This document shows, one piece after another, positions 1 to 64,000 of a stretch of 64,000 bases of DNA. The number at the start of each line of letters is the position of its first letter. Within the stretch, counting starts at the first letter, position 1. Both the position numbers and the translations under genes were made by a program. The notes below the pieces were generated by a model that saw only the letters and a list, made by a program, of their open reading frames with translations, was not told the origin of the DNA and made no database searches. The DNA comes from Escherichia phage UP19: sequence record OX638288. One strand, written 5' to 3'.

Positions 1-1429
1 GTCGAACGTTTGCCATATTATAATAGGTTTCATCGCCACCTATATTGACTTTATTATTACCACCAACATAAGTATTAGAATCGCCTTGGGTCATATAATA
101 CCCGTCGGCTACTGTCTTAGAAGTTTTACGTCCGTCAGGAGCGACTTCTTCGTAACTACCTGTAGGGTGGATTAATCGGTAACGTTCTTGCCCTGGGGTG
201 TTATCGAATTCTTGGATATGCCCACCTTCAGTTTGCATGGTTTGGACATATGGGTATTCGCCTTTATAACTAGAATCCGGCTCTTTAAAAAGAATCCTTG
301 TATCTTCCGGAGTCCATGGGTCGGCTGGGTCGGAATTTGCAGGAGCCGCAAAGGTTTGAATCATCCTATACGAACGTCCTTTAAATTCTCTTTCTTTAGG
401 GGCCATAATACCGTATGATTCCATATTACCTGTAAGGATAATCATTGATACCCTTGAGGCACGACCCTTAGTTTGGTTAAACCACACTGAATTACGAGCT
501 TCCTCAAATGCCTTTTTATAATCGCCTATTAGCATTGCACTGAGCATACCACGGAATTTAGCAAGCCCACCTAAACCCATTTGGAAAGCCATGTTTTCAA
601 GAGCCATTTGTCTTGAACGGTTTTCTTTATTGTAAACAGGACCTACAACACTATGCCTGCCTATATCGTTTTGAACTTTTTTAAGGTCTTCTTGGAATAA
701 TTTAGAAGCCTCGTCCATTGATATTGCACCAGGGTTTCCTTTAACTTCACGACCTATTTGATTAGATAATATTTTGTTTATCTGGGTCATATCTCTAATA
801 GGTTGTGGTGTAATAAGGTGACCTATACCAATAGTAGGATATCCTTCGGTGTCCCAATATACCTTCAGACGAAGACCCTCATCACGATGAAGCATGTTTT
901 CTATTGTGAAATTAGGATTATCATCAGGCTTAACTTGGCTTAAATCTAATCCATCCGGATTAATACCTACATCAGTGTTTGCATCTTGTATTACGTTAGA
1001 AGCGGCATCATATCCAACTTCGCCACCTCGGTTTAGTGCAGCGGCATCATTACCTAAATAAAGCGGATACTGTCCTGTTGGGTCACTAAAACCTTCGTTT
1101 GGATTTGCCTTTTGTTTTGAAGCCGAACCGTATGTACCGAGGACAAGCCCGTTTAATTTCCACTTATCAAGAAAGTGTCCGTAAACTTGTGTACCCGGGA
1201 CCATACCGGTCATAGCGGTTTGGATACCTGAAACCGAGGCAGAAGATGTAGGCATTAATACCGACATCCATGGTAAATCTTCTGTACGAAGGCCTTTTAC
1301 AGGACCTTGTACTTTTTCATATGGATGCATACCCCAGACGCGTACGCGTACTCGGCCCTGTTTGAGTGGGTCCATTCGGTCTTCAACTACACCGACGAAC
1401 CAACTTAAATTATCAGACATGTTAATCAT
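1..1429 (-). CDS. 5: baseplate hub subunit / tail lysozyme gp5, N-terminal part (gene runs off the window start)
   Basis: Minus-strand ATG at 1427-1429; translation starts MINMSDNLSWFVGVVED, like T4 gp5 N-terminus; open to position 1; absent from ORF track because no stop inside window. Confidence 0.85.
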   Translation of the reverse strand, partial: MINMSDNLSWFVGVVEDRMDPLKQGRVRVRVWGMHPYEKVQGPVKGLRTEDLPWMSVLMPTSSASVSGIQTAMTGMVPGTQVYGHFLDKWKLNGLVLGTYGSASKQKANPNEGFSDPTGQYPLYLGNDAAALNRGGEVGYDAASNVIQDANTDVGINPDGLDLSQVKPDDNPNFTIENMLHRDEGLRLKVYWDTEGYPTIGIGHLITPQPIRDMTQINKILSNQIGREVKGNPGAISMDEASKLFQEDLKKVQNDIGRHSVVGPVYNKENRSRQMALENMAFQMGLGGLAKFRGMLSAMLIGDYKKAFEEARNSVWFNQTKGRASRVSMIILTGNMESYGIMAPKEREFKGRSYRMIQTFAAPANSDPADPWTPEDTRILFKEPDSSYKGEYPYVQTMQTEGGHIQEFDNTPGQERYRLIHPTGSYEEVAPDGRKTSKTVADGYYMTQGDSNTYVGGNNKVNIGGDETYYNMANVR

Positions 1430-2031
1430 TAGAGGGCTTTCTCCATTTCACGAATAAGAGCAGAAATAAAAGACTCAATATCATTAGGGTCTATAATTTT
1501 TATTTCACGCTTATATTCATTTTTGCGAATAGCATCCTCGTAAATATCTACTGCGGCCAATGGGCCTTCGTATTGAGGATAACGTTTTTCTGTATCGCCT
1601 TTATCATACCAAGTATACGGATTTTCTGGTGTGTTGACAAGATTCCAGAATTTCTCGCCTTTTTCGTTTACATGGTAAAGGACCTGGTTTCCACCAGTGG
1701 TAGAATATCTTTGGATGGCTGCTTGGTAGGCGGCTTCTTGGCCGGTAATCCATCCATAATACGGGTCGTATATATTATTACACATCAGTAAAACCCAATA
1801 TAATTGGACATTGCCATAAAGAATATGGGCCAATTCTTCCGGGCGTGGGGCTCCATTGATATAATAAGTTTTTAGTGTATAATTTTTAGCCACTCTATCA
1901 AAATATTCTTTATAATTTCTAAATATATCAGTCATCGGCACGCTCAATACATCAGCATTTGTTAATGAGCCGGAATCTGGCTTGACTGTTTTTGATTCGT
2001 AATCGATAGGGTCGAAAAATGAGAAGAGCAT
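1429..2031 (-). CDS. 53: baseplate wedge subunit gp53
   Basis: 200 aa MLFSFFDPIDYESKTV...; size and sequence like T4 gp53; sits between 5 and 4 as in T4. Confidence 0.85.
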   Translation of the reverse strand: MLFSFFDPIDYESKTVKPDSGSLTNADVLSVPMTDIFRNYKEYFDRVAKNYTLKTYYINGAPRPEELAHILYGNVQLYWVLLMCNNIYDPYYGWITGQEAAYQAAIQRYSTTGGNQVLYHVNEKGEKFWNLVNTPENPYTWYDKGDTEKRYPQYEGPLAAVDIYEDAIRKNEYKREIKIIDPNDIESFISALIREMEKAL

Positions 2032-2043
2032 AGGGCCTCCGAG

Positions 2044-2051
2044 TATAAATA
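2044..2051 (+). promoter_or_regulatory. T4-type late promoter TATAAATA for gene 4
   Basis: Exact TATAAATA about 27 nt upstream of gene 4 ATG. Confidence 0.6.
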
Positions 2052-2058
2052 ATATTAA

Positions 2059-2066
2059 TATTTATA
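2059..2066 (-). promoter_or_regulatory. T4-type late promoter (minus strand) for genes 53/5
   Basis: Plus-strand tatttata = TATAAATA on minus strand, about 28 nt upstream of gene 53 ATG; divergent from the gene 4 promoter. Confidence 0.55.
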
Positions 2067-2077
2067 AGGAGGCAACT

Positions 2078-2527
2078 ATGGCTTACTCAGGGAAATTTAA
2101 ACCTACCAACTTACAAAAATATAAAGGTGACTGGAAGAAAATCCAATATCGTTCCTCATGGGAAGCATGGCTCATGCGTTGGCTTGACAATCATCCTAAC
2201 GTAGTCCAATGGAACTCTGAAGAGGTAGTTATTCCGTATTTTAGTAATGCTGATGGAAAGAAACGTCGATATTTTATGGACTTCTGGGTTAAGTTTGATA
2301 ATGGCCAACAATTCTTTTTTGAAGTCAAACCTTTTAAAGAAACCCATCCTCCAGCGGCTCCTGCTAAAATGACTACAGCCGCTAAAAAGAGATATATCAA
2401 CGAACATTATACATGGAGTGTAAATAAAGATAAATGGAAAGCTGCTAAAGCTACAGCAGATAAAATGGGAATCAATTTTAGATTGATAACTGAAAACTCA
2501 CTGAAAAAATTAGGATGGAAAGGATGA
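2078..2527 (+). CDS. 4: head completion protein gp4
   Basis: 149 aa [17 protein letters not shown]...; like T4 gp4; synteny. Confidence 0.85.
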
Positions 2528-3351
2528 GTATATTTTCCTACATCAATGAGGCCACTGAAACCACAAAAGGTTCTAAGCCCACTCGTTCAGAGCAACAATG
2601 GATAGCTTTAGGTGTTGAATATGCCAAAGCTAAGGCCAAAGGTGTCTCGGCTAAGAAATTCGCTGAAGATAAAGGCATTAAGTATTCTAGCTTTACATCT
2701 GCGATGTCTCGATACTCGAGTCGAATTAAAACTGCTGTACAGGTCGAAAAACTCCAGAAGAAACCTGGCAATAAATTAACCAAAGCTGAACGTCAATTAA
2801 TTTTGGTGAATAGTTTTAGAAAGAGTATTCGTGATAAGATTGCTAACGAAGGAGCCTCTGTAAACAATAAATCAGCTAAATGGTTTACAGAAACATTAAA
2901 GAAAGGAATTCGTGGACACCAGGTATCTAAACCATCTCCCGGTAAGCTTTATGCTTATATCTATGATGCTAAACACAAGGACACATTACCCTACTGGGAC
3001 AAATATCCTTTAATCATTTATCTTGGACTTGGTAAGCATAATCTGATGTACGGGTTGAACTTACACTATATTCCGCCTAAAGCACGCCAGCAATTTCTAG
3101 AAGAATTGCTGAAGCAATACGCGAGTACGCCTACCATTACAAACTCGACTAAATTAAAAATCGATTGGAGTAAGGTAAAAGGATTCGCTGGCGCTGACGT
3201 GATGATTAAAGCTTATATCCCTGGAAATATCAAAGGACCTTTAGTAGAGATAAAACCTTCTGATTGGGCTAATGTCGTAATGATGCCTCTCCAGCAGTTC
3301 ATGTCTAAAGGTAAGCGTTACTCAGCTCAGACAGTATGGAAGAACGCATAA
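2515..3351 (+). CDS. 2: DNA end protector protein gp2
   Basis: 278 aa; position between 4 and 3 and size match T4 gp2 (about 274 aa); start may be the second ATG at 2524. Confidence 0.75.
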
Positions 3352-3436
3352 TAATCTATTATCCCAGCCAGTTATTGAATGGAACAGACCTAGGACCATT
3401 ATACACTGGCTAGGACTTAAGCAATATAGGAATCCT

Positions 3437-4027
3437 ATGAACGGTTTATTTAACCAAACTAACACTACCAACTTTATCTTAGAGGTTAGTGACTCAGGAA
3501 TGACGCAGGCATTCAAATTGAACGTACAAGATGTAACACTACCGGGCATCCATATTCCGGTCTCAGACGTCCCAGGATCGACCCAAGGTATAAACCGTGC
3601 TAAACTGCCAGGTTCTACTGTAGAATTCGACCCTTTGATTGTGAACTTTCTTGTAGACCGCGAGTTGAAATCATGGCTGGACGTTTATAAATGGATGCTA
3701 TCATTAAACAACTATGTAACACATGAATCTGAAGCCTGGCATCCTAAAGGTCAGCCTGAGGCTATCACCCTCCACATTCTTGATAACAACAAACAGAAAA
3801 TCGTAATGAGCATTCATTACTACGGTGGTTGGCCATCCGACCTTTCCGAGATTCAGTACTCTTATAAAGAAGATTCCGACCCTGCGATAATCGCTACAGC
3901 AACATTCAACTTCAAATCGTTTGCTGTAGAAATAGATGGTACAATAGTTACAGGTCGTCCACAAATTGATTCGTATGCCGAACAACGTGTGGCTCGTATG
4001 TCTATGCATCCATCTATGAGAAAATAA
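3437..4027 (+). CDS. 3: tail completion / sheath stabilizer gp3
   Basis: 196 aa; synteny between 2 and 1; stop overlaps gene 1 start. Confidence 0.7.
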   Translation: MNGLFNQTNTTNFILEVSDSGMTQAFKLNVQDVTLPGIHIPVSDVPGSTQGINRAKLPGSTVEFDPLIVNFLVDRELKSWLDVYKWMLSLNNYVTHESEAWHPKGQPEAITLHILDNNKQKIVMSIHYYGGWPSDLSEIQYSYKEDSDPAIIATATFNFKSFAVEIDGTIVTGRPQIDSYAEQRVARMSMHPSMRK

Positions 4028-4780
4028 TGAAACTAATATCAATTGTAGGAATCAAACGTAGCGGTAAGGATACCGTTGCTAACTATGTAATTGAGAATAT
4101 GGATTCCGTAAAATTCCAACTCGCCGGTCCTATTAAAAAGTATCTGGCTGAAGCTTATGAATACATATCTGATGACCCTGTATTCGACCGTAGCTATATG
4201 CCTAAACTTGATTTTAACTGTTTTGAAGGTATCGGTTATGACCGTGAAGAAATCATTCCTTTAAAACCATATGATGTTATTGATATTTTTGAAAATGCTA
4301 TTGTTAAGCTGAATAATATCCTTCCTATTCCCGGAATTGATGTTCGTACCGCATATCATTATGGTCTTACCCCGGTCCAATATCTGTCTGAAGAAACAAA
4401 AGACCAGCTATTTGAAGTAATAAATAAAAATAACAATTGGTCAGTACGTCGTCTCATGCAGACCCTTGGGACTGATATTATTGTTAACCAATTTGATAAG
4501 ATGTATTGGGTTAAGTTGTTCGCTTTAGACTATTTTGATAAAATATACTCTGATGCGAAATACTATGTCGTACCTGATGTTCGTCAAACACATGAAATTG
4601 ATTCGCTCAGAGCGATGGGTGCTACGATTATTCATGTAGTTCGCGCTGAAACCGGTCAAGTACAAGACTCGCACATCACTGAAGCGGGTCTACCAATTTT
4701 ACCTGGTGACGTTGTTGTTGAAAATAACGGCACTCTTTCTGAACTATACACTACTATTGATAAATTATTAGGAAATAAAA

Positions 4781-4788
<8 letters not shown>
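4027..4788 (+). CDS. 1: deoxynucleoside monophosphate kinase gp1
   Basis: 253 aa; P-loop VGIKRSGKDT; ...WSVRRLMQTLGTDIIVNQFDKMYWVKLFALDY... like T4 gp1. Confidence 0.9.
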
Positions 4789-5687
<899 letters not shown>

Positions 5688-5698
5688 TTTAAAAAAGG

Positions 5699-5741
5699 TG
5701 TTTACAAGGTCTATAGACATGATACTATAGGCCTATCAAAA
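5699..5741 (+). promoter_or_regulatory. early promoter / stem-loop cassette (PeSL-like)
   Basis: GTTTACA, 16-17 nt spacer, TACTAT, then conserved core tataggcctatcaaaac; member of a repeat family. Confidence 0.6.
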
Positions 5742-5765
5742 CAAACCAACCACATGGAAATCAAA

Positions 5766-5990
5766 ATGAAAACTTATCAAGAATTTATTACAGAAGCTAA
5801 AAAACACGAAGACCAACTGCCGGTTGTTACAAAAACCTTTGACGGTACATTGGCCGATTTTAAAAAAGTCCCTAGTGATAAGCTCGCTAAATTGGCCGGG
5901 AGTATCGGTGAAAAAGATGGCAAGGTCACGTTTTCTGCTCAAGGTACAGCCAATCTTAAAAAACTTTTGAAAGCCGCTGGCGCAGAATAA
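5766..5990 (+). CDS. internal-protein-like protein (CTS MKTYQEFITE)
   Basis: ATG 5766 after SD ggaaa; N-terminus MKTYQEFITEA; position equals T4 ipI locus. Confidence 0.65.
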   Translation: MKTYQEFITEAKKHEDQLPVVTKTFDGTLADFKKVPSDKLAKLAGSIGEKDGKVTFSAQGTANLKKLLKAAGAE

Positions 5991-5991
5991 A

Positions 5992-6264
5992 ATGAAAACT
6001 TATCAAGAATTTATCGCTGAATCTATTCTTAATGAGGAAGTAAAAATTAACAAATCTGTTAAGACTATGATTGATAATATAAATCATCTCTATAACATCG
6101 ATTTGACTAATCATGTAACTTTAGGCAATAAGCTAAACTTTTTTGTATTCGATACTTCAGAACTCGACCAAAATCAAATCAATAATATTGAACGCTTTGC
6201 TAATGACAAAGGGCTTCGTCACGAAACAGCTGGCTATAAAAAATATGCAATTTATCTAAAATAA
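5992..6264 (+). CDS. internal-protein-like protein (CTS MKTYQEFIAE)
   Basis: 90 aa; N-terminus MKTYQEFIAES identical to the T4 IPIII-type CTS. Confidence 0.65.
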   Translation: MKTYQEFIAESILNEEVKINKSVKTMIDNINHLYNIDLTNHVTLGNKLNFFVFDTSELDQNQINNIERFANDKGLRHETAGYKKYAIYLK

Positions 6265-6267
6265 ATT

Positions 6268-6309
6268 GTTTACAACGGGCTTTAGTGATGATACTATAGC
6301 CCTATCAAA
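6268..6309 (+). promoter_or_regulatory. early promoter / stem-loop cassette (PeSL-like)
   Basis: gtttacaacgggctttagtgatgatactatagccctatcaaaa; same family. Confidence 0.6.
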
Positions 6310-6333
6310 ACAAATGAGTGATTGGAGAATAAA

Positions 6334-6519
6334 ATGAAACGTTGTGAATTAATTAGAAATGTTACTGCACTGGCCGCCGTTACTGCTTTTGGCTTTAGTA
6401 TGTTTGCAGGATTCATGTTGGATTTGCTTACAACTTCCGAGAATACAATCTCTTTAGTAGTGGCATTCTTAATTGGTTCAATCTCTTTCGTTATGGATAA
6501 AATCTCTAAAGGTGAATAA
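6334..6519 (+). CDS. small membrane protein
   Basis: ATG 6334 with SD ggaga; 61 aa, two hydrophobic helices. Confidence 0.55.
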   Translation: MKRCELIRNVTALAAVTAFGFSMFAGFMLDLLTTSENTISLVVAFLIGSISFVMDKISKGE

Positions 6520-6920
6520 TGAACGTTGAATATTATGTATATGCGGATTACGAAAATAATCCGTCTAAAGATGAAGATAACCGTTTAGGTGTAGATGCTT
6601 TTGAATCCCCTGCAGCGGCATGGCAATGGGTTGAAAGAACCGATATTCCTTACCGTTATATTGAAGTGGTCGACCACGCAGGAAACAAGTATCCTAAGGA
6701 AGCATATGTTCCTTCCGGAAAGGTAAATTTCCTTTTGTTTGCGGGTGATAATTATTATCCACGTGGCGGGTATACCGATTTAATCGCTAAGGCATTTTCT
6801 GAAGACGAACTACGTAATATCGTTAAAGATAATGAGAATAAGCCTCGTTACGGTTCTAATCGTTTTGACTGGTGGCAGATTGTTAATGCTAATACCCACA
6901 CTATTGTAGACGAGGGTTAA
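6519..6920 (+). CDS. hypothetical protein
   Basis: 133 aa ORF; ATGA overlap with upstream stop. Confidence 0.5.
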   Translation: MNVEYYVYADYENNPSKDEDNRLGVDAFESPAAAWQWVERTDIPYRYIEVVDHAGNKYPKEAYVPSGKVNFLLFAGDNYYPRGGYTDLIAKAFSEDELRNIVKDNENKPRYGSNRFDWWQIVNANTHTIVDEG

Positions 6921-7211
6921 ATGTTATACGTTAAGGTTACTAATCCAGGGAATGGCTATAAATCCGATCAGGTTGCAGCCGAGTTGTTGATTCGAAATTA
7001 CGGCAAAGATGCTGTGCTTGATGTTCAACAGGTTAATATTGGCCGTAGTTCAAGCGATGTTAAACTCAAAGTTAACAGCCAACGCTATAATTCTGTTAAC
7101 TTTACTTTTTATACGGCAAATGAAAATGGGTTGGTCGAATATGACATCTTTAAAAATCCTTTGAAAATTGCTTCTATTAAACTTGATTATATTAATATGT
7201 GGCCACAATGA
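6921..7211 (+). CDS. hypothetical protein
   Basis: 96 aa ORF tiling the + strand. Confidence 0.5.
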   Translation: MLYVKVTNPGNGYKSDQVAAELLIRNYGKDAVLDVQQVNIGRSSSDVKLKVNSQRYNSVNFTFYTANENGLVEYDIFKNPLKIASIKLDYINMWPQ

Positions 7212-7684
7212 ATATTAAATTCGGACAAATTATCCCTAAAGGTTATGCAATTGAAATTGAAACCTGGGAAAATGATGGCGATAACTATAAAACCCAGACT
7301 GTATTTGGCGTAGAAGAACATGAAATCCAACAGTACAAATATATCCTAGAACTTTTCCATGGTTCTCATTGCAACAACCCGGATAAATGTGGTAATTCGG
7401 AATGGGACGTAGTTAAGCATCTGGTTATTGCCCACATTGAATCGGGTGTAAAATCAGGCCAGTTGACCCCTGAATTTTTAGATAAGGCCCTCGGTATCCA
7501 AGACTTAGAAGCCTTGCTGAATGACGACGAGGAAGAATACTACTTGAATGAAGCCCTTACTGAGCTCCTTGGTATGGCTTGTGAATATGATGGTGATTTC
7601 ATCCGTGTAATTTCTTACGTTAAGCTGTATATTATTGAAGAAGAAATTAAAATCCCTGATGTGAAAGCACTTGATATGCTTTAA
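7208..7684 (+). CDS. hypothetical acidic protein
   Basis: ATG 7208 overlapping upstream stop (ATGA); 158 aa. Confidence 0.5.
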   Translation: MNIKFGQIIPKGYAIEIETWENDGDNYKTQTVFGVEEHEIQQYKYILELFHGSHCNNPDKCGNSEWDVVKHLVIAHIESGVKSGQLTPEFLDKALGIQDLEALLNDDEEEYYLNEALTELLGMACEYDGDFIRVISYVKLYIIEEEIKIPDVKALDML

Positions 7685-7813
7685 GAATTATGTGATATTA
7701 TTACTCTATCATTAATACCCTCTATTACCAAAGGTTCTTCCCTCAAAGAGCCTTTCATAATAGACAAGGTCTATTAATCAAACTTACTTTACTTAATTTT
7801 ATTTGAGGTGTTT

Positions 7814-8080
7814 ATGTTAGTATTAAAATTAGCTTTTTATGACCCAGAAACCAAGACAACAACTACTAAACGTTGTTCTATTTCATATGAATGCCAATTT
7901 GGCGAAGTTGAGACCGACGGCGAGCCCTTTATGGCAATTGCCGATAGCACATTCGCTAAACCAAAAATAATTCCACTAGTTAATGCTGCGGCTTATCTGG
8001 TTGCTCCTGAAGAAATGACTTATCATACAATTCAGCACATGGCTAAAGATGATAATGCTCCTGCTGGATTTGTAATTTAA
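7814..8080 (+). CDS. hypothetical protein
   Basis: ATG 7814 after SD gaggtg; 88 aa; ends 5 nt before first tRNA. Confidence 0.5.
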   Translation: MLVLKLAFYDPETKTTTTKRCSISYECQFGEVETDGEPFMAIADSTFAKPKIIPLVNAAAYLVAPEEMTYHTIQHMAKDDNAPAGFVI

Positions 8081-8085
8081 ATTAA

Positions 8086-8159
8086 GGCCCTGTAGCTGGA
8101 CGGTCAAGCGAGCGACTCATAATCGCTGGATGGTGGTTCGATTCCACCCAGGGCCACCA
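8086..8159 (+). tRNA. tRNA, anticodon CAU (Met or lysidine-Ile)
   Basis: Perfect 7-bp acceptor stem ggccctg/cagggcc; anticodon arm agcga-ctCATaa-tcgct; T-arm ggtgg-ttcgatt-ccacc; encoded CCA. Confidence 0.75.
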
Positions 8160-8163
8160 ATTT

Positions 8164-8238
8164 GGATGTGTAGCTCAGCGGTAGAGCAGTTGACTGTTAA
8201 TCAATTGGTCCATGGTTCGAATCCATGCATGTCCGCCA
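8164..8238 (+). tRNA. tRNA-Asn (GUU)
   Basis: D-arm gctc-agcggta-gagc; anticodon loop ctGTTaa; T-arm catgg-ttcgaat-ccatg; encoded CCA. Confidence 0.8.
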
Positions 8239-8242
8239 AATA

Positions 8243-8318
8243 CGAGGCATAGCTCAGAAGGAAGAGCAACGGTCTTCTAAACCGTAGGTCGTAGGTTCGA
8301 TCCCTACTGTCTCGACCA
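8243..8318 (+). tRNA. tRNA-Arg (UCU)
   Basis: Anticodon arm acggt-ctTCTaa-accgt; T-arm gtagg-ttcgatc-cctac; encoded CCA; T4 also carries tRNA-Arg(UCU). Confidence 0.8.
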
Positions 8319-8490
8319 AACAAGAAACCGGGTCGCTACCGGTAAGTCGTCGGACTGAAGCTCCCTGAATAAGACCCGACTTTAAGGCGTACATGAGTTG
8401 ACCTCTTAAAGTCCCTTATCTCACAGCTGAAACGGCGCACAGAACACTTGCCTAGCAGGTGGAACCCCGACAAGGTTACCCTAGGTTAAA
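8319..8490 (+). ncRNA. structured small RNA downstream of tRNA cluster (candidate analogue of T4 rnaC/rnaD stable RNAs)
   Basis: About 170 nt with no credible ORF, GC-rich paired segments, same transcript as tRNAs, followed by a terminator. Confidence 0.4.
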
Positions 8491-8518
8491 GGCCCTTCCG
8501 AAAGGTTGGGCCTTTTTT
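8491..8518 (+). terminator. rho-independent terminator
   Basis: ggcccttccgaaaggttgggcc hairpin followed by T6. Confidence 0.7.
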
Positions 8519-8519
8519 G

Positions 8520-8527
8520 TATAAATA
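8520..8527 (+). promoter_or_regulatory. late promoter TATAAATA
   Basis: Exact TATAAATA directly after terminator, 27 nt before ORF 8554. Confidence 0.6.
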
Positions 8528-8553
8528 TACAGTAAACTAACTTAGGAAATAAT

Positions 8554-9108
8554 ATGAAACTTTTAAAATATTTGAGTTGGATTCTGTTGGTCCCACTAGA
8601 TTTTATCTCTATGGTTCTAGCCGTTATCCTTGCGCCTTTTGTGGTTCCTTTTCATAATAAAAAGACTGGTAAATTGCCATACGGTTTTGATTGGATGATG
8701 ACATACGATAATCCAATTGACGGCGATAAAGGTCATATTAAACGTTGGGCTAAAATCAGGAAAATGCCTGGTGGTGTTTATCTCCAGAGAGTAGCTTGGC
8801 TATGGCGAAATAAAGCTTATAACTTTGCTTATCATAAACTAGGCCGTGATTGTAGCTCGGAATTCCATTATCGTGGTAATCCTGACGTAGAATCAGGTTC
8901 TCCTGATAAAGCTCACCATGGTTGGTTGTGGATGTGGAATGATGACGCCTGGGGTGTATTTGCTTCAGTTCCTTATCTTAAGGTCGGCGGAATCACATTT
9001 TACCTTCGCGTGTACTGTGGCTGGAAGCTTAAGAGTCTTTTGTCTCGTAAAATCCCTAAAGCTATGTTGGCCTTCCACGTGAACCCGTTCCGGTTCTACA
9101 AGAACTGA
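8554..9108 (+). CDS. late-expressed membrane-anchored protein, unknown function
   Basis: 184 aa; N-terminal TM helix; preceded by late promoter; flanked by duplicated terminator/late-promoter modules. Confidence 0.6.
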   Translation: MKLLKYLSWILLVPLDFISMVLAVILAPFVVPFHNKKTGKLPYGFDWMMTYDNPIDGDKGHIKRWAKIRKMPGGVYLQRVAWLWRNKAYNFAYHKLGRDCSSEFHYRGNPDVESGSPDKAHHGWLWMWNDDAWGVFASVPYLKVGGITFYLRVYCGWKLKSLLSRKIPKAMLAFHVNPFRFYKN

Positions 9109-9112
9109 TTTA

Positions 9113-9139
9113 CGGCCCTTCCGAAAGGTTGGGCCTTTT
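9113..9139 (+). terminator. rho-independent terminator (second copy)
   Basis: Near-identical ggcccttccgaaaggttgggcc hairpin plus T5. Confidence 0.7.
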
Positions 9140-9140
9140 T

Positions 9141-9148
9141 GTATAAAT
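9141..9148 (+). promoter_or_regulatory. late promoter TATAAATA
   Basis: Exact TATAAATA, about 30 nt before ORF 9178. Confidence 0.6.
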
Positions 9149-9177
9149 AGATAAGTTAATTAACACAGGAAACAATA

Positions 9178-9795
9178 ATGAAAACTTACAATGAATTTTT
9201 GAACGAAAGCGTTCTGAATGAAGCCGGCGTGCGCATGACTAAAGATATGTGGCAAGCTGCTTATGATAAAATTTCCGGGACTAAAACCACTACCGAGTTC
9301 TTTAAAAACGTTTATGATATGTATGGTTTTGATACTAGTAGCCAGAAAGAATATTACAAAGCTTCCAAAGCTTTTAAAGATATCGTAGCCGGTGGCTCTA
9401 CTAAGCCTGCTAAACCAGCTAAAGCTCCTGTTTCTAAACCCGCGGCTCAGACCAAAGTTGCAGCACCGAAACCTACACCTAAAGCAGAGCCTGTAAAAGA
9501 AGCTCCTAAACCTAAAATCAAGTTCGACACCAGCACTATTGTTAAAAAATATAACCAGCTGGCTTCTTTAGTGTCGGAAATCGAATCCGAAACTAAACAA
9601 CTTGTTCGAGAATTCAATGTTCTTCGTAATGGTCAACACATTAACAACCTAGATACCCCGGACCTCTATCGTCTTTACCTGACGGTTGAAGGCCTTAAGT
9701 ATACCCAGCCTATGCACGAAGAAATTGATAACAAACTTCGTCAAGCCCGCCGCCTTGCAGGTGACGCCGCTCAGTTCGAAAAGACCCGTAAATAA
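9178..9795 (+). CDS. internal-protein-like protein (CTS MKTYNEFLNE) with basic Ala/Pro/Lys-rich linker
   Basis: 205 aa; N-terminus MKTYNEFLNES; KPAKPAKAPVSKPAAQTKVAAPKPTPKAEPVKEAPKPK low-complexity segment; late promoter upstream. Confidence 0.65.
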   Translation: MKTYNEFLNESVLNEAGVRMTKDMWQAAYDKISGTKTTTEFFKNVYDMYGFDTSSQKEYYKASKAFKDIVAGGSTKPAKPAKAPVSKPAAQTKVAAPKPTPKAEPVKEAPKPKIKFDTSTIVKKYNQLASLVSEIESETKQLVREFNVLRNGQHINNLDTPDLYRLYLTVEGLKYTQPMHEEIDNKLRQARRLAGDAAQFEKTRK

Positions 9796-9800
9796 TGAAA

Positions 9801-9820
9801 GGAGACTTCGGTCTCCTTTT
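9801..9820 (+). terminator. rho-independent terminator (UUCG tetraloop)
   Basis: ggagac-ttcg-gtctcc followed by tttt. Confidence 0.7.
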
Positions 9821-9854
9821 AGGGGGTTTAATCTAAAAATAATTTCACAAAGTT

Positions 9855-9895
9855 GTTTACACCTCCTTTAAACGTGATACTATAGACCTATCAAA
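9855..9895 (+). promoter_or_regulatory. early promoter / stem-loop cassette (PeSL-like)
   Basis: gtttacacctcctttaaacgtgatactatagacctatcaa; upstream cctcctt complementary to downstream SD aaggagag. Confidence 0.6.
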
Positions 9896-9918
9896 ACAAC
9901 AGAGTGAAGGAGAGTAAA

Positions 9919-10182
9919 ATGGATAATTATGGTGAATTGTTTAATTTCTTTATGAAATGCGTTCCTGAAGAATTTGGTGCTACAGTAAACGATATTAAAG
10001 TTATAGGTGATGACCATCCTATATTTGAAACTTACGCAGTAATGGGTAATGACGATGGGCAGTGGTATACCGTAAAGGTTGTGGTTAATATGTTTGCTGC
10101 TGAAGGGTACGTTAAATTGTCGACCAAAGTTTATCACGATAATGATTTTGATGCGGAAGATTATTTCAATAATATGAAATAA
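9919..10182 (+). CDS. hypothetical protein
   Basis: ATG 9919 after SD aggaga; 87 aa. Confidence 0.55.
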   Translation: MDNYGELFNFFMKCVPEEFGATVNDIKVIGDDHPIFETYAVMGNDDGQWYTVKVVVNMFAAEGYVKLSTKVYHDNDFDAEDYFNNMK

Positions 10183-10184
10183 TT

Positions 10185-10221
10185 GTTTACAACCCTCAGA
10201 GGACAGGGTATAATGTCCTCA
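10185..10221 (+). promoter_or_regulatory. sigma70-type early promoter with -10 inside inverted repeat
   Basis: GTTTACA-17 nt-TATAAT; gaggacag/tgtcctc inverted repeat flanks the -10. Confidence 0.6.
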
Positions 10222-10257
10222 TGGATTACAAAATACCAACCAACTGAAGGAAATACT

Positions 10258-10851
10258 ATGAATACTTTAAAGAAAATTGTTGAGTTCATCCGTTCTAAAC
10301 TGGGTACCGCAATGACTCAGAACCTGTCAATTGAAGACCAGTATACTAAAGCTGCTTCTACCCTGATTGATAAAATTACCGAACTTCAGACTGCTCATGT
10401 TAAGTCGGTGAATGAAGAAAAACGCATTCGTGCATTGGCAAATGAAAAAGACCAGCTCGCTGCTTCTAAAGAACGTGAAATTCGTAAACTGATTAAAGAA
10501 GGCGCCGATGTTCAGGTGCATGCTAAACTAGGCCTCCTTTATCGTCGTACCGCTAATCAACTTCGTAAGAAAGCAGACGATTATATCGAAATGCGTAATG
10601 AAATTAAACTGAAGGTCAAGGAACTTGATGACTCTCGTCAAGAACTGGCTGTTAAGCTCGAGTACATCCGTGAAACTCGTAATATGGCTGCCCTTGGTAT
10701 TGCTACTGCCGATGATGTGGTTGAAATCGCTGCACTGACTAAGATTGATATTGAAGATACCCTGCTGCGTGTAGAAACGTTTAAAGGCCCACAAGTTGGA
10801 ATGGATACGACTTCAGCTGATATCGAAGACTACATTAATTCACTTAAGTAA
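10258..10851 (+). CDS. coiled-coil protein, PspA/IM30-like (tentative)
   Basis: 197 aa predicted all-helical; heptad-rich; layout and N-terminal amphipathic segment resemble PspA-family proteins. Confidence 0.5.
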
Positions 10852-10857
10852 TATTAC

Positions 10858-10880
10858 CGGGAGACTTCGGTCTCCCTATT
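10858..10880 (+). terminator. rho-independent terminator (UUCG tetraloop)
   Basis: gggagac-ttcg-gtctccc followed by tattt. Confidence 0.6.
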
Positions 10881-10899
10881 TGGAGGAGAGGAGAATATT

Positions 10900-11442
10900 A
10901 TGAGTTTATATGATAACCTTATATCAAATATTGATTGGTTTAAAAATAGTGGTCTTTCCCATGAAACCAATTCAGTTCTTTATAGAATTCGCCAAGACCT
11001 AGGCTATTCAAACGATTTCTTAAGCAGAACATCTAGCCGTGGCGATACTACCAAATTACCTTTTATTTTTGCTTTAGCTGAAGACCTTTCTTTTGAAGAT
11101 GCTTTGGAAATTATTGACGTAAATCTGACTATTCAACGAGTGGAATTCGCTGGACTACGTTATTCAGTATATTCTTTAAATGAGAGCGATGATTGTGTGC
11201 TTCTTAATATGGCAGATGATGATTACCATTTAGTATGCTATGTGGCTTTAGAAAATGGTGATGTATTTGGAATGGTCGACCGTCGACCATCTTACACTGA
11301 TATTAAAAATTATGATAAAGCCGAGCTTGGTATCTTAACTGCTGAGTACACATTAGAAAGTCGTAAACAACAACGGAAGCTTAATCGCTTTATTGCTGAA
11401 TGCCGTGAATACGCTAAAGAGGTTCAAAATGGAACGGCCTAG
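10900..11442 (+). CDS. hypothetical protein
   Basis: 180 aa; SD ggaggagagg upstream; C-terminal ...LNRFIAECREY motif shared with two other ORFs. Confidence 0.55.
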   Translation: MSLYDNLISNIDWFKNSGLSHETNSVLYRIRQDLGYSNDFLSRTSSRGDTTKLPFIFALAEDLSFEDALEIIDVNLTIQRVEFAGLRYSVYSLNESDDCVLLNMADDDYHLVCYVALENGDVFGMVDRRPSYTDIKNYDKAELGILTAEYTLESRKQQRKLNRFIAECREYAKEVQNGTA

Positions 11443-11782
11443 TCTTTCATCGCATGTTTATCAATTGGCTGAATATGATATTGCTATTTCCTTATTCACG
11501 GGAATTGTCACAGGTATGCTCGGCGGTCTGGTTGGTCTGGTAATGACCACAGTTATGGCTGCAATCGAAGGAGTCATGCCTATTGAGATGGGTTTCTATA
11601 TGATAATCGCTCCGGCTGTCGTGGCTTATTTTATCCCTCTTGTGTATGATATTTGCCATACAAATGCTTTGAATGCTCCCATCCGTAAGAGATATGCTTT
11701 AGAGATGGCTAATTATAATGAGTATGTAAAACAAACCAAACGTAATGACCTTGAAACCTTTATTAAGGAATGTAAATCATGA
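11429..11782 (+). CDS. small membrane protein
   Basis: ATG 11429; 117 aa; two TM helices; ends ...LETFIKECKS. Confidence 0.5.
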   Translation: MERPSLSSHVYQLAEYDIAISLFTGIVTGMLGGLVGLVMTTVMAAIEGVMPIEMGFYMIIAPAVVAYFIPLVYDICHTNALNAPIRKRYALEMANYNEYVKQTKRNDLETFIKECKS

Positions 11783-12069
11783 ATAAAATTGAAATTGAAA
11801 TCCCTGAATACAACGACGAGAAATCTGCAGAAAAAGCTATCTATGCTCTTCTGAATAAAGTAGATACCATCGAACATGAATGTGAAGCTATTGCTGATAA
11901 GTACGGTATTCAATTCGGAACAGGTGATTATGGCTCAGGACGTACATACTACCCTGTTGGTTATGAATGCTCCCAGTGGTTTAAAGATGAAATTGAAAAC
12001 AATGGTGGTGAAGTTGAAAATGGCGTCGTTACAGTTGGTGCCTGGATCTCCTCTTCAGCATTATGCTAA
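11779..12069 (+). CDS. tandem paralog family member A (C-terminal W-x-SSS-x-C)
   Basis: 96 aa ending ...GAWISSSALC; first of five consecutive paralogs. Confidence 0.6.
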   Translation: MNKIEIEIPEYNDEKSAEKAIYALLNKVDTIEHECEAIADKYGIQFGTGDYGSGRTYYPVGYECSQWFKDEIENNGGEVENGVVTVGAWISSSALC

Positions 12070-12078
12070 GGAAACGCT

Positions 12079-12360
12079 ATGATGAATGATAATCATAACC
12101 ACCCAGAGCTTCTGGCCGCAGTAAAAGAAATTCATGAAGCTATTCGTCGTGCCGAGGAAATTGCAGACAAATATGAGACTCATTTTAATATATACCCTGC
12201 TCGCGGTATGGGCGGTGACTATTATTCTCCTGGCGCCCTGAAAGCTGACCTAGCCCACTGGGAAGAAGATGGTCATCCTGAATGGGCTATTGTTAATACT
12301 CATGACTATACAACTGACCTGGAAAATGGTGGTTGGGTGTCCTCTTCTTCTGAATGTTAA
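12079..12360 (+). CDS. tandem paralog family member B
   Basis: 93 aa ending ...GGWVSSSSEC; shares IADKY and GDY motifs with member A. Confidence 0.6.
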   Translation: MMNDNHNHPELLAAVKEIHEAIRRAEEIADKYETHFNIYPARGMGGDYYSPGALKADLAHWEEDGHPEWAIVNTHDYTTDLENGGWVSSSSEC

Positions 12361-12369
12361 GGAAATATT

Positions 12370-12567
12370 ATGTCTCGTGAATTAGATTGTGCAATCCGTA
12401 CTGCCGCCGCGGCTATTGAAAACGTTATCCAGATTTGCAAAGAAGAACGTGAAGAAGCTGATATCTATATCGATGGTGTTCGTGACCTGGAACGACATAT
12501 CACGCTTTACAATGGTTGTATTACAATTAGTGGTACCTCTTGGGTGTCCTCCTCTTACGAATGCTAA
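12370..12567 (+). CDS. tandem paralog family member C
   Basis: 65 aa ending ...TSWVSSSYEC. Confidence 0.6.
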   Translation: MSRELDCAIRTAAAAIENVIQICKEEREEADIYIDGVRDLERHITLYNGCITISGTSWVSSSYEC

Positions 12568-12576
12568 GGTAATAAA

Positions 12577-12789
12577 ATGACTATTGATGAAATTGAAAAA
12601 CAAATCCGTGAATTAGTACGTAAAGGCCAGTCCGTGGCTGATGAAACAGGTGAAGAGTTCCATGTTTCCGGTCGTGGACAATACATTTCTCCAAAGAATC
12701 CGGAATATGATGATTACGAATGGGCCCGTGATGATTACGGTATCCCAGATGGTGAAGGTTTCTGGTTTACATCCTCTATGTCTTGCTAA
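12577..12789 (+). CDS. tandem paralog family member D
   Basis: 70 aa ending ...FWFTSSMSC. Confidence 0.6.
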   Translation: MTIDEIEKQIRELVRKGQSVADETGEEFHVSGRGQYISPKNPEYDDYEWARDDYGIPDGEGFWFTSSMSC

Positions 12790-12798
12790 GGTGATAAA

Positions 12799-13023
12799 AT
12801 GTCTGATATTAATGAATTAGAAAAAGCTGCTCTTGAACTGGCTGCATTGTATAAGAAAGTAAAAGATATGGCTTCTGCTCAAAGTTTTGGTGTTGAGTTA
12901 GACGATTACGATGGTGAAGTTCGTCTTGAAGATTGGTTGAATAGCTCTTGTTACGGCGAAGAAGCTGGTCGCACCTTCGTTGCTCGTTCCGATGGTAAAA
13001 TCTGGTACCCGAGCTCATGCTAA
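12799..13023 (+). CDS. tandem paralog family member E
   Basis: 74 aa ending ...KIWYPSSC. Confidence 0.6.
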   Translation: MSDINELEKAALELAALYKKVKDMASAQSFGVELDDYDGEVRLEDWLNSSCYGEEAGRTFVARSDGKIWYPSSC

Positions 13024-13244
13024 AATTAAAGAAAAGATACATTCGTAAAATAAACGGTCTTCGCGATTATGCCAAAGGTTGGCCATTAAGTATTATTATG
13101 GCTGATAGACACCCACGTTATAATACTGAGATGACCTATTATAAAAAGTATGATTCATATTGTCGGTCTAAAGCAGGTCGTTTAGATGGTTCTTATGAAG
13201 AATATTTTGGCAAAAAACCTACTCGTATTTCGTTAGGAAAATAA
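13017..13244 (+). CDS. hypothetical basic protein
   Basis: 75 aa ORF; start overlaps previous stop. Confidence 0.4.
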   Translation: MLKLKKRYIRKINGLRDYAKGWPLSIIMADRHPRYNTEMTYYKKYDSYCRSKAGRLDGSYEEYFGKKPTRISLGK

Positions 13245-13274
13245 TTTAGCCACATGGACGTGGTAGGAGGACTT

Positions 13275-13604
13275 ATGCACAAAGATTCAGTATTCAAATA
13301 TCTTTTGAAAACAGATAAAGAATTCTATATGAATGGGCAAGCTTTCTTGTTCGTTCGTGGTAAACGTGAGATGTTTTATAAATGCGACCTCTCAATGCAC
13401 CATCACATGTATCATACTCATGGTGAGCCTATACTAGGGTTCTCTGGTGACGAGACTAGACGCATAGCTATGTATTATGACCATTTTAAGCTCAATGACT
13501 GTGGTGACAACGCTTTGGTCTGGAATCCATCTTGGCGTCGTTGGGATACGGTAGACAACGATAAATTATTTTTAGAATATTGCAGAAGTGATGTACAACT
13601 CTAA
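13275..13604 (+). CDS. hypothetical protein
   Basis: ATG 13275 after SD aggagg; 109 aa, His/Cys-rich. Confidence 0.5.
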   Translation: MHKDSVFKYLLKTDKEFYMNGQAFLFVRGKREMFYKCDLSMHHHMYHTHGEPILGFSGDETRRIAMYYDHFKLNDCGDNALVWNPSWRRWDTVDNDKLFLEYCRSDVQL

Positions 13605-13647
13605 AAACTTGTGTTACTATTACCTTACACAAACATGAGGAGAACAT

Positions 13648-13887
13648 ATGTGGTATTACTCTCCATTGTCTGATAAGTCTGATGAGCCGGTACGAATTAC
13701 TCGTGCCAAGTTTAAAAAGATTTATGGTTTTGCCTATAAGAAGTCTGATTATGGTGTTCGTTTTGAAGATGCTCACTGTATCAATGACCCTTATACAGAA
13801 GAAATCTCTAATGAGATAATTCCTATCATTAAGAATAATTCTGATGATATGTGGGAATTGCATAACGATTACGTTGCTGAAATTTAA
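13648..13887 (+). CDS. hypothetical protein
   Basis: SD gaggag before ATG; 79 aa. Confidence 0.5.
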   Translation: MWYYSPLSDKSDEPVRITRAKFKKIYGFAYKKSDYGVRFEDAHCINDPYTEEISNEIIPIIKNNSDDMWELHNDYVAEI

Positions 13888-13908
13888 GTTTACTCTGAGG
13901 AAAATATT

Positions 13909-14868
13909 ATGATGCTAGTTATTGGTTCTCGTGCACTGCACCATGCAGGTCTGATTGAAAGTAAGTATATAGAAAATTCTGATTGGGATTTCATTGCCGA
14001 CCAAGGCTCGTGGAATCAATTTAAAGCCCGGATGTTCGGTGCTCACGTTCCTGTGGATAATCCAGATGTCCAGGCTTTTAAATGCATGTACAATGGTAAA
14101 GAAACCTATTTTGAAGCTTATATCGTTCGTGCTCTGACTAACGTACGAGAAATTACCGGTGAGCTTCAAGACGAAGATTTCACTTCAAGCTATCGTCTCC
14201 TGAAATATGCTGAAACCCATATTCAAAAGGACCGTCTTACTGGTTTCTATTGGGCAACCCCTGATATCTGTCTGGCTATCAAAATGAGCCATCGTTATTT
14301 GAAGAACAACCCGTTCTTTTTGAAGACGATGTCCCACATCAAATATCTTCGTAATAAAGGTGTAACCTTGAATGAAGAGCTCCAAGAAATCATGTTGCAA
14401 CGTCAGAAAGAAACGTTGAGCTATTCTCATCCTAAATTGGATGTAAACAAATCATCATTCTTTAATGATACCATTTATACGCTAGACCATGACTCTATCC
14501 ACGAAGCTGTGGCATTGGCTGGACGCCCTGCATATACCTTTTATATGAAGGAAGGTTCTGAAGTCATGACCTCACGTGAGAAGTTTGAAGCTTTGCCTGA
14601 AGCTATTAAACTGGCTGGCGTATATGAAGAAACTTGTGTGTTGGCCCTAGAACGTTCACAGGTTCCTAACAACTTTAATATTTCACCGTCATTAAGTTTC
14701 TATATGGCTCTTGAGAAAGTGTGTACCTCAATCACTTCAGGCTGGTTCCGTGAGTATGCCTGGGAAAACTACCAAGCTGTAGTGAATATGTATAAGACCC
14801 TAGGTGAAAATGACTACATCAAGCGGTTCCAAGATAACCATCATTTAATTCGTCCTTTCGAAAAATAA
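13909..14868 (+). CDS. hypothetical protein (319 aa), function unknown
   Basis: Long ORF with SD gaggaaaatatt ATG; no confident family assignment by eye. Confidence 0.6.
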   Translation: MMLVIGSRALHHAGLIESKYIENSDWDFIADQGSWNQFKARMFGAHVPVDNPDVQAFKCMYNGKETYFEAYIVRALTNVREITGELQDEDFTSSYRLLKYAETHIQKDRLTGFYWATPDICLAIKMSHRYLKNNPFFLKTMSHIKYLRNKGVTLNEELQEIMLQRQKETLSYSHPKLDVNKSSFFNDTIYTLDHDSIHEAVALAGRPAYTFYMKEGSEVMTSREKFEALPEAIKLAGVYEETCVLALERSQVPNNFNISPSLSFYMALEKVCTSITSGWFREYAWENYQAVVNMYKTLGENDYIKRFQDNHHLIRPFEK

Positions 14869-14880
14869 TTGCATAAAACA

Positions 14881-14920
14881 GTATACAAGGTCTATAGGTG
14901 TGATACTATAGACCTATCAA
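14881..14920 (+). promoter_or_regulatory. early promoter / stem-loop cassette (PeSL-like)
   Basis: gtatacaaggtctataggtgtgatactatagacctatcaa; ggtctatag/ctatagacc inverted repeat. Confidence 0.55.
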
Positions 14921-14946
14921 AACAACAGAGTGAAATGGAGAATAAA

Positions 14947-15159
14947 ATGAAACTTTCTAACCAAGCAATCAACATGTTAAACGAAGTTCGTGCAGCTGGT
15001 GCTAAATGTCTGATGGTTAACACTCGTGACGGTGACCTTCGTCAAGCATTTGGTGAATTGAAATCTGCTGACCTGGTTAAATGTTCAGTTGGTATCGGTA
15101 ACGCACTTCGTGTATCCTTATCCCCTAAAGGTAAAATGTACTTTTTCAACAAAAAGTAA
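14947..15159 (+). CDS. hypothetical small protein
   Basis: ATG 14947 after SD ggaga; 70 aa. Confidence 0.55.
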   Translation: MKLSNQAINMLNEVRAAGAKCLMVNTRDGDLRQAFGELKSADLVKCSVGIGNALRVSLSPKGKMYFFNKK

Positions 15160-15173
15160 TTGAGGAAAATATT

Positions 15174-15860
15174 ATGAACAGCCCGAAAACTTTTAATTCC
15201 AAAGCTCGTGCAGTGGGTAGTTTTGCCGGTAAAATTTCTAACGATAAAATCAAAAACGAAACTATGTTCTTCAACAGCTCATTGGCTTTCGCTTTTGATA
15301 ATGGTGGCCCTATTACTCGCAGCTTCATCATGAACCTGCCGGATGATTGGAACACTGACCAGGTTGTATTTGATTCTCGAGTTCATATGCTTATGCCTGG
15401 TTGGTATCCTGCTATCCCAGGTTATCACCATGATGATGTACCACGCCCGGATATTCCGGTTGGTCAACACTTTATTACCGCAGGGCAACCTGATTATGAT
15501 AATCCTCGATACCATTCTGAACATATTCTTGGTCTTGTTAACGCTGATGTGTGTCCTACTTATTTTGCAACCGGAACTGCACAATTTAGCCAGATTCCTG
15601 AAGGCGAACTTATCTATCGCCAGTGGCATAAAGAAGTTCTGGAAAAAATTGAGTCCAATGAATTAACCAAGTGGGATGCTCCTGACCGCACATTGCTCCA
15701 GTTTGATTGGCAGACGTGGCATACTGGTTCTCGTGCAGTAAGTAATGGCTGGCGCTGGTTTGGTCGTGTGTCCCGTAATACCGACCGTGTTAAAAAGATT
15801 ACAAATGAAATCCGCGTTAATGCTCAAGTATATCTGGAATTCCCTATGGAGGGCTGGTAA
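15174..15860 (+). CDS. hypothetical protein; possible 2OG-Fe(II)-oxygenase-like H-x-D...H...R-x-S arrangement (weak)
   Basis: 228 aa; YHHDD then later WHTGSRAVS; assignment by eye only. Confidence 0.5.
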   Translation: MNSPKTFNSKARAVGSFAGKISNDKIKNETMFFNSSLAFAFDNGGPITRSFIMNLPDDWNTDQVVFDSRVHMLMPGWYPAIPGYHHDDVPRPDIPVGQHFITAGQPDYDNPRYHSEHILGLVNADVCPTYFATGTAQFSQIPEGELIYRQWHKEVLEKIESNELTKWDAPDRTLLQFDWQTWHTGSRAVSNGWRWFGRVSRNTDRVKKITNEIRVNAQVYLEFPMEGW

Positions 15861-16447
15861 TGGCCCTTTATGAACCTGGTTGCATGGGTGTTGATGTAAA
15901 CTTCATCCGTCGGTCAGAAAATGCCGGAATCATTATCCCAAGTGGTGAACATATGATTATTAAAAAGTCCTGGCGAAATATTGATGATGGGGATGAAGGA
16001 ATTTCAGCCAGTACAATAGATTGGTCAGGTTGTACTGCTGAAATGAAACAACTTTTAATTGAGGAATATAAAATGGGCTATATCGTAAATGGTTGGCAAC
16101 CAGAACCCCATAAAGAACAGACACCAGACCCATTGATTTGTTATAGCAAAAAATACGGCTTTCGTACATGGAGTGATGAATACGACAAATTAGTGAGTTC
16201 TAGGTTCTATGTTTGGATGGGGATATTATTTTTCCCACTCCTAGGGTTTTTCCTGACAACGGATAATGACTTACCTATTAGTGTGTTTGCTTCAGCGATG
16301 TCGGCGGCAATCTTAGGGCTTATTGCATCATTTTTATGGACTGCAGTTATTGAAGTACCTTTTCGTATTTCTAAAGTTAAAAAGGTGTATGACGATATCA
16401 CTAAGAAAAATGCATTAAACTCTTTTATTGAGGAATGCCGTAAATGA
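15860..16447 (+). CDS. membrane protein
   Basis: 195 aa; C-terminal TM helices; ends ...LNSFIEECRK. Confidence 0.55.
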   Translation: MALYEPGCMGVDVNFIRRSENAGIIIPSGEHMIIKKSWRNIDDGDEGISASTIDWSGCTAEMKQLLIEEYKMGYIVNGWQPEPHKEQTPDPLICYSKKYGFRTWSDEYDKLVSSRFYVWMGILFFPLLGFFLTTDNDLPISVFASAMSAAILGLIASFLWTAVIEVPFRISKVKKVYDDITKKNALNSFIEECRK

Positions 16448-16680
16448 GTATTGCGATTTATATTAAATCCGAGTCATGCGATTCTTATCTGTATTCCTAT
16501 GACACCGGAACATCAGAAGAGAAAATCAAAGAAGATTTAGAAACCGACTTGGATATGTTCCGTCCTATTTCTGACTATATGGTCCAAGTGTCTGATAGTG
16601 AAAGCCCGTCATTAGAAAATAGACTTGAATTTTTAATGAGCGATATTTTTAACCAATCATGGAAACGTGATGATGAGTAA
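16444..16680 (+). CDS. hypothetical acidic protein
   Basis: 78 aa ORF overlapping neighbours by 4 and 14 nt. Confidence 0.5.
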   Translation: MSIAIYIKSESCDSYLYSYDTGTSEEKIKEDLETDLDMFRPISDYMVQVSDSESPSLENRLEFLMSDIFNQSWKRDDE

Positions 16681-17122
16681 GAAAGTTAAAGAACTATCAG
16701 CCGGTATTTTGTTCATGACTGTCGATAAAGAATTGGTTATGGGTCGTGTAACAGGTTCTCGTAATCCAGAGAATATGCGTCATAAATGGGACATTCCTAA
16801 AGGCCATGTCGAACCAGGTGAAGAGCCTATTCAAGCTGCTATGCGTGAAACCGAAGAAGAGATTGGATTCACTGCATATGACCCTGCGTTCCTGAAAGAC
16901 CTAGGTGAGTTCAAATATTCTAGCAATAAGAATCTACATCTGTTCTTATATACTGTGCCTGTCGAACACGAGCAGTTCAAGGATTGCAAATGTACCGCTT
17001 ATCATACGTTCCCTGACGGCCGTACGATTCCTGAATTCGATGCCTTTGCCTTGATTAAACGTCCGCAATGGGAATATGTCATGGGCCCGTCGATGTTTAA
17101 GGTTTTAGATTCGCTCTTTTGA
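16667..17122 (+). CDS. nudE: Nudix hydrolase (NudE-like, T4 e.1)
   Basis: Nudix box GHVEPGEEPIQAAMRETEEEIGF; immediately upstream of lysozyme as in T4. Confidence 0.85.
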   Translation: MMMSKKVKELSAGILFMTVDKELVMGRVTGSRNPENMRHKWDIPKGHVEPGEEPIQAAMRETEEEIGFTAYDPAFLKDLGEFKYSSNKNLHLFLYTVPVEHEQFKDCKCTAYHTFPDGRTIPEFDAFALIKRPQWEYVMGPSMFKVLDSLF

Positions 17123-17130
17123 TATAAATA
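17123..17130 (+). promoter_or_regulatory. late promoter TATAAATA for lysozyme, with SD-sequestering hairpin downstream
   Basis: TATAAATA followed by cctcct-ataatc-aggagg; 3' arm is the SD of gene e. Confidence 0.65.
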
Positions 17131-17152
17131 CCTCCTATAATCAGGAGGTATT

Positions 17153-17647
17153 ATGGATATTTTTGATATGTTACGTCAAGACGAAGGTCTTGATTTAAAT
17201 CTTTATAAAGACACTGAAGGTTATTGGACTATTGGTATTGGCCAGTTAGTTACCAAGAACCCATCTAAAGATGTTGCTCGTGCCGAACTTGACAAACTTA
17301 TGGGTCGGGTTTGCAATGGACGTATTACTATGGCTGAAGCTGAACAACTCTTTAACCGTTCAGTGGAAAATGCTCGTAGAGCTATAATGCGTAATCCTAA
17401 ATTGAAACCGGTTTATGATGTGCTGGACGAAGTTCGTCGTTGCGCGCTGATTAATATGGTCTTTCAAATGGGTGAAGCTGGTGTCGCTGGATTTACCAAC
17501 TCTCTGCGTATGCTCCAGCAGAAACGTTGGGATGATGCCGCAGTTAACCTGGTGCAGTCCCGTTGGTATAAGCAGACTCCGAATCGCGCTAAGCGAGTTA
17601 TCTCTACATTTAAAACAGGAACTTGGAAAGCATATGAAAACCTATAA
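17153..17647 (+). CDS. e: endolysin, T4 lysozyme family
   Basis: 164 aa [13 protein letters not shown]...[13 protein letters not shown]...; Glu11/Asp20 context conserved; clear T4 lysozyme homolog. Confidence 0.95.
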
Positions 17648-17903
17648 AGAATTTTTGGCCGAATCTCAACTGAACGAAAACACTGACCTAGACCGTATGA
17701 CATTCCTGGCTAAGAAAGGCGGCTTCGAATTTAAAGCCATTAAGAAAGTAAATGGGTATTCTTTTGAAGTCGGTGAATATACCTTTGGTAACAAGGGTGA
17801 TGGCCAGTGGCAAATTGTTAAAAACGGCAAAGAAGTAGACTACCTTTTCGGTAAGAAACTTAGTGACATTGCTAAAATAATGGGCGAATATTCTAAAAAA
17901 TAG
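17634..17903 (+). CDS. internal-protein-like protein ([13 protein letters not shown])
   Basis: ATG 17634 overlapping end of e; N-terminus [12 protein letters not shown]; position like T4 ipIII/ipII. Confidence 0.65.
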
Positions 17904-17943
17904 TTTACATCTCCTGTATGCATGATATTATAGACCTATCAAT
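17903..17943 (+). promoter_or_regulatory. early promoter / stem-loop cassette (PeSL-like)
   Basis: gtttacatctcctgtatgcatgatattatagacctatcaattacaggaga; arms tctcctgta / tacaggaga. Confidence 0.65.
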
Positions 17944-17959
17944 TACAGGAGATTACAAA

Positions 17960-18376
17960 ATGACTCGTATCAACCTTACCTTAGTATCTGAATTGGCTGA
18001 CCAACACTTAATGGCTGAATACCGTGAATTACCACGTGTTTTCGGTGCAGTTCGTAAGCATGTTGCTAACGGTAAACGTGTTCGTGATTTTAAAATCAGC
18101 CCTACTTTTATCCTTGGTACAGGCCATGTTACATTCTTTTATGATAAGCTTGAATTTTTACGTAAGCGACAAATTGAGCTTATAGCCGAATGTTTAAAAC
18201 GTGGATTCAATATCAAGGATACTACTGTCCAAGACATTTCCGATATTCCACAGGAATTCCGTGGTGATTATATTCCTCACGAAGCTTCTATCGCTATTTC
18301 ACAAGCCCGTTTGGATGAAAAAATTGCACAGCGTCCTACCTGGTACAAATATTATGGTAAGGCTATTTACGCTTAA
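17960..18376 (+). CDS. denV: endonuclease V, pyrimidine dimer glycosylase/AP lyase
   Basis: 138 aa [34 protein letters not shown]...; essentially identical to remembered T4 endonuclease V. Confidence 0.95.
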
Positions 18377-18418
18377 TTAAATCCGTGATAGAATACTTCT
18401 ATCAACTTAAGGAATAAT

Positions 18419-18718
18419 ATGAAAACTTATCAAGAATTTATTACAGAAGCCAAAGCTCCTAAAGCATTCCAAATAGGTGTCCAAGGCACCTTAGACCAAG
18501 AATATGTTGATGCTATTGTAGCAAGCCTCGGTAAACAGGGCGTACAAGTGGATTTGGTTGATTTTACTAAAGGTAATACTTTTAATATTGTTACATCTAA
18601 AGGCTCTTTAGCTAAAGTTAAAAAGGCCTTTGGTGTAGCCCAAGCATACGAAATCGACCACTCTGAATTAGAAAATAAAGGTCGCCAGAATACAATTAAA
18701 GGTTCTGGTTCTTTCTAA
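18419..18718 (+). CDS. internal-protein-like protein (CTS MKTYQEFITE)
   Basis: 99 aa; first 32 nt identical to ORF 5766. Confidence 0.65.
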   Translation: MKTYQEFITEAKAPKAFQIGVQGTLDQEYVDAIVASLGKQGVQVDLVDFTKGNTFNIVTSKGSLAKVKKAFGVAQAYEIDHSELENKGRQNTIKGSGSF

Positions 18719-18878
18719 TAAAGGCAAGCCGACCCTCTCCTCATGAACGTCGCATCCTCTGAGTGATGGACCTTTCCCTACCTGTAATAAGGTCGAGCCC
18801 AAGTGCGGTAAAGGGTTTACATACGGATACATGGATGAATTATGTGCCAAGGAACGGCCCCACAACTAAGAGACCACT

Positions 18879-19406
18879 ATGAAATTTTTAACTCCCATTT
18901 ATCTAACCTTAATGCACGCCTTCGCTGAACGCGCCATTGAACGTTTAGACTCAGACCAATATACCTGGTACGAACCCACTTCAAGAATGCAAGAGTTTGG
19001 TACTCTTCGACTTGACGGCGGGCGTCAAACAGGTAAAACAAGTGCCCTTGCCCAGTTCGCAGCTGATTGGGTTTCCAAGGGTAATGATGTGATTGTTATG
19101 TCAAGTTCTTCGCATCGCTCACGAGAAATCTGTAATATAATAAAAAGGGTTTCTAAGGCCCAACCACACCTTCAAGTAGAAGGTCCTGGGTTTGTTGTAT
19201 ATGATACCATGCGTTCATTTTTAGACGAAGATAACTTCCATAAGTATCGTGGTCTATCAGTTACTCGATTATTGATTATTATCGAAGAGCCAATGCGCCT
19301 TCCATCGATGGATAAGTTCTATGAAGCTTACCAGGTAATGATTAACAAATTTATGTGCCAGGGTTCTAAACCTCTGCCACTGTTCTTTGTGATAGGAATG
19401 CAATGA
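18879..19406 (+). CDS. P-loop NTPase-like protein
   Basis: 175 aa; Walker A-like GGRQTGKTSA. Confidence 0.55.
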   Translation: MKFLTPIYLTLMHAFAERAIERLDSDQYTWYEPTSRMQEFGTLRLDGGRQTGKTSALAQFAADWVSKGNDVIVMSSSSHRSREICNIIKRVSKAQPHLQVEGPGFVVYDTMRSFLDEDNFHKYRGLSVTRLLIIIEEPMRLPSMDKFYEAYQVMINKFMCQGSKPLPLFFVIGMQ

Positions 19407-19699
19407 TGACTGATGAAGAGCTTTTTGAGTTCTGCTATTTCTCACGTAAGGTTCGAAGAGAGGACCTTACTGCAAATTTCGAATATGCTTATTTCTATCC
19501 ATTAGAATATGTATTCATGACAGGGCCCTTTAAGGGCTCTCGTTTTAGATGTCATGCCCCAAGCATCCGATTAATGAAACAGGTTCCTTACTTCACTCTC
19601 GAGTTCATCTCAGGCCCGTGTAAGGGTATTATTACTCGCAGTCTCTTGACGTATGACCAAGAGATTCATATGATTTCTGACTGGAAAAAATATGTCTAA
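19403..19699 (+). CDS. hypothetical protein
   Basis: 98 aa; ATGA-coupled to upstream ORF. Confidence 0.5.
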   Translation: MMTDEELFEFCYFSRKVRREDLTANFEYAYFYPLEYVFMTGPFKGSRFRCHAPSIRLMKQVPYFTLEFISGPCKGIITRSLLTYDQEIHMISDWKKYV

Positions 19700-19910
19700 A
19701 TTGACAATTGAAGGCTCTGATGCAGTCCTGAAAAGATTTGTTGAATGGTTTAATGGGCCGGGTGAACAAGACTTTCTGGAAGTCTGGAACGGTGGCCAGT
19801 GGAATGGTAAAGAAATAGTTTACCCGACTACTTATATCTCTGTATGTGGTGGGATCGACGGCCTTCGTTTGGTAGAATATGATATTGCAACAGGTGAGGA
19901 AGTGAAATGA
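19692..19910 (+). CDS. hypothetical protein
   Basis: 72 aa; translationally coupled. Confidence 0.5.
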   Translation: MSKLTIEGSDAVLKRFVEWFNGPGEQDFLEVWNGGQWNGKEIVYPTTYISVCGGIDGLRLVEYDIATGEEVK

Positions 19911-20185
19911 TTGAAGATATCAAAGGTTACAAGCCACATACCGACGATAAAATCGGTAAAGTGAATGCCATTAAAGATGCTGAAGTCCGATTAGGCTTAA
20001 TCTTTAAAGCATTAGAAGAAGAATATGTTGAAGCCTTTACATGCTCAGGTGTTGATAAAATGAGTGATGAAGAATTCAACCTCACCCATGAACGCCTCGC
20101 CCAGATTCGTACGGCAATCGAACGCTTGAAAGAAGCTTCTATGTGGGCGTGTCGTTCCGTTTTCCAGCCCGAGGAAAAATACTAA
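19907..20185 (+). CDS. hypothetical protein
   Basis: 92 aa; translationally coupled. Confidence 0.5.
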   Translation: MIEDIKGYKPHTDDKIGKVNAIKDAEVRLGLIFKALEEEYVEAFTCSGVDKMSDEEFNLTHERLAQIRTAIERLKEASMWACRSVFQPEEKY

Positions 20186-20190
20186 AAGCA

Positions 20191-20240
20191 GTTTACATCT
20201 CCTGTAGACGTGGTACTATAGACCTATCAACTACAGGAGA
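20191..20240 (+). promoter_or_regulatory. early promoter / stem-loop cassette (PeSL-like)
   Basis: gtttacatctcctgtagacgtggtactatagacctatcaactacaggaga; perfect 10-bp arms tctcctgtag / ctacaggaga. Confidence 0.65.
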
Positions 20241-20247
20241 TTACAAA

Positions 20248-20706
20248 ATGTCAGAAATTAATTCAGAAGTATTCATCCGCCGCAACAAATTACGTCGACA
20301 GTTCGAAACCGAATTTCGTGAACTTAACGCGTCCATCAAAAAAGCCGCCATTAAGAGTGGTGTCCCAGCTTTCTTTATTAAGTACTCTAATCACTTGTTG
20401 GACCGTGCTATCCAACGTGAAATTGACGAAAAATATGTTTTCTCTTTGTTCAAGAAGCTCCACAATCATGTTAAAGAAATCCATGAATTTTTAATCCAGG
20501 AGCCTCTTCCTGACGTAGAATCTGAAATTGTCCCGGGTAAAGTGTATCGACCACTGCGTCTCGAGATTACCGATAAAACCTTATGGTTAGGTATGACCGT
20601 AGATCGTAAACATCCTGATAAAGGATATTCATTAAAATGCCGTATGGCATTTGTTAACTCTAAACGTTTAGAAGGTAAAACCAGCACTAAAGTAATCTAT
20701 CTTTAA
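20248..20706 (+). CDS. regB: RegB site-specific endoribonuclease
   Basis: 152 aa MSEINSEVFIRRNKLRRQFETEFR...HLLDRAIQREIDE...; like T4 RegB. Confidence 0.9.
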   Translation: MSEINSEVFIRRNKLRRQFETEFRELNASIKKAAIKSGVPAFFIKYSNHLLDRAIQREIDEKYVFSLFKKLHNHVKEIHEFLIQEPLPDVESEIVPGKVYRPLRLEITDKTLWLGMTVDRKHPDKGYSLKCRMAFVNSKRLEGKTSTKVIYL

Positions 20707-20718
20707 TAATGAGGTCTC

Positions 20719-21258
20719 ATGAAAAAAGTATTAGCCACTTTACTATTGACAGTTAGTATGTCTGCCTATAGCGTAGAGCCTACTTTCAGTAATGAACAAC
20801 TCGATAATTTACATTATGCGTATGCTTTCGGTGAACAATACCAAAAGTCGGGAAAGTTCAAAGAAAACCCTAATCAAAAAGGATTAGGATATATAATGGC
20901 CGGATTATTATGGCAGGAATCATCTGCTGGAATTAATCAAGGTTTAAATAAAGATAAGCACCATGCTTATGGCATGTTCCAAAATTACTTGCCTACGTTA
21001 AGAAGTCGTGTTCAACAGGTAGGTTGGAAGATGTCAGACAAAGAAATAATTCGTATGGTCCAAAAACGACAGAACAGTGCCTCTTGGGCCTACATTGAAC
21101 TGTCTTATTGGATTGATGTTCACAAAGGTGACCTGAGAAAAGCGATTGCTTCTTATAATGCGGGCTGGAATGTCAAAGCAGGCAGTAAATATGCTTCCGA
21201 AGTTCTAGAAAAGGCCAATTACCTAAAATCTAAAAAGATGTTTGAGGCGGTATATTAA
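20719..21258 (+). CDS. secreted lytic-transglycosylase-like protein
   Basis: Signal peptide MKKVLATLLLTVSMSAYS; LLWQESSAG resembles SLT catalytic E-S motif. Confidence 0.55.
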   Translation: MKKVLATLLLTVSMSAYSVEPTFSNEQLDNLHYAYAFGEQYQKSGKFKENPNQKGLGYIMAGLLWQESSAGINQGLNKDKHHAYGMFQNYLPTLRSRVQQVGWKMSDKEIIRMVQKRQNSASWAYIELSYWIDVHKGDLRKAIASYNAGWNVKAGSKYASEVLEKANYLKSKKMFEAVY

Positions 21259-21615
21259 ATGATTAAACAGATGACTATAGCGCTTATGTTTATTGCTCCG
21301 GGAGTATTAGCATCACAGGTTGATGATACAAATAATTCAATTGTCGAGTATGCCACCCGTACAGCAAAAGATTATTGTCATCCGAGTAATACTGAATGTG
21401 TTATTGAATTCAGTTCAAAAATAACAGCTGCTTTTAAAGATGGACAGAACGACGTCGAGCATCGCCGAATGAAAGAGAAAACTCTTTCTAAAAGATACGA
21501 GCAACGTCTAAACGTTACTGAATGTGTTCCATCTGATAAAAAGTACAAAGAAATGTGCGCGTCTATGGTAGACAGACTCGTTGACTCTTACAACCGAGGG
21601 CTAAACTCTAAATGA
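21259..21615 (+). CDS. secreted/periplasmic hypothetical protein
   Basis: 118 aa; N-terminal signal peptide. Confidence 0.5.
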   Translation: MIKQMTIALMFIAPGVLASQVDDTNNSIVEYATRTAKDYCHPSNTECVIEFSSKITAAFKDGQNDVEHRRMKEKTLSKRYEQRLNVTECVPSDKKYKEMCASMVDRLVDSYNRGLNSK

Positions 21616-22079
21616 TTATTGATTATATTAAGGGCGATATCGTCGCCCTGTTTCTTCAAGGCAATAATGTTGCACACGGGTGTAACTGCTTTCACACAAT
21701 GGGTTCAGGTGTAGCAGGTCAATTGGCTAAGGCGTATCCACCTATTCTTGCTATCGATAAAACCACTTATTTAGGTGATATAGCAAAACTTGGAACATAT
21801 ACCCAAGCCACAGGTAATAATGGACAAATTTGCTATAATTTATACACCCAATACGAACCAGGCCCTAATCTTGATTACGGTGCTTTAGTAAACTGTATGA
21901 TAGAATTAAACCATACTTCAAAAGGTCTTTTGTTTAAACCGAGAATTTATATTCCTCGCATTGGCTGTGGTATTGCTGGTGGTGATTGGGACAAGGTTTA
22001 TCAATTGATTAATTTGTTTACTCCTGATATTAATTTAGTGGTGGTAGATTATGAAAGCTCATTATCCGCATCCGTTTGA
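21612..22079 (+). CDS. macro-domain protein (ADP-ribose binding/processing), tentative
   Basis: 155 aa; KGDIV...VAHGCNCFHTMGSGVAGQLA...IPRIGCGIAGG parallels the GDIT...NAAN...GGGVA...SAGIYG macro-domain layout. Confidence 0.55.
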   Translation: MIIDYIKGDIVALFLQGNNVAHGCNCFHTMGSGVAGQLAKAYPPILAIDKTTYLGDIAKLGTYTQATGNNGQICYNLYTQYEPGPNLDYGALVNCMIELNHTSKGLLFKPRIYIPRIGCGIAGGDWDKVYQLINLFTPDINLVVVDYESSLSASV

Positions 22080-22263
22080 CCCTAAAAACAAAGCGGAAAT
22101 TATTCGCCGCTGGACCGAAACCCGAGTAACTAAATGCCCTATAAAAAGTCATCACAATACTGATAAATGGTATATAGGTGAATATGTTGAATATACTTTT
22201 ATAGATAAAAATAAACGTAAACAGTATGTAGAAGAATACTGCTTAAAGGTGCAATGGTTATGA
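22051..22263 (+). CDS. hypothetical protein
   Basis: 70 aa ORF. Confidence 0.45.
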   Translation: MKAHYPHPFDPKNKAEIIRRWTETRVTKCPIKSHHNTDKWYIGEYVEYTFIDKNKRKQYVEEYCLKVQWL

Positions 22264-22466
22264 GCCAAACCCGAATTCTTAAAACGGCTAAATGTGAAAA
22301 ATGTGAATGGCCGGTAATCGCAGCTTTATGCAACGATGAAATGGAATGTGAATTTGATTACTGGTGGTACTGTTCTAATAAAGGATGTTCTAATCATAAG
22401 GGTGAAGGTTTTCATTCCGGTTATTGCGAACATCCTAAATTTGTGCGATATGGTGAACCTAAATGA
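22254..22466 (+). CDS. Cys-rich small protein (putative zinc-binding)
   Basis: 70 aa with CEKCEW...CNDEMEC...CSNKGCSNH...C. Confidence 0.5.
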   Translation: MVMSQTRILKTAKCEKCEWPVIAALCNDEMECEFDYWWYCSNKGCSNHKGEGFHSGYCEHPKFVRYGEPK

Positions 22467-22648
22467 GTTTAAGTATTAGTCAGAAAAGTAGATTGTTTGA
22501 GCTTATCCATGAGCTTTTGGATGAGCATACAGAAGCAAACGCTTTTTACGATGAATATGGCCCGCTATCTCCCGAACAGCAAGAAGAATTTGCTGATCGG
22601 TTTGATGAGAAAGAAAACGAATTAATAGCTTATGTGAATACGCTTTAA
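22463..22648 (+). CDS. hypothetical acidic protein
   Basis: 61 aa ORF. Confidence 0.45.
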   Translation: MSLSISQKSRLFELIHELLDEHTEANAFYDEYGPLSPEQQEEFADRFDEKENELIAYVNTL

Positions 22649-22657
22649 GAAGGTAAT

Positions 22658-23230
22658 ATGGCTCAACTTTATTTTCATTATGCGGCAATGAACTCAGGTA
22701 AGACCGCTTCATTGCTAACGGCAGCTCATAACTACAAAGAACGCGGTATGAGCGTGCTCCTTTTAAAGCCTGCGATAGACAATAGAGAATCAAGCCATAC
22801 CATTTCGTCTCGTATAGGGATTAGTCAAGAGGCTAATGCGGTGACTCCGGATATGGACCTATACGAGTTCTATCGTTGGGCTGAATCTCAAAAAGATATC
22901 CACTGTGTGTTTGTGGATGAAGCACAATTCTTAGAACCTGCACAGATAAAACAACTGGCAAAGATAGTAGACAATTATAATGTTCCAGTTATGTGTTATG
23001 GGCTAAGAACTGATTTTCAGGGTAAACTGTTTCCTGGTTCTGCTGAATTACTCGCTACGGCAGATAAACTCGTTGAGTACAAAGGTGTGTGCCATTGCGG
23101 CCGTAAAGCTACTATGACTGCTAGGGTCCAAGATGGTGTCGCAATTAAGGACGGAGCCCAAGTTTCTATAGGTGGCAACGATTCTTACGTGTCATTGTGC
23201 AGGAAGCACTGGATAGAAATAACGAGTTGA
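22658..23230 (+). CDS. tk: thymidine kinase
   Basis: P-loop AAMNSGKTASLL; C-terminal zinc ribbon CHCGRKAT...C; like T4 tk. Confidence 0.9.
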   Translation: MAQLYFHYAAMNSGKTASLLTAAHNYKERGMSVLLLKPAIDNRESSHTISSRIGISQEANAVTPDMDLYEFYRWAESQKDIHCVFVDEAQFLEPAQIKQLAKIVDNYNVPVMCYGLRTDFQGKLFPGSAELLATADKLVEYKGVCHCGRKATMTARVQDGVAIKDGAQVSIGGNDSYVSLCRKHWIEITS

Positions 23231-23237
23231 GGGTACT

Positions 23238-23516
23238 ATGGACCTAAATTCAAAGATTTTAATTCTAGCGTTCGCTGTGGCCATCTCTTATATTGTTCTT
23301 TCGCCCATCATGGATGATGCGGCTTACAAAAGAGAGATAGAAGTTGTAGCAGCGACGTATAATGCTAATAATAAAGAATGCCCTAATAAAAATGGAATGG
23401 ATTTAATTAAAGCACATTATATGCTTTCCATTACCTCGCCTATACAGAGGAATTGGGTTGAATATAATTTTAACGACGTGTTCTATTCTTATTGTCGTAA
23501 GCTTAAAAAGCTATAA
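23238..23516 (+). CDS. small membrane protein
   Basis: 92 aa; N-terminal hydrophobic segment. Confidence 0.5.
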   Translation: MDLNSKILILAFAVAISYIVLSPIMDDAAYKREIEVVAATYNANNKECPNKNGMDLIKAHYMLSITSPIQRNWVEYNFNDVFYSYCRKLKKL

Positions 23517-23519
23517 ATA
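23512..23519 (+). promoter_or_regulatory. late promoter TATAAATA
   Basis: Exact TATAAATA about 90 nt upstream of rI. Confidence 0.45.
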
Positions 23520-23609
23520 GTAATACTAACCGTAGAGCTTTAGCTTTTGGTAATCGCTATCGGTTAAGGCCGAAAGGCAAATTCGTATAAAATAACAAAG
23601 GACTTTTGT

Positions 23610-23903
23610 ATGGGTATTTTCCGTACAGTGGCTTGTATCCTTATGATTGGATGTTTAAGCCCAACATCTTCACTAGCAAACAAATCCGACCCTAAATTGA
23701 TGGACGCCTTTGCTAGTAGTGCGATGCCAGTTTATGCGCAAATGAGTAAACCTAGTGTAAAGGCCTCCGAAGACTACTGGGCTTATGTAACTGCTTCTTG
23801 GAAAATTTCAAATTGCAATACAATAGAGTCTTGCTCGATTGAAGGTCAGGCTATCGGAGAACGATACGCTAAACTAATGAAGGTAGATGATGAAATTCAA
23901 TGA
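23610..23903 (+). CDS. rI: lysis inhibition regulator RI-like (periplasmic antiholin)
   Basis: 97 aa, same as T4 RI; N-terminal signal-anchor; C-terminal ...CSIEGQAIGERYAKLM resembles T4 RI; near tk as in T4. Confidence 0.65.
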   Translation: MGIFRTVACILMIGCLSPTSSLANKSDPKLMDAFASSAMPVYAQMSKPSVKASEDYWAYVTASWKISNCNTIESCSIEGQAIGERYAKLMKVDDEIQ

Positions 23904-24273
23904 TTTCGTACTTAGTCGAGGGACTGAAGTAGATTCTTATATTGGTTGGCTGTTGGTTTCTTTAGCCTATTTTAAGTCAGCCCATTTGGAAACCAAAAGC
24001 TATGCAAGACACAAAGCATATGACTTCTATTATACAGAAGTTCAAGGACCACTAGACCAGTTCAGTGAACAGTATTTAGGATTTAGTGGCAAAGAATATA
24101 AAGCATCACTACCATCTGCTTCAGAACTGCCTAAAGACCCCATAGATTTTCTTGATGAACTTATTAAAGCGTCTGATAAAATCTACAAAAATCTTCCTAA
24201 GGCCATCCAATCGACTTTGGACGACATCACTGGTGTCTTTTACCAGACTAAGTATTTGTTAACGTTAGAATAA
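23887..24273 (+). CDS. hypothetical protein
   Basis: 128 aa; followed by terminator. Confidence 0.5.
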   Translation: MMKFNDFVLSRGTEVDSYIGWLLVSLAYFKSAHLETKSYARHKAYDFYYTEVQGPLDQFSEQYLGFSGKEYKASLPSASELPKDPIDFLDELIKASDKIYKNLPKAIQSTLDDITGVFYQTKYLLTLE

Positions 24274-24278
24274 TCAAA

Positions 24279-24305
24279 GGTCTCACTTCGGTGGGACCTT
24301 TTTTC
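24279..24305 (+). terminator. rho-independent terminator (UUCG tetraloop)
   Basis: aggtctcac-ttcg-gtgggacct followed by T6. Confidence 0.7.
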
Positions 24306-24313
24306 GTTTTAGT

Positions 24314-24353
24314 GTTTACTTCCTCTAGGAACGTGATACTATAGACCTATCAA
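24314..24353 (+). promoter_or_regulatory. early promoter / stem-loop cassette (PeSL-like)
   Basis: gtttacttcctctaggaacgtgatactatagacctatcaa; cctc / gagg arms around SD. Confidence 0.6.
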
Positions 24354-24370
24354 CTAATGAGGAGAACAGT

Positions 24371-24607
24371 ATGAAACTTACAAGTACTACGGTTTCATTG
24401 GAATATGAAATCAATAACCGCCTCCTTGAGATTAAGATATTCGACGACCGAAGTATCTTTGCTGACTACCGAGGGTACAGAATTCGCCTAGAAAAGGACG
24501 AGCTCAAGGAACCACGGCTCCTTAAAGACACATTAAAGGGATGTGGGTGTAAGCTGAAGACCACTCAAGCCCAAGAATTAATTTCTACTATCAACAAATA
24601 CTGGTGA
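24371..24607 (+). CDS. hypothetical protein
   Basis: 78 aa; SD gaggag upstream. Confidence 0.5.
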   Translation: MKLTSTTVSLEYEINNRLLEIKIFDDRSIFADYRGYRIRLEKDELKEPRLLKDTLKGCGCKLKTTQAQELISTINKYW

Positions 24608-24611
24608 TATT

Positions 24612-24794
24612 ATGTTAACTACTGAACAGATTGAGAAAATTATTAAACTCGCCCAGCATATTGAAAACGCATCCAATGACCTAGCTGTTGAATATTGCGA
24701 AGGTTATTCATATTCTGGAATAGAGCAGTGTAAACGAGATTTGGCTAACTCCAAAGCGGCCTTGGCTGAGTATCTTAATGAGTTGAAAGCATAA
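24612..24794 (+). CDS. hypothetical protein
   Basis: 60 aa ORF. Confidence 0.45.
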   Translation: MLTTEQIEKIIKLAQHIENASNDLAVEYCEGYSYSGIEQCKRDLANSKAALAEYLNELKA

Positions 24795-25051
24795 TGGCTG
24801 TTGGATTTGCTAAGGACGGAGCCGAACAGCTCGAAATGGAAGCGGTCGTTCAGGCCGCTATAGTACACGCCCGTAAGCAAGTAGCAGTTGAACGTGAATC
24901 GGCTAAATATTGTTTTGATTGTGATGAAGAGATTCCTGAAGCACGACGTCAAGCTATCAAAGGTGTGATATATTGTATAGGTTGTCAGTCAATGCATGAT
25001 GAAATTTTTAAACGTGAGCCACGTAACTGTTGGCACAGGAGCATGAGATGA
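24794..25051 (+). CDS. DksA/TraR-type C4 zinc-finger protein
   Basis: CFDCDEEIPEARRQAIKGVIYCIGC: CxxC-17-CxxC spacing typical of DksA/TraR. Confidence 0.6.
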   Translation: MAVGFAKDGAEQLEMEAVVQAAIVHARKQVAVERESAKYCFDCDEEIPEARRQAIKGVIYCIGCQSMHDEIFKREPRNCWHRSMR

Positions 25052-25142
25052 TTTACTATCTTGAACCTTGGGCTTGGCTTACAATGCTTATTGGTCCAGT
25101 TTTAATAGGTTTATTCTTTTCATGGCTAGCGAGGAAACTGTA

Positions 25143-25340
25143 ATGTTATACGACCCAAGTGGTAATTCTGAAGACGGTATTATTGTCCTTTTGGCAGATG
25201 TTGAAGAGTCTGACGATGACATTTTTGTTAAAGATTGGGAAGAAAAAGGCGGAATCACGCTCCAACAAGAAAATGATATGATTTGTCTGAATGCGAGCCA
25301 AGTCGAAGAACTGTACAGTATTTTAAAACACAACCGTTGA
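25143..25340 (+). CDS. hypothetical acidic protein
   Basis: ATG 25143; 65 aa. Confidence 0.45.
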   Translation: MLYDPSGNSEDGIIVLLADVEESDDDIFVKDWEEKGGITLQQENDMICLNASQVEELYSILKHNR

Positions 25341-25350
25341 GGAACAGAAA

Positions 25351-25911
25351 ATGATTATTGAAACAACTGAATTGTTTGGCGAACTGACCGCTGAAGTAGT
25401 TAATAATGCAATTGAGCTTTGTCAAGAAGACGATAAAATCGTACTGACTATCCAAGATATTAAACCACTTTATGATTTAAAGGTTTTGGATAAAGATGGG
25501 TATCTTGATGGACGCCATAGAGCATCGTTTGATATTAACGACGATGTATGGGCCCAGATTTATAAAAATGAAGACGGATTTAATATCGAAACTGATACTG
25601 AATGTCTAAGCATTAGGAATTCTAGTAATTTCTTTAAATGTATTTTTAAACTGTTCCAGGAAGAATGCAAGCCAGAAGTTGAATGGAAAGTTCCAGGTCA
25701 AGATGCAGTGATTCGTTCTAGTGAAACATTTGAAGGTGATGAAGAAGAACTGGATTATGATACCGAATTAACCGTGTATCAACACCAGGGTCGTGATTTG
25801 CTATCCTTGACCCAAAGACACGACGGTGAAAATGAAGTGGTATTTACTAAAGACGAGCTAAAAGTTTTAGTCTCTTATCTGAACTCTGTTATCCCAACTA
25901 TGAACCCTTAA
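25351..25911 (+). CDS. hypothetical acidic protein
   Basis: 186 aa ORF. Confidence 0.5.
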   Translation: MIIETTELFGELTAEVVNNAIELCQEDDKIVLTIQDIKPLYDLKVLDKDGYLDGRHRASFDINDDVWAQIYKNEDGFNIETDTECLSIRNSSNFFKCIFKLFQEECKPEVEWKVPGQDAVIRSSETFEGDEEELDYDTELTVYQHQGRDLLSLTQRHDGENEVVFTKDELKVLVSYLNSVIPTMNP

Positions 25912-25921
25912 GGAAAATATT

Positions 25922-26374
25922 ATGATTATCAATTCAAACTCTTGGCACGTTAAATTACACGACCGTTTTTATGACCGTCATTCTCGACCACACTCTTTGT
26001 GTGCTTATTTCTGGAAAATGGTTTGGGCTTGTTTTGCTTGTGCTGTTGTTGCAGGTAGTACGCTTTTTGGATTAACTGTTGCAGGAGCTGGTGTATTAGA
26101 GCATTTCTTTGTATTAAGTACTCCTGTTCTGTTGAGTCTAGGGTTTGTTTTAGGGTTGATTGCAATAGCTCTTATTATTGCTCTATCCATTGGTTTGGCA
26201 TTAGGTGCGATGAATTTACACGCGTGGTATGATGCACGTAGAGAAGAAAAGGAATGGCAACGTATTCAAGCTGAGCGTGAAGGCCGAGAAACTAAAGAAA
26301 ATATCGTCGTCCAATACATTAAAGCTCGTAAATCTAAGATGTGTCCTGTAATTCACTTCGAGAACAAAGAATGA
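25922..26374 (+). CDS. membrane protein
   Basis: 150 aa; two to three TM helices. Confidence 0.5.
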   Translation: MIINSNSWHVKLHDRFYDRHSRPHSLCAYFWKMVWACFACAVVAGSTLFGLTVAGAGVLEHFFVLSTPVLLSLGFVLGLIAIALIIALSIGLALGAMNLHAWYDARREEKEWQRIQAEREGRETKENIVVQYIKARKSKMCPVIHFENKE

Positions 26375-27381
26375 GAACAGTTATGAAAGGCTACTTCGGT
26401 AGCCATCTTTATGGAACAAGTACTCCGGAATCTGATGTCGATTTTAAAGAAATCTTTGTTCCACATCCGCGTGATATTCTGTTAGGTACGGCAATGAATC
26501 ATACCAACCTGAACACGAATAACACTGCTTCCAAAAACACTAAAGATGATGTTGACCATGAGCTTTACAGCCTGAAATATTTCTTTAAACTGGCTGCTGA
26601 AGGCGAAACCGTTGCTCTGGATATGCTCCACACTCCGCCTGAAATGGTGGTTAAATCCGATTTACCTGATGTATGGAAATTTATCCAAGATAACCGTTCG
26701 CGTTTCTATACAACTAACATGAAAGCCTATTTAGGGTACGTTCGTAAGCAAGCTTCTAAATATGGTGTTAAGGGTTCTCGTCTGGCTGCTCTGCGTGGTG
26801 TACTGGCTATCGTTAACCAGATTCCTGAACAGTGGGTTGATTATCAAGAAGATGGTTCTACTAAGCAACGACGTACTAAGGTAGAAGATATTAAGCACCG
26901 GCTCCCTGAAAACGAGTTCTGTGAATGGGTATTTCATAACCACGAGAAAACAGGTCCTCAAACGTTCTATACTGTCCTCGGACGTAAGTACCAAACTACT
27001 CTGTCATTGGTCGAGCTTAAGCAATCTCTGAATAAACTTGATGCAGAATATGGCGAACGTGCTCGTAAGGCTGAAGCTAATGAAGGTATTGACTGGAAAG
27101 CTCTGAGCCATGCTTATCGTGCTGGATATCAGTTGAAGGAAATCTATATGACCGGTGACCTTCAATATCCTTTACGAACAGCACCATTTATCCTTGAAAT
27201 CAAACAGGGGCTACATGCTTTTAAAGATGTACAGGCTGAGCTCGAAGCTATAGTTGATGAAGTCGAAACCAATGCCATCTGGGCAGCTAAGAACGGTATG
27301 CCTGATAAGGTAGATATGAAGTTCTGGGACAAGTTCGTTGAGCAGGTTTACCTAGAAAACCATAACTCGTATTATAAATGA
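26371..27381 (+). CDS. Pol-beta-superfamily nucleotidyltransferase-like protein
   Basis: ATG 26371 (ATGA coupling); YFGSHLYGTSTPESDVDF fits hG[GS]-x10-DxD minimal NTase motif. Confidence 0.55.
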   Translation: MRTVMKGYFGSHLYGTSTPESDVDFKEIFVPHPRDILLGTAMNHTNLNTNNTASKNTKDDVDHELYSLKYFFKLAAEGETVALDMLHTPPEMVVKSDLPDVWKFIQDNRSRFYTTNMKAYLGYVRKQASKYGVKGSRLAALRGVLAIVNQIPEQWVDYQEDGSTKQRRTKVEDIKHRLPENEFCEWVFHNHEKTGPQTFYTVLGRKYQTTLSLVELKQSLNKLDAEYGERARKAEANEGIDWKALSHAYRAGYQLKEIYMTGDLQYPLRTAPFILEIKQGLHAFKDVQAELEAIVDEVETNAIWAAKNGMPDKVDMKFWDKFVEQVYLENHNSYYK

Positions 27382-27385
27382 TAAA

Positions 27386-27405
27386 AGGCCTTCGGGCCTT
27401 TTTTG
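27386..27405 (+). terminator. rho-independent terminator (UUCG tetraloop)
   Basis: aggcc-ttcg-ggcct followed by T6. Confidence 0.7.
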
Positions 27406-27423
27406 GGTTTAGTGCAAAAAAGT

Positions 27424-27465
27424 AGTGTACATCTGCTTTAAACATGTTATTATAGACCTATCAGC
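27424..27465 (+). promoter_or_regulatory. early promoter cassette variant
   Basis: gtgtacatctgctttaaacatgttattatagacctatcag; also contains TGCTTTA. Confidence 0.5.
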
Positions 27466-27503
27466 TAAAGAGCTGAAAACTTAAACCAAACGGAGATATA
27501 AAA

Positions 27504-27734
27504 ATGTACGCTATCAAAAATTACAAATACGGTTCTTACACTACTAACTTGATCGCTCTGGAAGATACCTTTAAAGCTGATCGTGCTGAAGAATATGAAA
27601 TTATTGAAGCTGTAACTAAAAACAAAGGTAAACAAGTTGTTATGCCTAATGGCCGTAAAGCTGCTCTTTATACAGTAAATGGTGAAACATGGGCCCGCTA
27701 TAAAGATGGCTTCTGTGAAATTATTGCAAAATAA
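27504..27734 (+). CDS. hypothetical small protein
   Basis: 76 aa; SD ggaga upstream. Confidence 0.5.
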   Translation: MYAIKNYKYGSYTTNLIALEDTFKADRAEEYEIIEAVTKNKGKQVVMPNGRKAALYTVNGETWARYKDGFCEIIAK

Positions 27735-27735
27735 G

Positions 27736-27777
27736 TGTGTACATCCATTTCAAACATGTTATTATAGACCTATCAAA
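27736..27777 (+). promoter_or_regulatory. early promoter cassette variant
   Basis: gtgtgtacatccatttcaaacatgttattatagacctatcaa. Confidence 0.5.
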
Positions 27778-27800
27778 TCTACTGAGTGAAGGAGAATAAA

Positions 27801-28781
27801 ATGTTAACTATCAAAATCAACAAAGGTATCTATCGCGGTAATGAAATCTCTGGTACGTTCATGAGTTCAGGTAAAACCTGGTTCCCAAATAAAATTCATG
27901 AATCTGAAGCTCACCTCGGTGATGGCAAGGTATTCGTGCAGATTGATGGTGTTGAACGTGGTGTATGGGTGTTCAAATGTGACGTTGAAATGGAAGGCGC
28001 TGAAGCTCCTGCAATGGTTACTGAATCCGCTGAAGAAATGAAACATCGTATCAACAAACGTTTTAAAGTAATGAACATGATGACTAACGGAATCATCGAT
28101 GGTAAAATTCGTTCCCTTATCATCTCTGGTGCCGCAGGTATTGGTAAAACTTATTCTTTGGATAAAGCATTACAGAATGCCCACGAAAATGAAACTATCG
28201 AATATAAATCAATCAACGGAAAGATTAGTGGAATCGGTCTTTACGAGCAGCTTTGGAATAACCGCGGCCCTAATAGTGTTCTTCTTATTGATGATGTTGA
28301 TGTATTCTCTGACATGGATATTCTGAACCTTCTGAAAGCCGCATTGGATACCGGTGAGAAACGTAAGGTGTGCTGGAGCACTTCAAGTTCTTATCTCGAT
28401 GATAAAAATATCGATAAAGAATTCGAATACGAAGGCACCATCGTGTTCATCACCAACGTTGATATTGACCGTGAATTAGAGCGTGGAACTAAACTTGCTC
28501 CGCACCTCCAGGCTTTAGTATCTCGTTCAGTTTACTTAGACCTCGGAGTTCACTCTAACGAAGAGATTATGGTTCGTGTTGAAGACGTTATCCTGTCCAC
28601 TGATATGATGCAAAATCGAGGTCTGACCGATGCTGAGACTTATCAAGCACTGGCATGGATGAAGGCTAATGTATCTCGTCTTCGTAACGTATCATTACGT
28701 ACAGCTCTTTATCTGGCGGACTTCATTGCCACCGATAAAAATGACTGGAGCGAAATCGCTGAAGTTACACTTCTGAAATAA
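27801..28781 (+). CDS. AAA-type P-loop ATPase
   Basis: ATG 27801; Walker A ISGAAGIGKTYS; Walker B VLLIDDVD. Confidence 0.65.
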   Translation: MLTIKINKGIYRGNEISGTFMSSGKTWFPNKIHESEAHLGDGKVFVQIDGVERGVWVFKCDVEMEGAEAPAMVTESAEEMKHRINKRFKVMNMMTNGIIDGKIRSLIISGAAGIGKTYSLDKALQNAHENETIEYKSINGKISGIGLYEQLWNNRGPNSVLLIDDVDVFSDMDILNLLKAALDTGEKRKVCWSTSSSYLDDKNIDKEFEYEGTIVFITNVDIDRELERGTKLAPHLQALVSRSVYLDLGVHSNEEIMVRVEDVILSTDMMQNRGLTDAETYQALAWMKANVSRLRNVSLRTALYLADFIATDKNDWSEIAEVTLLK

Positions 28782-28791
28782 AGGTGAAATT

Positions 28792-29133
28792 ATGTTTGAA
28801 CAATTTATTTACAATCTTTATAAAGCAGGTTTGGCCCATCGTAATGCCATGAAACAGTCCGTCGAGGACTATGATAAAGAAGTTATCGACGGATATACTA
28901 ATAGAGTTTATAAAACAGATTGTGAAGAAGGAGACTACAAGAGACTGCTCTTGGCTGCGAAGACTCAGGCCTTAATAAATCTAGACCGTAAGCAGGTAAA
29001 GTTGGCAGGCGACTTCCGAGGTGAACTCTGCGCCATCAGGAATGAATATCGCATTCGTATTGAACATCAACGGAAACCTAATACCCAATCAGCGTGGTTT
29101 AGTGGACATGCCGGTGAAAAAAGTTTCTATTAG
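28792..29133 (+). CDS. hypothetical protein
   Basis: 113 aa ORF. Confidence 0.5.
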   Translation: MFEQFIYNLYKAGLAHRNAMKQSVEDYDKEVIDGYTNRVYKTDCEEGDYKRLLLAAKTQALINLDRKQVKLAGDFRGELCAIRNEYRIRIEHQRKPNTQSAWFSGHAGEKSFY

Positions 29134-29135
29134 TT

Positions 29136-29180
29136 GTTTACATCTCCAGTAGAAATGATACTATAGACCTATCAACTACT
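29136..29180 (+). promoter_or_regulatory. early promoter / stem-loop cassette (PeSL-like)
   Basis: gtttacatctccagtagaaatgatactatagacctatcaactactggagg; arms ctccagtag / ctactggag. Confidence 0.65.
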
Positions 29181-29190
29181 GGAGGTTATC

Positions 29191-29715
29191 ATGAACGCTA
29201 AAGATATTTTTTCACTGATTAATTTTAACAATGGTAATTTCAAATCTGAAAAACAAAGCAAGTTCTTTAACGACGTTGCTTGTGGTAATGAGATTACCGT
29301 ATCTGGAGGAGAGATTTACAAAAGCCGTTGGAACTGGATTGCTGTCATTGATTCAGTTGGTATTGTAGAGCTCTATAAAAACACTAACAAAAAACGTACT
29401 CTTCACTGGAGTCGTGAAACCAATCAAGCTTATCAAGCTGAACGTAACAAACGTTTAATGCCTACTGAATCTGACCTGGCAAACGTTAAATCAGATATCG
29501 CTTATTTTGATAACTTGATTGCTGAACAACAAGCGGTTATTGATAAGTTTGATGAAATCAAAGCTTGTAAAGAGATTCCTGAATTCATGCGGGAATCAGT
29601 AAACGAACAATACGCCCTCACTTCAGGTCGTATCGAACAGTACAAATCGCAACGAGCTGAACGCCAAGCTCTGCTTCAGAAATTTGAAGAGCGTTTAAAG
29701 ACGGTTCTCGCATAA
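29191..29715 (+). CDS. hypothetical protein with C-terminal coiled coil
   Basis: 174 aa ORF. Confidence 0.5.
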   Translation: MNAKDIFSLINFNNGNFKSEKQSKFFNDVACGNEITVSGGEIYKSRWNWIAVIDSVGIVELYKNTNKKRTLHWSRETNQAYQAERNKRLMPTESDLANVKSDIAYFDNLIAEQQAVIDKFDEIKACKEIPEFMRESVNEQYALTSGRIEQYKSQRAERQALLQKFEERLKTVLA

Positions 29716-29778
29716 ACGCTTTATACCAAGGATGGTATAATGGTTCTAGGTTCTTAATTACTTACTGAGGAAATTATT

Positions 29779-30624
29779 ATGTCACAGGCAATTAATCAAA
29801 TTCGTTCTGAAGTTAAAAAAGTTATTAAATTTGGTCATATTCCGAGTTCCAAAGAAGTGGTTGAAAAGGTCCTATATATGATGTGGGACAAGTTCAATGT
29901 TTGTACTGTTAAAGATGACTTCACTAAAATCTTTGACAAGACTAAAGGTTCGTTTACCTTAGAAGACCGAGTCATGAAAACTCTTCGTAAAACAGGTATG
30001 TTGTCTCGTGCTAATGCCAAAATTATTCTTAAAAATTATAACAAAGGCTACGACCTCTATGGTCGTTTAATCCCGGCGATGTCATTTGACGAAGTGGTTA
30101 AAGACCTTAATACTAATCAACGTCGTCTACTGGCTCTTGGCGCTCGCCTTGCAAAAGGCCAAGATAAACAAATGACATTTAAGACTAATGGTTCAGGTGA
30201 TTGGATTATCTTTAATATTGTTAACCACCCTAGAAATGAAAATGAGTATACCATTTCCCATTACAGTGGTTGCCAATACGACAACTGGAAGTTCCATCTC
30301 CGATTAGCCTTGTCTGAATTAGAACAGCACGGTGTTCTTAGTTTTGGTGATGCCGAAACTGGAGTGGGTCAGCGTATTAAACTTTATAAAATTAAAGACC
30401 TGGCTGAAGAGCATCCAGAACAAGCTCCTAAAATGGAACCTGTACCAGTGCGCAGCAATGAGAAACATCAAGCCCAGATTGAGTATTTTAGCAATTTGAT
30501 TACTTGCTTGAATGTTACAATCCAACAACAAGATGATGAGATTTTCCGACTCTCTGGTCTGAATGCCAAAGCTAAGGCTGAACGCCAGAAATATATCGAT
30601 ATCCTAAATCTTCTTAAGGGTTAA
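29779..30624 (+). CDS. hypothetical protein
   Basis: 281 aa; SD gaggaaattatt ATG. Confidence 0.55.
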   Translation: MSQAINQIRSEVKKVIKFGHIPSSKEVVEKVLYMMWDKFNVCTVKDDFTKIFDKTKGSFTLEDRVMKTLRKTGMLSRANAKIILKNYNKGYDLYGRLIPAMSFDEVVKDLNTNQRRLLALGARLAKGQDKQMTFKTNGSGDWIIFNIVNHPRNENEYTISHYSGCQYDNWKFHLRLALSELEQHGVLSFGDAETGVGQRIKLYKIKDLAEEHPEQAPKMEPVPVRSNEKHQAQIEYFSNLITCLNVTIQQQDDEIFRLSGLNAKAKAERQKYIDILNLLKG

Positions 30625-30708
30625 TTATGGAATGGCTCGCTGTTCTTGGATATGTAATCGTAGCCACGGGTGTTCTGTGGCTAATTTTCTCAAACATTGT
30701 AGGTTAAT

Positions 30709-30924
30709 ATGGAAATCTTAGGTTTTATTCTCCTTTACTTTGTGCTAGGATTTATGACGACCTTTATCATTCATAAATCAGGTGATTGGAATCCAATCGA
30801 AATTGAATCAAGCTATGATGCAGTATTCATTACACTAGTATGGCCCCTACTTTGGGTTGTTTTGGTCATTATGATGGTGTTTTGGCCTATTGCTAAATTC
30901 TATGAAAAATTATTTGGACTTTAA
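30709..30924 (+). CDS. small membrane protein
   Basis: 71 aa; two TM helices. Confidence 0.5.
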   Translation: MEILGFILLYFVLGFMTTFIIHKSGDWNPIEIESSYDAVFITLVWPLLWVVLVIMMVFWPIAKFYEKLFGL

Positions 30925-30925
30925 T

Positions 30926-31807
30926 ATGAACATTAAAACACGTAAAGAATACTCTATATACGACCATGACACGACTCGTCGTATCGCTATCGATCGGCTA
31001 GCCGACTTTGGCTATATTCGTAATGGTAATTATACTTATGGTGTAGGACGTAAAGGAACTTATATCGGTTCTTTGAACGATTATTGCCGTTGCCCAGCCC
31101 ACCTGTTTGGTGCAACATTGCGGGCTAATATCAAAGACCTCTTGGCTACCGCAGGACGTATTTCTACGGTTCCTGTTAATATCAAAAGTATTAATTTTAC
31201 GGCTCGTAACCTAGTCATTAATATTCTGGCTGACGGTATTCAAGTTCGTTTCCGTCCTACCTCAAAAGGTAATAAGGCCCTTCGTGAAGCATTCGAAACC
31301 TTATTCAGAGAAGCAATGACTCGTATTAAGGCCGTAGAATCATATAAAGTTACAACCGATGAATATGCTGATTGTTCTGGACGGGCTGATGCGGTGTATT
31401 TTAATGTTAAACTAACTCGTGAATATCTTTTGTCTTATGCCCCTTATCAATCCCAACAAAAGGACCCACAAATGGAACGTCGTATATCTATCGCTACCTC
31501 TACAGTATCATGTGACAGTGTAGGCCAGTATGCAGCCTATGACAAATTCAAAACCACTGCTGTGCCTAGTCCATTCAATTCCGAACCATATCATTGGAAA
31601 ATTAAACCTGATAATTCTTTGGTTGTTACTAACCCTACGATGAAACCTATTGAGACCTATTATGCAGATAGCATTCAGGAATCAATCCACCGTTTAAATG
31701 GTCAGATTGAAGATGAGAAAAAGAGCATTCAAGACGTATTGACCCGCATCAAGAATATGGAAAACCAGCGTGACAAGCTCAGCGCGGCACTATTAGCTCT
31801 AAAATAG
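30926..31807 (+). CDS. hypothetical protein
   Basis: ATG 30926; 293 aa; C-terminal coiled coil. Confidence 0.55.
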   Translation: MNIKTRKEYSIYDHDTTRRIAIDRLADFGYIRNGNYTYGVGRKGTYIGSLNDYCRCPAHLFGATLRANIKDLLATAGRISTVPVNIKSINFTARNLVINILADGIQVRFRPTSKGNKALREAFETLFREAMTRIKAVESYKVTTDEYADCSGRADAVYFNVKLTREYLLSYAPYQSQQKDPQMERRISIATSTVSCDSVGQYAAYDKFKTTAVPSPFNSEPYHWKIKPDNSLVVTNPTMKPIETYYADSIQESIHRLNGQIEDEKKSIQDVLTRIKNMENQRDKLSAALLALK

Positions 31808-31850
31808 TGTTTACATCCAAGGACGGATGGAGTATAATCCTTTTATCAAC
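31808..31850 (+). promoter_or_regulatory. early promoter / stem-loop cassette (variant with TATAAT)
   Basis: gtttacatccaaggacggatggagtataatccttttatcaa. Confidence 0.55.
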
Positions 31851-31866
31851 TACTGAGGAGAATATC

Positions 31867-32877
31867 ATGACCCGTACTGAATACATCAATGCCTTTACTA
31901 AGTATATCACTGACAATACCCCTCCATTAACACCGTATGAGGTGATAGTTTCTAATATCAATAAATGGGTAGACCAAATTGATAAAGCATTATCCAATTG
32001 TTTCAAAGATGAAATCGAAAAGATTGCAGGCCGTTTGTTTATTTCTGATATCGTAGATACATTTAAAGGTTCTCGACTGCTTTCACGGTTGGTCAATAAG
32101 GATATCCTTTCAGAGTTTGGCAAAGAGAAACACCCAGGTTCCAGCCACGTTGTTAGCTACCAATGGTTTGGTGATGTTTTAAAAAGCTATATCAAAATGA
32201 AAGGTACCGACCCTAAGGGCTTATTTCCTTTACGTTGGGCCGGTGAATTTAAGGCTAACTCCGCATTAATTCTAAAAGCAGCAACCAAAACCTTTGTAAA
32301 GGGTGATTGTCGTACTATCCACCCTATGGCTGATGGCATGATTAAAACAAACAACTATAAAGGGAAGGTGCTTATTTCTATTATTTGGTCGCCTAGTTGG
32401 AAACCTAAAGAAGTTGAAGTTTCGAAATACCAAGATATTTCCTACAATACCCTGAATATTGTAGAACAAGCTTTAGCTTTGATGGATACAGTAGAGAAAT
32501 ATGAGATTCAAGAAATCAACCACCACTTAGGCTGGAAAGGATATGAAGTTTTAGTAACAGTTCGCGAAATCAAATGCCCTGTTCCAAAAACCGACGCTGA
32601 AATTTACCAAGAAAAATGTGAGGAAATTGTGAACACTGATAAAGAGCCTGCAACCTTAGAAGACTTGATTGATGAGCTGAATGGCCCAAGGCTACTGGCC
32701 TGTGCACCAATTACTAAATCCAAGCCGCCAGAAGTAGTTGTTCTGGAAAAAGCATATAAAGATGCCCTTGCTATCAACAAAAAACTGACCGGACAATATA
32801 CTGCTGCCAAGAAACTTTGGGAAGAGTCTACCAATCGTCTGGATAAACTGGAACAAGCCCTGGAGCTGTTGAAATGA
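31867..32877 (+). CDS. hypothetical protein
   Basis: ATG 31867 after SD gaggag; 336 aa. Confidence 0.55.
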   Translation: MTRTEYINAFTKYITDNTPPLTPYEVIVSNINKWVDQIDKALSNCFKDEIEKIAGRLFISDIVDTFKGSRLLSRLVNKDILSEFGKEKHPGSSHVVSYQWFGDVLKSYIKMKGTDPKGLFPLRWAGEFKANSALILKAATKTFVKGDCRTIHPMADGMIKTNNYKGKVLISIIWSPSWKPKEVEVSKYQDISYNTLNIVEQALALMDTVEKYEIQEINHHLGWKGYEVLVTVREIKCPVPKTDAEIYQEKCEEIVNTDKEPATLEDLIDELNGPRLLACAPITKSKPPEVVVLEKAYKDALAINKKLTGQYTAAKKLWEESTNRLDKLEQALELLK

Positions 32878-33095
32878 AATACCAATTAGCTGACGATATT
32901 GACCAAACTATTCCTGATTGGAATGCTGTTATTAAAATTGTCGAACGTCGTGAAAAAGCTTCTAAGAATGTTCCAAACTGTCCTATGTGTGGAACTGAAC
33001 AGGTCCAGTTGGTTCAATGGCGCCATAATCCGCTTCAGTATAAATGCCGCCATTGTAAACACCGATTTGAGCGAGACGAAAATGGCAAAGCGTAA
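32874..33095 (+). CDS. zinc-ribbon small protein
   Basis: CPMC...CRHC four-Cys ribbon. Confidence 0.5.
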
Positions 33096-33318
33096 AGAAT
33101 ATGTAGAGGCCGCCGATAAGGCGGTTCGTGAACTTACTCTGGCTTATTATAAAGAGCATGGTAAATTCCCGGACAGTTATTCAGTATTGAAATCTGCTTT
33201 AACTCGTTCATATAATAATATGCGTTCAGAAGTTTATGATATTATGGACAAACATAAAGAACAAACCGGTCAATACCCGGATTATACTGAGACCTTCAAA
33301 CAAGTATTAGGAATTTAA
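33082..33318 (+). CDS. hypothetical protein
   Basis: ATG 33082; 78 aa. Confidence 0.45.
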
Positions 33319-33319
33319 A

Positions 33320-33583
33320 ATGTTTAAAATTTATGGTTATGATTCAAATATTCATCGTTGTGTTTTCTGTGATAATGCTAAACGTTTTTTGGATGTTAAG
33401 AAACAACCTTACGAATTCATCAACGTTATGCCAGAAAAAGGTATGTTTGATGATGAGAAGATTGCTCAACTCCTGGCTGCACTTGGTCGCGAATCTCAAA
33501 TCGGTTTGACCATGCCGCAAGTATTTGCCCCTGACGGAACTTCTATTGGTGGCTTTGACCAACTGCGAGCATATTTCAAATGA
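33320..33583 (+). CDS. nrdC: glutaredoxin NrdC
   Basis: 87 aa MFKIYGYDSNIHRCVFCDNAKR...; CxxC active site; like T4 NrdC. Confidence 0.9.
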   Translation: MFKIYGYDSNIHRCVFCDNAKRFLDVKKQPYEFINVMPEKGMFDDEKIAQLLAALGRESQIGLTMPQVFAPDGTSIGGFDQLRAYFK

Positions 33584-33741
33584 TTGAATTATCATTAGTT
33601 ATTTTGTATCTTATCATCGGTATTGGTTATGCTAAGACCCTAGCTAAATTGGATGATTCGGGTGATTTTTGTTGGTGGTTGACGTCTATGATTTGTTGGC
33701 CTTTATTTCTGGTTGGTGCTTCATTCTGGAACTTCAAATGA
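33580..33741 (+). CDS. small membrane peptide (53 aa)
   Basis: ATG overlaps nrdC stop; hydrophobic; below ORF-track length cut-off. Confidence 0.4.
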   Translation: MIELSLVILYLIIGIGYAKTLAKLDDSGDFCWWLTSMICWPLFLVGASFWNFK

Positions 33742-33914
33742 CCGAATTTGATACAGCTTATGAAACCTGCGCAGGAGAGTTTGATACTCCTGCCCCTAGT
33801 AAAGAAACCGTATTGGCAAATCTCCCGGTTTGGTTAAAAGAAGAAGCCAACGAATGGGGCTGGACTGATACCTGTGTACGTGACCAACTATTTGAATTTA
33901 TGGCGGAGTTATGA
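33738..33914 (+). CDS. hypothetical acidic protein
   Basis: ATG 33738 (ATGA coupling); 58 aa. Confidence 0.45.
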   Translation: MTEFDTAYETCAGEFDTPAPSKETVLANLPVWLKEEANEWGWTDTCVRDQLFEFMAEL

Positions 33915-34219
33915 TTGAATTAAATGAACAGACTATTTTTCTAGGTGATGGTACTGAAGATGACCTGGAATATAAACTATACGAGTATATGGTTTGGTTG
34001 GCTAAAGCAGAAGGTATTGACTTTGTTGTGGCTAATCCATATGGCGAGAACACCGTTGTAATCGGTGGCACTGCTTATGAAGTCCAATGGCAATACGTTG
34101 GGCTTGAATCTGAAGAATTTGAAGAAGATGAACATGGTGATTGGCATCCGGTTGGTCCCTGGTTCTGGGAAGACGGTGAACCCGATTTTGAAGTATCAAG
34201 TTGGTGGCGTGACCATTAA
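33911..34219 (+). CDS. hypothetical acidic Trp-rich protein
   Basis: 102 aa ORF. Confidence 0.5.
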   Translation: MIELNEQTIFLGDGTEDDLEYKLYEYMVWLAKAEGIDFVVANPYGENTVVIGGTAYEVQWQYVGLESEEFEEDEHGDWHPVGPWFWEDGEPDFEVSSWWRDH

Positions 34220-34335
34220 GCCCTGGTATACCGCTCGATGGGAAACCGTCGAGCCAGAGGAACCGGTTTACAACGATTCCGAAATAGATTATAATGAACC
34301 TTCAAACAATGATTTAATCGATATGGAGTTTGGAT

Positions 34336-34509
34336 ATGAGTACCAAAATTGAAGTTGGCCGTCATAAAGGCCGTCTGATTGAACATTCACTTTACGAATT
34401 GTCGGATTCCCGTAAGTTACCTGATGAAGAATCTGCTTTAATTTTTGCTGCAGCCGATTATATTCATTGGCTTGAAGCTCAACTTCGCTTTTCCGATGAG
34501 GCCTTCTGA
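34336..34509 (+). CDS. hypothetical small protein (57 aa)
   Basis: ATG 34336; ATGA-coupled to next ORF. Confidence 0.4.
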   Translation: MSTKIEVGRHKGRLIEHSLYELSDSRKLPDEESALIFAAADYIHWLEAQLRFSDEAF

Positions 34510-34811
34510 TGAATTTATTTGAATTTGAAGGTAAAACTGTTCGTATTACTGAAGAAGATGTCGACCATTATGTTGACTGGCCTGAATTAAACGGCAATCG
34601 CGGTTTTGAGTCAGGCGAGCTCTGTGAAGGTGCTGAAGTTAAAATCTTGAAGGTGGAGATTTCTCCATGGGGCAATCCTGAAATCATTGGCGTAACTGCT
34701 ATCGAATTCAATGGTAAGGTATACGAATACACTAAAGAAATGTTTGAAGATACTAAAGCTTCATTCTGGTGTTTTTGGACTAACGATGATAATGAATTTG
34801 AGGTCGCATGA
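34509..34811 (+). CDS. hypothetical protein
   Basis: 100 aa ORF. Confidence 0.5.
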   Translation: MNLFEFEGKTVRITEEDVDHYVDWPELNGNRGFESGELCEGAEVKILKVEISPWGNPEIIGVTAIEFNGKVYEYTKEMFEDTKASFWCFWTNDDNEFEVA

Positions 34812-34984
34812 AAACTGCATTAGTCTATACCGAAAAGTTAAATGGTGACAAAGTCTGGAAACTTCTTATTAAAGGAAGTCCTACCGACCAGTTTATGGCC
34901 ACCTGTATTGGATTGTATACTCGTCCTACTAAAAAGATGATTCGTCAATTTAAACGGTTGCATCGCTCATTTTATAATGTTTAA
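34808..34984 (+). CDS. hypothetical small protein (58 aa)
   Basis: ATGA-coupled; followed by hairpin acccttatctaatacaggtaagggt. Confidence 0.4.
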   Translation: MKTALVYTEKLNGDKVWKLLIKGSPTDQFMATCIGLYTRPTKKMIRQFKRLHRSFYNV

Positions 34985-35019
34985 TAAATACCCTTATCTA
35001 ATACAGGTAAGGGTTTATT

Positions 35020-35493
35020 ATGTTGTTGACTGGTAAATTATACAAAGAAGAAAAACAAAAACTTTATGATGCACAGGATGGTAAGTGTTTAATCTGTACC
35101 CGTGAATTAAACCCTGATGTTCAAAGCAACCACCTTGACCATGACCACGAATTAAACGGGCCAAAAGCTGGTAAGGTTCGTGGGTTACTATGCAACCTGT
35201 GTAATGCCGCAGAAGGACAAATGAAGCATAAGTTTAACCGCTCTGGTCTTAAAGGTCAAAACGTTGACTACCTCGAATGGTTAGAGAATTTGCTTGTCTA
35301 TCTGAAATCTGATTATACTGAAAACAATATCCATCCTAATTTCGTTCCTGATAAAACCAAAGAGTTCAGTAGATTAGGTAAGGAAGAAATGATTGCTGAA
35401 ATGCTTTCACACGGAATGACTTATAATGAATCTGACACAAAGAAACAAATGGTCGATTCATTTAAAAAACAACTGAGGAAATCGCTTAAATGA
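35020..35493 (+). CDS. 49: endonuclease VII (Holliday junction resolvase) gp49
   Basis: 157 aa MLLTGKLYKEEKQKLYDAQDGKCLICTRELNP...; like T4 endo VII; zinc-binding Cys. Confidence 0.95.
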   Translation: MLLTGKLYKEEKQKLYDAQDGKCLICTRELNPDVQSNHLDHDHELNGPKAGKVRGLLCNLCNAAEGQMKHKFNRSGLKGQNVDYLEWLENLLVYLKSDYTENNIHPNFVPDKTKEFSRLGKEEMIAEMLSHGMTYNESDTKKQMVDSFKKQLRKSLK

Positions 35494-35587
35494 TTAATTT
35501 TTATGCCTTAACCGAATCTATGAACGATATTATCCGGCGCATGGGTGTTGAGTATCCTGCTCAATGGTTATTTGTTGTAACTAATAC

Positions 35588-35815
35588 ATGGACTATCGTA
35601 TGAATAAATTTCGTAATGCTGCTTCTGATATCCTGGCCAATATTACATTTGTCCTGTTTATTGTGTGCCTTTTAATCCTGGTTATCCCATTTGGATTGCT
35701 GTTCGTTATTATTGGTGCATTGAGTACTGAAAAGGGTCTTGAAGGGACTGAGTTCGACAAACGAATCCAGGCTGTTCATAGTGTTATTTCTAAAATGATG
35801 AAGGTGAAAGAATGA
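35588..35815 (+). CDS. small membrane protein
   Basis: 75 aa; central TM helix. Confidence 0.5.
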   Translation: MDYRMNKFRNAASDILANITFVLFIVCLLILVIPFGLLFVIIGALSTEKGLEGTEFDKRIQAVHSVISKMMKVKE

Positions 35816-36108
35816 AACGTTTTGAAGAGTATGTAGCTTTGAATTGGACCGCATGGGACAAGTTCGGTAATGACTGGTACTTCCATGACTGTGACCTGAA
35901 CCCTGAATTCTTTAAAGGTAAGGAAGACGACCTTAAGGACATCTATGCTCTGTCAGAGATTCATGGTATTAAACCAACGGTTTATTTCTCTTTTGATGAC
36001 ACTGGTTTCCTTATCCAGATTTACGTCCCATACGGAACTAATGAAGACGAAGTTATCAAAACTTGGGACTACCAAGGAGTTATTTCCTGTGGACCAAAAG
36101 TTAACTAA
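35812..36108 (+). CDS. hypothetical protein
   Basis: 98 aa ORF. Confidence 0.5.
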   Translation: MKRFEEYVALNWTAWDKFGNDWYFHDCDLNPEFFKGKEDDLKDIYALSEIHGIKPTVYFSFDDTGFLIQIYVPYGTNEDEVIKTWDYQGVISCGPKVN

Positions 36109-36406
36109 AATTGAGATTTACGGTATCCCTGAGACAGTCATGCGCTGTCCAGGGTGCATTGCAGTTCTATCGCTCCTAAATTCCCTTTCTATCCCACATA
36201 CTTTCTATCCTGTGATTAACCAGACGCCGTCAGGCGCAGTATATGACAAGCCTCTTATAGTATCATTGGCCAAACGTGCCGGCTTCAAGAGCTTAGCTAT
36301 ACGCTATCCTGTAATCTTTGTTGATAATAAGAAAATAGAAAATATTCCTGCCTTCAAATCCCTTTTGATTGAGCTTGGCTATGACCGAGATTTAATTGAA
36401 GATTAG
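36041..36406 (+). CDS. glutaredoxin-like protein (NrdH-like), start uncertain
   Basis: IEIYGIPETVMRCPGCIAV: CPGC redox motif; first in-frame ATG 36041 overlaps upstream ORF by 68 nt. Confidence 0.5.
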   Translation: MKTKLSKLGTTKELFPVDQKLTKIEIYGIPETVMRCPGCIAVLSLLNSLSIPHTFYPVINQTPSGAVYDKPLIVSLAKRAGFKSLAIRYPVIFVDNKKIENIPAFKSLLIELGYDRDLIED

Positions 36407-36462
36407 TATTTACTTCCTCTCCTCACGTGTTATAGTCTATCCTATCAACACATGAGGAGAAC
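36407..36462 (+). promoter_or_regulatory. early promoter / stem-loop cassette (variant)
   Basis: tatttacttcctctcctcacgtgttatagtctatcctatcaacacatgaggagaa; arms cctcacgtgtt / aacacatgagg include SD. Confidence 0.55.
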
Positions 36463-36465
36463 ATT

Positions 36466-36642
36466 ATGACTATCCAAGATAAAGAAATTAAAGTCAACCA
36501 GTATTATTCAATCAACGGCAAAGCTGTTCTAGTAACTGAAATATCTAGCCTAGACGTGTGGTATACCATAATTGACCTTAATATTAAAACGATTTGTGAC
36601 CGTGGTGTATTTTGTTCGATAGCTAAGGAAATTAAATTATGA
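36466..36642 (+). CDS. hypothetical small protein (58 aa)
   Basis: SD gaggag 7 nt before ATG. Confidence 0.45.
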   Translation: MTIQDKEIKVNQYYSINGKAVLVTEISSLDVWYTIIDLNIKTICDRGVFCSIAKEIKL

Positions 36643-36893
36643 GCCTGAAATTGCATTCAATGAAAAATGTCATCACCCTTAATCTGGATGATGAGCGCCT
36701 AATTTTTCTCACCGTCACTGATAAGAATATTGAAATTGCAAATGGTCCTAAGACTTATTGCTGTCCTGTTAAGAATTGGAAGCATGTAACCTTTTTGACC
36801 CTGGCCGACCGTCTGAAAGACCTTAAGTTGGATTTGGATATCAAAGACATCCAGTACATTAAAAACCTTATTGGATACAAACTGTTGAGGTAA
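36639..36893 (+). CDS. hypothetical protein
   Basis: 84 aa ORF. Confidence 0.5.
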   Translation: MSLKLHSMKNVITLNLDDERLIFLTVTDKNIEIANGPKTYCCPVKNWKHVTFLTLADRLKDLKLDLDIKDIQYIKNLIGYKLLR

Positions 36894-36895
36894 CT

Positions 36896-37189
36896 ATGGG
36901 TAAAACTATCCGTCGTAAAGAATTGCCATCTAGAGATTTTAATTGCATTGCTAGACGTAAAGCACCTGATGGCGTATCGGAAGAAACTTTGAATGAAAAT
37001 ATCTTCCGGTCAGATAAATGGAAACGCTTTAGCGGCGTTGATTCTGAAGTTAAGAATGAAATGAACCGCCAACTTCGTAAAGAAGTGAGAAAACTGAAAA
37101 AAGATGTTTACAGCGACGATGAACCTGATTACAATACTTCTCATCGAGTTGCAAAACGTAAATCAAACGAATGCTATCGTTACAGCTGA
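36896..37189 (+). CDS. hypothetical basic protein
   Basis: 97 aa ORF. Confidence 0.5.
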   Translation: MGKTIRRKELPSRDFNCIARRKAPDGVSEETLNENIFRSDKWKRFSGVDSEVKNEMNRQLRKEVRKLKKDVYSDDEPDYNTSHRVAKRKSNECYRYS

Positions 37190-37196
37190 GGAAAAT

Positions 37197-37328
37197 ATGA
37201 ATATCAAACGTATGCTTTTTAAACAAGGATTATACACTTTAAATGTTACTCCAAAAGGCGATACGACTAAGTGGTCAGTAAATGACTGGATTAAATTTAT
37301 TGATGAAAACGGCAACTGGAAAATTTAA
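37197..37328 (+). CDS. hypothetical small protein (43 aa)
   Basis: SD gaggaaaat before ATG 37197. Confidence 0.35.
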   Translation: MNIKRMLFKQGLYTLNVTPKGDTTKWSVNDWIKFIDENGNWKI

Positions 37329-37529
37329 ATGAATCCTGAATCTAAATTATCACAACGAATTGCTGAAGCCCGTCGTCAGTTCTTTGAAAATATGATAGCT
37401 CAAGGTATTGATGACGAAGTTTTTCTAAACTGGTTTTGGAATAACAAATATTCAAAATGCGCAGGAGCAATATTAATATCAGCCGCAATGATGTATGAAG
37501 GTTGGAAAGGTGCATTAGCACAAAAATAG
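37329..37529 (+). CDS. hypothetical protein
   Basis: 66 aa ORF. Confidence 0.45.
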   Translation: MNPESKLSQRIAEARRQFFENMIAQGIDDEVFLNWFWNNKYSKCAGAILISAAMMYEGWKGALAQK

Positions 37530-37565
37530 TTTACAAACTCTTGGGACCAGAGTATAATGGTCCTA
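37529..37565 (+). promoter_or_regulatory. sigma70-type early promoter with -10 in inverted repeat
   Basis: GTTTACA-17-TATAAT; ggacc / ggtcc arms flank the -10. Confidence 0.6.
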
Positions 37566-37598
37566 CGGATTATAAATTTTTAAACTGAGGAAATTATT

Positions 37599-37928
37599 AT
37601 GTCACAAGCTATTAAAAACGTACTGAACTCTTTCGCTTTCGATAAAGTTAATGAACTGATGAAAACTGGCTTTGTAACTCCTCAGGTTCTTGACCAATGG
37701 GTTGCTGAACTGTTACCAATCATGCACTCTAAAGACCAAAAAATTGGTAAGAACGGTATTCGTGAAATCCTGGTTCAATATATTCTCGACGAGTTTGATG
37801 TGGCCGCCTTTGGTGTCGAATCTAAAGCTTGGCAGCCAGGTGAAATCACAGACAAAACCATCCGTCGTATGAAGAATCAACGTAAGAAAAAATTCGTTGA
37901 CCTGAAAATTGTTAAGGCAGCTAAATGA
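37599..37928 (+). CDS. hypothetical protein
   Basis: 109 aa; SD gaggaaattatt. Confidence 0.5.
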   Translation: MSQAIKNVLNSFAFDKVNELMKTGFVTPQVLDQWVAELLPIMHSKDQKIGKNGIREILVQYILDEFDVAAFGVESKAWQPGEITDKTIRRMKNQRKKKFVDLKIVKAAK

Positions 37929-38173
37929 GTAATTTGCCTGAAGATGTATCGGTTATAATAGTCCTTAAAGCTTTAGCCGGTTTCCAACGTACCCCTATGA
38001 TGAATAATAGTGAAACCATTATAAAAGCGGCTAATATGCTAAGTGGAAGTCATCGCGATTTCAGGATATTTCCTATAAGCTCTAAGACCACTTATATGAA
38101 AATGCCCGATCCTAAAATAGCTTGGGACGAAGGCATGACATTAAATGAATTTGAGGATTATTTAAATGATTAA
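37925..38173 (+). CDS. hypothetical protein
   Basis: 82 aa; coupled. Confidence 0.5.
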   Translation: MSNLPEDVSVIIVLKALAGFQRTPMMNNSETIIKAANMLSGSHRDFRIFPISSKTTYMKMPDPKIAWDEGMTLNEFEDYLND

Positions 38174-38432
38174 AATAAAACTCTCTAATTACGATAAAAA
38201 CTTGGAAATGATTGCTATGAAAGAAGAACTCCTGAATGATGTCCGCTTTACAGGTTATGCAGTCCAATTTAATGGTGATGGGGCTCTCCAGATTGAAGGT
38301 GACCACTTTATTATCGAATATGAATTTAAACGGTACTGGCTATACGCTAAAGATGAAGTTGGCGGTATTGATTACGTCGATGAGTTTGATAATCTTGATG
38401 ATGCATTAGAAGGAGCTCGATTCCTACAATGA
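38166..38432 (+). CDS. hypothetical protein
   Basis: 88 aa; coupled. Confidence 0.5.
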   Translation: MIKIKLSNYDKNLEMIAMKEELLNDVRFTGYAVQFNGDGALQIEGDHFIIEYEFKRYWLYAKDEVGGIDYVDEFDNLDDALEGARFLQ

Positions 38433-38692
38433 AACCCATATCCACCACCCTCGCTTATGAAGGTCTCGGATTTTTCTTAATAGATAACTGTATGGATGTT
38501 GAGTTTGTTTGTGGTGAGACTTCTTTAGTATGGAAGTCTCATATTTCCAAATACAACCATCGGGATTATCCGGAACTTTTTAAAGAATTTTGCGGATATA
38601 TGTCCGAACATGGATGTACTGATACAATTTCTTATCCCGAGTTCATACAAATCCTTGAAACAGTATTTCAGGCTTATTGCTTACTCCGTTGA
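38429..38692 (+). CDS. hypothetical protein
   Basis: 87 aa; coupled. Confidence 0.5.
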   Translation: MKPISTTLAYEGLGFFLIDNCMDVEFVCGETSLVWKSHISKYNHRDYPELFKEFCGYMSEHGCTDTISYPEFIQILETVFQAYCLLR

Positions 38693-38745
38693 TGCTTTAA
38701 ACGGGTCTCCAAATACTATGATATAATAGACCTATGATTTGAGTT
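38692..38745 (+). promoter_or_regulatory. promoter upstream of gene 55 (TGCTTTA box plus TACTAT/TATAAT; middle/early type)
   Basis: tgctttaaacgggtctccaaatactatgatataatagacctatga. Confidence 0.45.
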
Positions 38746-38758
38746 ATCTGAGGTAACA

Positions 38759-39316
38759 ATGACCGAAATTAAACTGACTAAAAATAACTATGTAAATAAT
38801 AAGGAGCTTCTGAAAGCCATTACCCAGTGGAAAACAGAACTCCGAGAAAATACCGACCCTAATAAAATAGTTCGTCAGAACGACGTTATCGGCTTGGCTA
38901 TTATGCTCATTGCTGAAGGCCTTTCTAAGCGTTTCAACTTCTCCGGATATACCCAATCTTGGAAGCAAGAAATGATTGCTGATGGAATCGAAGCCTCTAT
39001 TAAAGGTCTTCATAACTTCGACGAAACAAAATACGACAACCCACATGCATATATCACTATGGCTTGTTTTAATGCCTTTGTTCAGCGTATCAAGAAAGAA
39101 CGTAAAGAAATGGCAAAGAAATACAGCTACTTCGTCCATAACGTTTATGACGCCAATGACGACGACATGGTAGGTATCGCAGATGAAACTTTTATCCAGG
39201 ATATTTACGACAAAATGACTCAGTATGAAACCTCTTTAGTTAAAGCGCCAGGGTCTGATAAGAGCGCCGAATCTAAAGTTGGTGAGCTGGATTTTTTATA
39301 TGGAACTCAAGATTAA
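38759..39316 (+). CDS. 55: late sigma factor gp55
   Basis: 185 aa ...[20 protein letters not shown]...[55 protein letters not shown]...; like T4 gp55. Confidence 0.95.
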
Positions 39317-39527
39317 CCTGGTAGGCCTTTTAGAAGAAGTAGATGGAGAGTATTCGGCAATTCCTTATGTTCTTAAAATGTACCTTAAGGATATTGCCAA
39401 GCTTCCTATTGTAATAGACCCAAAACACCCTGATTCAGTAGAAATTAAAGCTGAAAAAGGAACATTAACTTATAACTATCACGTTACCGACGAAGATTTT
39501 TATATAAAACTGAATTACAAGGATTAA
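39300..39527 (+). CDS. hypothetical protein
   Basis: ATG 39300; 75 aa. Confidence 0.45.
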
Positions 39528-39528
39528 T

Positions 39529-39840
39529 ATGCAAAGCACCGACATTTCTCAATTGACCGAAGAGCAAATTGAAGAAGCCCAGAAGCGTTTAGAAGAGAAT
39601 AATGCTAAAGAAGCCGCTTCTCAAGCTGCCAAAATTCTTAAAAAGAATGCCCGTGAAATTAAGCGTCTTAATACACATGCTCAGGGCGCTGTTCTCGAAA
39701 ACAATTTCGAAGCTTACAAATATGCTATAATTAAATTACGTGGTATTTACCGTCAACCGACTACTGACGAAATCGTTAGAGTTATGTGGGAAACTACGCG
39801 TAAACAGATTTGGGAAATTATCAATGGCGCTAGTAAATAA
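39529..39840 (+). CDS. hypothetical helical protein
   Basis: 103 aa ORF. Confidence 0.5.
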   Translation: MQSTDISQLTEEQIEEAQKRLEENNAKEAASQAAKILKKNAREIKRLNTHAQGAVLENNFEAYKYAIIKLRGIYRQPTTDEIVRVMWETTRKQIWEIINGASK

Positions 39841-40277
39841 ACCCTTTAAACGGCTTCTTATTGGAGCCGCCTTCAGACTTCGCTCATACGGTAATATTTG
39901 TATTAAGCAGACTGAAACCGAATATAAAATGATTGGGCAGTATTCCGATGAAATTTTTCGGATTGAGCCTGTAGCCAAGGTTTGGGTGGATTCACATCAA
40001 CTTAAGAAGTGGTGGCAACGATGATAACATGGACAGGTGGCTAATGAAAGACGAACATCCGGATTTTTAAGCTATGAATGACGAATACGAAAAAGTTTAA
40101 GAGGTTTTATGAATGACGAATTCGATGGATTTTGATAAGATTAAATCTGACAAAAATGAGATGATACTTAAATTTGAAGCTGCTCGTATTAAAGCGGAAA
40201 ATGAAGGTACTATTACCTATAAGCCTATCAAGTTCAGGTCTTCTCATGAACCTCTGTATGGCGTATTAATTGGTAAA

Positions 40278-40297
40278 GGAGCTTAGGCTCCTTTTTT
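40278..40297 (+). terminator. rho-independent terminator
   Basis: ggagc-ttag-gctcc followed by T6. Confidence 0.65.
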
Positions 40298-40301
40298 GCT
40301 T

Positions 40302-40328
40302 TATATTCGGATGATAAAATGAACCAAC
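40302..40328 (+). promoter_or_regulatory. candidate MotA-type middle promoter
   Basis: TGCTTTA, 11 nt, TAAAAT; matches T4 middle-promoter layout. Confidence 0.45.
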
Positions 40329-40340
40329 TGAGGAGAACAT

Positions 40341-40484
40341 ATGGAATTACTTTTAGGATATGTCGTGTTATTCATGGCATTCTACACATTCACACGAGCC
40401 TGTTGGATAGGATTCTTTTCTACTCCTGATGGGTTCATCTCAATAATTTTATTTTGCATTGCGATAACGGTGCTCGGCTTATGA
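40341..40484 (+). CDS. small membrane peptide (47 aa)
   Basis: SD gaggag before ATG; hydrophobic; stop overlaps gene 47 ATG. Confidence 0.4.
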   Translation: MELLLGYVVLFMAFYTFTRACWIGFFSTPDGFISIILFCIAITVLGL

Positions 40485-41503
40485 AAATATTAAACACAGG
40501 TGACTGGCACCTTGGAGTGAAGGCCGATGATGTGTGGGTACAAAATATCCAACGTCAAGGTATCCAAGACGCTATCAATTATTCTAAAGCAAATGGTATT
40601 ACCGTGTGGATTCAATACGGTGATATCTTTGACGTTCGTAAAGCAATTACCCATAAGTGTATGGAATTCGCTCGCGAAATCTCTGATTTGCTTAAAGCTA
40701 ATGGCATTACCATGTATACCATTGTTGGTAATCATGATATGCACTACAAAAATACCTTGACTCCTAACGCAGCTTCTGAAGTTCTGGGTAAATATGACCA
40801 TATCAAGGTTATTGAGAAACCTACTACGGTTAACTTTGATGGCACCGAAATTGATTTGATTCCATGGATGTGTGAAGAAAACACGACTGATATCATGGAC
40901 CATATCAAAAATACCACAGCAGATTTCTGTATTGGACATTGGGAATTAAATGGTTTCTATTTCTATAAAGGAATGAAATCTCATGGTTTAGAACCTGATT
41001 TCCTTAAAAAGTATAAGCAAGTTTGGTCAGGCCACTTCCACACTATTTCTGATGCAGCAAACGTCAAGTACATTGGTACTCCATGGACCCTTACTGCAGG
41101 CGATGAGAACGACCCTCGTGGTTTCTGGATTTTCGATACCGAAACTCATAAAATGGATTTCATCATTAATGAAACCTGTTGGCATCGTAAGATTCATTAT
41201 CCTAACGAGACTATCGATTACAAAGATTTTACAAATATCGCAGTTCGTGTTATAGTCGATAAAATCGATGACGGTCTTACTAAGTTCGAATCAGAGCTTG
41301 AAAAGGTTGTTCACTCTTTACGTATTGTGTCTAAGGTAGATAATAGTGTTGATATCGATGATTCTGAAGAGGAAGACGAAGTTAAATCCCTCTTGGATAT
41401 GATGTATGATTATATCGATGCCCTTCCTGATGGCCACACTGAAGCCGATGTTAAAGCCCTTAAGACTATGGCTGCACAACTTTATAATGAGGTTACACGA
41501 TGA
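40481..41503 (+). CDS. 47: recombination endonuclease subunit gp47 (Mre11-like)
   Basis: MKILNTGDWHLGVKADD...GNHDMH...; phosphoesterase motifs; like T4 gp47. Confidence 0.95.
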   Translation: MKILNTGDWHLGVKADDVWVQNIQRQGIQDAINYSKANGITVWIQYGDIFDVRKAITHKCMEFAREISDLLKANGITMYTIVGNHDMHYKNTLTPNAASEVLGKYDHIKVIEKPTTVNFDGTEIDLIPWMCEENTTDIMDHIKNTTADFCIGHWELNGFYFYKGMKSHGLEPDFLKKYKQVWSGHFHTISDAANVKYIGTPWTLTAGDENDPRGFWIFDTETHKMDFIINETCWHRKIHYPNETIDYKDFTNIAVRVIVDKIDDGLTKFESELEKVVHSLRIVSKVDNSVDIDDSEEEDEVKSLLDMMYDYIDALPDGHTEADVKALKTMAAQLYNEVTR

Positions 41504-41763
41504 CTTTAGATGAATTCAAAAAATCGGGACTTGAACTGGAACACGACTGTATAGTTATTGATGATGATGGTCAACCTAGTACAATTAAGTTCTGGTTTGA
41601 AGCCGTGAGCACTCGTGATACCGGCGAGCTTATTAAAGTTTATGTTGCTACCGATTGGGCTGTAGAATTTAGCTTTAATGTAATGGTAGATGATACTCCA
41701 GAAACATTAATTCATATGGCTGAATCATGCATCAAGGATGCTTATAACGATGAAGACTTTTAA
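41500..41763 (+). CDS. hypothetical protein
   Basis: 87 aa between 47 and 46. Confidence 0.5.
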   Translation: MTLDEFKKSGLELEHDCIVIDDDGQPSTIKFWFEAVSTRDTGELIKVYVATDWAVEFSFNVMVDDTPETLIHMAESCIKDAYNDEDF

Positions 41764-43432
41764 GTTAAAGAAAGTAACGTATAAAAATATTATGTCGGTC
41801 GGGCAGCAGCCCATTACAATCCAACTTGATAAGGTCCAAAAGACCTTAGTCACTGGTAAAAATGGTGCAGGGAAATCAACATTCCTTGAAGCTGTAACAT
41901 TTGCTCTGTTCGGTAAGCCTTTTCGTGATGTTAAGAAAGGGCAGTTGATTAACTCAAGTAACAAGAAAGACCTTTTGGTCGAACTGTGGATGGAATATGA
42001 TGGCAAAGAATACTATATCAAACGCGGGCAAAAACCCAACGTTTTTGAAATCTCTTGTGACGGTGAACGTCTTGATGAATCTGCCAGCAGTAAAGACTTC
42101 CAAGCGGAATTTGAACAGCTTATCGGAATGTCCTATGCAAGCTTCAAACAAATTGTCGTACTCGGCACAGCTGGATATACCCCTTTTATGGGCCTATCCA
42201 CTCCTGCAAGAAGAAAACTCGTCGAAGACCTCTTAGAGGTTTCTGTATTGGCGGATATGGATAAGTTAAACAAATCTTTGATTCGTGAGACCAATAGCCA
42301 AATCCAAGTAATAGACGTTAAGCAAGATTCTATTACCCAACAAATTAAAATTTATAATGACAACGAAGAACGTCAACGTAAATTATCTGGCGAAAACGCT
42401 GCCCGTCTACAATTAATGTATGATGAGCTCGTTAAAGAAGCCAGGACTGCGAAGGCGAGCATAGAATCCCTGACTGATGAATTACTCAATGTTATCGTAG
42501 ATGATGACCCTAGCGATTCCATGAGTGACCTGAGTAATAAAGGATTTGCAATCAAAAATGATATGGCAACCTTTACAAAGGTGGTTAAGTTATACGAAAC
42601 CGGTGGTCACTGCCCTACGTGTATGCAAGGGTTAGAAGAGAATGGTAATATCCTTACTAAAATTAAGGATAAAAACTTTGAGCTTCAAAAATCTTTGGAT
42701 AAGATTAATGAGCAATACCAAGAGCTCAAGCTCATTAAAGACCAAGTAACCGAACAACGCAATAAAGCGTTGGCTATTAAATCTCAGATAGCTACTCATA
42801 AGCAGCAAGCCATTACTGCTGTAGAGAAAGCCAAAAAGGTTAAGGTATTAATTGACCAAGCGGCAGCTGAGTTCGTAAGTAATGCCGAAGAGATTGCTGC
42901 GCTTCAAGCAGAGCTTGATAAAATCGTCTCTACCAAATCGTCCTTGGTAATGGAAAAATATCATCGTGGAATTCTGACAGAAATGTTGAAGGATACAGGT
43001 ATTAAAGGTTCCATTATTAAGAAATACATTCCTATCTTTAATAAGCAGATTAATTCTTATTTGAAGATGTTAGAGGCGGATTATAGTTTTTCTCTTGACG
43101 AAGAGTTCAATGAGACGATTAAGTCGCGTGGACGCGAAGACTTTAGTTATGCTTCATTTAGTGAAGGTGAAAAGTCTAGAATAGATGTGGCTCTGTTATT
43201 TACCTGGCGAGATATTGCTTCAAAGGTTTCAGGCATTAATATATCTACTCTTATTCTTGATGAGGTCTTTGATGGAAGTTTTGATGCAGAAGGTATTAAA
43301 GGTGTATCAAATATTATAAATTCTTTGGAAGATTCTAATGTCTTTATAATTTCACACAAAGACCATGACCCACAATCGTATGGACAACATTTACAAATGA
43401 AGAAGGTTGGCCGCTTTACAGTATTAGAATAA
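41750..43432 (+). CDS. 46: recombination endonuclease subunit gp46 (Rad50-like)
   Basis: ATG 41750; Walker A TGKNGAGKST; coiled-coil centre with CPTC zinc hook; signature and Walker B at C-terminus. Confidence 0.95.
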   Translation: MKTFKLKKVTYKNIMSVGQQPITIQLDKVQKTLVTGKNGAGKSTFLEAVTFALFGKPFRDVKKGQLINSSNKKDLLVELWMEYDGKEYYIKRGQKPNVFEISCDGERLDESASSKDFQAEFEQLIGMSYASFKQIVVLGTAGYTPFMGLSTPARRKLVEDLLEVSVLADMDKLNKSLIRETNSQIQVIDVKQDSITQQIKIYNDNEERQRKLSGENAARLQLMYDELVKEARTAKASIESLTDELLNVIVDDDPSDSMSDLSNKGFAIKNDMATFTKVVKLYETGGHCPTCMQGLEENGNILTKIKDKNFELQKSLDKINEQYQELKLIKDQVTEQRNKALAIKSQIATHKQQAITAVEKAKKVKVLIDQAAAEFVSNAEEIAALQAELDKIVSTKSSLVMEKYHRGILTEMLKDTGIKGSIIKKYIPIFNKQINSYLKMLEADYSFSLDEEFNETIKSRGREDFSYASFSEGEKSRIDVALLFTWRDIASKVSGINISTLILDEVFDGSFDAEGIKGVSNIINSLEDSNVFIISHKDHDPQSYGQHLQMKKVGRFTVLE

Positions 43433-44115
43433 TGAGACATCTTGTTTACAAAATAATAAATTTAGTTAATAATAAGTACTATGTAGGGATACATAGTACT
43501 GAAAATATTAAAGATTCGTATATGGGCTCTGGTTTATATATTAAAGCTTCTATTAAAAAATATGGTTTGGAAAATCATAGAAAGGAAATACTTTATAATT
43601 TTGATACCAGAGAAGAGGCTATCCAAATGGAAAGAATTATAGTCAATGAGGAATTTATAAAGAACCCTCTTACATATAATATTTCTTTAGGAGGTAATGC
43701 CGCACCTTTTATAAAAGAGGAAACCAGACTTAAACAGAGTATAGCTGCTAAAAATAGACCGTATTCATTTTATGAAAACCTTTTTAAAACTAGAAAGAAA
43801 TCTAAATGCCTAGAGCTAAGAAATAAATCTAAAGAACATATAGAAAAAATTCGTCAGAGTAATATAAGAAATGGTACATATTTGCCTGAGAACAACCCTA
43901 TGTTCGGAAAAACTCATAGCCAAGAAACAAGGGATAAAATTTCTATAGCCCTTAATTCTAGGTCTGACGAAGCAAAACAGGCTATGAAAAGCAAACAATC
44001 TGCAAAAGCTAAAAGCAGACCAACTGTAAAGTGCCCATATTGTGATAAAATTGGCTCTAACAACATTATGAAACGATGGCACTTTGATAATTGTAAATTA
44101 AAGGATGCTTCATAA
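43432..44115 (+). mobile_element. GIY-YIG homing endonuclease gene (Seg-like) inserted between 46 and rpbA
   Basis: 227 aa; GIY-YIG motifs KYYVGIH...YMGSG; C-terminal repeated K/R-rich NUMOD-like DNA-binding modules; atypical codon/AT content. Confidence 0.75.
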
Positions 44116-44306
44116 TGAGTGATTTTATAACAGGCCAGCATTTGTTGGCCGTTCCAGAAATAAAGAGATATGTTTTAGTTAACAACTTCTCTGGAGACGA
44201 ACATCTTGTTACTGAAGATTATCTCCAAAATGCTTTTAAGTCAGAATATGTTACAATCATGTCAAATAGAAATCCAGCATGGTTTGTCTATGAGTACTTT
44301 GATTAA
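44115..44306 (+). CDS. hypothetical small protein
   Basis: 63 aa; ATGA-coupled to endonuclease gene. Confidence 0.45.
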   Translation: MSDFITGQHLLAVPEIKRYVLVNNFSGDEHLVTEDYLQNAFKSEYVTIMSNRNPAWFVYEYFD

Positions 44307-44308
44307 AT

Positions 44309-44334
44309 TGCTTTAAAATATTGATTTATAATAC
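44309..44334 (+). promoter_or_regulatory. candidate MotA-type middle promoter for rpbA/45
   Basis: TGCTTTA, 12 nt, TATAAT; textbook T4 middle-promoter spacing. Confidence 0.5.
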
Positions 44335-44362
44335 ATTTACCAACTAAATGAGAGAAAATATT

Positions 44363-44782
44363 ATGTTTGCTACTTCTAATGGCGTTACCGTTAAAGATAT
44401 CCAAGTTAAAACCATCCGTACTGATTCCAACCCACATAATCAGAACCGTATCCGTAAATCATGGGTACTGAATATTGATACCGACTCTGCACGCCGACTG
44501 CAGTCTCTTCCACAAGAAACCAAGTTTATGCTGTACAGTATCATCGATAATGATGTATCTGATAAGTGGATTGAAATCATGCGTAAACACTTTAAAGATT
44601 CTTTGGCTGCAGGTGCTAAACTTGTTATCGACCGCGACGGTTCTGAACGTTTAGAAGACGATTATTGCGTCGACCCTGATGAGCAGTTGCTTGAAGCCGG
44701 TTCTATTATTGCTTCCAAGATTCCAGAGTATATTGAATCTCTGCCTGAATCAATCCGTAAACAAATGATCGTAATTGCTTAA
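44363..44782 (+). CDS. rpbA: RNA polymerase binding protein RpbA-like
   Basis: ATG 44363; 139 aa; position directly upstream of gene 45 as in T4. Confidence 0.55.
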   Translation: MFATSNGVTVKDIQVKTIRTDSNPHNQNRIRKSWVLNIDTDSARRLQSLPQETKFMLYSIIDNDVSDKWIEIMRKHFKDSLAAGAKLVIDRDGSERLEDDYCVDPDEQLLEAGSIIASKIPEYIESLPESIRKQMIVIA

Positions 44783-44807
44783 TAATTTGACTTGATAAGG
44801 AAACATT

Positions 44808-45506
44808 ATGAAATTCTCTAAAGAAACCCTGAACATTCTTAAAAACTTCTCTGGTATTAACCCAGGCATTATGCTTAAACCAGGTAACACCATTCTGACC
44901 CGATCTGTTACCGGTGCAAGTTATGGTGAAGCTACTGTAAGTGATACCTTCGATATCGAAGCAGCAATCTATGATTTGAATGGCTTCTTAAGTATTCTGT
45001 CTTTGGTATCGGAAAGTGCTGAAGTTTCGGTAAGTGAAGACCAAACAACATTAATTATTAAAGACCAACGTTCAACAATTAAGTGGCCTATTGCCGACCC
45101 AAGCACAATCGCATTCCCAAGTAAAGCTATTCCGTTCCCTGTGGCCGAAGTTATTTTCGACCTGAAAGCCGAAGATTATCAACAGTTGATGCGTGTGTCC
45201 TCTGGTCTGAGTATTGATACATTTGCAATCACTGTAGACGATGGTAAAATTGTTATCAACGGTTATAAACAAGTCGACGATAAAGAATTAACTCGCCCAT
45301 TGTATTCTCTGGTCGTGGCCGACCATGATGGTCCTGACTTTAAGTTCATCATTAACAAAACCAATATGAAAATGATGCCTGCTGATTATCATGTGTTGTT
45401 ATGGGCGCGCGGTGAAGGTCAGGATGCTCGATTTGCAGCTAAGTTTGAAGGTACACAAGCTTCTTATGTATTAGCTATGGAAGCAGGCTCAAGCCACTCG
45501 TTCTAA
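44808..45506 (+). CDS. 45: sliding clamp gp45
   Basis: 232 aa MKFSKETLNILKNFSGINPGIMLKPG...; like T4 gp45. Confidence 0.95.
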   Translation: MKFSKETLNILKNFSGINPGIMLKPGNTILTRSVTGASYGEATVSDTFDIEAAIYDLNGFLSILSLVSESAEVSVSEDQTTLIIKDQRSTIKWPIADPSTIAFPSKAIPFPVAEVIFDLKAEDYQQLMRVSSGLSIDTFAITVDDGKIVINGYKQVDDKELTRPLYSLVVADHDGPDFKFIINKTNMKMMPADYHVLLWARGEGQDARFAAKFEGTQASYVLAMEAGSSHSF

Positions 45507-45567
45507 AGCATAGGGAGGAATTTCCTCCCTTGGAGTATAATGTAAAAACAAACCTGAGGAAATTAAT

Positions 45568-46527
45568 ATGCTTACAGTAAATAATAATGAATTCATGTGG
45601 GAACAGAAATATCGTCCAGGTACTTTATCTGAATGTATTCTGCCTGCTCATGATAAAGAAACTCTCCAAGCCATTGTTAATAAGGGCCTAATCCCTAACA
45701 TTATCCTAGTCTCTGCTTCACCAGGCACAGGTAAAACTACCGTGGCTAAAGCATTGTGTGCTGATACAAATTCAGACATGTTGTTTGTTAACGGTTCCGA
45801 CTGTCGTATTGATTTCGTTCGTAACGAACTTACTCGTTTTGCATCTTCTAAATCTATCGAAGGTAAACGTAAGGTAATTGTTATTGACGAATTCGACCGT
45901 GCTGGTGTTGCTGAAGCTCAACGCCACCTTCGTTCATTCTTAGAGGCCTATTCCTCAAACTGTTCTGTAATTATTACAGCAAACAATATTGATGGTATCA
46001 TCGGTCCACTTCAATCCCGTTGTCGTGTAATTAAATTTGGTGAAGCCACTCCAGCTGACCAAACAGCCATGATGAAAGAAATGATTCATCGTGCCGTAGC
46101 AATTTGTAAAAACGAAAATATCGAAGTCGAAGACCTTAAAGTTATTGCGGCTTTAGTTAAACAAAACTTCCCTGACTTCCGTAAAACAGTTAACCAACTG
46201 GACCGTTATTCCTCAAGTGGTAAAATCGATACAGGCATTTTGAGTATTGTAATGAATACCAATTCGCCTATTGATGAAGTAGTGGCTGCACTGAAAGATA
46301 AAAACTTTAAAGAACTCCGTGCATTAGCTCCTCGCCATGTCAATGATTATGCCAACTTTATTATGGCATTGGCTAACGAACTCTATGGTAAATTGCCTGG
46401 ACCAAGCATTGTTAGAATGTATGAAATCGTCGGTGAAAATAACCAATACCACGGTATTGCTGCTAACCCAGAAATTCACCTGACTTATCTGTTTATCCAA
46501 CTTGCTCTGGAGCTCCAATGGCTATAA
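45568..46527 (+). CDS. 44: clamp loader large subunit gp44
   Basis: 319 aa; Walker A SASPGTGKTT; AAA+ clamp-loader motifs. Confidence 0.95.
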   Translation: MLTVNNNEFMWEQKYRPGTLSECILPAHDKETLQAIVNKGLIPNIILVSASPGTGKTTVAKALCADTNSDMLFVNGSDCRIDFVRNELTRFASSKSIEGKRKVIVIDEFDRAGVAEAQRHLRSFLEAYSSNCSVIITANNIDGIIGPLQSRCRVIKFGEATPADQTAMMKEMIHRAVAICKNENIEVEDLKVIAALVKQNFPDFRKTVNQLDRYSSSGKIDTGILSIVMNTNSPIDEVVAALKDKNFKELRALAPRHVNDYANFIMALANELYGKLPGPSIVRMYEIVGENNQYHGIAANPEIHLTYLFIQLALELQWL

Positions 46528-47090
46528 GTCTTTTTGATGATGACGTTGAACTGAATGAACATGAAGTTGCTTGGAAACAACGTAACGACGCTGCTATTCA
46601 AGCCTTGGCCGATTCATTTAAAGAAAAGGCTGAAAATGAATTGTTCGCCATTATGAACGATATCACGTACGGTAAAAAACAACGTAACCTGGCTCAATCA
46701 GAAAACTATAATCAATTCTGGCTCGATAATAGTTTGAGCCAGCACGTAGATTGCATTATGCAAGCTGCAATGGTTAACTGTCTTAAACTTGACGACCAAA
46801 GTCACTTCAATTATCTTTTACATGCTGTTCCTAAGGGTAAGAGATTTGGTAAATGGGCTAAGGCCCATGATGATGAAGTTAGTGTAGTTTTTATTACTCG
46901 TTTATTGATGAAATACCATTCAATTAATAATGATGACGCTTATCGTTATCTCGAGACTTATAAAATTAAAGGCCATCTTCCAGCAATGCTTAAGAAGATG
47001 AAAGGGTTGGTTACGGACGAGTTCCTGAAATCCGTAACCAAAAATGTGAAAGAACAAAAAGACTTGAAAAAGAAAGCATTGGAATGGTAA
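46518..47090 (+). CDS. 62: clamp loader small subunit gp62
   Basis: 190 aa; synteny between 44 and regA. Confidence 0.85.
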   Translation: MAISLFDDDVELNEHEVAWKQRNDAAIQALADSFKEKAENELFAIMNDITYGKKQRNLAQSENYNQFWLDNSLSQHVDCIMQAAMVNCLKLDDQSHFNYLLHAVPKGKRFGKWAKAHDDEVSVVFITRLLMKYHSINNDDAYRYLETYKIKGHLPAMLKKMKGLVTDEFLKSVTKNVKEQKDLKKKALEW

Positions 47091-47096
47091 ATTAAA

Positions 47097-47459
47097 ATGA
47101 TTGAAATTACTCTGAAGCAACCTGAAGACTTCCTAAAAGTGAAAGAGACCCTGACTCGTATGGGTATCGCCAATAATAAAGAAAAGAAACTATATCAGTC
47201 CTGTCACATTTTGCAAAAGCAAGGACGATATTATATTGTCCACTTTAAAGAGATGTTGCGTATGGACGGGCGCCAGGTAGATATCGATGGTGAAGACTAC
47301 CAACGTCGTGATTCTATCGCCCAGCTTCTTAAGGATTGGGGACTTATTGATATAGTAGACGATTCTGAATTGTTCGAAATTACTAATAATTTCCGTGTCA
47401 TTTCCTTTAAACAGAAAAATGACTGGGAACTATTGTCTAAGTATACGATTGGTAATTAA
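47097..47459 (+). CDS. regA: translational repressor RegA
   Basis: 120 aa MIEITLKQPEDFLKVKETLTRMGIANNKEK...; like T4 RegA. Confidence 0.95.
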   Translation: MIEITLKQPEDFLKVKETLTRMGIANNKEKKLYQSCHILQKQGRYYIVHFKEMLRMDGRQVDIDGEDYQRRDSIAQLLKDWGLIDIVDDSELFEITNNFRVISFKQKNDWELLSKYTIGN

Positions 47460-47460
47460 T

Positions 47461-47676
47461 ATGATTCTTGAAATTGAAACGTGTGAACGTCTTAAAGAGG
47501 TGTATGGGCTTTCACCAACTCAAACTGTTTTTGACCTTTCCGAAGAGCTCCAAATAGAATTTCAAAAGGACCTCCATAAGTTACTACATCCAGGTCAGCA
47601 AGTCTTCCAGGCTATGATTAAAACTAAAGACGAAGATGGCAATCCGACTATTAAACGCTTGACAATAGAAATTTAA
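47461..47676 (+). CDS. hypothetical small protein
   Basis: ATG 47461; 71 aa. Confidence 0.5.
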   Translation: MILEIETCERLKEVYGLSPTQTVFDLSEELQIEFQKDLHKLLHPGQQVFQAMIKTKDEDGNPTIKRLTIEI

Positions 47677-47682
47677 GCAAAG

Positions 47683-47700
47683 GGACTTCGGTCCCTTTTT
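47683..47700 (+). terminator. rho-independent terminator (UUCG) followed by ggagTATAAT
   Basis: gggac-ttcg-gtccc, T5, then ggagtataat; same module shape after gene 45. Confidence 0.65.
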
Positions 47701-47758
47701 GGAGTATAATGATTCATCAACAAACAAAAGACAATCACTCGTCTATAAAGGAAATGAA

Positions 47759-50470
47759 ATGCAAGAATTCTATTTGACAGTCGAACAAATCGGTGATAAT
47801 ATTCTCGAACGTTACATCGATAAAAATGGTAACGAACGTAGTCGTGAAGTTCCTTACAAGCCTACAATGTTTATGCACGCTAACCCAGAGCAAGCCGTAA
47901 AATATATTGACATCTACGGTAAGGGTTGTGTTAAGAAAGAATTCGATTCAATGCGCGATGCTTCTCAGTGGATGAAGCGCATGGACGATATGGGTCTCGA
48001 AGCCCTTGGTATGGACGACTATAAATTAGCCTATTTGTCTGATACCTATCGTAAAGAAATCAAGTATGATTCTTCCAAGATTCGTATTGCAAACTTCGAC
48101 ATCGAGGTAACATCCCCTGATGGATTCCCTGAACCTGCCCAGGCTAAACATCCTATCGATGCCATTACTCACTACGACTCGATTGATGATAAATTCTATG
48201 TATTTGACCTTTTAGTTTCACCTTATGGTACGGTCGAAGAGTGGTCGATTAAAATCGCTGAGAAACTCCAAGACGAAGGTGGCGACGAAGTTCCACAAGA
48301 AATCATTGACAAAATCGTTTATCTTCCGTTTAATTCTGAAGAAGAAATGATGCTTGAGTATCTGAATTTCTGGCAACAGAAAACTCCTGTGATTTTGACT
48401 GGATGGAACGTTGAATCATTTGACGTGCCATACGTTTATAACCGTCTGAAAAATCTGTTTGGTGAGAACACTGCTAAGCGATTAAGCCCACATCGTAAGA
48501 CTCGTGTTAAAGTTATCGAGAATATGTACGGTGTTCGCGAAATTATTACACTGTTCGGTATCTCTGTTCTGGATTATATCGACCTTTATAAAAAATTCAG
48601 CTTTACTAACCAGCCTTCTTATTCTCTGGATTATGTTTCTGAATATGAATTGAAAGTAGGTAAGTTGAAATATGATGGTCCTATCTCCAAGTTACGTGAG
48701 ACGAACCACCAACGATATATTTCCTATAACATTATCGACGTATATCGTGTTGTGCAGATTGATATGAAACGCCAGTTCATTCTTCTTAGTCTGGACATGG
48801 GTTACTATGCCAAGATGCAGATTCAGTCGGTGTTCAGTCCAATTAAGACTTGGGACGCTATTATCTTTAATAGCCTTAAAGAACAGGGTAAAGTTATTCC
48901 TCAGGCCAAATCGCATGCGGTTCAACCTTATCCAGGTGCTTTCGTTAAGGAACCTATTCCTAACGCGTACAAATATGTAATGAGTTTCGACCTTACATCT
49001 CTGTACCCGAGTATCATTCGACAAGTGAATATAAGCCCAGAGACCATCGCAGGGACATTCGCCAACGCACCGATACATGAATATATTGCCGGAACTGCTC
49101 CGCGTCCTAGCGACACCTACAGTTGCTCTCCTAACGGCATGATGTACTATAAAGACCGTGATGGTGTGATTCCTACAGAAATCACGAAGGTGTTCTTACA
49201 GCGTAAAGAACATAAAGGTTATATGCTTGCAGCTCAACGTAATGGTGAGTTAATTAAAGAAGCATTAGAAAATCCTAATCTGTCTGTTGATAGTCCACTG
49301 GATATCGATTATCGTTTCGACTTCTCTGACGAAATCAAAGCTCAGATTAAAAAATTGTCAGCATCTTCTTTAAAAGAAATGTTGTTCAAAGCCGAACGTA
49401 CTGAAGTCGCAGGTATGACTGCTCAGATTAACCGTAAGTTGCTTATCAACTCCCTTTATGGTGCACTTGGTAACGTATGGTTCCGTTACTATGACCTCAG
49501 GAACGCAACTGCAATCACATTGTTTGGTCAAATGGCCCTCCAATGGATTGAACGTAAGGTTAACGAATATCTGAATGGCGTGTGCAAGACTGAAAACCAG
49601 AAGTTCGTGCTCTATGGTGATACTGACTCCATTTATGTTAAGGCTGACGCAATCATCAATAAAGTAGGCGAAGACAAATTCCGTGATACTAACCACTGGG
49701 TTGACTTCTTAGATAAATTTGCACGTGAACGTATGGAACCGGCTATTGATGCAGGCTTCCGTGAGATGTGCGAATACATGAACAACAAACAGCACTTGAT
49801 GTTCATGGACCGAGAAGCTATCGCTGGTCCTCCGCTTGGTTCTAAAGGTCTTGGTGGATTCTGGACAGGCAAGAAACGTTATGCACTGAACGTTTGGGAC
49901 ATGGAAGGTACTCGTTATGCCGAACCACACTTGAAAATCATGGGTCTCGAAACTCAGAAATCAAGTACGCCTAAAGCGGTTCAGAAAGCACTGAAAGAAT
50001 GTATCCGTCGTATGCTTCAAGAAGGCGAGGCTTCTTTGCAAGAATATTTCAAACAGTTTAATAAGGAATTTAACGAATTAGACTATGTAAGCATTGCTGC
50101 AGTATCCAGTGCTAACAACATCGAGAAATATAATGAAGGCGGATTCCCTGGTTCTAAATGCCCGTACCACATCAAAGGTTGCTTAGCTTACATGCGTGCT
50201 TCTGCTGGTGATTTGACTATGCCTCGTATCGTTGATGGTGAAAAGGTATATGTACTGCCACTTAAAGAAGGCAACCCGTTCGGTGAAGCTTGTATGGCGT
50301 GGCCGTCAGGTATTGAACTTCCGATTCAGATTCGTGACCAAGTCCTCCGTTGGATGGACTACAACGTACTGTTCCAAAAGACCTTTATCAAACCTCTAAC
50401 CGGTTTTACTGAGTCTGCTAAAATCGACTACGAGAAAAAAGCAACATTATTTGACATGTTTGACTTTTAA
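47759..50470 (+). CDS. 43: DNA polymerase gp43 (family B)
   Basis: 903 aa MQEFYLTVEQIGDNILERYIDKNG...; exo motifs FDIE, YNIIDV; polymerase motifs SLYPSI, YGDTDS. Confidence 0.97.
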   Translation: MQEFYLTVEQIGDNILERYIDKNGNERSREVPYKPTMFMHANPEQAVKYIDIYGKGCVKKEFDSMRDASQWMKRMDDMGLEALGMDDYKLAYLSDTYRKEIKYDSSKIRIANFDIEVTSPDGFPEPAQAKHPIDAITHYDSIDDKFYVFDLLVSPYGTVEEWSIKIAEKLQDEGGDEVPQEIIDKIVYLPFNSEEEMMLEYLNFWQQKTPVILTGWNVESFDVPYVYNRLKNLFGENTAKRLSPHRKTRVKVIENMYGVREIITLFGISVLDYIDLYKKFSFTNQPSYSLDYVSEYELKVGKLKYDGPISKLRETNHQRYISYNIIDVYRVVQIDMKRQFILLSLDMGYYAKMQIQSVFSPIKTWDAIIFNSLKEQGKVIPQAKSHAVQPYPGAFVKEPIPNAYKYVMSFDLTSLYPSIIRQVNISPETIAGTFANAPIHEYIAGTAPRPSDTYSCSPNGMMYYKDRDGVIPTEITKVFLQRKEHKGYMLAAQRNGELIKEALENPNLSVDSPLDIDYRFDFSDEIKAQIKKLSASSLKEMLFKAERTEVAGMTAQINRKLLINSLYGALGNVWFRYYDLRNATAITLFGQMALQWIERKVNEYLNGVCKTENQKFVLYGDTDSIYVKADAIINKVGEDKFRDTNHWVDFLDKFARERMEPAIDAGFREMCEYMNNKQHLMFMDREAIAGPPLGSKGLGGFWTGKKRYALNVWDMEGTRYAEPHLKIMGLETQKSSTPKAVQKALKECIRRMLQEGEASLQEYFKQFNKEFNELDYVSIAAVSSANNIEKYNEGGFPGSKCPYHIKGCLAYMRASAGDLTMPRIVDGEKVYVLPLKEGNPFGEACMAWPSGIELPIQIRDQVLRWMDYNVLFQKTFIKPLTGFTESAKIDYEKKATLFDMFDF

Positions 50471-50472
50471 GT

Positions 50473-50515
50473 GTTTACATACCACATGGAACGTGGTAGT
50501 ATCCTTCCTATCAAC
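50473..50515 (+). promoter_or_regulatory. early promoter / stem-loop cassette (variant core)
   Basis: gtttacataccacatggaacgtggtagtatccttcctatcaactacatgagg. Confidence 0.55.
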
Positions 50516-50532
50516 TACATGAGGAAATTATA

Positions 50533-50769
50533 ATGGAAGCTTTAATCGTTAGTGCTGGTGTTTTAGGATTCGGTTCTCTGGTTATTATGTTCATTGGTTA
50601 CTTTTTACCATGGATTCTGGCCCTTCTGCGAGGCACTCGTAGCAATGTTGGAATCTTCTTCCTTAATCTCCTGTTAGGGTGGACGATGATTGGTTGGGTA
50701 GTGGCTTTAATCTGGGCTATCGTCGCTGAACGTAAATCAAACGCACAAATCATTATCGTTAAACAATGA
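50533..50769 (+). CDS. imm: superinfection immunity protein Imm-like
   Basis: 78 aa, two TM helices, FFLNLLLGWTMIGWVVALIWAIV motif; after gene 43 as in T4. Confidence 0.7.
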   Translation: MEALIVSAGVLGFGSLVIMFIGYFLPWILALLRGTRSNVGIFFLNLLLGWTMIGWVVALIWAIVAERKSNAQIIIVKQ

Positions 50770-50903
50770 AGATAATTATTTTATTTCTTATAATGGCTGC
50801 CTTTACCGTTTATTGGGCAGTGGCAATTCCTCCAATGATTCCAACATTAATCATGGGATGGATTATTCTTATAGCACAAATTAAGTATAACTGTTTTAAT
50901 TGA
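50766..50903 (+). CDS. small membrane peptide (45 aa; imm.1-like position)
   Basis: ATGA-coupled to imm; hydrophobic. Confidence 0.4.
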   Translation: MKIIILFLIMAAFTVYWAVAIPPMIPTLIMGWIILIAQIKYNCFN

Positions 50904-50910
50904 GGATATT

Positions 50911-51411
50911 ATGAAAAAGTTAATTATCGCAATGAGTATGCTCCTATCAGGTTGCGCAGTCCAATACGGTGATGCAGTTTCTGCTGATGAAGTTGGTAAA
51001 GCTCGTATCGCAGCTGAACAGAAACAATTCGACGGCGAAATGAAATTCCGTGCCGGTTCTGGACTTGTGTACACCCGAGCTAATAATCAATGTGGTAATA
51101 ACTGTGCAAAATATGCTCAAGGGGAAATCGAATTCCAACGTGAACAAGAGTCTAAGCGTGAAGCGGTACTAGCCAAACACCAGGCAGAAATGAAGCGCCA
51201 AGATGATTTGTACAAAAAGCAGAAACTGTATGCCATGTGTGTAAACCATATCAATCTACAGATTTCTGTCCACGAGGCTCGTTATTACGAAATGCTCGAA
51301 ACCGAGAGCTTCGATAAGGCTCGTGATTATAAGAAACAAATCAACAAGCTTAAGACCAAAGTGCCTGCTGCAGTAGAACAGTGCATGGAATACGGTAAAG
51401 ATAAGATTTAA
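50911..51411 (+). CDS. lipoprotein
   Basis: Signal peptide with lipobox LLSGC; 166 aa. Confidence 0.6.
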   Translation: MKKLIIAMSMLLSGCAVQYGDAVSADEVGKARIAAEQKQFDGEMKFRAGSGLVYTRANNQCGNNCAKYAQGEIEFQREQESKREAVLAKHQAEMKRQDDLYKKQKLYAMCVNHINLQISVHEARYYEMLETESFDKARDYKKQINKLKTKVPAAVEQCMEYGKDKI

Positions 51412-51471
51412 GCAATAGAAATTTATTAAAAATAGTGTATAATGTACCTACATTCACTTGAGGAACAGATA

Positions 51472-53145
51472 ATGAAAAAGGTTGTTATTTTAGGCGCAGG
51501 TCTTGGCTCACGGTTGTATCCAATTACTAACGAAATCCCAAAGGTATTGGTTAACTACAAACAACATACGGTATTAAAACATTTGTATGATTTGTATAGT
51601 AACCAATCAGATGAAATTATTCTGGTTATTCACAGCAAATTTAACGACCTCGTTAAAGGCTATATTAAATCCATTAACATGATTACTGGTGATAAGCCTA
51701 AATTCACTATTCGTAACGTTGATGTTGCTAATGGTTCAGCTCATGCTATCGATTGCATTGCCGAAGATATCATTGGCCATAATGTCCTGTTTAACTGGTG
51801 TGACATCATTCCTATCGGTCATAAAGTTGAATGGGGTAACGACTATTGTTATACCTATGGAACTGACTGTCGCTTTACATTTGAAGAACCGTACTTACGT
51901 GAAATTGGTACCGGTGGCGGTGTAGTTGGTTTGTATCAGGTAGCCAATTGGACAGGTTTCGACCGTTCTAATTATGGCGAAGACCTTGCTGATAACCTGG
52001 ATTCAATGGTCTATTTGACTGAACGTAAACTGGATTTTGTAGTTGATGTCGGTGACAAATTGAAACTTGCCAAGGCCCATGAAGATTCTGAAATTAACCG
52101 TGAATTTAATAAATTAGAGTTCACCGAGAATCTGGCTATTAAAGTACCAACTAACGAATTAGGTAAAGAAATTCAATCTAAAGAAATCAATTGGTATAAT
52201 TCTATTGATTCTGAATTCGTTCCTAGCATTGTAGACTTTTCTCCAGGCGAATTCATTAAAATGGAACGTATCTTTGGTCGTACCATGGCAGATGCCTACC
52301 GGTTTATGTCCAAAGAAACTAAAGTCCTCATGGTTTATAAGGTCATTAGTGCATTACGTTCATTCGGTGGAACTATCGATAATCCGTCCGATGAGCAATG
52401 GTATTCCGATGTTAAGAAAGAAGTGTTGGACAAGGTCCTTATTCGTAATGCTTCTATTGCCGGATTGATTGAAGGCTTTGCTCCACAGGGCATTACCCAT
52501 GTTAACGATTTCAAAGTAGGCGACCCCGAAAAACTTCTCCGCCATGCACTAGAAATTCTGTCTGAACATAAAGAACCGTACCAACTTATTCATGGCGACC
52601 CGCACTACAGTAATATTATGCTGTCGGACGAAGGTGATATTAAAATCATCGACCCACGTGGTTATTTCGGTAATAGTTCTAAAGGCCCTGCGATTTATGA
52701 TGAAGCTAAGGTGCTTTATTCTATCGATGGCTATGACAAATTTAACTCAGACCCTCTATGGGGTGGATTAACTCGTAACGGAACTCGTGTATTCGTTGAT
52801 ATCGAAAAGGTTATGCCTTTAGACGATATTCCTATGTGCACATTTAAGCACAAGCTCTGGATTGCTGTTATTTGGATGGCGCTGGCAGGTTACTTTAAGA
52901 ATAACCCTCTGAAAGCTCTGGGTGCTTATTATAACGGTTTGTATCAACTGAGTGTGCTGCTGAAGCGGCATCCTCGTAAGCGTAAGCTTATTACTGGTGA
53001 ATTTGTCGATGAAGTTCGTGACCCTATCACGGCTCAAATTATTACTCGTTGTCCTGATAAGTGGGTTTTGCTTGACCAGGAAACTGGTGTAAAATATAAA
53101 CCTACAGGTTCTACTGAGCTCCACAAACAATGGAAGAAAATTTAA
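51472..53145 (+). CDS. bifunctional sugar-1-phosphate nucleotidyltransferase / APH-like anomeric sugar kinase
   Basis: N-terminus ILGAGLGSRLYPIT (G-x-G-x-R NDP-sugar pyrophosphorylase motif); C-terminus HGDPHYSNIML...IIDPRG (Brenner-type kinase motif). Confidence 0.7.
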   Translation: MKKVVILGAGLGSRLYPITNEIPKVLVNYKQHTVLKHLYDLYSNQSDEIILVIHSKFNDLVKGYIKSINMITGDKPKFTIRNVDVANGSAHAIDCIAEDIIGHNVLFNWCDIIPIGHKVEWGNDYCYTYGTDCRFTFEEPYLREIGTGGGVVGLYQVANWTGFDRSNYGEDLADNLDSMVYLTERKLDFVVDVGDKLKLAKAHEDSEINREFNKLEFTENLAIKVPTNELGKEIQSKEINWYNSIDSEFVPSIVDFSPGEFIKMERIFGRTMADAYRFMSKETKVLMVYKVISALRSFGGTIDNPSDEQWYSDVKKEVLDKVLIRNASIAGLIEGFAPQGITHVNDFKVGDPEKLLRHALEILSEHKEPYQLIHGDPHYSNIMLSDEGDIKIIDPRGYFGNSSKGPAIYDEAKVLYSIDGYDKFNSDPLWGGLTRNGTRVFVDIEKVMPLDDIPMCTFKHKLWIAVIWMALAGYFKNNPLKALGAYYNGLYQLSVLLKRHPRKRKLITGEFVDEVRDPITAQIITRCPDKWVLLDQETGVKYKPTGSTELHKQWKKI

Positions 53146-53528
53146 TGTCGCATCGAGTAGAAAATAAGCCACATTTATGTTTTGATATCGATAACACAAT
53201 CACGATTTGGAACCATGACCGTGATTATGAGAACTTTAAACCGGACACCGAAATGGTGTCCATGATTAATAAGCTTTATGATGAAGGGTACGAGATTACA
53301 TTATTCACTGCCCGTGGCATGACTTCATGTGGCCCAGGTCGAATCTTGGTTGAAGTAGTTCCTGCATTGGTTAAGAACCTTGAAAAGATTGGATTGAAAT
53401 ATCATAATCTGCTTACGCATAAGCCGAGTTATACTTTTATCATCGATGACCGAGCAATCCGTCCTGACCACTTTAAAGAAATGGTTCGTGAAGGAACTCT
53501 TGATAGTTATAAGGCCTATCATCCATGA
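53145..53528 (+). CDS. HAD-superfamily phosphatase
   Basis: CFDIDNTIT (DxDxT motif I); 127 aa; ATG overlaps upstream stop. Confidence 0.65.
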   Translation: MSHRVENKPHLCFDIDNTITIWNHDRDYENFKPDTEMVSMINKLYDEGYEITLFTARGMTSCGPGRILVEVVPALVKNLEKIGLKYHNLLTHKPSYTFIIDDRAIRPDHFKEMVREGTLDSYKAYHP

Positions 53529-54061
53529 ATCCAAAAATCATTGTTATAGACGGCCCGGATAATTCCGGGAAGTCCACTTTAATTAAAAATCTGTTATCCA
53601 ATAAGAAATACCGCCTTATTGATTTTCCTAAAAAGATTAATGGCAAGTGTATTTCATTAGGAACTGATAACGATAAGGCTTTAGTTGAAACTCTGTATAA
53701 GTTTTTAGACCCTAATTTCGTTTATATCCTTGACCGTGGTTATCCAAGTAATATTGTTTACTCAGGATTCCTTCGTGGTGAAATGGACCCTTATGTAGAA
53801 CTGGAAGATTGGAAAGGGTTTAAATCCGAATTTAACGTTATCGAGGTTATTTTAACTCGCAATCCATTAGACGAAGACTTCGAAGACGACCTTATTAAAT
53901 TAACCAAAGATGAGTTCAACCTAACTATCCGGCAATACGAAACATGTTTTGAAAACGTGTTTAAAATCTTAAATCATGACGGCCATAATAATTTGCTTAA
54001 TGTTGATATGGTAGAATTAAAACGTCTGAACGAATATATTGAAAATAAGGTGAATAAATGA
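53525..54061 (+). CDS. P-loop nucleotide kinase (thymidylate/dNMP-kinase-like)
   Basis: VIDGPDNSGKST Walker A typical of dNMP/thymidylate kinases; 178 aa. Confidence 0.6.
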   Translation: MNPKIIVIDGPDNSGKSTLIKNLLSNKKYRLIDFPKKINGKCISLGTDNDKALVETLYKFLDPNFVYILDRGYPSNIVYSGFLRGEMDPYVELEDWKGFKSEFNVIEVILTRNPLDEDFEDDLIKLTKDEFNLTIRQYETCFENVFKILNHDGHNNLLNVDMVELKRLNEYIENKVNK

Positions 54062-54756
54062 AACACATTACCGCTGTTAGTTTTGAAAATGCATTTAAAC
54101 AAATGAACGAAGAAATCCTGGAAGCTCCACAGTTTGCAGTTGATTCTCGTATCGGACGTTGTTATGAAATTGGTTCTGCTTCGGTAGAAGTACTGGATGC
54201 AAGCACCTATAAATTCACCGACCCACGTATCAATCGTATTAGTTATGAATATGCCGAATCCTTTTGGAAATTTATGATTTCTGGTGGTACTGACGCTGCC
54301 GAAGCATTTAAGGAATACCCTAATGTTGCTAAGTTCATTGATAAGCCGAAAAGTGATGTATTGCCTGCAAACTTCAACACTTTCTATGGACCTCGAATTG
54401 TGGCCCAACTCCCAGCCCTACTTAAAGAGCTTAAAGAAAAGGCTAACTCGCGAAGAGTTGTGTTCCAGATTCTCCAAGAACAAGACCAAGCCCTCCTTGA
54501 TTCTGACGAATCCTTAGAATATCCTTGCACCGATTCGGTAACGTATTATATTCGTGACGGACGTTTGTATGCACACACCCATATGCGTTCACAAAACTGC
54601 GCCGTTGTTATGCAGCTGGATTTCTATCTGCAGGGTAAACTGATGGCATTTATTGCTGAACAGTGTGGTGTCGGTTTAGGTACATATTCCCACACCATGG
54701 TAAGTGCACACGTGTTTGAACGTGATTTTGACTACGTCCGAGGTTTCCTGAAATGA
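54058..54756 (+). CDS. 42: pyrimidine hydroxymethylase, thymidylate-synthase fold (gp42-like dCMP hydroxymethylase)
   Basis: 232 aa; ...SRRVVFQI...YPCTDSVTYYIRDGRLYAHTHMRSQN... with catalytic Cys in PCT context like T4 gp42; downstream of imm as in T4. Confidence 0.75.
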   Translation: MKHITAVSFENAFKQMNEEILEAPQFAVDSRIGRCYEIGSASVEVLDASTYKFTDPRINRISYEYAESFWKFMISGGTDAAEAFKEYPNVAKFIDKPKSDVLPANFNTFYGPRIVAQLPALLKELKEKANSRRVVFQILQEQDQALLDSDESLEYPCTDSVTYYIRDGRLYAHTHMRSQNCAVVMQLDFYLQGKLMAFIAEQCGVGLGTYSHTMVSAHVFERDFDYVRGFLK

Positions 54757-55646
54757 GTTTGTTTATCGTTCCTATTTTCAGTATGCGTAGTTACGAAACA
54801 GGTGAATATGCCGTCCTTAAGGACGGCAATTTTCAACTCCATTTAAATCGTGCTCGTCCAGGTGATTATCTGGCTTATCCTAGAAATTCGAGCGATATCA
54901 AAGAATGCATTGAATTATTCCCAGAACTGAATTTCGTACCACTTTGGTATAAAGAAAATGCTTATGAAACCCGTAAACATTTCTGGTCTGAAAATGAGTT
55001 TGTAGTCGATTCACTAATCGAATACTATGATTGCTCAGGACTGGTGACCGATATCACCGGTTATGATGGTGCTCATACTGTACAATTCAACTTTAATATC
55101 ACAATGGACCCTGAAGTTCCTCGTTATTATATCGACGAGTTCATTGATATTGATGTGGCTTCAGTTGAACGTTCACTTTATACTACAGTCTTGAATCAAT
55201 GCCAGAAAGACGTCCTGGTGTCACGAGGTGCATCCTCTGATAAGATTTTTGTAGACCAAAAGGTAATTAATCCTGCAGTAATTGAGCGTTACTCTGAAGG
55301 TCTAGCGCCTATTAAAATTGATGGTATTTTCCATCCATTCCGTATTTCGGATAAGTGTTATCAATTCGAAAGAGTTGTAGACCAAGCTGCCGCTGAAGGT
55401 GCTCGTCTTTATATCACCGACCCTAATGATTCATTTAAGCGCGAAGACTATCGTCCTGATGTAGAGATTATTAAATTCAAACCGAGTAAGGTTGAATATT
55501 ATCAAATTCTGAAATCAAGACCACATATCATTTATCATGAGAACCCAGGTTTAGTATTCCATCCTGGTCTGGCTGAATTCATTTATTTTGGTGCCAATAT
55601 TCATTCTGAATACGAAATGCCACGTTATGAGGACGTAGTATGCTAG
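54753..55646 (+). CDS. hypothetical protein, candidate DNA sugar-transferase (positional equivalent of T4 beta-gt)
   Basis: 297 aa; directly downstream of hydroxymethylase; no family recognised by eye. Confidence 0.55.
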   Translation: MSLFIVPIFSMRSYETGEYAVLKDGNFQLHLNRARPGDYLAYPRNSSDIKECIELFPELNFVPLWYKENAYETRKHFWSENEFVVDSLIEYYDCSGLVTDITGYDGAHTVQFNFNITMDPEVPRYYIDEFIDIDVASVERSLYTTVLNQCQKDVLVSRGASSDKIFVDQKVINPAVIERYSEGLAPIKIDGIFHPFRISDKCYQFERVVDQAAAEGARLYITDPNDSFKREDYRPDVEIIKFKPSKVEYYQILKSRPHIIYHENPGLVFHPGLAEFIYFGANIHSEYEMPRYEDVVC

Positions 55647-55771
55647 GTCCTCTATTGCTTTTTATAGGTTTGTTATTATTCTCTTTCGGAGGCTTGCTAT
55701 TATTAGTGTGGCTCGAGAAACGAGAAGTTCGGAAGATAGTCGATAAGGCTATCAACCGAGGAATTAAGTAA
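55640..55771 (+). CDS. small membrane peptide (43 aa)
   Basis: ATG overlapping upstream stop; Leu-rich hydrophobic. Confidence 0.35.
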   Translation: MLGPLLLFIGLLLFSFGGLLLLVWLEKREVRKIVDKAINRGIK

Positions 55772-55848
55772 TGCTGTAGCTGTGAAGTGATATAATTACC
55801 CTATCTTAAAACGTGAGAAAAATATAATGATGCCTATGGAAAAATATA

Positions 55849-57021
55849 ATGTCTGATTTAAAATCCCGTTTGATTAAAGCTTCTACTTCTAAAATGACTG
55901 CCGACCTGACCAAATCTAAATTGTTTAATGGTCGTGACGAAGTTCCTACTCGTATTCCTATGCTTAATATTGCATTGGGTGGTGCGTTGAATGCAGGCTT
56001 ACAATCAGGTTTGACAATCTTTGCTGCACCGTCTAAACACTTTAAAACGTTGTTTGGATTAACTATGGTTGCGGCATATATGAAGAAATATCCAGACGCA
56101 ATTTGCTTGTTCTATGACTCTGAGTTCGGTGCTTCAGAATCTTATTTCCGTTCAATGGGTGTTGACCTGGAACGTGTGGTTCATACGCCAATCCAGTCAG
56201 TCGAACAACTGAAGGTTGACATGACCAACCAATTAGAAGAAATTACTCGTGGTGAAAAGGTTATTATCTTTATCGACTCCATCGGTAACACTGCTTCTAA
56301 GAAAGAAACCGAAGATGCTTTGAACGAGAAAGTTGTAGGTGATATGACTCGTGCTAAGTCTCTGAAATCTCTGTTCCGTATCGTAACACCTTATCTGACT
56401 ATCAAGGATATTCCTTGCGTAGCAATTAACCATACGGCTATGGAAATTGGTGGAATGTATCCTAAAGAGATTATGGGTGGTGGTACTGGTATTCTGTACT
56501 CTGCTTCTACCGTATTCTTTATCTCTAAACGTCAGGTTAAAGATGGTACCGAGCTCACTGGTTATGACTTCACCCTGAAGGCCGAAAAATCTCGTACTGT
56601 TAAAGAGAAATCAACGTTCCCAATTACTGTGAACTTTGAAGGTGGTATCGACCCGTTTAGTGGTCTGCTCGAAATGGCTACTGATATTGGCTTTGTCGTG
56701 AAACCTAAAGCTGGTTGGTATAATCGTGCATTCCTTGACGAAACCACGGGTGAAATGGTTCAAGAAGAAAAATCATGGCGTGCTAAAGCTACCGATTGTG
56801 TCGAGTTCTGGGGACCACTGTTTAAACATGCTCCATTCCGTGAAGCAATCGAGAATAAGTATAAGCTCGGTGCAATTAATTCTATTAAAGAAGTCGATGA
56901 TGCAGTGAACGACCTTATTAACTCTCGTGTCTCTAAGAACGTTGCAGTTAAATTGAGCGGTGACACTCAAAGCGCTGCTGATATCGAAAACGATTTAGAA
57001 GAGATGGATTTAGATGACTGA
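55849..57021 (+). CDS. uvsX: UvsX recombinase (RecA-like)
   Basis: 390 aa; RecA fold, Walker A SKHFKT; like T4 UvsX. Confidence 0.95.
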   Translation: MSDLKSRLIKASTSKMTADLTKSKLFNGRDEVPTRIPMLNIALGGALNAGLQSGLTIFAAPSKHFKTLFGLTMVAAYMKKYPDAICLFYDSEFGASESYFRSMGVDLERVVHTPIQSVEQLKVDMTNQLEEITRGEKVIIFIDSIGNTASKKETEDALNEKVVGDMTRAKSLKSLFRIVTPYLTIKDIPCVAINHTAMEIGGMYPKEIMGGGTGILYSASTVFFISKRQVKDGTELTGYDFTLKAEKSRTVKEKSTFPITVNFEGGIDPFSGLLEMATDIGFVVKPKAGWYNRAFLDETTGEMVQEEKSWRAKATDCVEFWGPLFKHAPFREAIENKYKLGAINSIKEVDDAVNDLINSRVSKNVAVKLSGDTQSAADIENDLEEMDLDD

Positions 57022-57343
57022 TTTATCTGATTTAGATAATTTTGTTAAAGATACTGAAGAGGGTCCTAGTGACCCTCGGTATTATGAGAAATCGTTAGAT
57101 ATAATCCGTAAGTCAATGGGTTCTGTTAAGCAGGAAATTATGCTTACATTACCTGATGGCACTGCTCACATCGTTTATGTGATGAATATTGTTATTGAGA
57201 AAGATGGAAAAGTGTCGGTTGATTTCGGAACGCCTTCCGAAGACCGAAAAGAAGAGCTAGCGCTTCATGTAGAAAAATGTGTTACAATGCAAATACAAGA
57301 AGAACTGGATAAAATTAAATCTAAGAGGTGGTGGAAGTGGTAG
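57014..57343 (+). CDS. 40: gp40-like head vertex assembly chaperone
   Basis: 109 aa between uvsX and 41 as in T4. Confidence 0.6.
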   Translation: MTDLSDLDNFVKDTEEGPSDPRYYEKSLDIIRKSMGSVKQEIMLTLPDGTAHIVYVMNIVIEKDGKVSVDFGTPSEDRKEELALHVEKCVTMQIQEELDKIKSKRWWKW

Positions 57344-58767
57344 AAACTATTTTGGCTCAACTGCTAGGCAATAGTGATTATTTCACTAAGGTCTGGCCTT
57401 ATATGAATGATTCTTATTTTGACCAGGGTCCGGCAAAGACCCTTTTCAAAGAAATCAAAAAACATGTCAATGAATATAATGCGGTGCCTTCTAAAAATGC
57501 TTTGAGTATTGCATTAGATAACAGCACCCTTTCAGAAGTTGAACATCAAGGAGCTAAAGAGCTTTTAAATTCTCTGAATGCAGGCCCTGAAGACCAAGAA
57601 TGGTTGGTTAAAGAGACAGAGAAATATGTTCAGAAGGCAGCGATGTATAATGCCACTTCAAAAATTATTGAAATTCAAACTAATGCAGACCTTCCGGTTG
57701 AGCAACAAAATAGAAAACTCCCAGGTATTGGTGCTATTCCAGATATCATGCGTGATGCATTATCGATTTGTTTCGATTCTGAATTAGGCCATGACTGGAT
57801 GGATGACTATGAAGAACGTTTTAAAAGTTATTCTGATAAAGCCCGTAAGGTTCCATTCCGACTTAATATTCTGAATAAGATTACTAAGGGTGGAGCAGAG
57901 TTTGGTACTGAAAACGTATTGTTGGCAGGGACAAACGTAGGTAAGTCTCTTGGACTATGTTCATTGGCTGCTGATTACCTTCAATCCGGTTATGATGTTC
58001 TTTATATCTCCATGGAGATGGCAGAGGAAGTATGTGCTAAGCGTATCGATGCTAACCTTCTGGATGTATCACTGGATGATATCGATGATGGTCACGTCTC
58101 ATGGCCTGAATATAAAGCTAAGATGGATAAATGGCGTTCAACTGCTACTTTAGGTCGTTTAAAGATTAAACAGTATCCTACTGGTGGCGCGAATGCCGAT
58201 ACATTCCGTGCATTGTTAAACGAATACAAGCTCAAACAAAACTTTGTCCCACAGGTCGTTATCGTCGACTACTTGGCTATCTGTGCTTCATCCCGTACGA
58301 AAGTTTTCTCTGAAAACAGTTATGGATTGATTAAGATGGTTGCCGAAGAACTACGTGGACTTGCAGTAGAGAAGAAATTATTGTTGTGGACTGCAGCCCA
58401 GACTACTCGTGGTGCGAACGTTGCCGCCGAAATCGATATGGCTGATATCGCTGAATCCTTTGGTATTGCACATACTGCAGACTTCATGTTAGGTGTGGTC
58501 GAGACAGAAGAGTTTGCTCAGATGGGTATGCAGATGGTTAAGCAGCTTAAATCTCGTTATGGTGATAAGAGCTACTACAACAAATTTAAGATTGGTGTTA
58601 AGAAAGGAAACCAGCGTTGGTATGAAGTTGAAGACGATTCTAACCCAGGTCCAGTGAACACTGTTCGTGAGGCTACAGGTGAAATGAACCGCCAAGCAGA
58701 GGTCAATCGCCAGTCGCGTGTTAATAGAAGTGATTTAGACGATTTAGCAGCATCTATCAAATTTTAA
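57328..58767 (+). CDS. 41: replicative DNA helicase gp41 (DnaB-like)
   Basis: GTG start; Walker A GTNVGKSLG; ...VLYISMEMAEEVCAKRIDANLLDVSLDDIDDGH... like T4 gp41. Confidence 0.95.
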   Translation: MVEVVETILAQLLGNSDYFTKVWPYMNDSYFDQGPAKTLFKEIKKHVNEYNAVPSKNALSIALDNSTLSEVEHQGAKELLNSLNAGPEDQEWLVKETEKYVQKAAMYNATSKIIEIQTNADLPVEQQNRKLPGIGAIPDIMRDALSICFDSELGHDWMDDYEERFKSYSDKARKVPFRLNILNKITKGGAEFGTENVLLAGTNVGKSLGLCSLAADYLQSGYDVLYISMEMAEEVCAKRIDANLLDVSLDDIDDGHVSWPEYKAKMDKWRSTATLGRLKIKQYPTGGANADTFRALLNEYKLKQNFVPQVVIVDYLAICASSRTKVFSENSYGLIKMVAEELRGLAVEKKLLLWTAAQTTRGANVAAEIDMADIAESFGIAHTADFMLGVVETEEFAQMGMQMVKQLKSRYGDKSYYNKFKIGVKKGNQRWYEVEDDSNPGPVNTVREATGEMNRQAEVNRQSRVNRSDLDDLAASIKF

Positions 58768-58787
58768 GGAGCTTCGGCTCCTTTTTT
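58768..58787 (+). terminator. rho-independent terminator (UUCG tetraloop)
   Basis: ggagc-ttcg-gctcc followed by T6. Confidence 0.7.
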
Positions 58788-58796
58788 GTTTTAAGG

Positions 58797-58838
58797 GTTT
58801 ACATCTCCTATAGGCATGATACTATAGACCTATCAACT
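58797..58838 (+). promoter_or_regulatory. early promoter / stem-loop cassette (PeSL-like)
   Basis: gtttacatctcctataggcatgatactatagacctatcaa. Confidence 0.6.
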
Positions 58839-58849
58839 TGGAGAACAAA

Positions 58850-59167
58850 ATGAAAACCATCGACTGTAAAGCAGAATATAAAGTGTATTATCACGGAAGT
58901 TGTAGTGTTGCTAATATTGGTAATATGCTTTGTCCTCCTGAGGAAACAGGAGTTCTGTCTGAAACTGGTCGTAAGAAAAACCTAAATCGTGTGTTCTTTA
59001 CTGAAGATATCGGTTTGGCTAAGATTTATGCTGGACGAGCTGCTCGTTCAGTGGGAGGAGAACCTCGTCTTTATCGTGTAATTGCTCCGGTAGATGTGGT
59101 TTGTTTAAATGATACTAAAGGCGCCACGGTTTATCATGCTGAATGGGCCTTCTGTGAGGAAATCTAA
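58850..59167 (+). CDS. hypothetical protein
   Basis: ATG 58850 after SD ggaga; 105 aa. Confidence 0.5.
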   Translation: MKTIDCKAEYKVYYHGSCSVANIGNMLCPPEETGVLSETGRKKNLNRVFFTEDIGLAKIYAGRAARSVGGEPRLYRVIAPVDVVCLNDTKGATVYHAEWAFCEEI

Positions 59168-59168
59168 A

Positions 59169-59375
59169 ATGCGTAAATTAGAAGAGATCGTAGTGTTTAT
59201 TGGTTGGTTTGAAAATGGTAATATGTTTACCAAAGAAACTGCGCTGGATGTTAGTGACCAAAAAATGATTGAATGGGTTACAGTGCAGTATGCAGAAGTG
59301 AATAATGCACTGGTGAAAGCCTTTGTTAATGACAATAAAGTTTTTGAATATGATGCCCGCATTGAGGAAATCTAA
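59169..59375 (+). CDS. hypothetical protein
   Basis: ATG 59169; 68 aa. Confidence 0.45.
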   Translation: MRKLEEIVVFIGWFENGNMFTKETALDVSDQKMIEWVTVQYAEVNNALVKAFVNDNKVFEYDARIEEI

Positions 59376-59516
59376 ATGGAAGAGGTTGAATGTGTAGTAT
59401 GTGGTTGTTCGGTATGTGAAGACCAGGCGGTATTTGATGCTTGGGACAACGCAACTTGTTTAGACTGCGATAGCGAATACGAAGAAATTGCTCATAAACA
59501 TGAAGACGAGGAATAA
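59376..59516 (+). CDS. Cys-rich small protein (46 aa)
   Basis: CVVCGCSVC...CLDC; ATG overlaps upstream stop. Confidence 0.4.
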   Translation: MEEVECVVCGCSVCEDQAVFDAWDNATCLDCDSEYEEIAHKHEDEE

Positions 59517-59780
59517 ATGAATATTCAAATTATGAAGCCTGTTAAAAGTGGCTTTTGGGACCGGTCTTTCGGTAAGCATAAGATTTATGCAGATCGTATT
59601 AACAGTCGCTGGGAACTTGTCCTTTCTCAGGAAACTAAAGGTGAAATGGATTTTGTAGAGTTCTACGAATTTACTGTTCGTCCTACTAAGCGCCAGATTC
59701 GTCAGTGCAAAAAAGCTTTTCGTGCTTATGTCGGCGGTGAGGTTCTCCGTCGTCAACGTCGTCTGATAATGGAATCATAG
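59517..59780 (+). CDS. hypothetical basic protein, paralog of ORF 60602
   Basis: Shares VRPTKRQIRQ-KKA-R motif with 60602..60823. Confidence 0.5.
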   Translation: MNIQIMKPVKSGFWDRSFGKHKIYADRINSRWELVLSQETKGEMDFVEFYEFTVRPTKRQIRQCKKAFRAYVGGEVLRRQRRLIMES

Positions 59781-59805
59781 TTAGTAACTTTAGATTACGC
59801 TAAAG

Positions 59806-59848
59806 TAAAATAAGTGTTTACAACGGTCTATGGTAATGATACTATGGA
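59806..59848 (+). promoter_or_regulatory. early promoter / stem-loop cassette (PeSL-like)
   Basis: gtttacaacggtctatggtaatgatactatggacctatcaa. Confidence 0.6.
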
Positions 59849-59873
59849 CCTATCAACTAACTAGGAGTTAAAA

Positions 59874-60167
59874 ATGAAAAAGTTATTAATCGCAGCAATC
59901 CTTACAGTAGCATCATGTGGCACGGCTCCGGTAACGGCCGGTTATGACGCAGACCTTTGTGAGTGGTCTATGACTGCCGATCAAGAAGCAGTTGAGCATC
60001 AGATTTATGCCGATATCATGAACATCACTAAACGTGACCGTCCTGATATGGTTAAAGAAGTATCTGACCAATTGGCTTCTAGCGGTGTTATGCAGTATAA
60101 CTATGTTCTGTACTGTGATGCTAATTTCGATAACAAAAATATCGTTAAAGAGGTGACAGGTGAATAA
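59874..60167 (+). CDS. sp: periplasmic lipoprotein, spackle-like by size and position
   Basis: 97 aa; signal peptide with lipobox ASCG; about 1 kb upstream of gene 61, where T4 sp (61.3, 97 aa) lies. Confidence 0.45.
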   Translation: MKKLLIAAILTVASCGTAPVTAGYDADLCEWSMTADQEAVEHQIYADIMNITKRDRPDMVKEVSDQLASSGVMQYNYVLYCDANFDNKNIVKEVTGE

Positions 60168-60600
60168 GATTAACAGAAATTTGGTTATCAAAAAACTTCG
60201 TTGTAAAAATCCAAATGCCCAGGCATACAGAATGTATTGGAGCGACGACCACCAGTACCTGGGCTATTTTCTTGTTGATAGTGATGATAGGATTGTATTT
60301 GCCCATAAACTTCTTAATAGAGAATTAAATCACTGGCAAGAACTTATTGCTGTTAAGTCTAAATTATTTTCGCGCAATACAATACACCAATTGGTTTATT
60401 TTTTCGCTGATGGTTTTCCTGACAAGGTTGAATTTGAAGGATTCGAATTTAAAGATATCCTCCCGGACAACGAATTGAACGACTGCGTTAATATGGATAT
60501 CCCTAGCAAGTATATCAAAAATAGCCTGTTGAAAATTCTGGAAGCCCCAGTTTATTCAATTGACGACCAGATTTTTAATGCCTTTATGAATCGAGGTTGA
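60160..60600 (+). CDS. hypothetical protein
   Basis: 146 aa ORF. Confidence 0.5.
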   Translation: MNKINRNLVIKKLRCKNPNAQAYRMYWSDDHQYLGYFLVDSDDRIVFAHKLLNRELNHWQELIAVKSKLFSRNTIHQLVYFFADGFPDKVEFEGFEFKDILPDNELNDCVNMDIPSKYIKNSLLKILEAPVYSIDDQIFNAFMNRG

Positions 60601-60601
60601 T

Positions 60602-60823
60602 ATGTTTGTTTTAACTCAATTCTCTAAAGCGGTATATGGTTACTCCTGCCAGTGGGAAGTCTTTATTGATTCTCCTTCACCTAAGTATGGTGTTTTTGGA
60701 CGAGTAACTACTCAAGCTTATGTTGTACGGCCAACTAAGCGCCAGCTTCGTAAACTTAAAAAGGCCCATCGTAAACTGATTAAAAGAAGGGAACAATATG
60801 AGTGCAATGTGTACGGGCTCTAA
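60602..60823 (+). CDS. hypothetical basic protein, paralog of ORF 59517
   Basis: VVRPTKRQLRKLKKAHRK motif. Confidence 0.5.
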   Translation: MFVLTQFSKAVYGYSCQWEVFIDSPSPKYGVFGRVTTQAYVVRPTKRQLRKLKKAHRKLIKRREQYECNVYGL

Positions 60824-60989
60824 GATTTCTGTATTCGAGTTGTTCGAAGAATATGAAATCGTATCAAAAGACCAAGAAGCTATCCATGTTATTGCTGATG
60901 ATGGTGTGACCTGGATTATCCCACTTTACCACGAAGATACGTACGAAGTCACTGACGCCAACGGTGACAAAGCTATTTTCGTAATATAA
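60798..60989 (+). CDS. hypothetical protein
   Basis: 63 aa ORF. Confidence 0.45.
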   Translation: MSAMCTGSKISVFELFEEYEIVSKDQEAIHVIADDGVTWIIPLYHEDTYEVTDANGDKAIFVI

Positions 60990-60992
60990 ATA
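60985..60992 (+). promoter_or_regulatory. late promoter TATAAATA
   Basis: Exact TATAAATA 14 nt before ORF 61006. Confidence 0.5.
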
Positions 60993-61005
60993 AGGCCAGG
61001 AGCCT

Positions 61006-61188
61006 ATGAAATCTTTTAAAGAAGTTATGAACGAAGATATGGTCGCAGGCGATGCAGGTGGAAACCCATCTAATATTGCCTCCGGAACTACCTCAGGTGC
61101 AGTTGTCAACAAAGGGCCTGAACAAATCCCATCTAAAAAGCGTAAAGAAAATCCGAAAACGAATGATATAATGGCTCTATTAATTTAG
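61006..61188 (+). CDS. small protein with CTS-like N-terminus (MKSFKEVMNE), candidate packaged peptide
   Basis: 60 aa; N-terminus follows the M-K-S/T-F/Y-K/Q-E-x-h-x-E pattern; late promoter upstream. Confidence 0.5.
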   Translation: MKSFKEVMNEDMVAGDAGGNPSNIASGTTSGAVVNKGPEQIPSKKRKENPKTNDIMALLI

Positions 61189-61204
61189 AGCCCAAGGAAA
61201 AATA

Positions 61205-62233
61205 ATGTCATATGTCGATAGAGAATTTGCTGTACGTGCCTTGAATTACCAACCTAAATTCAGACAAGTAACCGGTAGTGATTTTAAATTAAATTGTCGT
61301 TGTCGTGTGTGTGGTGACTCACAAAAAGATGAGAACAAAGCTCGTTTTTGGGCCTATCCGGCCAATGACGGCTCTGTAATGCTACACTGTTTTAACTGTG
61401 ATTATTCGGCAGGAATTAAGAAGTACCTATACGAATATGAGCCTGATTTATATCGCGAATATATTCTTGAGAAACATAAAGAGCAATCGTTTGGGAGACA
61501 AGCTGCACCTAAGGTGGAGATATCTGAAAAAATTAAAGCTAAGATGCCTGTCATTGAAAAGCTTAATTTCTGTGAACGATTAGATAGAATGCCGAAAGAC
61601 CATCCTATTATTAAGTATGTAACTCTGCGGTGCATTCCTGAAAATAAATGGAATCGGTTATGGTTTACTAAAGAATGGCCTGCATTGGTGAATTCTGTTA
61701 ATCCGGGGACCTATTCCAAAGAAATGCCTGAACCACGTTTGGTTATTCCAATTTTCAATAAGAATAAACAAATTGAAAGTTTTCAGGGCCGAGCCTTGCG
61801 TAAAGATGCTCCACAAAAATATATTACAATAAAAGCTCATGACCAAGCTACAAAAATATATGGAATGGATACAGTTGACGAACGTCAATTGGTGTGGGTA
61901 ATGGAAGGTCCTATTGATTCATTATTCGTACCTAATGCAATAGCAATTACTGGTGGGTCGTTGGACTTGGCTATGGTTCCATGTAAAGAAACTCGTGCTT
62001 GGGTAATGGACAATGAACCCCGTCATCCTGACACAATTAAGCGTATGCAACGATTAGTTGATGCCGGCGAAAGGGTTCTATTCTGGGACAAGGCTCCATG
62101 GCCTTCTAAAGATATAAATGATATGGTTATGAAAGATAAAGCTGATATAAATGATGTATTGGCATATATGAAAGCTAATATAGCCCAAGGGTTAATGGCA
62201 AAAATGAGGCTTTCAAAATATTCTAAAATTTAG
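61205..62233 (+). CDS. 61: DNA primase gp61
   Basis: 342 aa; N-terminal zinc ribbon CRCRVCGDS...CFNCDYS; TOPRIM-like C-terminal part; like T4 gp61. Confidence 0.95.
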   Translation: MSYVDREFAVRALNYQPKFRQVTGSDFKLNCRCRVCGDSQKDENKARFWAYPANDGSVMLHCFNCDYSAGIKKYLYEYEPDLYREYILEKHKEQSFGRQAAPKVEISEKIKAKMPVIEKLNFCERLDRMPKDHPIIKYVTLRCIPENKWNRLWFTKEWPALVNSVNPGTYSKEMPEPRLVIPIFNKNKQIESFQGRALRKDAPQKYITIKAHDQATKIYGMDTVDERQLVWVMEGPIDSLFVPNAIAITGGSLDLAMVPCKETRAWVMDNEPRHPDTIKRMQRLVDAGERVLFWDKAPWPSKDINDMVMKDKADINDVLAYMKANIAQGLMAKMRLSKYSKI

Positions 62234-62430
62234 ACAGGAACTCCGCTAAAGAATCCAATTATGCTTAATACGTGTTCCATTGTAACCGCTGGTAAAATTA
62301 CCCCTTGGCTAGCGGCTACAGGAACTACTAAAAGATTCCAAAGGAATACGTCTAGCGCAAGAAAACCTAACATCATTTTCTTGTCTTTCTTTTCAGCCAA
62401 TTTCCAGATTTGGTAAAAAATACTACCCAT
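62230..62430 (-). CDS. small membrane protein on the opposite strand
   Basis: 66 aa; strong SD aggagg 6 nt upstream of minus-strand ATG; convergent with gene 61. Confidence 0.5.
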   Translation of the reverse strand: MGSIFYQIWKLAEKKDKKMMLGFLALDVFLWNLLVVPVAASQGVILPAVTMEHVLSIIGFFSGVPV

Positions 62431-62524
62431 GTTATCCTCCTGTTAAATTAATATTTATTCGCTTTAATCTAGCAGTTTATAATTATCTAACTTACTAACA
62501 AATGAATTGATAAGGAAAAATATA

Positions 62525-63046
62525 ATGGCTCATTTTAATGAATGTTCTCAACTTATTGCCGGTGCCGATAAAGCTGAAGAAGCTTATTTTAATGCTCTGA
62601 TTCACGAAGATAAAGACCCTCTACAGGTTATGCTTGATATGCAGAAATCTTTGCAGGTTCGTTTAGCTAAAGATAAGCCTGAATATAATCGTCATCCTGA
62701 TGATTTGGCCACTGCGGGTGAAGTTGTCGATTGGCTTCGCAACCAGAAAGATTATATTGATGACGAATTCCGTGAACTTCTGACTTCTCTTGGTGGTATG
62801 AGCAATGGTGAAAAAGATGCATCTGCAGTATGGAAGCCTTGGAAAGCTCAACATGCTGAACGTCGTGAAACCCTGATTAACGATTTGTCTCCTGAAGACC
62901 AGCTCGAAATTAAATTCGAAATGATTGATATTCTGCACTTTGTTCTGAATATGTTCCAGGGTCTTGGACTGACCGCTGAAGAAATCTTTAAACTGTATTA
63001 CCTGAAAAATGCCGAGAACTTTGCTCGTCAAGACCGAGGTTATTAA
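62525..63046 (+). CDS. 56: dCTPase/dUTPase gp56 (MazG-like NTP pyrophosphatase)
   Basis: ATG 62525; MAHFNECSQLIAG...DPLQVMLDMQKSLQVRLA...EIFKLYYLKNAENFARQDRGY; like T4 gp56. Confidence 0.95.
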   Translation: MAHFNECSQLIAGADKAEEAYFNALIHEDKDPLQVMLDMQKSLQVRLAKDKPEYNRHPDDLATAGEVVDWLRNQKDYIDDEFRELLTSLGGMSNGEKDASAVWKPWKAQHAERRETLINDLSPEDQLEIKFEMIDILHFVLNMFQGLGLTAEEIFKLYYLKNAENFARQDRGY

Positions 63047-63048
63047 GT

Positions 63049-63056
63049 TATAAATA
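63049..63056 (+). promoter_or_regulatory. late promoter TATAAATA for soc
   Basis: Exact TATAAATA about 32 nt before soc ATG. Confidence 0.6.
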
Positions 63057-63087
63057 CACCTGTAATTAAACAACAAAGGAGTTAATT

Positions 63088-63321
63088 ATGGGTGGTTTCG
63101 TTAATATCAAAACCTTTACGCATCCAGCTGGTGAAGGTAAAGAAGTTAAAGGTACTGAGGTTTCAGTTCCGTTTGAAATCTATTCAAATGAGCATCGTAT
63201 TGCCAATGCTCATTATCAGACTTTCCCTTCGGCCGTTGCAGCCTATACTACTGTAGTGACTGATGCAGCCGATTGGCGAACTAAGAACGCGGCGATGTTT
63301 ACGCCAACTGATATTGTTTAA
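63088..63321 (+). CDS. soc: small outer capsid protein Soc
   Basis: 77 aa ...FVNIKTF...EVSVPFEIYSNEHRIANAHYQTFPS... like T4 Soc; late promoter upstream. Confidence 0.85.
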   Translation: MGGFVNIKTFTHPAGEGKEVKGTEVSVPFEIYSNEHRIANAHYQTFPSAVAAYTTVVTDAADWRTKNAAMFTPTDIV

Positions 63322-63327
63322 TTATAA

Positions 63328-63348
63328 GGAACCTTCGGGTTCCTTTTT
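63328..63348 (+). terminator. rho-independent terminator (UUCG tetraloop)
   Basis: ggaacc-ttcg-ggttcc followed by T5. Confidence 0.7.
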
Positions 63349-63358
63349 CGTTTTAAGG

Positions 63359-63410
63359 GTTTACTTTATAGGAGGGTTATGATAAGATGGTCTTATCTTA
63401 TAGAGGAGAA
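63359..63410 (+). promoter_or_regulatory. early promoter with palindromic -10 region
   Basis: gtttactttataggagggttatgataagatggtcttatcttatagaggag; gataaga / tcttatc palindrome. Confidence 0.5.
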
Positions 63411-63414
63411 CACT

Positions 63415-63624
63415 ATGTTAAATCGTTGGATTAAACCAAATAAAACTTTGGATGAAATTATCGCTAATCACGTATTGAAAAAGTACTTCTATACTCCTTG
63501 GTATACCGAAGTTATTGTCCATTCATTTATGATGCATGAAGACGGTTCTATCGAATTTAATGCCGAAATCCGTCACGAGACTGATGATATTGATAAGGTC
63601 GAATTTAAACGAGGTTTCCTATGA
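63415..63624 (+). CDS. hypothetical protein
   Basis: ATG 63415 after SD gaggag; 69 aa. Confidence 0.5.
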   Translation: MLNRWIKPNKTLDEIIANHVLKKYFYTPWYTEVIVHSFMMHEDGSIEFNAEIRHETDDIDKVEFKRGFL

Positions 63625-63956
63625 TTCGTTGGCTTAAGAATTTTTTCAAGACCACTCCTGGTGAAGGTGTAGTTCCTATCTCAGGCCCGAAGGAATATGT
63701 TTATGTAGGCGACGGTATGATGGAAGAAGTTATCCGTCAGCCTGAAAAAGCAGGCAATGTTGGGTCTCACGCTTCGAGCTTAAATGCCGACGAATTAAAA
63801 GCCCGTTTAGAAAAATTAAAAGACGAGCGAGCGCAAAGGCAAAATTATATTGATACCACTCCTATTGTAGTAGCGGCTGCCGTTAGTTCTTGGACCGGCG
63901 ATTCGTCTTATTCTGACTCAGGAAGCTGTGACTCATCGTCCGGCTCGTGTGATTAA
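63621..63956 (+). CDS. hypothetical protein with Ser/Cys-rich C-terminal tail
   Basis: 111 aa; ends ...SSYSDSGSCDSSSGSCD. Confidence 0.5.
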   Translation: MIRWLKNFFKTTPGEGVVPISGPKEYVYVGDGMMEEVIRQPEKAGNVGSHASSLNADELKARLEKLKDERAQRQNYIDTTPIVVAAAVSSWTGDSSYSDSGSCDSSSGSCD

Positions 63957-64000
63957 TGAAACCTTTATCATGGCTTAAAGATTGGCTAGACCGTCCCGGT

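Follow-up and report, generated by a model that had tools for sequence, protein, structure and literature searches.

A Dhakavirus orthologue of T4 tk.4 (adfM) encodes a predicted Gln-type macrodomain, probably acting against DarTG2

The best-studied relative of the gene described here is T4 tk.4. In a HIDEN-SEQ screen reported in November 2025, in which a T4 transposon library was grown on DarTG2-expressing E. coli, tk.4 was the single significant hit; a clean T4 tk.4 knockout was DarTG2-sensitive, and the gene was dispensable on plain K-12 and important only with DarTG2 (bioRxiv 10.1101/2025.11.20.689424). The gene was renamed adfM (anti-DarT factor Macrodomain), and removal of ADP-ribose from DNA was proposed as its activity (bioRxiv 10.1101/2025.11.20.689424). 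T4 without the NADAR enzyme AdfN loses its resistance to DarTG1 but keeps its resistance to DarTG2, in which the toxin's target base is thymine, not guanine; the resistance that is kept fits T4 tk.4 as the DarTG2 factor. The name AdfM was given independently to a second phage protein, PhiKZ gp104, which in vitro removes the ADP-ribose that DarT2 places on a TNTC oligonucleotide, an activity that the substitution N23A weakens (Cell Reports 2026; PMC13309987).

Among cellular macrodomains, human TARG1 hydrolyzes both thymine-ADPr DNA and uracil-ADPr RNA. SCO6735 of Streptomyces coelicolor, a chromosomal and DNA-damage-inducible protein, has no Lys/Asp pair and carries Gln85 at the position of the catalytic lysine, yet it outpaces DarG and TARG1 in cleaving the thymine-ADP-ribose made by DarT; it has no activity on guanine-ADPr, and it rescues E. 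coli from DarT. Mutation of the glutamine (Q85A/E) abolishes activity. The proposed mechanism is water-mediated, with the water bound by the Val25 backbone and the distal ribose oriented by Gln85. The hallmark of the SCO6735 subclass is a mobile loop that exceeds those of DarG and TARG1 by five residues and carries K89. Within the literature searched, we found no enzyme assay of any protein of the Tk.4 clade.

We analysed a 64,000-nucleotide stretch of Escherichia phage UP19 (sequence record OX638288; hereafter the window). An ATG-to-TGA ORF at 21612..22079 (+), 155 aa plus stop, encodes a stand-alone macrodomain. The closest genome is that of Escherichia phage JS10 (Dhakavirus, Tevenvirinae), with DNA 97.2% identical, and 97.5% identical across the 6-kb stretch around this gene, which in JS10 is named tk.4. 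The gene order in the window, all on one strand, is regB - vs.1 - vs - tk.4 - tk.3 - (small ORF) - tk.2 - tk; with the small ORF set aside, this order agrees with the JS10 and T4 annotations. The tk.4 start codon and the vs stop codon share an ATGA (21612..21615, +), likewise in T4 and JS10, and the 3' end overlaps the start of tk.3 (22051-22263) by 29 nt (22051..22079, +), as is also annotated in JS10. The tight same-strand packing, together with matches to Pfam (below), to PHROG 335 (E 7.7e-66) and to homologues, makes this clearly a real gene.

T4 Tk.4 (NP_049723.1) aligns with the window protein over 155/155 residues with 54% identity and 72% positives (E 3e-64). By sequence comparison, the window gene is thus the Dhakavirus orthologue of T4 tk.4, lately renamed adfM. 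An earlier note on this DNA, made from the sequence alone, had named no T4 counterpart; T4 tk.4 sits in the same place between vs and tk.3, so the gene is not novel. For many years the T4 annotation has pointed to its macrodomain nature ('contains A1pp phosphatase motif'); this was already known. The gene belongs to the routine, widely conserved accessory genes of T-even phages, its T4 orthologue has a published counter-defence role, and the DarT-type role that the earlier note had considered agrees with that T4 genetics. The two proteins share their 155-aa length, the vs and tk.3 flanks upstream of tk, and the invariant residues, including the T-Q pair discussed below. They differ at 46% of residues: T4 Tk.4 reads IGAGIGKGNW where the window protein has the family consensus IGCGIAGGDW, and its loop before strand 4 is longer by 3 residues. 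The anti-DarTG2 phenotype itself was observed with T4 Tk.4.

The surroundings of tk.4 merit brief description. The gene vs (21259-21615, +), a valyl-tRNA synthetase modifier gene, is translationally coupled to tk.4. In T4 it was the gene most strongly depleted in minimal medium versus LB (HIDEN-SEQ, bioRxiv 10.1101/2025.11.20.689424), so that the coupled neighbour of tk.4 is conditionally important too. Between tk.3 and tk.2, a 70-aa Cys-rich ORF (22254-22466, +; CEKCEW...CNDEMECEFDYWWYCSNKGCSNH) is labelled 'hypothetical' in JS10, and the T4 annotation lists no equivalent there; its product may be a small zinc-binding protein. A promoter and terminator scan of 19.5-24 kb returned 11 promoter-like sites, fewer than in shuffles (14.8), and so carries no usable information on transcription units.

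The assignment to the macrodomain fold, which the earlier note had made from motifs at 21612-22079, is borne out by each of the methods applied, including the profile search and structure prediction that it had proposed. The Pfam Macro profile (PF01661) matches at 29.3 bits, above the gathering cut-off of 22 (E 9.3e-7), over profile positions 2-117 of 118. An AlphaFold2 model built with 60 homologues is confident (mean pLDDT 94.6, pTM 0.89), with disorder in the last five residues only, and predicts a three-layer alpha/beta/alpha fold with a mixed central sheet that can be superposed on solved macrodomains. In a Foldseek search of the PDB, the top group comprised the TARG1, Poa1p, Bt_1257 and DarG macrodomains (E 1.7e-9 to 2e-7, TM about 0.75), and a Tk.4-family profile run against PDB sequences found Bt_1257 (2e-19), TARG1 (1e-17), SCO6735 (3.5e-16), Poa1p (9e-14) and DarG (about 1e-11). 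These rankings place Tk.4 in the TARG1/DarG/ALC1-like class, not with MacroD or PARG. The motif reading in the earlier note therefore holds in part: its three quoted peptides are present (residues 7-11, 20-39 and 114-124) and the glycine-rich loops are there, but the layout that it invoked is that of the MacroD class, whereas the protein is TARG1/ALC1-like. The MacroD motifs, an N-x(6)-G-G-[VLI]-D catalytic loop and a G-[VIA]-[YF]-G loop 2, are absent from Tk.4.

Four elements define the predicted active site. K7-G8-D9-I10-V11 (21630..21644, +) forms the N-terminal strand and a turn with a G-D pair, and aligns with the KGD of TARG1 and Bt_1257; G8 is found in 115 of 120 homologues, and position 9 is D or N in 117 of the 120. 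In macrodomains the G-D pair adjoins the adenine of ADP-ribose. Loop 1, H22-G23-C24-N25 ... M30-G31-S32-G33-V34-A35 (21675..21716, +), has H22, G23, N25, G33 and A35 invariant across the Tk.4 family, with N25 aligned to N23 of PhiKZ AdfM and G23 to Val25 of SCO6735. Loop 2, I114-P115-R116-I117-G118-C119-G120-I121-A122-G123-G124 (21951..21983, +), is by alignment and conservation the glycine-rich diphosphate-binding loop; P115, G118 and G120 are invariant, A122, G123 and G124 nearly so, and the matching segment reads PRIGCGLAGG in Bt_1257 and SCO6735 and PRIGCGLD in TARG1. Both loops of the predicted ADP-ribose cleft are present and invariant.

The remaining element, T79-Q80 (21846..21851, +), lies in profile alignments at the position of the catalytic lysine of TARG1 (K84) and DarG (K80). 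Residue 80 is Gln in 119 of 120 homologues, the remaining one being gapped; among cellular relatives, 78 of 80 have Gln there and 75 of 80 carry the full H-N-T-Q-G-G-A signature. The Tk.4 profile pairs TQ with the TK of TARG1, DarG and PhiKZ gp104. When Tk.4 was aligned with SCO6735 by hhalign (probability 98.9%), Q80 fell on Gln85, the Gln of N-M-I-G-Q, and H22-G23-C24-N25 fell on H24-V25-C26-N27. The second catalytic residue of TARG1, D125, corresponds to Ala122 in Tk.4. A six-sequence MAFFT alignment misplaced the central strand of SCO6735 and Bt_1257 and matched their G-Q to one lying further upstream in Tk.4; it was dropped because the profile-based alignments agree mutually and with the published structure-based alignment. 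On these alignments, the active site of the Tk.4 clade is not DarG-like, having an invariant Gln where DarG and TARG1 have the catalytic Lys, and Tk.4 reads as Gln-type with a short mobile loop. We found no description of this combination in the literature searched.

Comparison with each characterized relative brings out what is shared and what is not. SCO6735 (PDB 5E3B) and Bt_1257 (PDB 2FG1/2AFC), both Gln-type and ALC1-like, are 24-29% identical to Tk.4, and SCO6735 shares with it the Gln at the catalytic-Lys position; Tk.4, however, lacks their mobile-loop extension (a gap of 5-6 residues) and both of the DNA-positioning lysines of SCO6735, S32 replacing K34, and K89 falling within the missing loop. 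Human TARG1/OARD1 (PDB 4J5R/4J5S), the top Foldseek match (E 1.7e-9, TM 0.76-0.84), is similar in size and likewise has a short third loop, but is only 21-24% identical, and its catalytic dyad K84/D125 is replaced by Q80/A122. Sequence similarity to yeast Poa1p (PDB 6LFQ), an ADP-ribose-1''-phosphate phosphatase, lies mostly in residues 3-93. DarG (T. aquaticus, 5M31/5M3E; M. tuberculosis, 5M3I) and PhiKZ gp104 have F-P-T-K with the catalytic Lys where Tk.4 has L-Y-T-Q. The C-terminal DarT-binding domain of DarG has no counterpart in the 155-aa, single-domain Tk.4, and whereas darG has a darT neighbour, the window gene is flanked by vs and tk.3.

The two phage proteins called AdfM also differ in their distance from DarG. 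Against M. tuberculosis DarG, PhiKZ gp104 scores E 9e-25 and Tk.4 E 2e-4; against the PADLOC DarG model they score 133 and 23 bits, respectively, and they are 21% identical to each other. Tk.4 reaches 20.6 bits against the DarG equivalog NCBIfam NF048014, far below its cut-off of 250, and over profile positions 110-143 of 338 only. By these sequence measures, T-even AdfM and PhiKZ AdfM are separate recruitments from different macrodomain subclasses.

Searching 5.8 billion proteins gave 337 relatives at E <= 1e-5, and tblastn matches to tk.4 occur in 2,731 of 50,697 deposited phage genomes. Bacterial relatives with the same signature, found at no fewer than 497 loci across many phyla, are stand-alone proteins of about 150 aa with 33-43% identity. 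A tblastn search with a single P. aeruginosa DarT2 query, from a divergent family, covered the surroundings of 80 cellular relatives out to 4 kb and found no DarT2 (best E 2.2), and clustering of the neighbouring ORFs at the 80 loci gave no family common to more than 8 of them. The neighbours that do recur are lineage-specific housekeeping genes and a few ADP-ribosylglycohydrolase-like and NAMPT-like genes. With no darT nearby and no recurrent neighbour, a toxin-antitoxin origin of the clade was dropped; capture of a DarG antitoxin does not seem to be its source. In Acinetobacter and Vibrio phages (H59-H61, H71), homologues with 36-42% identity adjoin nicotinamide phosphoribosyltransferase or ribose-phosphate pyrophosphokinase genes, and at two bacterial loci (L013 and L015) they lie beside NAMPT-like or ADP-ribosylglycohydrolase-like genes. 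Such NAD-salvage-type neighbours suggest that part of the clade may work in NAD/ADP-ribose metabolism.

Within the Dhakaviruses the gene itself is variable. In phage JS98 (L087) the 1.5-kb flanks are 99-100% identical to the window, but 21712-21888, inside tk.4, is only 53-75% identical, and the JS98 allele encodes 159 aa with 76% protein identity. This pattern of identity marks 21712-21888 as a local mosaic replacement affecting only the middle of tk.4. Other genes connected with ADP-ribose were also located. In the slot of adfA (T4 61.2, an anti-DarT1 inhibitor) the window has a 146-aa ORF (60160-60600, +) of which only the last 14 residues match T4 gp61.2, at 100%; the rest is unrelated to gp61.2, so a different gene apparently occupies the adfA position. 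The gene adfN (30.3) lies outside the window, which ends with the genes for gp56 dCTPase and soc (62507-63321). In JS10, modB and modA (JS10 11200-12438) are placed about 1.5 kb beyond the point corresponding to the 3' end of the window; from this layout, the genes with which the phage itself would write ADP-ribose lie just outside it.

The start of tk.4 also contains a G+C-rich hairpin with 8 bp and a 3-nt loop (AGGGCGAT-ATC-GTCGCCCT; 21631..21649, +), which a scan scored as terminator-like. It sits 20 nt past the vs stop codon, is followed by a T-rich run to 21657, and falls within codons 7-13 (KGDIVAL), using the rare codons GGC, GTC and GCC; its minimum free energy is -13.0 kcal/mol. The T4 hairpin is identical save for a loop base, and the structure is kept in many T-even relatives. 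In two of these (L093 and L094) two-sided changes, a G-C pair to A-T and a T.G pair to C-G, preserve it, and a more distant relative (L109; 43% protein identity, EGDLISL) has a different 7-bp palindrome followed by TTTTT in the same place. Resampling of synonymous codings gave the needed codon combination an expected frequency of 0.57%, with 4.2% folding as stably in other ways, and the local z-score is -2.0. The covariation score was reached by 4 of 500 shuffles, although according to the tool this control can be exceeded without structure. Rfam returned a sub-threshold snoRNA chance match only. With this moderate statistical support, the hairpin is a possible RNA element whose role is uncertain; candidate roles are termination or attenuation downstream of vs, stabilization of an mRNA end, and a brake on tk.4 translation.

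We consider it likely that the protein binds ADP-ribosyl-thymine on single-stranded phage DNA and hydrolyzes the N-glycosidic link by SCO6735-like chemistry, freeing replication. In such a scheme, the host toxin DarT2 would attach ADP-ribose to thymine in single-stranded phage DNA; Tk.4, as a stand-alone macrodomain from the pre-replicative region, would bind the thymine-linked ADP-ribose and cut the ribose-base bond; and the DNA, restored to a replicable state, would allow phage growth on E. coli that carries DarTG2. Gln80 would position the distal ribose, with a water held by the backbone, in place of the Lys-dependent route taken by DarG and TARG1. The missing catalytic lysine at first seemed to oppose a DarG-like activity, but the precedent of Gln85 in SCO6735 changed that, and it is from Q80 in place of the catalytic Lys, with A122 in place of the TARG1 Asp, that we infer SCO6735-like chemistry. 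As Tk.4 has neither the Lys of DarG and TARG1 nor the mobile loop or the K34 and K89 of SCO6735, neither characterized mechanism transfers cleanly. The T4 evidence for a DarTG2 role is a genetic phenotype reported in a preprint. With 54% identity to T4 Tk.4 and a central third that is swapped among Dhakaviruses, the specificity of the window protein could differ from that of T4. The weak similarity to DarG models and the NAD-salvage neighbours of distant relatives count against thymine de-ADP-ribosylation.

Those same neighbours, together with the legacy 'A1pp phosphatase' annotation and the similarity to Poa1p, would suit an enzyme acting on small molecules, either as an ADP-ribose-1''-phosphate phosphatase or as a hydrolase of soluble ADP-ribose derivatives, among them O-acetyl-ADPr, signals made in defence, or toxins. 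We regard this as unlikely. The 'phosphatase' name is a homology transfer, no NAD-salvage genes adjoin tk.4 in the window, and the only known consequence of losing the T4 orthologue is DarTG2 sensitivity. The substrate of Poa1p is a small molecule from tRNA splicing with no obvious source in T-even infection; T4 RNA repair (Pnkp/Rnl1) makes no 2'-phosphate, so ADPr-1''-P is not expected. Nor did we find evidence to support the Thoeris or other NAD-derived-signal roles that the earlier note had raised.

Catalysis might also be secondary, with DarT2 neutralized mainly by binding of the toxin or of its ADP-ribosylated product. Catalytically dead SCO6735 Q85A, DarG K80A and TARG1 K84A do inhibit DarT in vitro, SCO6735 most strongly, and the variable central segment of tk.4 in close Dhakaviruses could reflect co-evolution with a binding partner. 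We nonetheless think this improbable, since hundreds of homologues from phages and bacteria, with no DarT partner, keep the active-site residues unchanged, a pattern that favours selection on catalysis, and since a protein of only 155 aa has no counterpart of the domain by which DarG binds DarT. Lastly, Tk.4 might erase the phage's own Alt/ModA/ModB marks, including ModB RNAylation, and thereby time or limit host reprogramming. ModA and ModB are encoded in JS10 just past the 3' end of the window, and ADP-ribose linked to Glu/Asp of proteins is also a substrate of SCO6735 and TARG1. The T4 transferases, however, modify arginine, and this macrodomain class is not known to cleave that linkage; given also that T4 tk.4 matters only with DarTG2, we consider such a role very improbable.

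Beyond thymine de-ADP-ribosylation by the window protein, we put forward, tentatively and with rather less confidence, a broader proposal: that the T-even Tk.4/AdfM clade could make up a third subclass of nucleic-acid base de-ADP-ribosylases, so far undescribed, Gln-type but without the SCO6735 loop and DNA-clamping lysines. It would derive from stand-alone cellular macrodomains, not from DarG, and independently of the PhiKZ 'AdfM'. Its substrates could exceed the marks made by DarT2; because TARG1-like enzymes remove uracil-ADPr from RNA, a wider role on nucleic acids, for example on uracil-ADPr RNA, is possible. The swapped segment of tk.4 could record an arms race with DarT2 variants.

For annotation, the gene is correctly described as adfM/tk.4, an anti-DarTG2 macrodomain, and not as a 'phosphatase'. 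The name AdfM calls for caution, as it now stands on two proteins of unrelated subclasses. Judging by its predicted active site, T-even AdfM would be unable to use the Lys-dependent chemistry that a 'DarG-like' label implies.

Follow-up and report, generated by a model that had tools for sequence, protein, structure and literature searches.

Gene content of the interval upstream of gene 47

The window analysed here, a 64-kb (64,000-nt) stretch of Escherichia phage UP19 DNA (sequence record OX638288), shows 99.6% identity to phage IME281 and 98.9% identity to JS98 and is from a Dhakavirus, a JS98-like T4-type phage. Judged by homology, the interval 39841-40484 is a conserved small-gene block, a-gt.3 - a-gt.2 - 47.1, and not a gap. 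An initial annotation of this sequence had described a gap with no long ORF, which is wrong since approximately 78% of the interval is occupied by homologs of these three genes, all of which carry annotations in JS98 and are conserved in T4. All features described below lie on the plus strand.

The a-gt.3 homolog (39824-40024; 66 aa), which the initial annotation overlooked, is annotated in JS98, EcWhh-1 and CLB_P2, matches phrog_1648 (E = 5e-29) and has 31 residues identical to T4 a-gt.3, with its start overlapping the end of a-gt.4. The a-gt.2 homolog (40113-40286; 57 aa), also annotated in JS98, is a DUF5486 protein matching Pfam PF17588 over residues 2-54 (score 72.9 bits, gathering cutoff 27; E = 1.9e-20) and phrog_2140 (E = 5.8e-32), and has 32 residues identical to T4 a-gt.2. 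Its location after a-gt.3 and before 47.1 and 47 holds in JS98, T4 and at least 30 related loci. Literature searches on 'a-gt.2' and 'DUF5486' found no papers. The gene 47.1 homolog (40341-40484; JS98 annotation; phrog_6693, E = 1.1e-30) encodes a predicted membrane peptide of 47 aa, 37 of whose 46 aligned residues (~80%) are identical to T4 gp47.1. It is preceded by the Shine-Dalgarno (SD) sequence GAGGAG (40330-40335; duplex -9.2 kcal/mol) and its stop overlaps the gene 47 ATG as ATGA at 40481-40484, in agreement with the 47-aa hydrophobic ORF described initially. Neighbouring genes carry the wrong labels 'anti-restriction nuclease' and 'head maturation protease'.

The terminator and the candidate middle promoter proposed initially are both present. 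A terminator scan located an intrinsic-terminator-like hairpin, GGAGCTTAGGCTCC, followed by a T-run at the end of a-gt.2 (40275-40297), and this aligns with the hairpin GGAGCTTCGGCTCC located after a-gt.2 in T4. The middle-promoter-like element (40297-40320) comprises TGCTTTA (40297-40303), which would be MotA-box-like by the T4 consensus, a further 11 nt, and TAAAAT (40315-40320); by alignment it corresponds to the promoter region after T4 a-gt.2, in the a-gt.2/mobB intergenic sequence TTGCTTTATAAATTTTTTGGTAAAAT.

The T4 block between gene 55 and gene 47 thus has the same gene order, recognisable homologs and a homologous terminator and promoter-like sequence after a-gt.2. It differs in two respects. 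In T4 the genes a-gt.3 and a-gt.2 overlap over 16 nt and the a-gt.2 N-terminus is uninterrupted (MVATVKDEHP...), whereas here it is detached from the gene and occurs in several copies as mini-ORFs; and the mobB and alpha-gt genes that separate a-gt.2 from 47.1 in T4 are missing here. The site equivalent to T4 alpha-gt is therefore the a-gt.2/47.1 spacer at 40287-40340, and not the mini-ORFs, as had been claimed initially. Over its full length this spacer can be aligned with intergenic sequence of T4, and no coding DNA is left over. A tblastn search with T4 alpha-gt and mobB gave no match in 39841-40484 at E values up to 10 and nothing significant in the whole window (best E = 0.027, at 53295). 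The loss of a glucosyltransferase suggested initially consequently stands as far as the absence of alpha-gt is concerned, but the mini-ORF site is unrelated to it. That absence is already published for JS98-type phages, alpha-gt occurring in 'T-even type phages only' and JS98 being without glucosyltransferases (PMC2993671), and is here mapped to a clean 54-nt junction.

Mini-ORFs and the start of a-gt.2

Between a-gt.3 and a-gt.2 the sequence contains the three tandem 8-codon mini-ORFs reported initially, each with its own stop: mini-ORF 1, the H unit (MKDEHPDF; 40044-40070), whose peptide matches T4 a-gt.2 at its N-terminus, mini-ORF 2, the Y unit (MNDEYEKV; 40074-40100), and mini-ORF 3, the F unit (MNDEFDGF; 40109-40135), which overlaps the a-gt.2 start in another frame. 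Their common start was also correctly recognised: the 12-nt head ATGAANGACGAA is exact in all three mini-ORFs, and these are its only occurrences in the window, where 0.08 would be expected. Peptide tails of the form [DE][DE][HYFW]xx[FVYW]-stop are likewise found three times in the window, all at this locus (0.72 expected). A fourth mini-ORF, mini-ORF 0 (ATGATAACATGGACAGGTGGCTAA, encoding MITWTGG; 40021-40044), was missed. Its ATG overlaps the a-gt.3 stop (TGA, 40022-40024) as ATGA and its own stop overlaps the mini-ORF 1 start as TAATG, so that it links a-gt.3 to the H-Y-F mini-ORFs in a chain that continues, with gaps of 3, 8 and 12 nt, up to a-gt.2. An SD-like AGGUGG lies upstream of mini-ORF 1, and the SD of a-gt.2 comes directly after the mini-ORF 2 stop. 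The inner ATG of the Y unit additionally opens a +1-frame ORF, MTNTKKFKRFYE (40078-40116), whose TGA overlaps the a-gt.2 ATG (ATGA); there was no sign of constraint on that frame itself.

The units have in common just the 12-nt head and a TTT-stop tail. Tandem Repeats Finder reported no array at the mini-ORFs, and a repeat search there recovered one 35-nt pair of 74% identity. The predicted RNA fold of 40000-40170 was no more stable than that of shuffled sequence (z = +0.95), the mini-ORF spacer held only a 10-nt palindrome, and the terminator scan gave no terminator-like site between the mini-ORFs and a-gt.2. An attenuator-type leader of the trp/his type, or a structured RNA, is ruled out by this fold score and the lack of terminator/antiterminator hairpins.

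The SD AAGAGGT (40099-40105) forms a duplex of -6.5 kcal/mol with the 3' end of 16S rRNA, compared with a median of -2.2 kcal/mol for all ATGs, and serves the paired starts ATGAATG, being spaced 6 nt from the inner and 2 nt from the outer ATG. Among relatives the 4 nt between GAGG and ATG vary freely and ATGAATG is invariant; the second codon, variable in H and Y, is AAT in every F unit, which preserves the inner ATG. In phage TH15 a-gt.2 starts unambiguously in the frame of 40113 (MMNSTDFDK), and three further loci (L033, L034 and L036) also start directly there. On the grounds of the SD spacing, the direct-frame starts in TH15, L033 and L034 and the invariant AAT of the F unit, we place the a-gt.2 start at 40113. 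The '41-codon ORF' of the initial annotation accordingly covers just the 3' portion of a-gt.2, which has 57 codons, and its ATG at 40161 was rejected as the start of the gene since it has no SD and the homologs reach further upstream.

Rearrangement and substitution pattern among relatives

Given the match of MKDEHPDF to the N-terminus of T4 a-gt.2, the units have the appearance of tandem copies of the 5' end of a-gt.2, duplicated out of frame. One related locus, L037, has a continuous MQKKADPENPDYDK, and in P0012 and L032 a single protein begins MKDEHPDFDKIKS... (MKDEHPDF-DKIKS...). We suggest that approximately the first eight codons of a-gt.2, whose N-terminus is still continuous in T4, were duplicated in tandem and out of frame. 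The upstream copies, H and Y, would have been closed by stops and would persist as separate tiny cistrons preceded by MITWTGG, and the last copy, F, would overlap the present a-gt.2 start, an ATG that the repeat head supplies in its +1 frame (ATGA-ATG-ACG). Unit number and order would since have been altered by recombination at short repeats, GACGAA in the head and GGATTTT in the tail. The events may have run as duplication or as insertion of foreign junctions. This structural and evolutionary account, comprising the gene block, the duplication origin and recombination between repeats, is highly probable from sequence comparison.

The 42 loci compared fall into at least eight arrangements (0-H-Y-F, H-Y-F, 0-Y-F, 0-H-F, 0-Y-H-F, H-F, fused, H only and Y-F), which differ in order and in the number of units before a-gt.2 (one to three). 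A metagenome scan yielded just two loci. Neither H nor Y is indispensable, given that 0-Y-F, 0-H-F and fused phages exist. Two observations count in part against the initial annotation by its own terms, namely that the region aligns to conserved genes and that close relatives vary in the number and identity of their mini-ORFs. Recombination at the repeats is captured in L032, which differs from the 98% identical ESh27 by a 67-nt deletion lying exactly between two GGATTTT copies and re-fusing MKDEHPDF in frame to a-gt.2; the fused L032 form was rejected as the ancestral state, as it is a recent deletion derivative of an ESh27-like phage.

Individual units also vary in how they start. Mini-ORF 0 has 11 distinct alleles in relatives, with variation almost wholly at third positions and a sole residue change (G/A at residue 6); its start is GTG at two loci and its ATG is lost in some lineages, and it is not universal, since Gaprivervirus-type and L015/L016-type loci have other short ORFs at this position. 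The Y unit occurs in most, though not all, relatives, and MNDEYEKV with its stop is kept in L036, the a-gt.2 of which is just 65% identical. TH15 and L036 have no outer ATG in the F unit, and its tail there lies in the frame opened by the inner ATG of Y. That frame enters the tail of the next unit elsewhere too, giving ORFs of 39 aa in pEC-M719, 18 aa in TH15 and L036, and 17 aa in L040. Some unit starts are TTG, GTG or CTG, and at 42 of 42 loci every tail lies in a start-bearing ORF, via its own start or the inner ATG of the previous unit.

Counted over the 42 loci, variants in the H, Y and F core codons number 13 synonymous and one non-synonymous, compared with synonymous to non-synonymous tallies of 28:19 for the body of a-gt.2 and 43:12 for a-gt.3; these tallies count distinct variants and not phylogenetically independent events. 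They were obtained by fuzzy matching allowing any change. A first tally, which was biased in being limited to third-position changes, gave the same result, and it is from this tally that the neutrality P of 1e-7 to 2e-10 for the core-codon pattern derives. Twelve of 13 variable sites are at codon phase 3, and the linkers between units vary freely among relatives. By unit, H has five synonymous and no non-synonymous codon variants, and its DEHPDF tail with stop is invariant in ORFs of 8, 11, 13, 17 and 39 aa across clades; Y has four synonymous variants and one non-synonymous (DKYEKV, in ESh27); and all four variable sites of F are synonymous in its own frame and non-synonymous in that of a-gt.2. 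Even where the identity of a-gt.2 is down to 62-65%, DEHPDF and MNDEYEKV, each with its stop, stay the same across clades. From a core tally of 13:1, tighter than in the flanking genes, it appears that the mini-ORFs are translated and that selection acts on their amino-acid sequence. Part of the constraint could come from recombination with longer-ORF contexts, in which H lies in a 39-aa ORF or in a fused a-gt.2.

Possible roles of the mini-ORFs

The most likely role of the mini-ORFs, which we propose tentatively, is a cis-acting function on a-gt.2. The units would form an unbroken stop-start chain leading from a-gt.3 into a-gt.2 in place of the direct gene overlap of T4, and these short upstream cistrons would hand ribosomes to a-gt.2, or compete for them, so tuning its translation. 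Taken together with the structural and evolutionary account, this provides an overall explanation that we consider, on balance, probable. A pure ribosome relay leaves the amino-acid conservation, beyond that of an open frame, unexplained; a-gt.2 may not need coupling, having a strong SD of its own; and there is no unusual RNA structure for coupling to open.

Cistrons of this kind are known elsewhere, in the leader peptides of cat, cmlA and erm and in mini-cistrons coupled by termination-reinitiation. The mini-ORFs resemble such cistrons in their length of 7-8 codons, their place just before or overlapping a gene start with near or overlapping stop and start codons, and their conserved peptides. 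They differ in showing no sign of an inducer, a stalling motif or an alternative RNA structure, and in comprising several paralogous units of variable number. The leader-peptide-like regulatory role suggested initially gains indirect support from the coding-like substitutions, though not one involving an attenuator-type RNA structure.

A more far-reaching view would have the mini-ORFs as a paralogous family of 8-17-residue coding elements derived from the severed a-gt.2 N-terminus and acting as nascent-peptide regulators or free micropeptides, in the most exotic form rejoined to a-gt.2 by a +1 slip or hop. As a whole we regard this as possible, but unlikely. Its micropeptide version, in which the peptides act in trans or the C-terminal hexapeptides DEHPDF, DEFDGF and DEYEKV are the functional part, e.g. 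as acidic, aromatic-ended tails binding a host or phage protein, is rather improbable. The 13:1 ratio does indicate conservation at the amino-acid level, and this is focused on the six C-terminal residues whilst N-terminal extension gives peptides of 8 to 39 aa; the tails persist where a-gt.2 has diverged to 62-65% identity, and their pattern is unique to the mini-ORF locus within the window. Acidic tails ending in Phe are, moreover, interaction motifs in E. coli SSB (DDDIPF) and T7 gp2.5, a parallel that would suit such a function. However, eight residues is very short for a stable function, many viable phages do without H or without Y, and the fused form has no free peptide at all. The Y tail ends in Val with no aromatic residue in that place, H clearly comes from a protein N-terminus and not from a C-terminal motif, and we know of no target or homolog.

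A similarly low probability attaches to the mini-ORFs being functionless scars, left by duplication and deletion where a gene junction is prone to recombination, and open by chance or through recent origin. Copy number and order differ between close relatives with units lost without obvious harm, a repeat-to-repeat deletion has been caught in nature in L032, some starts are replaced by TTG, GTG or CTG, and the missing RNA structure and the lack of a regular array in Tandem Repeats Finder would both be in keeping with scars. Against this, the 13:1 ratio is far from the neutral expectation (P ≤ 1e-7 in the third-position-limited tally) and tighter than in the neighbouring genes. Codon positions 1 and 2 are invariant whilst the adjoining linkers vary freely, tails do not differ between clades that have diverged by 35-38% in a-gt.2, and no tail at any of the 42 loci lies outside a start-bearing ORF.

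It is very unlikely that recoding joins a mini-ORF to a-gt.2, either by a prfB-like +1 slip at GGA-UUU-UGA-U (40127-40136), giving MNDEFDGF-DKIKS..., or by a gene-60-like bypass from GAU-UUU-UAA (40063-40071) to the matched GAU-UUU (40128-40133), giving MKDEHPDF-DKIKS.... For the slip, UUU-U-GA would let tRNA-Phe re-pair perfectly in the +1 frame, which reads GAU-AAG of a-gt.2, so that an Asp codon comes next as it does after CUU-UGA-C in prfB (RF2), and the four polymorphisms in the overlap preserve the mini-ORF 3 frame and not that of a-gt.2. Unlike prfB, the site has no SD-like stimulator upstream at the prfB spacing, just the adjoining GGA; and a-gt.2 has its own conserved ATG with a strong, well-spaced SD, from which it is initiated directly in TH15, L033, L034 and L036, with TH15 and L036 lacking the outer ATG and L033 the UUUUGA site. 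The bypass would share with T4 gene 60 (a 50-nt coding gap) matching take-off and landing codons, a stop directly after take-off and a product equal to an uninterrupted homolog, here the natural fused P0012 in length and pattern; the two codons also co-vary (TTC in both in L033, TTT in both elsewhere). It would differ in that there is no stable take-off hairpin or known nascent-peptide signal, that the gap varies from 20 to 63 nt and holds competing UUU/UUC landing sites, and that many relatives (0-Y-F, Y-F) have no H unit as the hop origin and a-gt.2 can initiate alone, and a duplication origin predicts matching codons anyway. As a required route to a-gt.2, frameshifting or bypass was downgraded given TH15, L033, L034, L036 and the 0-Y-F phages.

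That the mini-ORFs and their surroundings are the remnant of a decayed alpha-glucosyltransferase, as first read, is hardly credible although alpha-gt is missing from the window and from JS98-type phages generally (PMC2993671), since an alpha-gt or mobB pseudogene is refuted by the T4 gene order, with alpha-gt downstream of a-gt.2, by the tblastn search, by the fully aligned spacer, by the homology of mini-ORF 1 to the a-gt.2 N-terminus and by the metagenomic relative L034, in which a genuine alpha-gt (PF11440, E = 5e-225) directly follows a-gt.2 and which carries the same split ...DEHPDF ORF and the F unit as well. The mini-ORFs are independent of alpha-gt and their site is the a-gt.3/a-gt.2 junction.

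The value of the analysis is thus mainly corrective, the interval being a conserved small-gene block and neither a gap nor a decayed glucosyltransferase, and the case illustrates how automated annotation misses elements such as the mini-ORFs. The new part is modest, and consists of a natural series in which the first codons of a gene appear to have been duplicated, severed and reshuffled, and in which the severed pieces of 7-8 codons still evolve like coding sequence, more tightly than the adjacent genes. In the hyperplastic regions of T4-type phages small genes are shuffled at promoter-stem-loop cassettes. The present locus is similar in that short repeats bordering small ORFs would drive gain, loss and reordering among related phages, and different in that the repeats are themselves coding (the 12-nt head and a 7-nt tail) and the modules measure only 30-35 nt. 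If translated, the mini-ORFs would be among the shortest conserved cistrons in T4-type phages, and the natural variants that collections already contain, with three units, two units, one unit or a fused gene would be a ready test system for the control of a downstream gene by tiny upstream ORFs.

Small genes and mini-ORFs between a-gt.4 and gene 47

Dhakavirus genomes match positions 38700-41600 end to end by megablast (99.6% identity for vB_EcoM_IME281, 98.9% for JS98), and 39841-40484 by itself is 99.7% identical to JS98 (window position = JS98 locus position + 38340). Gene annotation was taken from JS98, EcWhh-1 and CLB_P2, in which the region carries a-gt.5 (39300-39527; DUF5491), a-gt.4 (39529-39840; DUF2654), a-gt.3 (39824-40024; 66 codons; phrog_1648), a-gt.2 (40113-40286; 57 codons; DUF5486, E = 1.9e-20), 47.1 (40341-40484; phrog_6693) and gene 47 (from 40481), all with T4 counterparts in identical order. 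The locus is a previously annotated block of small genes, and the 'gap' seen in the initial annotation, which overlooked the 66-codon a-gt.3, is occupied by genes with T4 counterparts and profile matches. Similarly, its '41-codon ORF' is the last 41 of the 57 codons of a-gt.2, ATG 40161 having no Shine-Dalgarno sequence (SD) and the start at 40113 having a strong, well-spaced one. The matching PHROGs families are of unknown function, save one weak 'head maturation protease' family match.

What held from that annotation was the tandem mini-ORFs themselves, which are real and non-random. Their head, ATGAANGACGAA, has just three copies in the 64 kb, at 40044, 40074 and 40109 (expected 0.08), whilst the peptide tails are confined to this locus (three seen versus 0.72 expected). 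The units encode MKDEHPDF (H; 40044-40070), MNDEYEKV (Y; 40074-40100) and MNDEFDGF (F; 40109-40135), and a fourth mini-ORF, MITWTGG ('0'; 40021-40044), is joined to both neighbours, its start overlapping the a-gt.3 stop (ATGA) and its stop the H start (TAATG). The chain from a-gt.3 to a-gt.2 is thereby unbroken, with successive gaps of -4, -1, 3 and then 8 or 12 nt, and the F unit carries an overlapping start-codon pair, ATGAATG, whose inner ATG (40113) is the annotated a-gt.2 start. No published description of the chain was found in literature searches; new here is a copy-number-variable chain of conserved mini-ORFs, apparently derived from the a-gt.2 start, inside an annotated block.

Several minor points concern the surrounding genes. 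A mechanical ORF for a-gt.5 begins at TTG 39279 (82 aa) and overlaps gene 55, and the JS98 annotation uses ATG 39300 (75 aa); the Pfam DUF5491 match starts at residue 3 of the 75-aa form (window 39279-39527). Gene 46.1 (70 aa), found between 46.2 and 46 in JS98 (L001 3410-3622) and CLB_P2, is absent from window 41740-41770, gene 46 (start near 41750, Walker A GKNGAGKST) directly following 46.2 as in EcWhh-1. In OM386655 (ESCO10), PP693301 (P8), NC_070780 and NC_048798, the name 'anti-restriction nuclease' or 'head maturation protease' is given to homologues of a-gt.2, a-gt.3, a-gt.4 and even of gene 47; this analysis turned up no support for either name.

The position of alpha-gt

The T4 gene order is 55, a-gt.5, a-gt.4, a-gt.3, a-gt.2, mobB, alpha-gt, 47.1, 47. 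Since mobB and alpha-gt lie there between a-gt.2 and 47.1, the equivalent spot is the 54-nt spacer at 40287-40340, which contains the a-gt.2 terminator hairpin, a TGCTTTA-11 nt-TAAAAT element and the 47.1 SD, and is alignable over its length to T4 sequence 3' of a-gt.2. Using tblastn, T4 alpha-gt and mobB gave no match in the interval and none significant across the whole window, which bears out the absence of alpha-gt; that JS98-type phages lack glucosyltransferases was known earlier (PMC2993671). The mini-ORFs had been read as a product of this loss, wrongly, as one related locus (L034) combines a true alpha-gt (PF11440, E = 5e-225), immediately 3' of a-gt.2, with a split ORF ending in DEHPDF and an F unit; the mini-ORFs are therefore independent of alpha-gt presence. 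In a metagenomic, Dhakavirus-like locus (L042 915-1532), a-gt.2 and gene 47 are separated by a 205-aa ORF for which no Pfam match was found, located at the 47.1/alpha-gt position.

Arrangement and origin of the units

Across 42 loci (GenBank phages, IMG/VR, metagenomes and Logan assemblies) the order from a-gt.3 to a-gt.2 was 0-H-Y-F in 11, the window included, H-Y-F in 10, 0-Y-F in six, 0-H-F in five, 0-Y-H-F in three and H-F in two, with single loci having H only, Y-F, or H fused in frame to a-gt.2. Gaprivervirus types fall in H-Y-F, H there being the tail of a 13-aa ORF (MNIGCFEDEHPDF) starting on the a-gt.3 stop; in 0-Y-H-F loci H forms the tail of a 39-aa ORF. T4 and L037 have a continuous a-gt.2 N-terminus without separate units.

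The T4 a-gt.2 N-terminus, MVATVKDEHPTSEIDYNKIRSS, shares 16 nt with a-gt.3 and runs on without a break into the body of the gene; H therefore corresponds to the a-gt.2 N-terminus. L037 likewise reads MQKKADPENPDYDK without interruption. A database search gave 18 clusters of a-gt.2 homologues, one of which (P0012; MKDEHPDFDKIKSDKNEM) is an in-frame fusion of H to the a-gt.2 body. The contig of this cluster (L032) matches phage ESh27 (0-H-Y-F) at 98% in the upstream part and fully in the a-gt.2 body, differing by a 67-nt deletion whose limits are exactly the two GGATTTT repeats. Because of these continuous N-termini, the fusion and the deletion, H, Y and F are best read, from sequence comparison, as copies of the a-gt.2 5' end duplicated in tandem and out of frame, with the a-gt.2 body restarting at an ATG that would have arisen within the repeat head, in its +1 frame.

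Elsewhere, a Logan contig (L038 412-657) has a-gt.3 extended to 81 aa and ending RRLMNDEHPDF, an apparent 1-nt change near a AAAAAATGG run, either a true variant or an artefact of assembly, joining a-gt.3 to the H tail. Klebsiella phage Marfa (L025 1319-1411) carries a 30-aa ORF, MVREPDSSEYFIHDVDDLGVVENKVGFGEG, between its a-gt.3 and a-gt.2 homologues, and L015-type phages (L015 and L016 junctions) have a 7-codon ORF, MVGFGEG, with the same tail and location; this pair is a second instance of a small ORF cut down to its start and last codons.

Coding-like evolution and possible roles

Start codon and codon 2 aside, all but one of the 13 variable sites in Dhakavirus and Gaprivervirus are at third positions of the mini-ORF frames, and linkers between units vary freely. 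A cross-clade tally used fuzzy matching permitting any substitution, and gave the same alleles as regexes limited to third-position changes. Synonymous and non-synonymous variants numbered 5 and 0 in the H core, 4 and 1 in the Y core and 4 and 0 in the F core (mini-ORF frame), the controls giving 28 and 19 (a-gt.2 body) and 43 and 12 (a-gt.3). Thus 13 of 14 core variants were synonymous (neutral-expectation probability 1e-7 to 2e-10; cores versus a-gt.2 body, Fisher's test, P = 0.024). The four F-unit polymorphisms, synonymous for mini-ORF 3, alter a-gt.2 residues 2-5 (T/M, N/S, S/L, M/T). DEHPDF and MNDEYEKV, with their stops, keep the same sequence even in clades where a-gt.2 identity drops to 62-65%, and in all arrangements a start-bearing ORF surrounds each tail, the start being its own or the preceding unit's inner ATG. 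By these substitution patterns the mini-ORFs evolve like coding sequence.

We favour translated mini-cistrons acting in cis, which would relay ribosomes from a-gt.3 to a-gt.2 or, alternatively, compete for ribosomes and so tune a-gt.2 translation. Such action falls short of fully accounting for the conserved peptide sequence; the units may instead act as nascent peptides or as free micropeptides, and the leader-peptide idea of the initial annotation may apply. Recoding, by a +1 slip at GGA-UUU-UGA (yielding MNDEFDGF-DKIKS...) or a hop that leaves GAU-UUU-UAA and lands on the matching GAU-UUU (MKDEHPDF-DKIKS...), would in either form restore the P0012 architecture, and in L033 the two Phe codons change together; yet a-gt.2 has a conserved start of its own, begins directly in its own frame in TH15, L033, L034 and L036, and lacks the H unit needed for a hop in 0-Y-F phages, so that recoding is not required and we consider it very improbable. 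An attenuator is unlikely since the mini-ORF RNA, when searched, had no unusual structure.

In L033 (1439-1530), a divergent 173-kb contig, TTC encodes Phe in the H tail (GAT TTC TAA) and again at the matching a-gt.2 site (GAT TTC GAC), all other loci having TTT at both positions. This pairing could reflect concerted evolution, independent duplication or a take-off/landing constraint.

Follow-up and report, generated by a model that had tools for sequence, protein, structure and literature searches.

What is the 227-codon open reading frame that parts gene 46 from its downstream neighbour in Escherichia phage UP19 (sequence record OX638288), and how did it come to be there? The stretch of DNA analysed, here termed the window, is 64,000 nucleotides long and belongs to a Dhakavirus resembling JS10 and EcWhh-1. 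The reading frame at 43432-44115 is very probably a free-standing T-even homing endonuclease gene of the Seg type, inserted at the stop/start overlap of genes 46 and 45.2 and spread by homing together with the 3′ end of gene 46; its activity and its cleavage site are predicted by analogy with known systems.

Gene boundaries and composition of the locus

Gene 46 (41750-43432, plus strand) encodes the SbcC/Rad50-like recombination nuclease subunit, as indicated by the Pfam domains SMC_N and AAA_23, both above their cut-offs, by PHROG and by annotated orthologues. It is followed on the plus strand by the endonuclease gene (43432-44115; 227 amino acids and a stop codon, ATG start, reading frame intact) and by gene 45.2 (44115-44306), which matches Pfam Gp45_2 at 5e-26 and is 100% identical to that of EcWhh-1. 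The genes are joined by TAATG overlaps: the ATG of the endonuclease overlaps the gene 46 stop (43430-43434), and its stop overlaps the ATG of 45.2 (44113-44117). Pfam also identifies the neighbours RpbA (3.5e-46) and gp45 (gp45-slide_C, 1.6e-34), so that the setting among genes 46, rpbA and 45 was correctly recognized in the first-pass annotation. That annotation had placed the element between 46 and rpbA, extending over 43432-44306, with a small coupled reading frame as part of it. The 227-codon frame is real, but the insertion site is 46/45.2. Gene 45.2 is present in T4 and in every empty-site relative, and is therefore a resident gene that lies outside the mobile element. In empty-site phages its start is coupled to the stop of gene 46, in the window to that of the endonuclease gene. 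The insert itself is 43432-44115, and the transferred unit adds 363 bp of gene 46 on the left.

A 7-bp direct repeat, TAATGAG (43430 and 44113), was considered as a target-site duplication and rejected. The repeat is found at both ends of the insert because both reading frames begin with ATGAG behind a TAA stop, and the true ambiguity of the junction is 3 bp (AAT).

The endonuclease reading frame has a GC content of 0.301, compared with a mean of 0.389 for the window, and a GC3 of 0.229, compared with 0.35-0.39 in neighbouring genes, in agreement with an earlier remark that it is more AT-rich than its neighbours. The locus is the most AT-rich stretch of the window; 684-bp windows of equally low GC content amount to 0.24%, and all of them overlap it. 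The low-GC foreign DNA begins further to the left, at 43069, inside gene 46, where GC3 is 0.258 (43069-43431). The 5′ end of the endonuclease reading frame also contains a perfect hairpin (43475-43500, plus strand; 11-bp stem, 4-nt loop, dG −14.1 kcal/mol), which is the sole perfect stem of at least 11 bp in the 64 kb, with an expectation of 0.17 per shuffle.

No Shine-Dalgarno sequence or convincing promoter was found ahead of the endonuclease reading frame. A scan for sigma-70 promoters and terminators showed no enrichment (four promoter-like sites compared with 8.6 expected from shuffles), and 42800-44400 contains no exact match to the T4 late promoter (TATAAATA). Candidate MotA-box-like sequences are present at 43148 and 43214, inside the foreign gene 46 block. 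Translation of the endonuclease probably starts by termination-reinitiation at UAAUG on the gene 46 transcript.

Fold, family and domains of the protein

Residues 1-92 (43432-43707, plus strand) comprise a predicted GIY-YIG catalytic domain of the SegA-E type. Over this domain of ~90 residues, BLASTP comparison with T4 proteins gives identities of 51% to SegD, 50.5% to SegB, 47.6% to SegC, 46.6% to SegE and 39% to SegA, with E values for SegA-E from 6e-18 to 6e-32, and hence a sequence relationship to the Seg family. SegF is 29% identical, and SegG gives no BLASTP match at E ≤ 1. The AF2 model of the protein has a mean pLDDT of 87, which rises to 97-98 in the N-terminal domain, and the best structural match of the catalytic domain in Foldseek is I-TevI (1MK0/1LN0; probability 1.0, TM-score 0.65 on the target). 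The N-terminal domain thus has the GIY-YIG alpha/beta fold. PHROG 314, 'homing endonuclease', matches the reading frame at 2.7e-50. A 42-sequence family profile finds I-TevI among PDB sequences at 9.4e-5; a search of the same sequences with the single protein sequence yielded spurious matches only (E 0.28).

The protein falls below the curated cut-offs of Pfam GIY-YIG PF01541 (14.6 bits, cut-off 22.6), Pfam SegE_GIY-YIG PF19835 (16.2 bits, cut-off 25) and NCBIfam TIGR01453 (35.2 bits, cut-off 56). These curated nuclease models are too distant from this endonuclease, and the family assignment therefore rests on the fold, the family profile and the direct identities with Seg proteins.

An alignment of 42 homologues has invariant or near-invariant columns at Y6, Y17, G19, Y30, S33, E67, Y82 and N83. 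Y6, Y17, G19, E67 and N83 are invariant; their counterparts are found in I-TevI, as aligned by the profile match, and in every T4 Seg protein. The predicted catalytic residues, i.e., the two motif tyrosines, the glutamate equivalent to I-TevI E75 and the asparagine equivalent to N90, are thus all represented. KYYVGIH and YMGSG, which the first-pass annotation singled out as GIY-YIG motifs, are both found in conserved columns, but YMGSG is a conserved Seg-family motif and not a canonical GIY/YIG sequence. Neither this protein nor any of the seven T4 Seg proteins has the inserted segment that holds R27 in I-TevI, and an equivalent arginine is not assignable from sequence. As active T4 Seg proteins lack the segment too, its absence seems to be a family trait; SegA, SegB, SegC, SegE, SegF and SegG are listed as active (PMC2988022, Table 1).

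Residues 95-227 are basic (32 K+R vs 14 D+E, pI 10.0), and a basic C-terminal region had in fact been noted previously. This part contains a NUMOD3 DNA-binding motif at residues 133-171 (43828-43944, plus strand; Pfam PF07460, 32.5 bits, cut-off 20.4), of which residues 153-171 align with I-TevI 173-191 at 53% identity. At the C-terminus, residues 201-221 (44032-44094, plus strand) form a CCHC zinc-finger-like motif, CPYCDKIGSNNIMKRWHFDNC, recognized by regular expression and from the sequence and modelled with a pLDDT of 91-95. The finger is kept in most of the 42 homologues and is not found in any Seg or Mob protein of T4.

Empty sites and distribution of carriers

The site is empty in JS10, JS98, EcWhh-1 and most of the ~50 Dhakavirus records. 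In these phages gene 46 abuts 45.2 and its TGA stop overlaps the 45.2 ATG (ATGA), and the check for an empty site that the first-pass annotation had proposed is thus positive. Compared with JS10, JS98 and EcWhh-1, the insert measures exactly 684 bp and leaves no seam; the record span at the junction is 1515 bp at an empty site and 2201 bp in the window. The endonuclease gene is thus polymorphic for presence among close relatives, and, lying between complete and uninterrupted genes 46 and 45.2, it is free-standing. In T4, too, no endonuclease gene occupies this position. An intron-encoded origin of the I-TevI type was considered and rejected: the flanking genes are intact, and an Rfam search of 42500-45000 gave no family at E ≤ 1 and no intron RNA. 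The earlier description of a free-standing, Seg-like GIY-YIG homing endonuclease is borne out by the lack of intron RNA and by the 47-51% identity to the catalytic domains of SegD, SegB, SegC and SegE; the reading frame is neither common to all relatives nor devoid of nuclease motifs.

The cassette is found in the window and in one other phage, UGJNEcP3/P4 (2 of about 50 Dhakavirus records). The endonuclease genes of the window and UGJNEcP3 are 100% identical in nucleotide sequence. UGJNEcP3 and P4 are of equal genome length and both match the window identically, and so may be one phage. A Logan contig that encodes the protein is identical to the window and therefore does not provide an independent backbone; independent backbones with the cassette are two only. 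The lineage forms one cluster in 5.8 billion proteins, and its next relative is 40% identical. IMG/VR has no full-length match above 38% identity, with two partial N-terminal matches at 49-55%, and JGI metagenomes contain no exact match to the left junction. Distant homologues occupy the 46/45.2 junction in 0 of 84 loci. The nearest ones, at 35-40% identity, are at other sites, the closest being between uvsY and uvsW, or upstream of gene 47. Many homologues carry precomputed PF01541 or PF19835 matches.

A foreign 3′ block in gene 46

The 363 bp of gene 46 that precede the endonuclease gene (43069-43431, plus strand) are foreign to the backbone. This block encompasses codons about 440-560, the region of the ABC signature, Walker B and H-loop of the Rad50-like gp46. 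It has 97 mismatches in 363 bp (27%) relative to EcWhh-1, whereas the preceding 317 bp have none, and at the protein level the divergence is 17%, with 21 replacements over the 121 codons of this C-terminal block. No other 360-bp window in a 26-kb comparison is as divergent (73.9% identity vs a median of 99.4%). Compared with UGJNEcP3, the same 363 bp show no mismatches, and no record other than the two with the endonuclease gene has this type of gene 46 block.

On either flank of the tract the window is 99-100% identical to the empty-site phages EcWhh-1 and JS10, which fixes either end of the transferred tract with an uncertainty of 17-35 bp. Mismatch positions and identity profiles delimit a tract of 100% identity between the window and UGJNEcP3 at 43052-44150 (plus strand), outside of which the two diverge by 5-10% (~5% overall for the backbones). 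The exchange points are within 43052-43068 and 44116-44150, although the right-hand tract length is not measurable if the 45.2 region of the donor resembled that of the recipient. The gene 46 block and the endonuclease gene are together, as read from natural genomes, a putative co-conversion footprint, and flanking markers appear to have been co-converted. Marker exclusion, which the first-pass annotation associated with enzymes of this kind, is supported here only by that putative footprint. The gene 46 block is presumed to be both a co-conversion tract and a cleavage-resistant allele, and gene 46 is the probable target gene of the endonuclease. The common left edge of the foreign block may stem from one original acquisition. 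A donor of the block was not found among the phages compared; the best non-carrier matches are FB (84.7%) and Tequatroviruses (about 80%).

A second endonuclease at the same junction

Five to six Dhakaviruses (IME281, MX01, Bp7, KIT01, 04086 and the chimeric FB) have a different insert at the 46/45.2 junction, a Mob-like HNH endonuclease gene on the opposite strand. Its HNH domain is 46-48% identical to T4 MobE and MobB and belongs to a family unrelated to GIY-YIG. This insert has a private gene 46 block of its own (nt 1455/1471-1683 of the gene), which is 98.9% identical between IME281 and MX01 while the backbones are 94% identical, and which is found in exactly the eight records with the full HNH insert. 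The HNH insert is an independent replicate of the association of block with endonuclease.

Both inserts occupy the 46/45.2 junction, come with a foreign 3′ block in gene 46 and have an exchange point right where 45.2 begins. They differ in that the HNH insert is on the opposite strand, has non-coding spacers instead of overlaps, and replaces the first codons of 45.2. The only module common to the two enzymes is the CCHC zinc finger (CPxC...RWHFDNC), of which the HNH protein has two copies. The common finger was considered as a sign of a common target and this was rejected: the finger is present in most homologues at any genomic site, and by count from the 42-homologue alignment the finger of the window resembles that of the homologue at the uvsY/uvsW site and that of the HNH protein equally closely.

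Proposed mechanism and alternative explanations

[quoted passage not shown] SegB, SegE, SegF and SegG show near-100% inheritance and cause local marker exclusion (PMC2330249). The steps proposed below are drawn from this established Seg/Mob paradigm. In a mixed infection, the enzyme would make a double-strand break in the endonuclease-less allele, in the terminal ~380 bp of gene 46 or where that gene meets 45.2. The break would be resected and then repaired off the endonuclease-carrying genome, and the endonuclease gene would be copied along with the 3′ end of the donor's gene 46. This diverged end (27% in DNA, 17% in protein) presumably lacks the recognition site, which would make the carrier immune.

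T-even genomes are mosaic in any case, and a recombination tract by itself is thus no proof of nuclease-driven transfer; the same comparison shows further patches of divergence around 31-34.5 kb and 40.4-40.8 kb. The reading frame could accordingly be an inactive or decaying relic that moved, together with the block, by ordinary homologous recombination in mixed infections. The sub-threshold Pfam scores, the missing Shine-Dalgarno sequence and promoter, and the rarity of the lineage in protein and metagenome collections are all compatible with a relic, and T4 itself is annotated with defective endonuclease genes, such as mobA and I-TevIII. We consider this quite unlikely. The reading frame is full-length, every family-invariant catalytic residue is intact, and the structure model is confident. 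In addition, 100% nucleotide identity of the cassette in two backbones that differ by ~5% argues for recent transfer without decay, the tract is anchored exactly on the endonuclease gene, and the association of block with endonuclease recurs independently in the HNH insert.

Perhaps the nuclease is maintained mainly for a benefit to the phage, such as exclusion of rival Dhakaviruses or genome remodelling under host defence, with homing as a secondary property. This overlaps with the main explanation and finds some encouragement in the local exclusion of markers of co-infecting phages by Seg enzymes (PMC2330249) and in a 2026 paper which reports SegB as promoting amplification of anti-defence loci (PMC13096335). 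The cassette also preserves the translational coupling of 46 to 45.2, so that its cost to the phage is probably low. No sequence feature bears on a benefit, however, and the sporadic occurrence in about 50 records better fits a selfish element, which makes a mainly beneficial role improbable. That the gene is ancestral at 46/45.2 and the empty sites are deletions is extremely improbable: deletion of endonuclease genes does occur, with no specific support here, but the clean ATGA overlap is common to the diverged lineages JS10, JS98 and EcWhh-1, T4 has no endonuclease gene at the junction, the insert is compositionally foreign and identical in two diverged backbones, and its nearest homologues are at other genomic sites.

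Implications

Insertion of a Seg-type endonuclease gene followed by homing, the preferred explanation, adds a new Seg-like lineage and a new insertion site to the T-even homing endonuclease repertoire; no publications on the 46/45.2 site were found. It also predicts where cleavage would take place, i.e., in the last ~380 bp of gene 46 in the empty allele, or at the junction. Gene 46 is an essential recombination gene, and a short segment of it that is 27% divergent between otherwise near-identical phages, purely through a neighbouring selfish gene, is of consequence for gene 46 phylogeny and for the typing of therapeutic T4-like phages.

The presence of an unrelated second endonuclease at the same junction provides a system for the study of competition between homing endonucleases. 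We speculate, as a rather doubtful extension, that homing enzymes may compete for the 46/45.2 junction in Dhakaviruses, where two unrelated endonucleases are each locked to their own gp46 allele, highly diverged in the C-terminal ATPase lobe, and where the empty, GIY-YIG and HNH states constitute a competitive, possibly non-transitive, exclusion system. This would hold if gene 46 were cut by both enzymes in its terminal ~230-380 bp and if an allele resisted no nuclease but its own. Such a contest would bring about rapid protein change in the break-processing gp46, with 17% amino-acid replacement in the region of the signature, Walker B and H-loop.

Comparison with known systems

The closest known counterparts are SegA-E of T4. 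These share with the present endonuclease the pattern Y...YxG...DxYxGSG...E...YN without the R27 insertion of I-TevI, and a similar size of about 205-225 amino acids. The T4 seg genes are likewise intergenic and free-standing, adjoin a conserved DNA-metabolism gene and are variably present among close relatives. The differences are in the insertion site, 46/45.2, and in an unrelated C-terminal half, which here has NUMOD3 and the CCHC 'WHFDNC' finger.

segF and segG resemble this cassette in being promoter-less and located inside an existing operon (PMC2988022). The overall architecture is also the same: an endonuclease gene beside a conserved gene, the adjacent part of which is replaced as well, with a co-converted tract of hundreds of bp (PMC2988022; PMC2330249; Liu et al., 2003, cited therein). 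However, the sequence similarity of SegF and SegG to the present protein is weak, and co-conversion is deduced here from natural genomes instead of crosses.

I-TevI has a comparable modular arrangement of nuclease, linker, NUMOD3 and zinc finger, but it is intron-encoded and contains the R27 segment, neither of which applies to the present endonuclease. The latter has a zinc finger of another type, at its very C-terminal end, and lacks a recognizable H-T-H module.

Gene organization and composition

The GIY-YIG endonuclease gene of the window is an ATG-initiated open reading frame of 227 aa at 43432–44115 (+ strand), and it overlaps its neighbours at both ends through the sequence TAATG: at 43430–43434 the stop codon of gene 46 overlaps its start codon, and at 44113–44117 its own stop codon overlaps the start of a downstream 63-aa open reading frame. 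The upstream neighbour, gp46, is an SbcC/Rad50-like recombination nuclease subunit (PHROG 77, 1.7e-191), beyond which are gp46.2 (Pfam T4_Y03C) and gp47. The 63-aa product is gp45.2 (44115–44306, + strand; Pfam Gp45_2, 5e-26), and RpbA (Pfam, 3.5e-46) and the gp45 clamp follow. gp45.2 is a conserved T-even gene, shared by T4 and all relatives without an endonuclease gene; thus it is a resident gene that lies outside the insert. The first-pass annotation had named the 227-aa reading frame and the neighbours gp46, RpbA and gp45 correctly, as the ATG-started frame and the Pfam and PHROG matches bear out, but it wrongly assigned the small coupled reading frame to the insertion.

The AT-richness and basic C-terminal region that it had also described are both evident. 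The gene has a GC content of 0.301 and a GC3 of 0.229, compared with a window mean GC of 0.389 and a GC3 of 0.35–0.39 in neighbouring genes. Only 0.24% of 684-bp windows across the 64 kb are equally AT-rich, and every one overlaps the endonuclease locus. Of the C-terminal 133 residues, 32 are K+R and 14 are D+E (pI 10.0), a strongly basic composition.

States of the 46/45.2 junction

By megablast the window belongs to the genus Dhakavirus, JS98/JS10 group, where the junction is seen in three states. The empty site anticipated in relatives is found in JS10, JS98, EcWhh-1 and the majority of the ~50 Dhakavirus-level records; here the gene 46 TGA overlaps the 45.2 ATG (…GAATGAGTG…). T4 likewise lacks an endonuclease gene at this position and has a spacer of 55 bp. 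The GIY-YIG insert is exactly 684 bp, lies on the same strand, and replaces the one ATGA overlap with two TAATG overlaps. Among 50,697 phage records it is carried only by UGJNEcP3 and UGJNEcP4. A search of 5.8 billion protein clusters gave one cluster with the window protein, the next relative being 40% identical, and neither IMG/VR nor a junction search of JGI metagenomes gave further carriers. Over 6.7 kb, a Logan contig encoding this protein shows 100% identity to the window and therefore represents the same phage.

The third state is an opposite-strand 717-bp open reading frame, found in IME281 (L003:2139–2855, − strand) and at the same position in MX01, Bp7, KIT01 and 04086, and in chimeric form in vB_EcoM_FB (FB). 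The encoded HNH protein is Mob-like (PHROG 655, 4e-69) and 46–48% identical to T4 MobE and MobB. A CCHC finger, present in two copies in the HNH protein, is the sole feature it has in common with the window protein.

The FB chimeric region comprises the gene 46 3′ end and the HNH gene (L004:1770–2855). The 45.2-proximal part of its HNH gene is 96% identical to that of IME281, and the gene 46-proximal part has no megablast match to the latter. The FB gene 46 block shows 84% nucleotide and 95% amino acid identity to the GIY-YIG-associated block of the window, and 76% to the HNH-associated block. These mixed identities indicate a recombination point within the HNH gene. MX01 has an extra 188-aa open reading frame between clamp gene 45 and clamp-loader gene 44 (L005:4293–4859, + strand), which matches the homing endonuclease family PHROG 314 (8.5e-16), as the window protein does, and shows 33% identity to T4 MobD in its C-terminal part; unlike MX01, the window has no insert between these genes.

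The transferred tract

Tract edges were read from sliding identity and mismatch maps. On either side of the insert the window and EcWhh-1 are 99–100% identical: the 900 bp downstream contain one mismatch, and the 317 bp preceding 43069 contain none. From 43069 to 43431, the final 363 bp of gene 46, there are 97 mismatches, and no other alignable 360-bp window of the 26-kb comparison is as divergent as this block (73.9% vs. a median of 99.4%). The window and UGJNEcP3 show the reverse: no mismatches at 43052–44150, and 5–10% divergence outside the tract. The exchange points fall within 43052–43068 (left) and 44116–44150 (right). The mirror-image mismatch patterns show one 1.1-kb cassette in two different backbones, made up of the 3′ portion of gene 46, which is foreign, the endonuclease gene and no more than 36 bp of 45.2. 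The transferred unit thus exceeds the open reading frame.

The gene 46 block is itself AT-rich (GC3 0.258) and encodes the C-terminal ATPase lobe of gp46. Relative to the empty-site allele, its 120 codons have 21 replacement and 46 synonymous differences (83% amino acid identity). This block type is found at ≥99% only in endonuclease-carrying records; the next-best matches are just 84.7% (FB) and ~80% (Tequatroviruses), which indicates that the original donor lineage is unsampled.

Compared with EcWhh-1/JS10, the window has other mosaic patches: ~400 bp at 90–91% identity (40400–40800; 47.1 and the start of gene 47) and 3.5 kb at 80–88% (31000–34500; nrdC to 49.x). The segment 34339/34513–34808 is unalignable to these phages and has small accessory open reading frames, e.g. 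one of 100 aa at 34509–34811. No endonuclease gene was seen in these stretches.

The HNH insert repeats the block-plus-endonuclease pattern independently. Gene 46 of IME281 and that of EcWhh-1 are 99.2% identical up to nt 1319, with a single mismatch at nt 1150–1454, and divergence is then dense from nt 1455/1471 to the gene end (1683); downstream of the insert the difference is confined to the first ~10 nt of 45.2. Between IME281 and MX01 the HNH-associated block shows 98.9% identity and the backbones 94%; the block is present in exactly eight records, those with the full HNH insert.

Protein family and fold

At the amino acid level, the window protein scores below the cut-offs of Pfam GIY-YIG (14.6 vs. 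22.6 bits), SegE_GIY-YIG (16.2 vs. 25) and TIGR01453 (35 vs. 56). NUMOD3 is the sole curated model passed (32.5 vs. 20.4 bits), and PHROG 314 "homing endonuclease" matches over the full length (2.7e-50). Because the curated sequence models were indecisive, the fold was tested directly. An AlphaFold2 model built from an alignment of 42 homologues has a mean pLDDT of 87, with residues 1–90 at 97–98, and Foldseek matches it to 1MK0/1LN0 with probability 1.0. I-TevI is also retrieved from PDB sequences with the family profile (E 9.4e-5). Invariant alignment columns are Y6, Y17, G19, Y30, S33, E67, Y82 and N83; five of these (Y6, Y17, G19, E67 and N83) match the tyrosines of the GIY and YIG motifs, the catalytic Glu and the Asn. 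No counterpart of one canonical residue, the Arg at I-TevI position 27 (R27), could be assigned from sequence: the I-TevI segment bearing it is an insertion relative to the window protein and to all seven T4 Seg proteins. Six of the seven are listed as active enzymes (Table 1 of PMC2988022), and absence of the segment is therefore probably a family trait and not a lesion. By its catalytic domain the protein is a putative homing endonuclease of the SegA–E type, with predicted nuclease activity. The region has no match to any Rfam family at E≤1, which indicates a free-standing, not an intron-borne, gene.

Proposed mechanism of mobility and expression

T-even free-standing endonucleases cut the endonuclease-less genome at a site sometimes hundreds of bp away from their own gene, and repair from the carrier genome copies the endonuclease gene and co-converts flanking markers (PMC2988022). 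In crosses, SegB, SegE, SegF and SegG show near-100% inheritance and local marker exclusion (PMC2330249). By analogy, this homing model fits the anatomy here, and it is adopted as the best explanation, one that is probably correct. As the natural tract is bounded by two exchange points, the double-strand break in the recipient would lie between them, either at the junction or within the final ~380 bp of gene 46 in its empty-allele form. The donor version of gene 46, 27% divergent, would be an uncleavable, immune allele. Break repair with minimal resection may have placed both exchange points at the first available homology, i.e. the edge of the divergent block on the left and the start of 45.2 on the right.

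Many T-even free-standing endonucleases are promoter-less cassettes within host operons (PMC2988022). Upstream of the window gene, a Shine-Dalgarno sequence and a convincing promoter are both absent; this, together with the TAATG overlap, suggests that the endonuclease is expressed from the gene 46 message through termination-reinitiation at UAAUG. MotA-box-like sequences, (A/T)(A/T)TGCTT(T/C)A, are found inside the gene 46 block at 43148–43156 and 43214–43222, 210–285 bp upstream of the endonuclease start. Another, at 44307–44315 in the 45.2–rpbA spacer, has TATAAT after it at 44326 and probably serves as the resident rpbA middle promoter. A hairpin at 43475–43500 (AGTACTATGTA-GGGA-TACATAGTACT; dG −14.1 kcal/mol) has a perfect 11-bp stem and a 4-nt loop and lies 44–69 nt into the reading frame, across the KYYVGIHST codons. 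It is the sole perfect hairpin of ≥11 bp in the 64 kb (0.17 expected from shuffles), and no U-tract follows it on the + strand. Terminators have been reported in the 5′ part of the T4 mobE and segF coding regions (PMC2988022).

The wider reading of 46/45.2 as a contested homing site, at which two unrelated nucleases would compete, each linked to a gp46 allele of its own, is doubtful. The rarity of the element and the mosaicism elsewhere in the comparison would suit an inactive relic moved by ordinary recombination; the intact reading frame and catalytic residues, the zero nucleotide differences in the cassette between diverged backbones, and the exclusive linkage of two unrelated endonucleases to their own gene 46 blocks make this improbable. 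A role beneficial to the phage, such as competitor exclusion or anti-defence amplification, the latter reported for SegB (PMC13096335), is compatible with homing and is itself improbable. That the gene is ancestral and was deleted in relatives is highly improbable, given that several lineages share a clean ATGA overlap, that the insert is compositionally foreign and that its nearest homologues occupy different sites.

Comparison with known endonucleases

The window protein was compared with every T4 Seg, Tev and Mob protein (NC_000866). Its catalytic domain groups with the SegA–E clade (SegD 51% identity, SegB 50.5%, SegC 47.6%, SegE 46.6%, SegA 39%); SegF is just 29% identical to the protein. 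The C-terminal half has no match in any T4 Seg. Its NUMOD3 stretch resembles residues 173–191 of I-TevI, and at residues 201–221 there is a CCHC motif, CPYCDKIGSNNIMKRWHFDNC, which is carried by most of the 42 homologues and by none of the T4 Seg or Mob proteins.

Among the nearest full-length relatives is a 35% identical homologue with the same CCHC finger, encoded by the IMG/VR and JGI contig Ga0208500_1000001 (L016:4001–4558). It sits between uvsY and uvsW of a distant T4-like phage, a position resembling the T4 segE site (inh/uvsW), and this shows that relatives of the window protein occupy varied homing sites beside recombination genes.

The UGJNEcP3 copy is already auto-annotated as "homing endonuclease". 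No paper describing the 46/45.2 site was found, a Dhakavirus search giving general genome papers only, and gp46 is absent as a neighbour from the T4 mobile-element review (PMC2988022) and the HEG-island paper (PMC10448857). What is new, as judged from sequence, is the combination of a predicted SegA–E-type catalytic domain with a different putative DNA-binding tail at a new insertion site.
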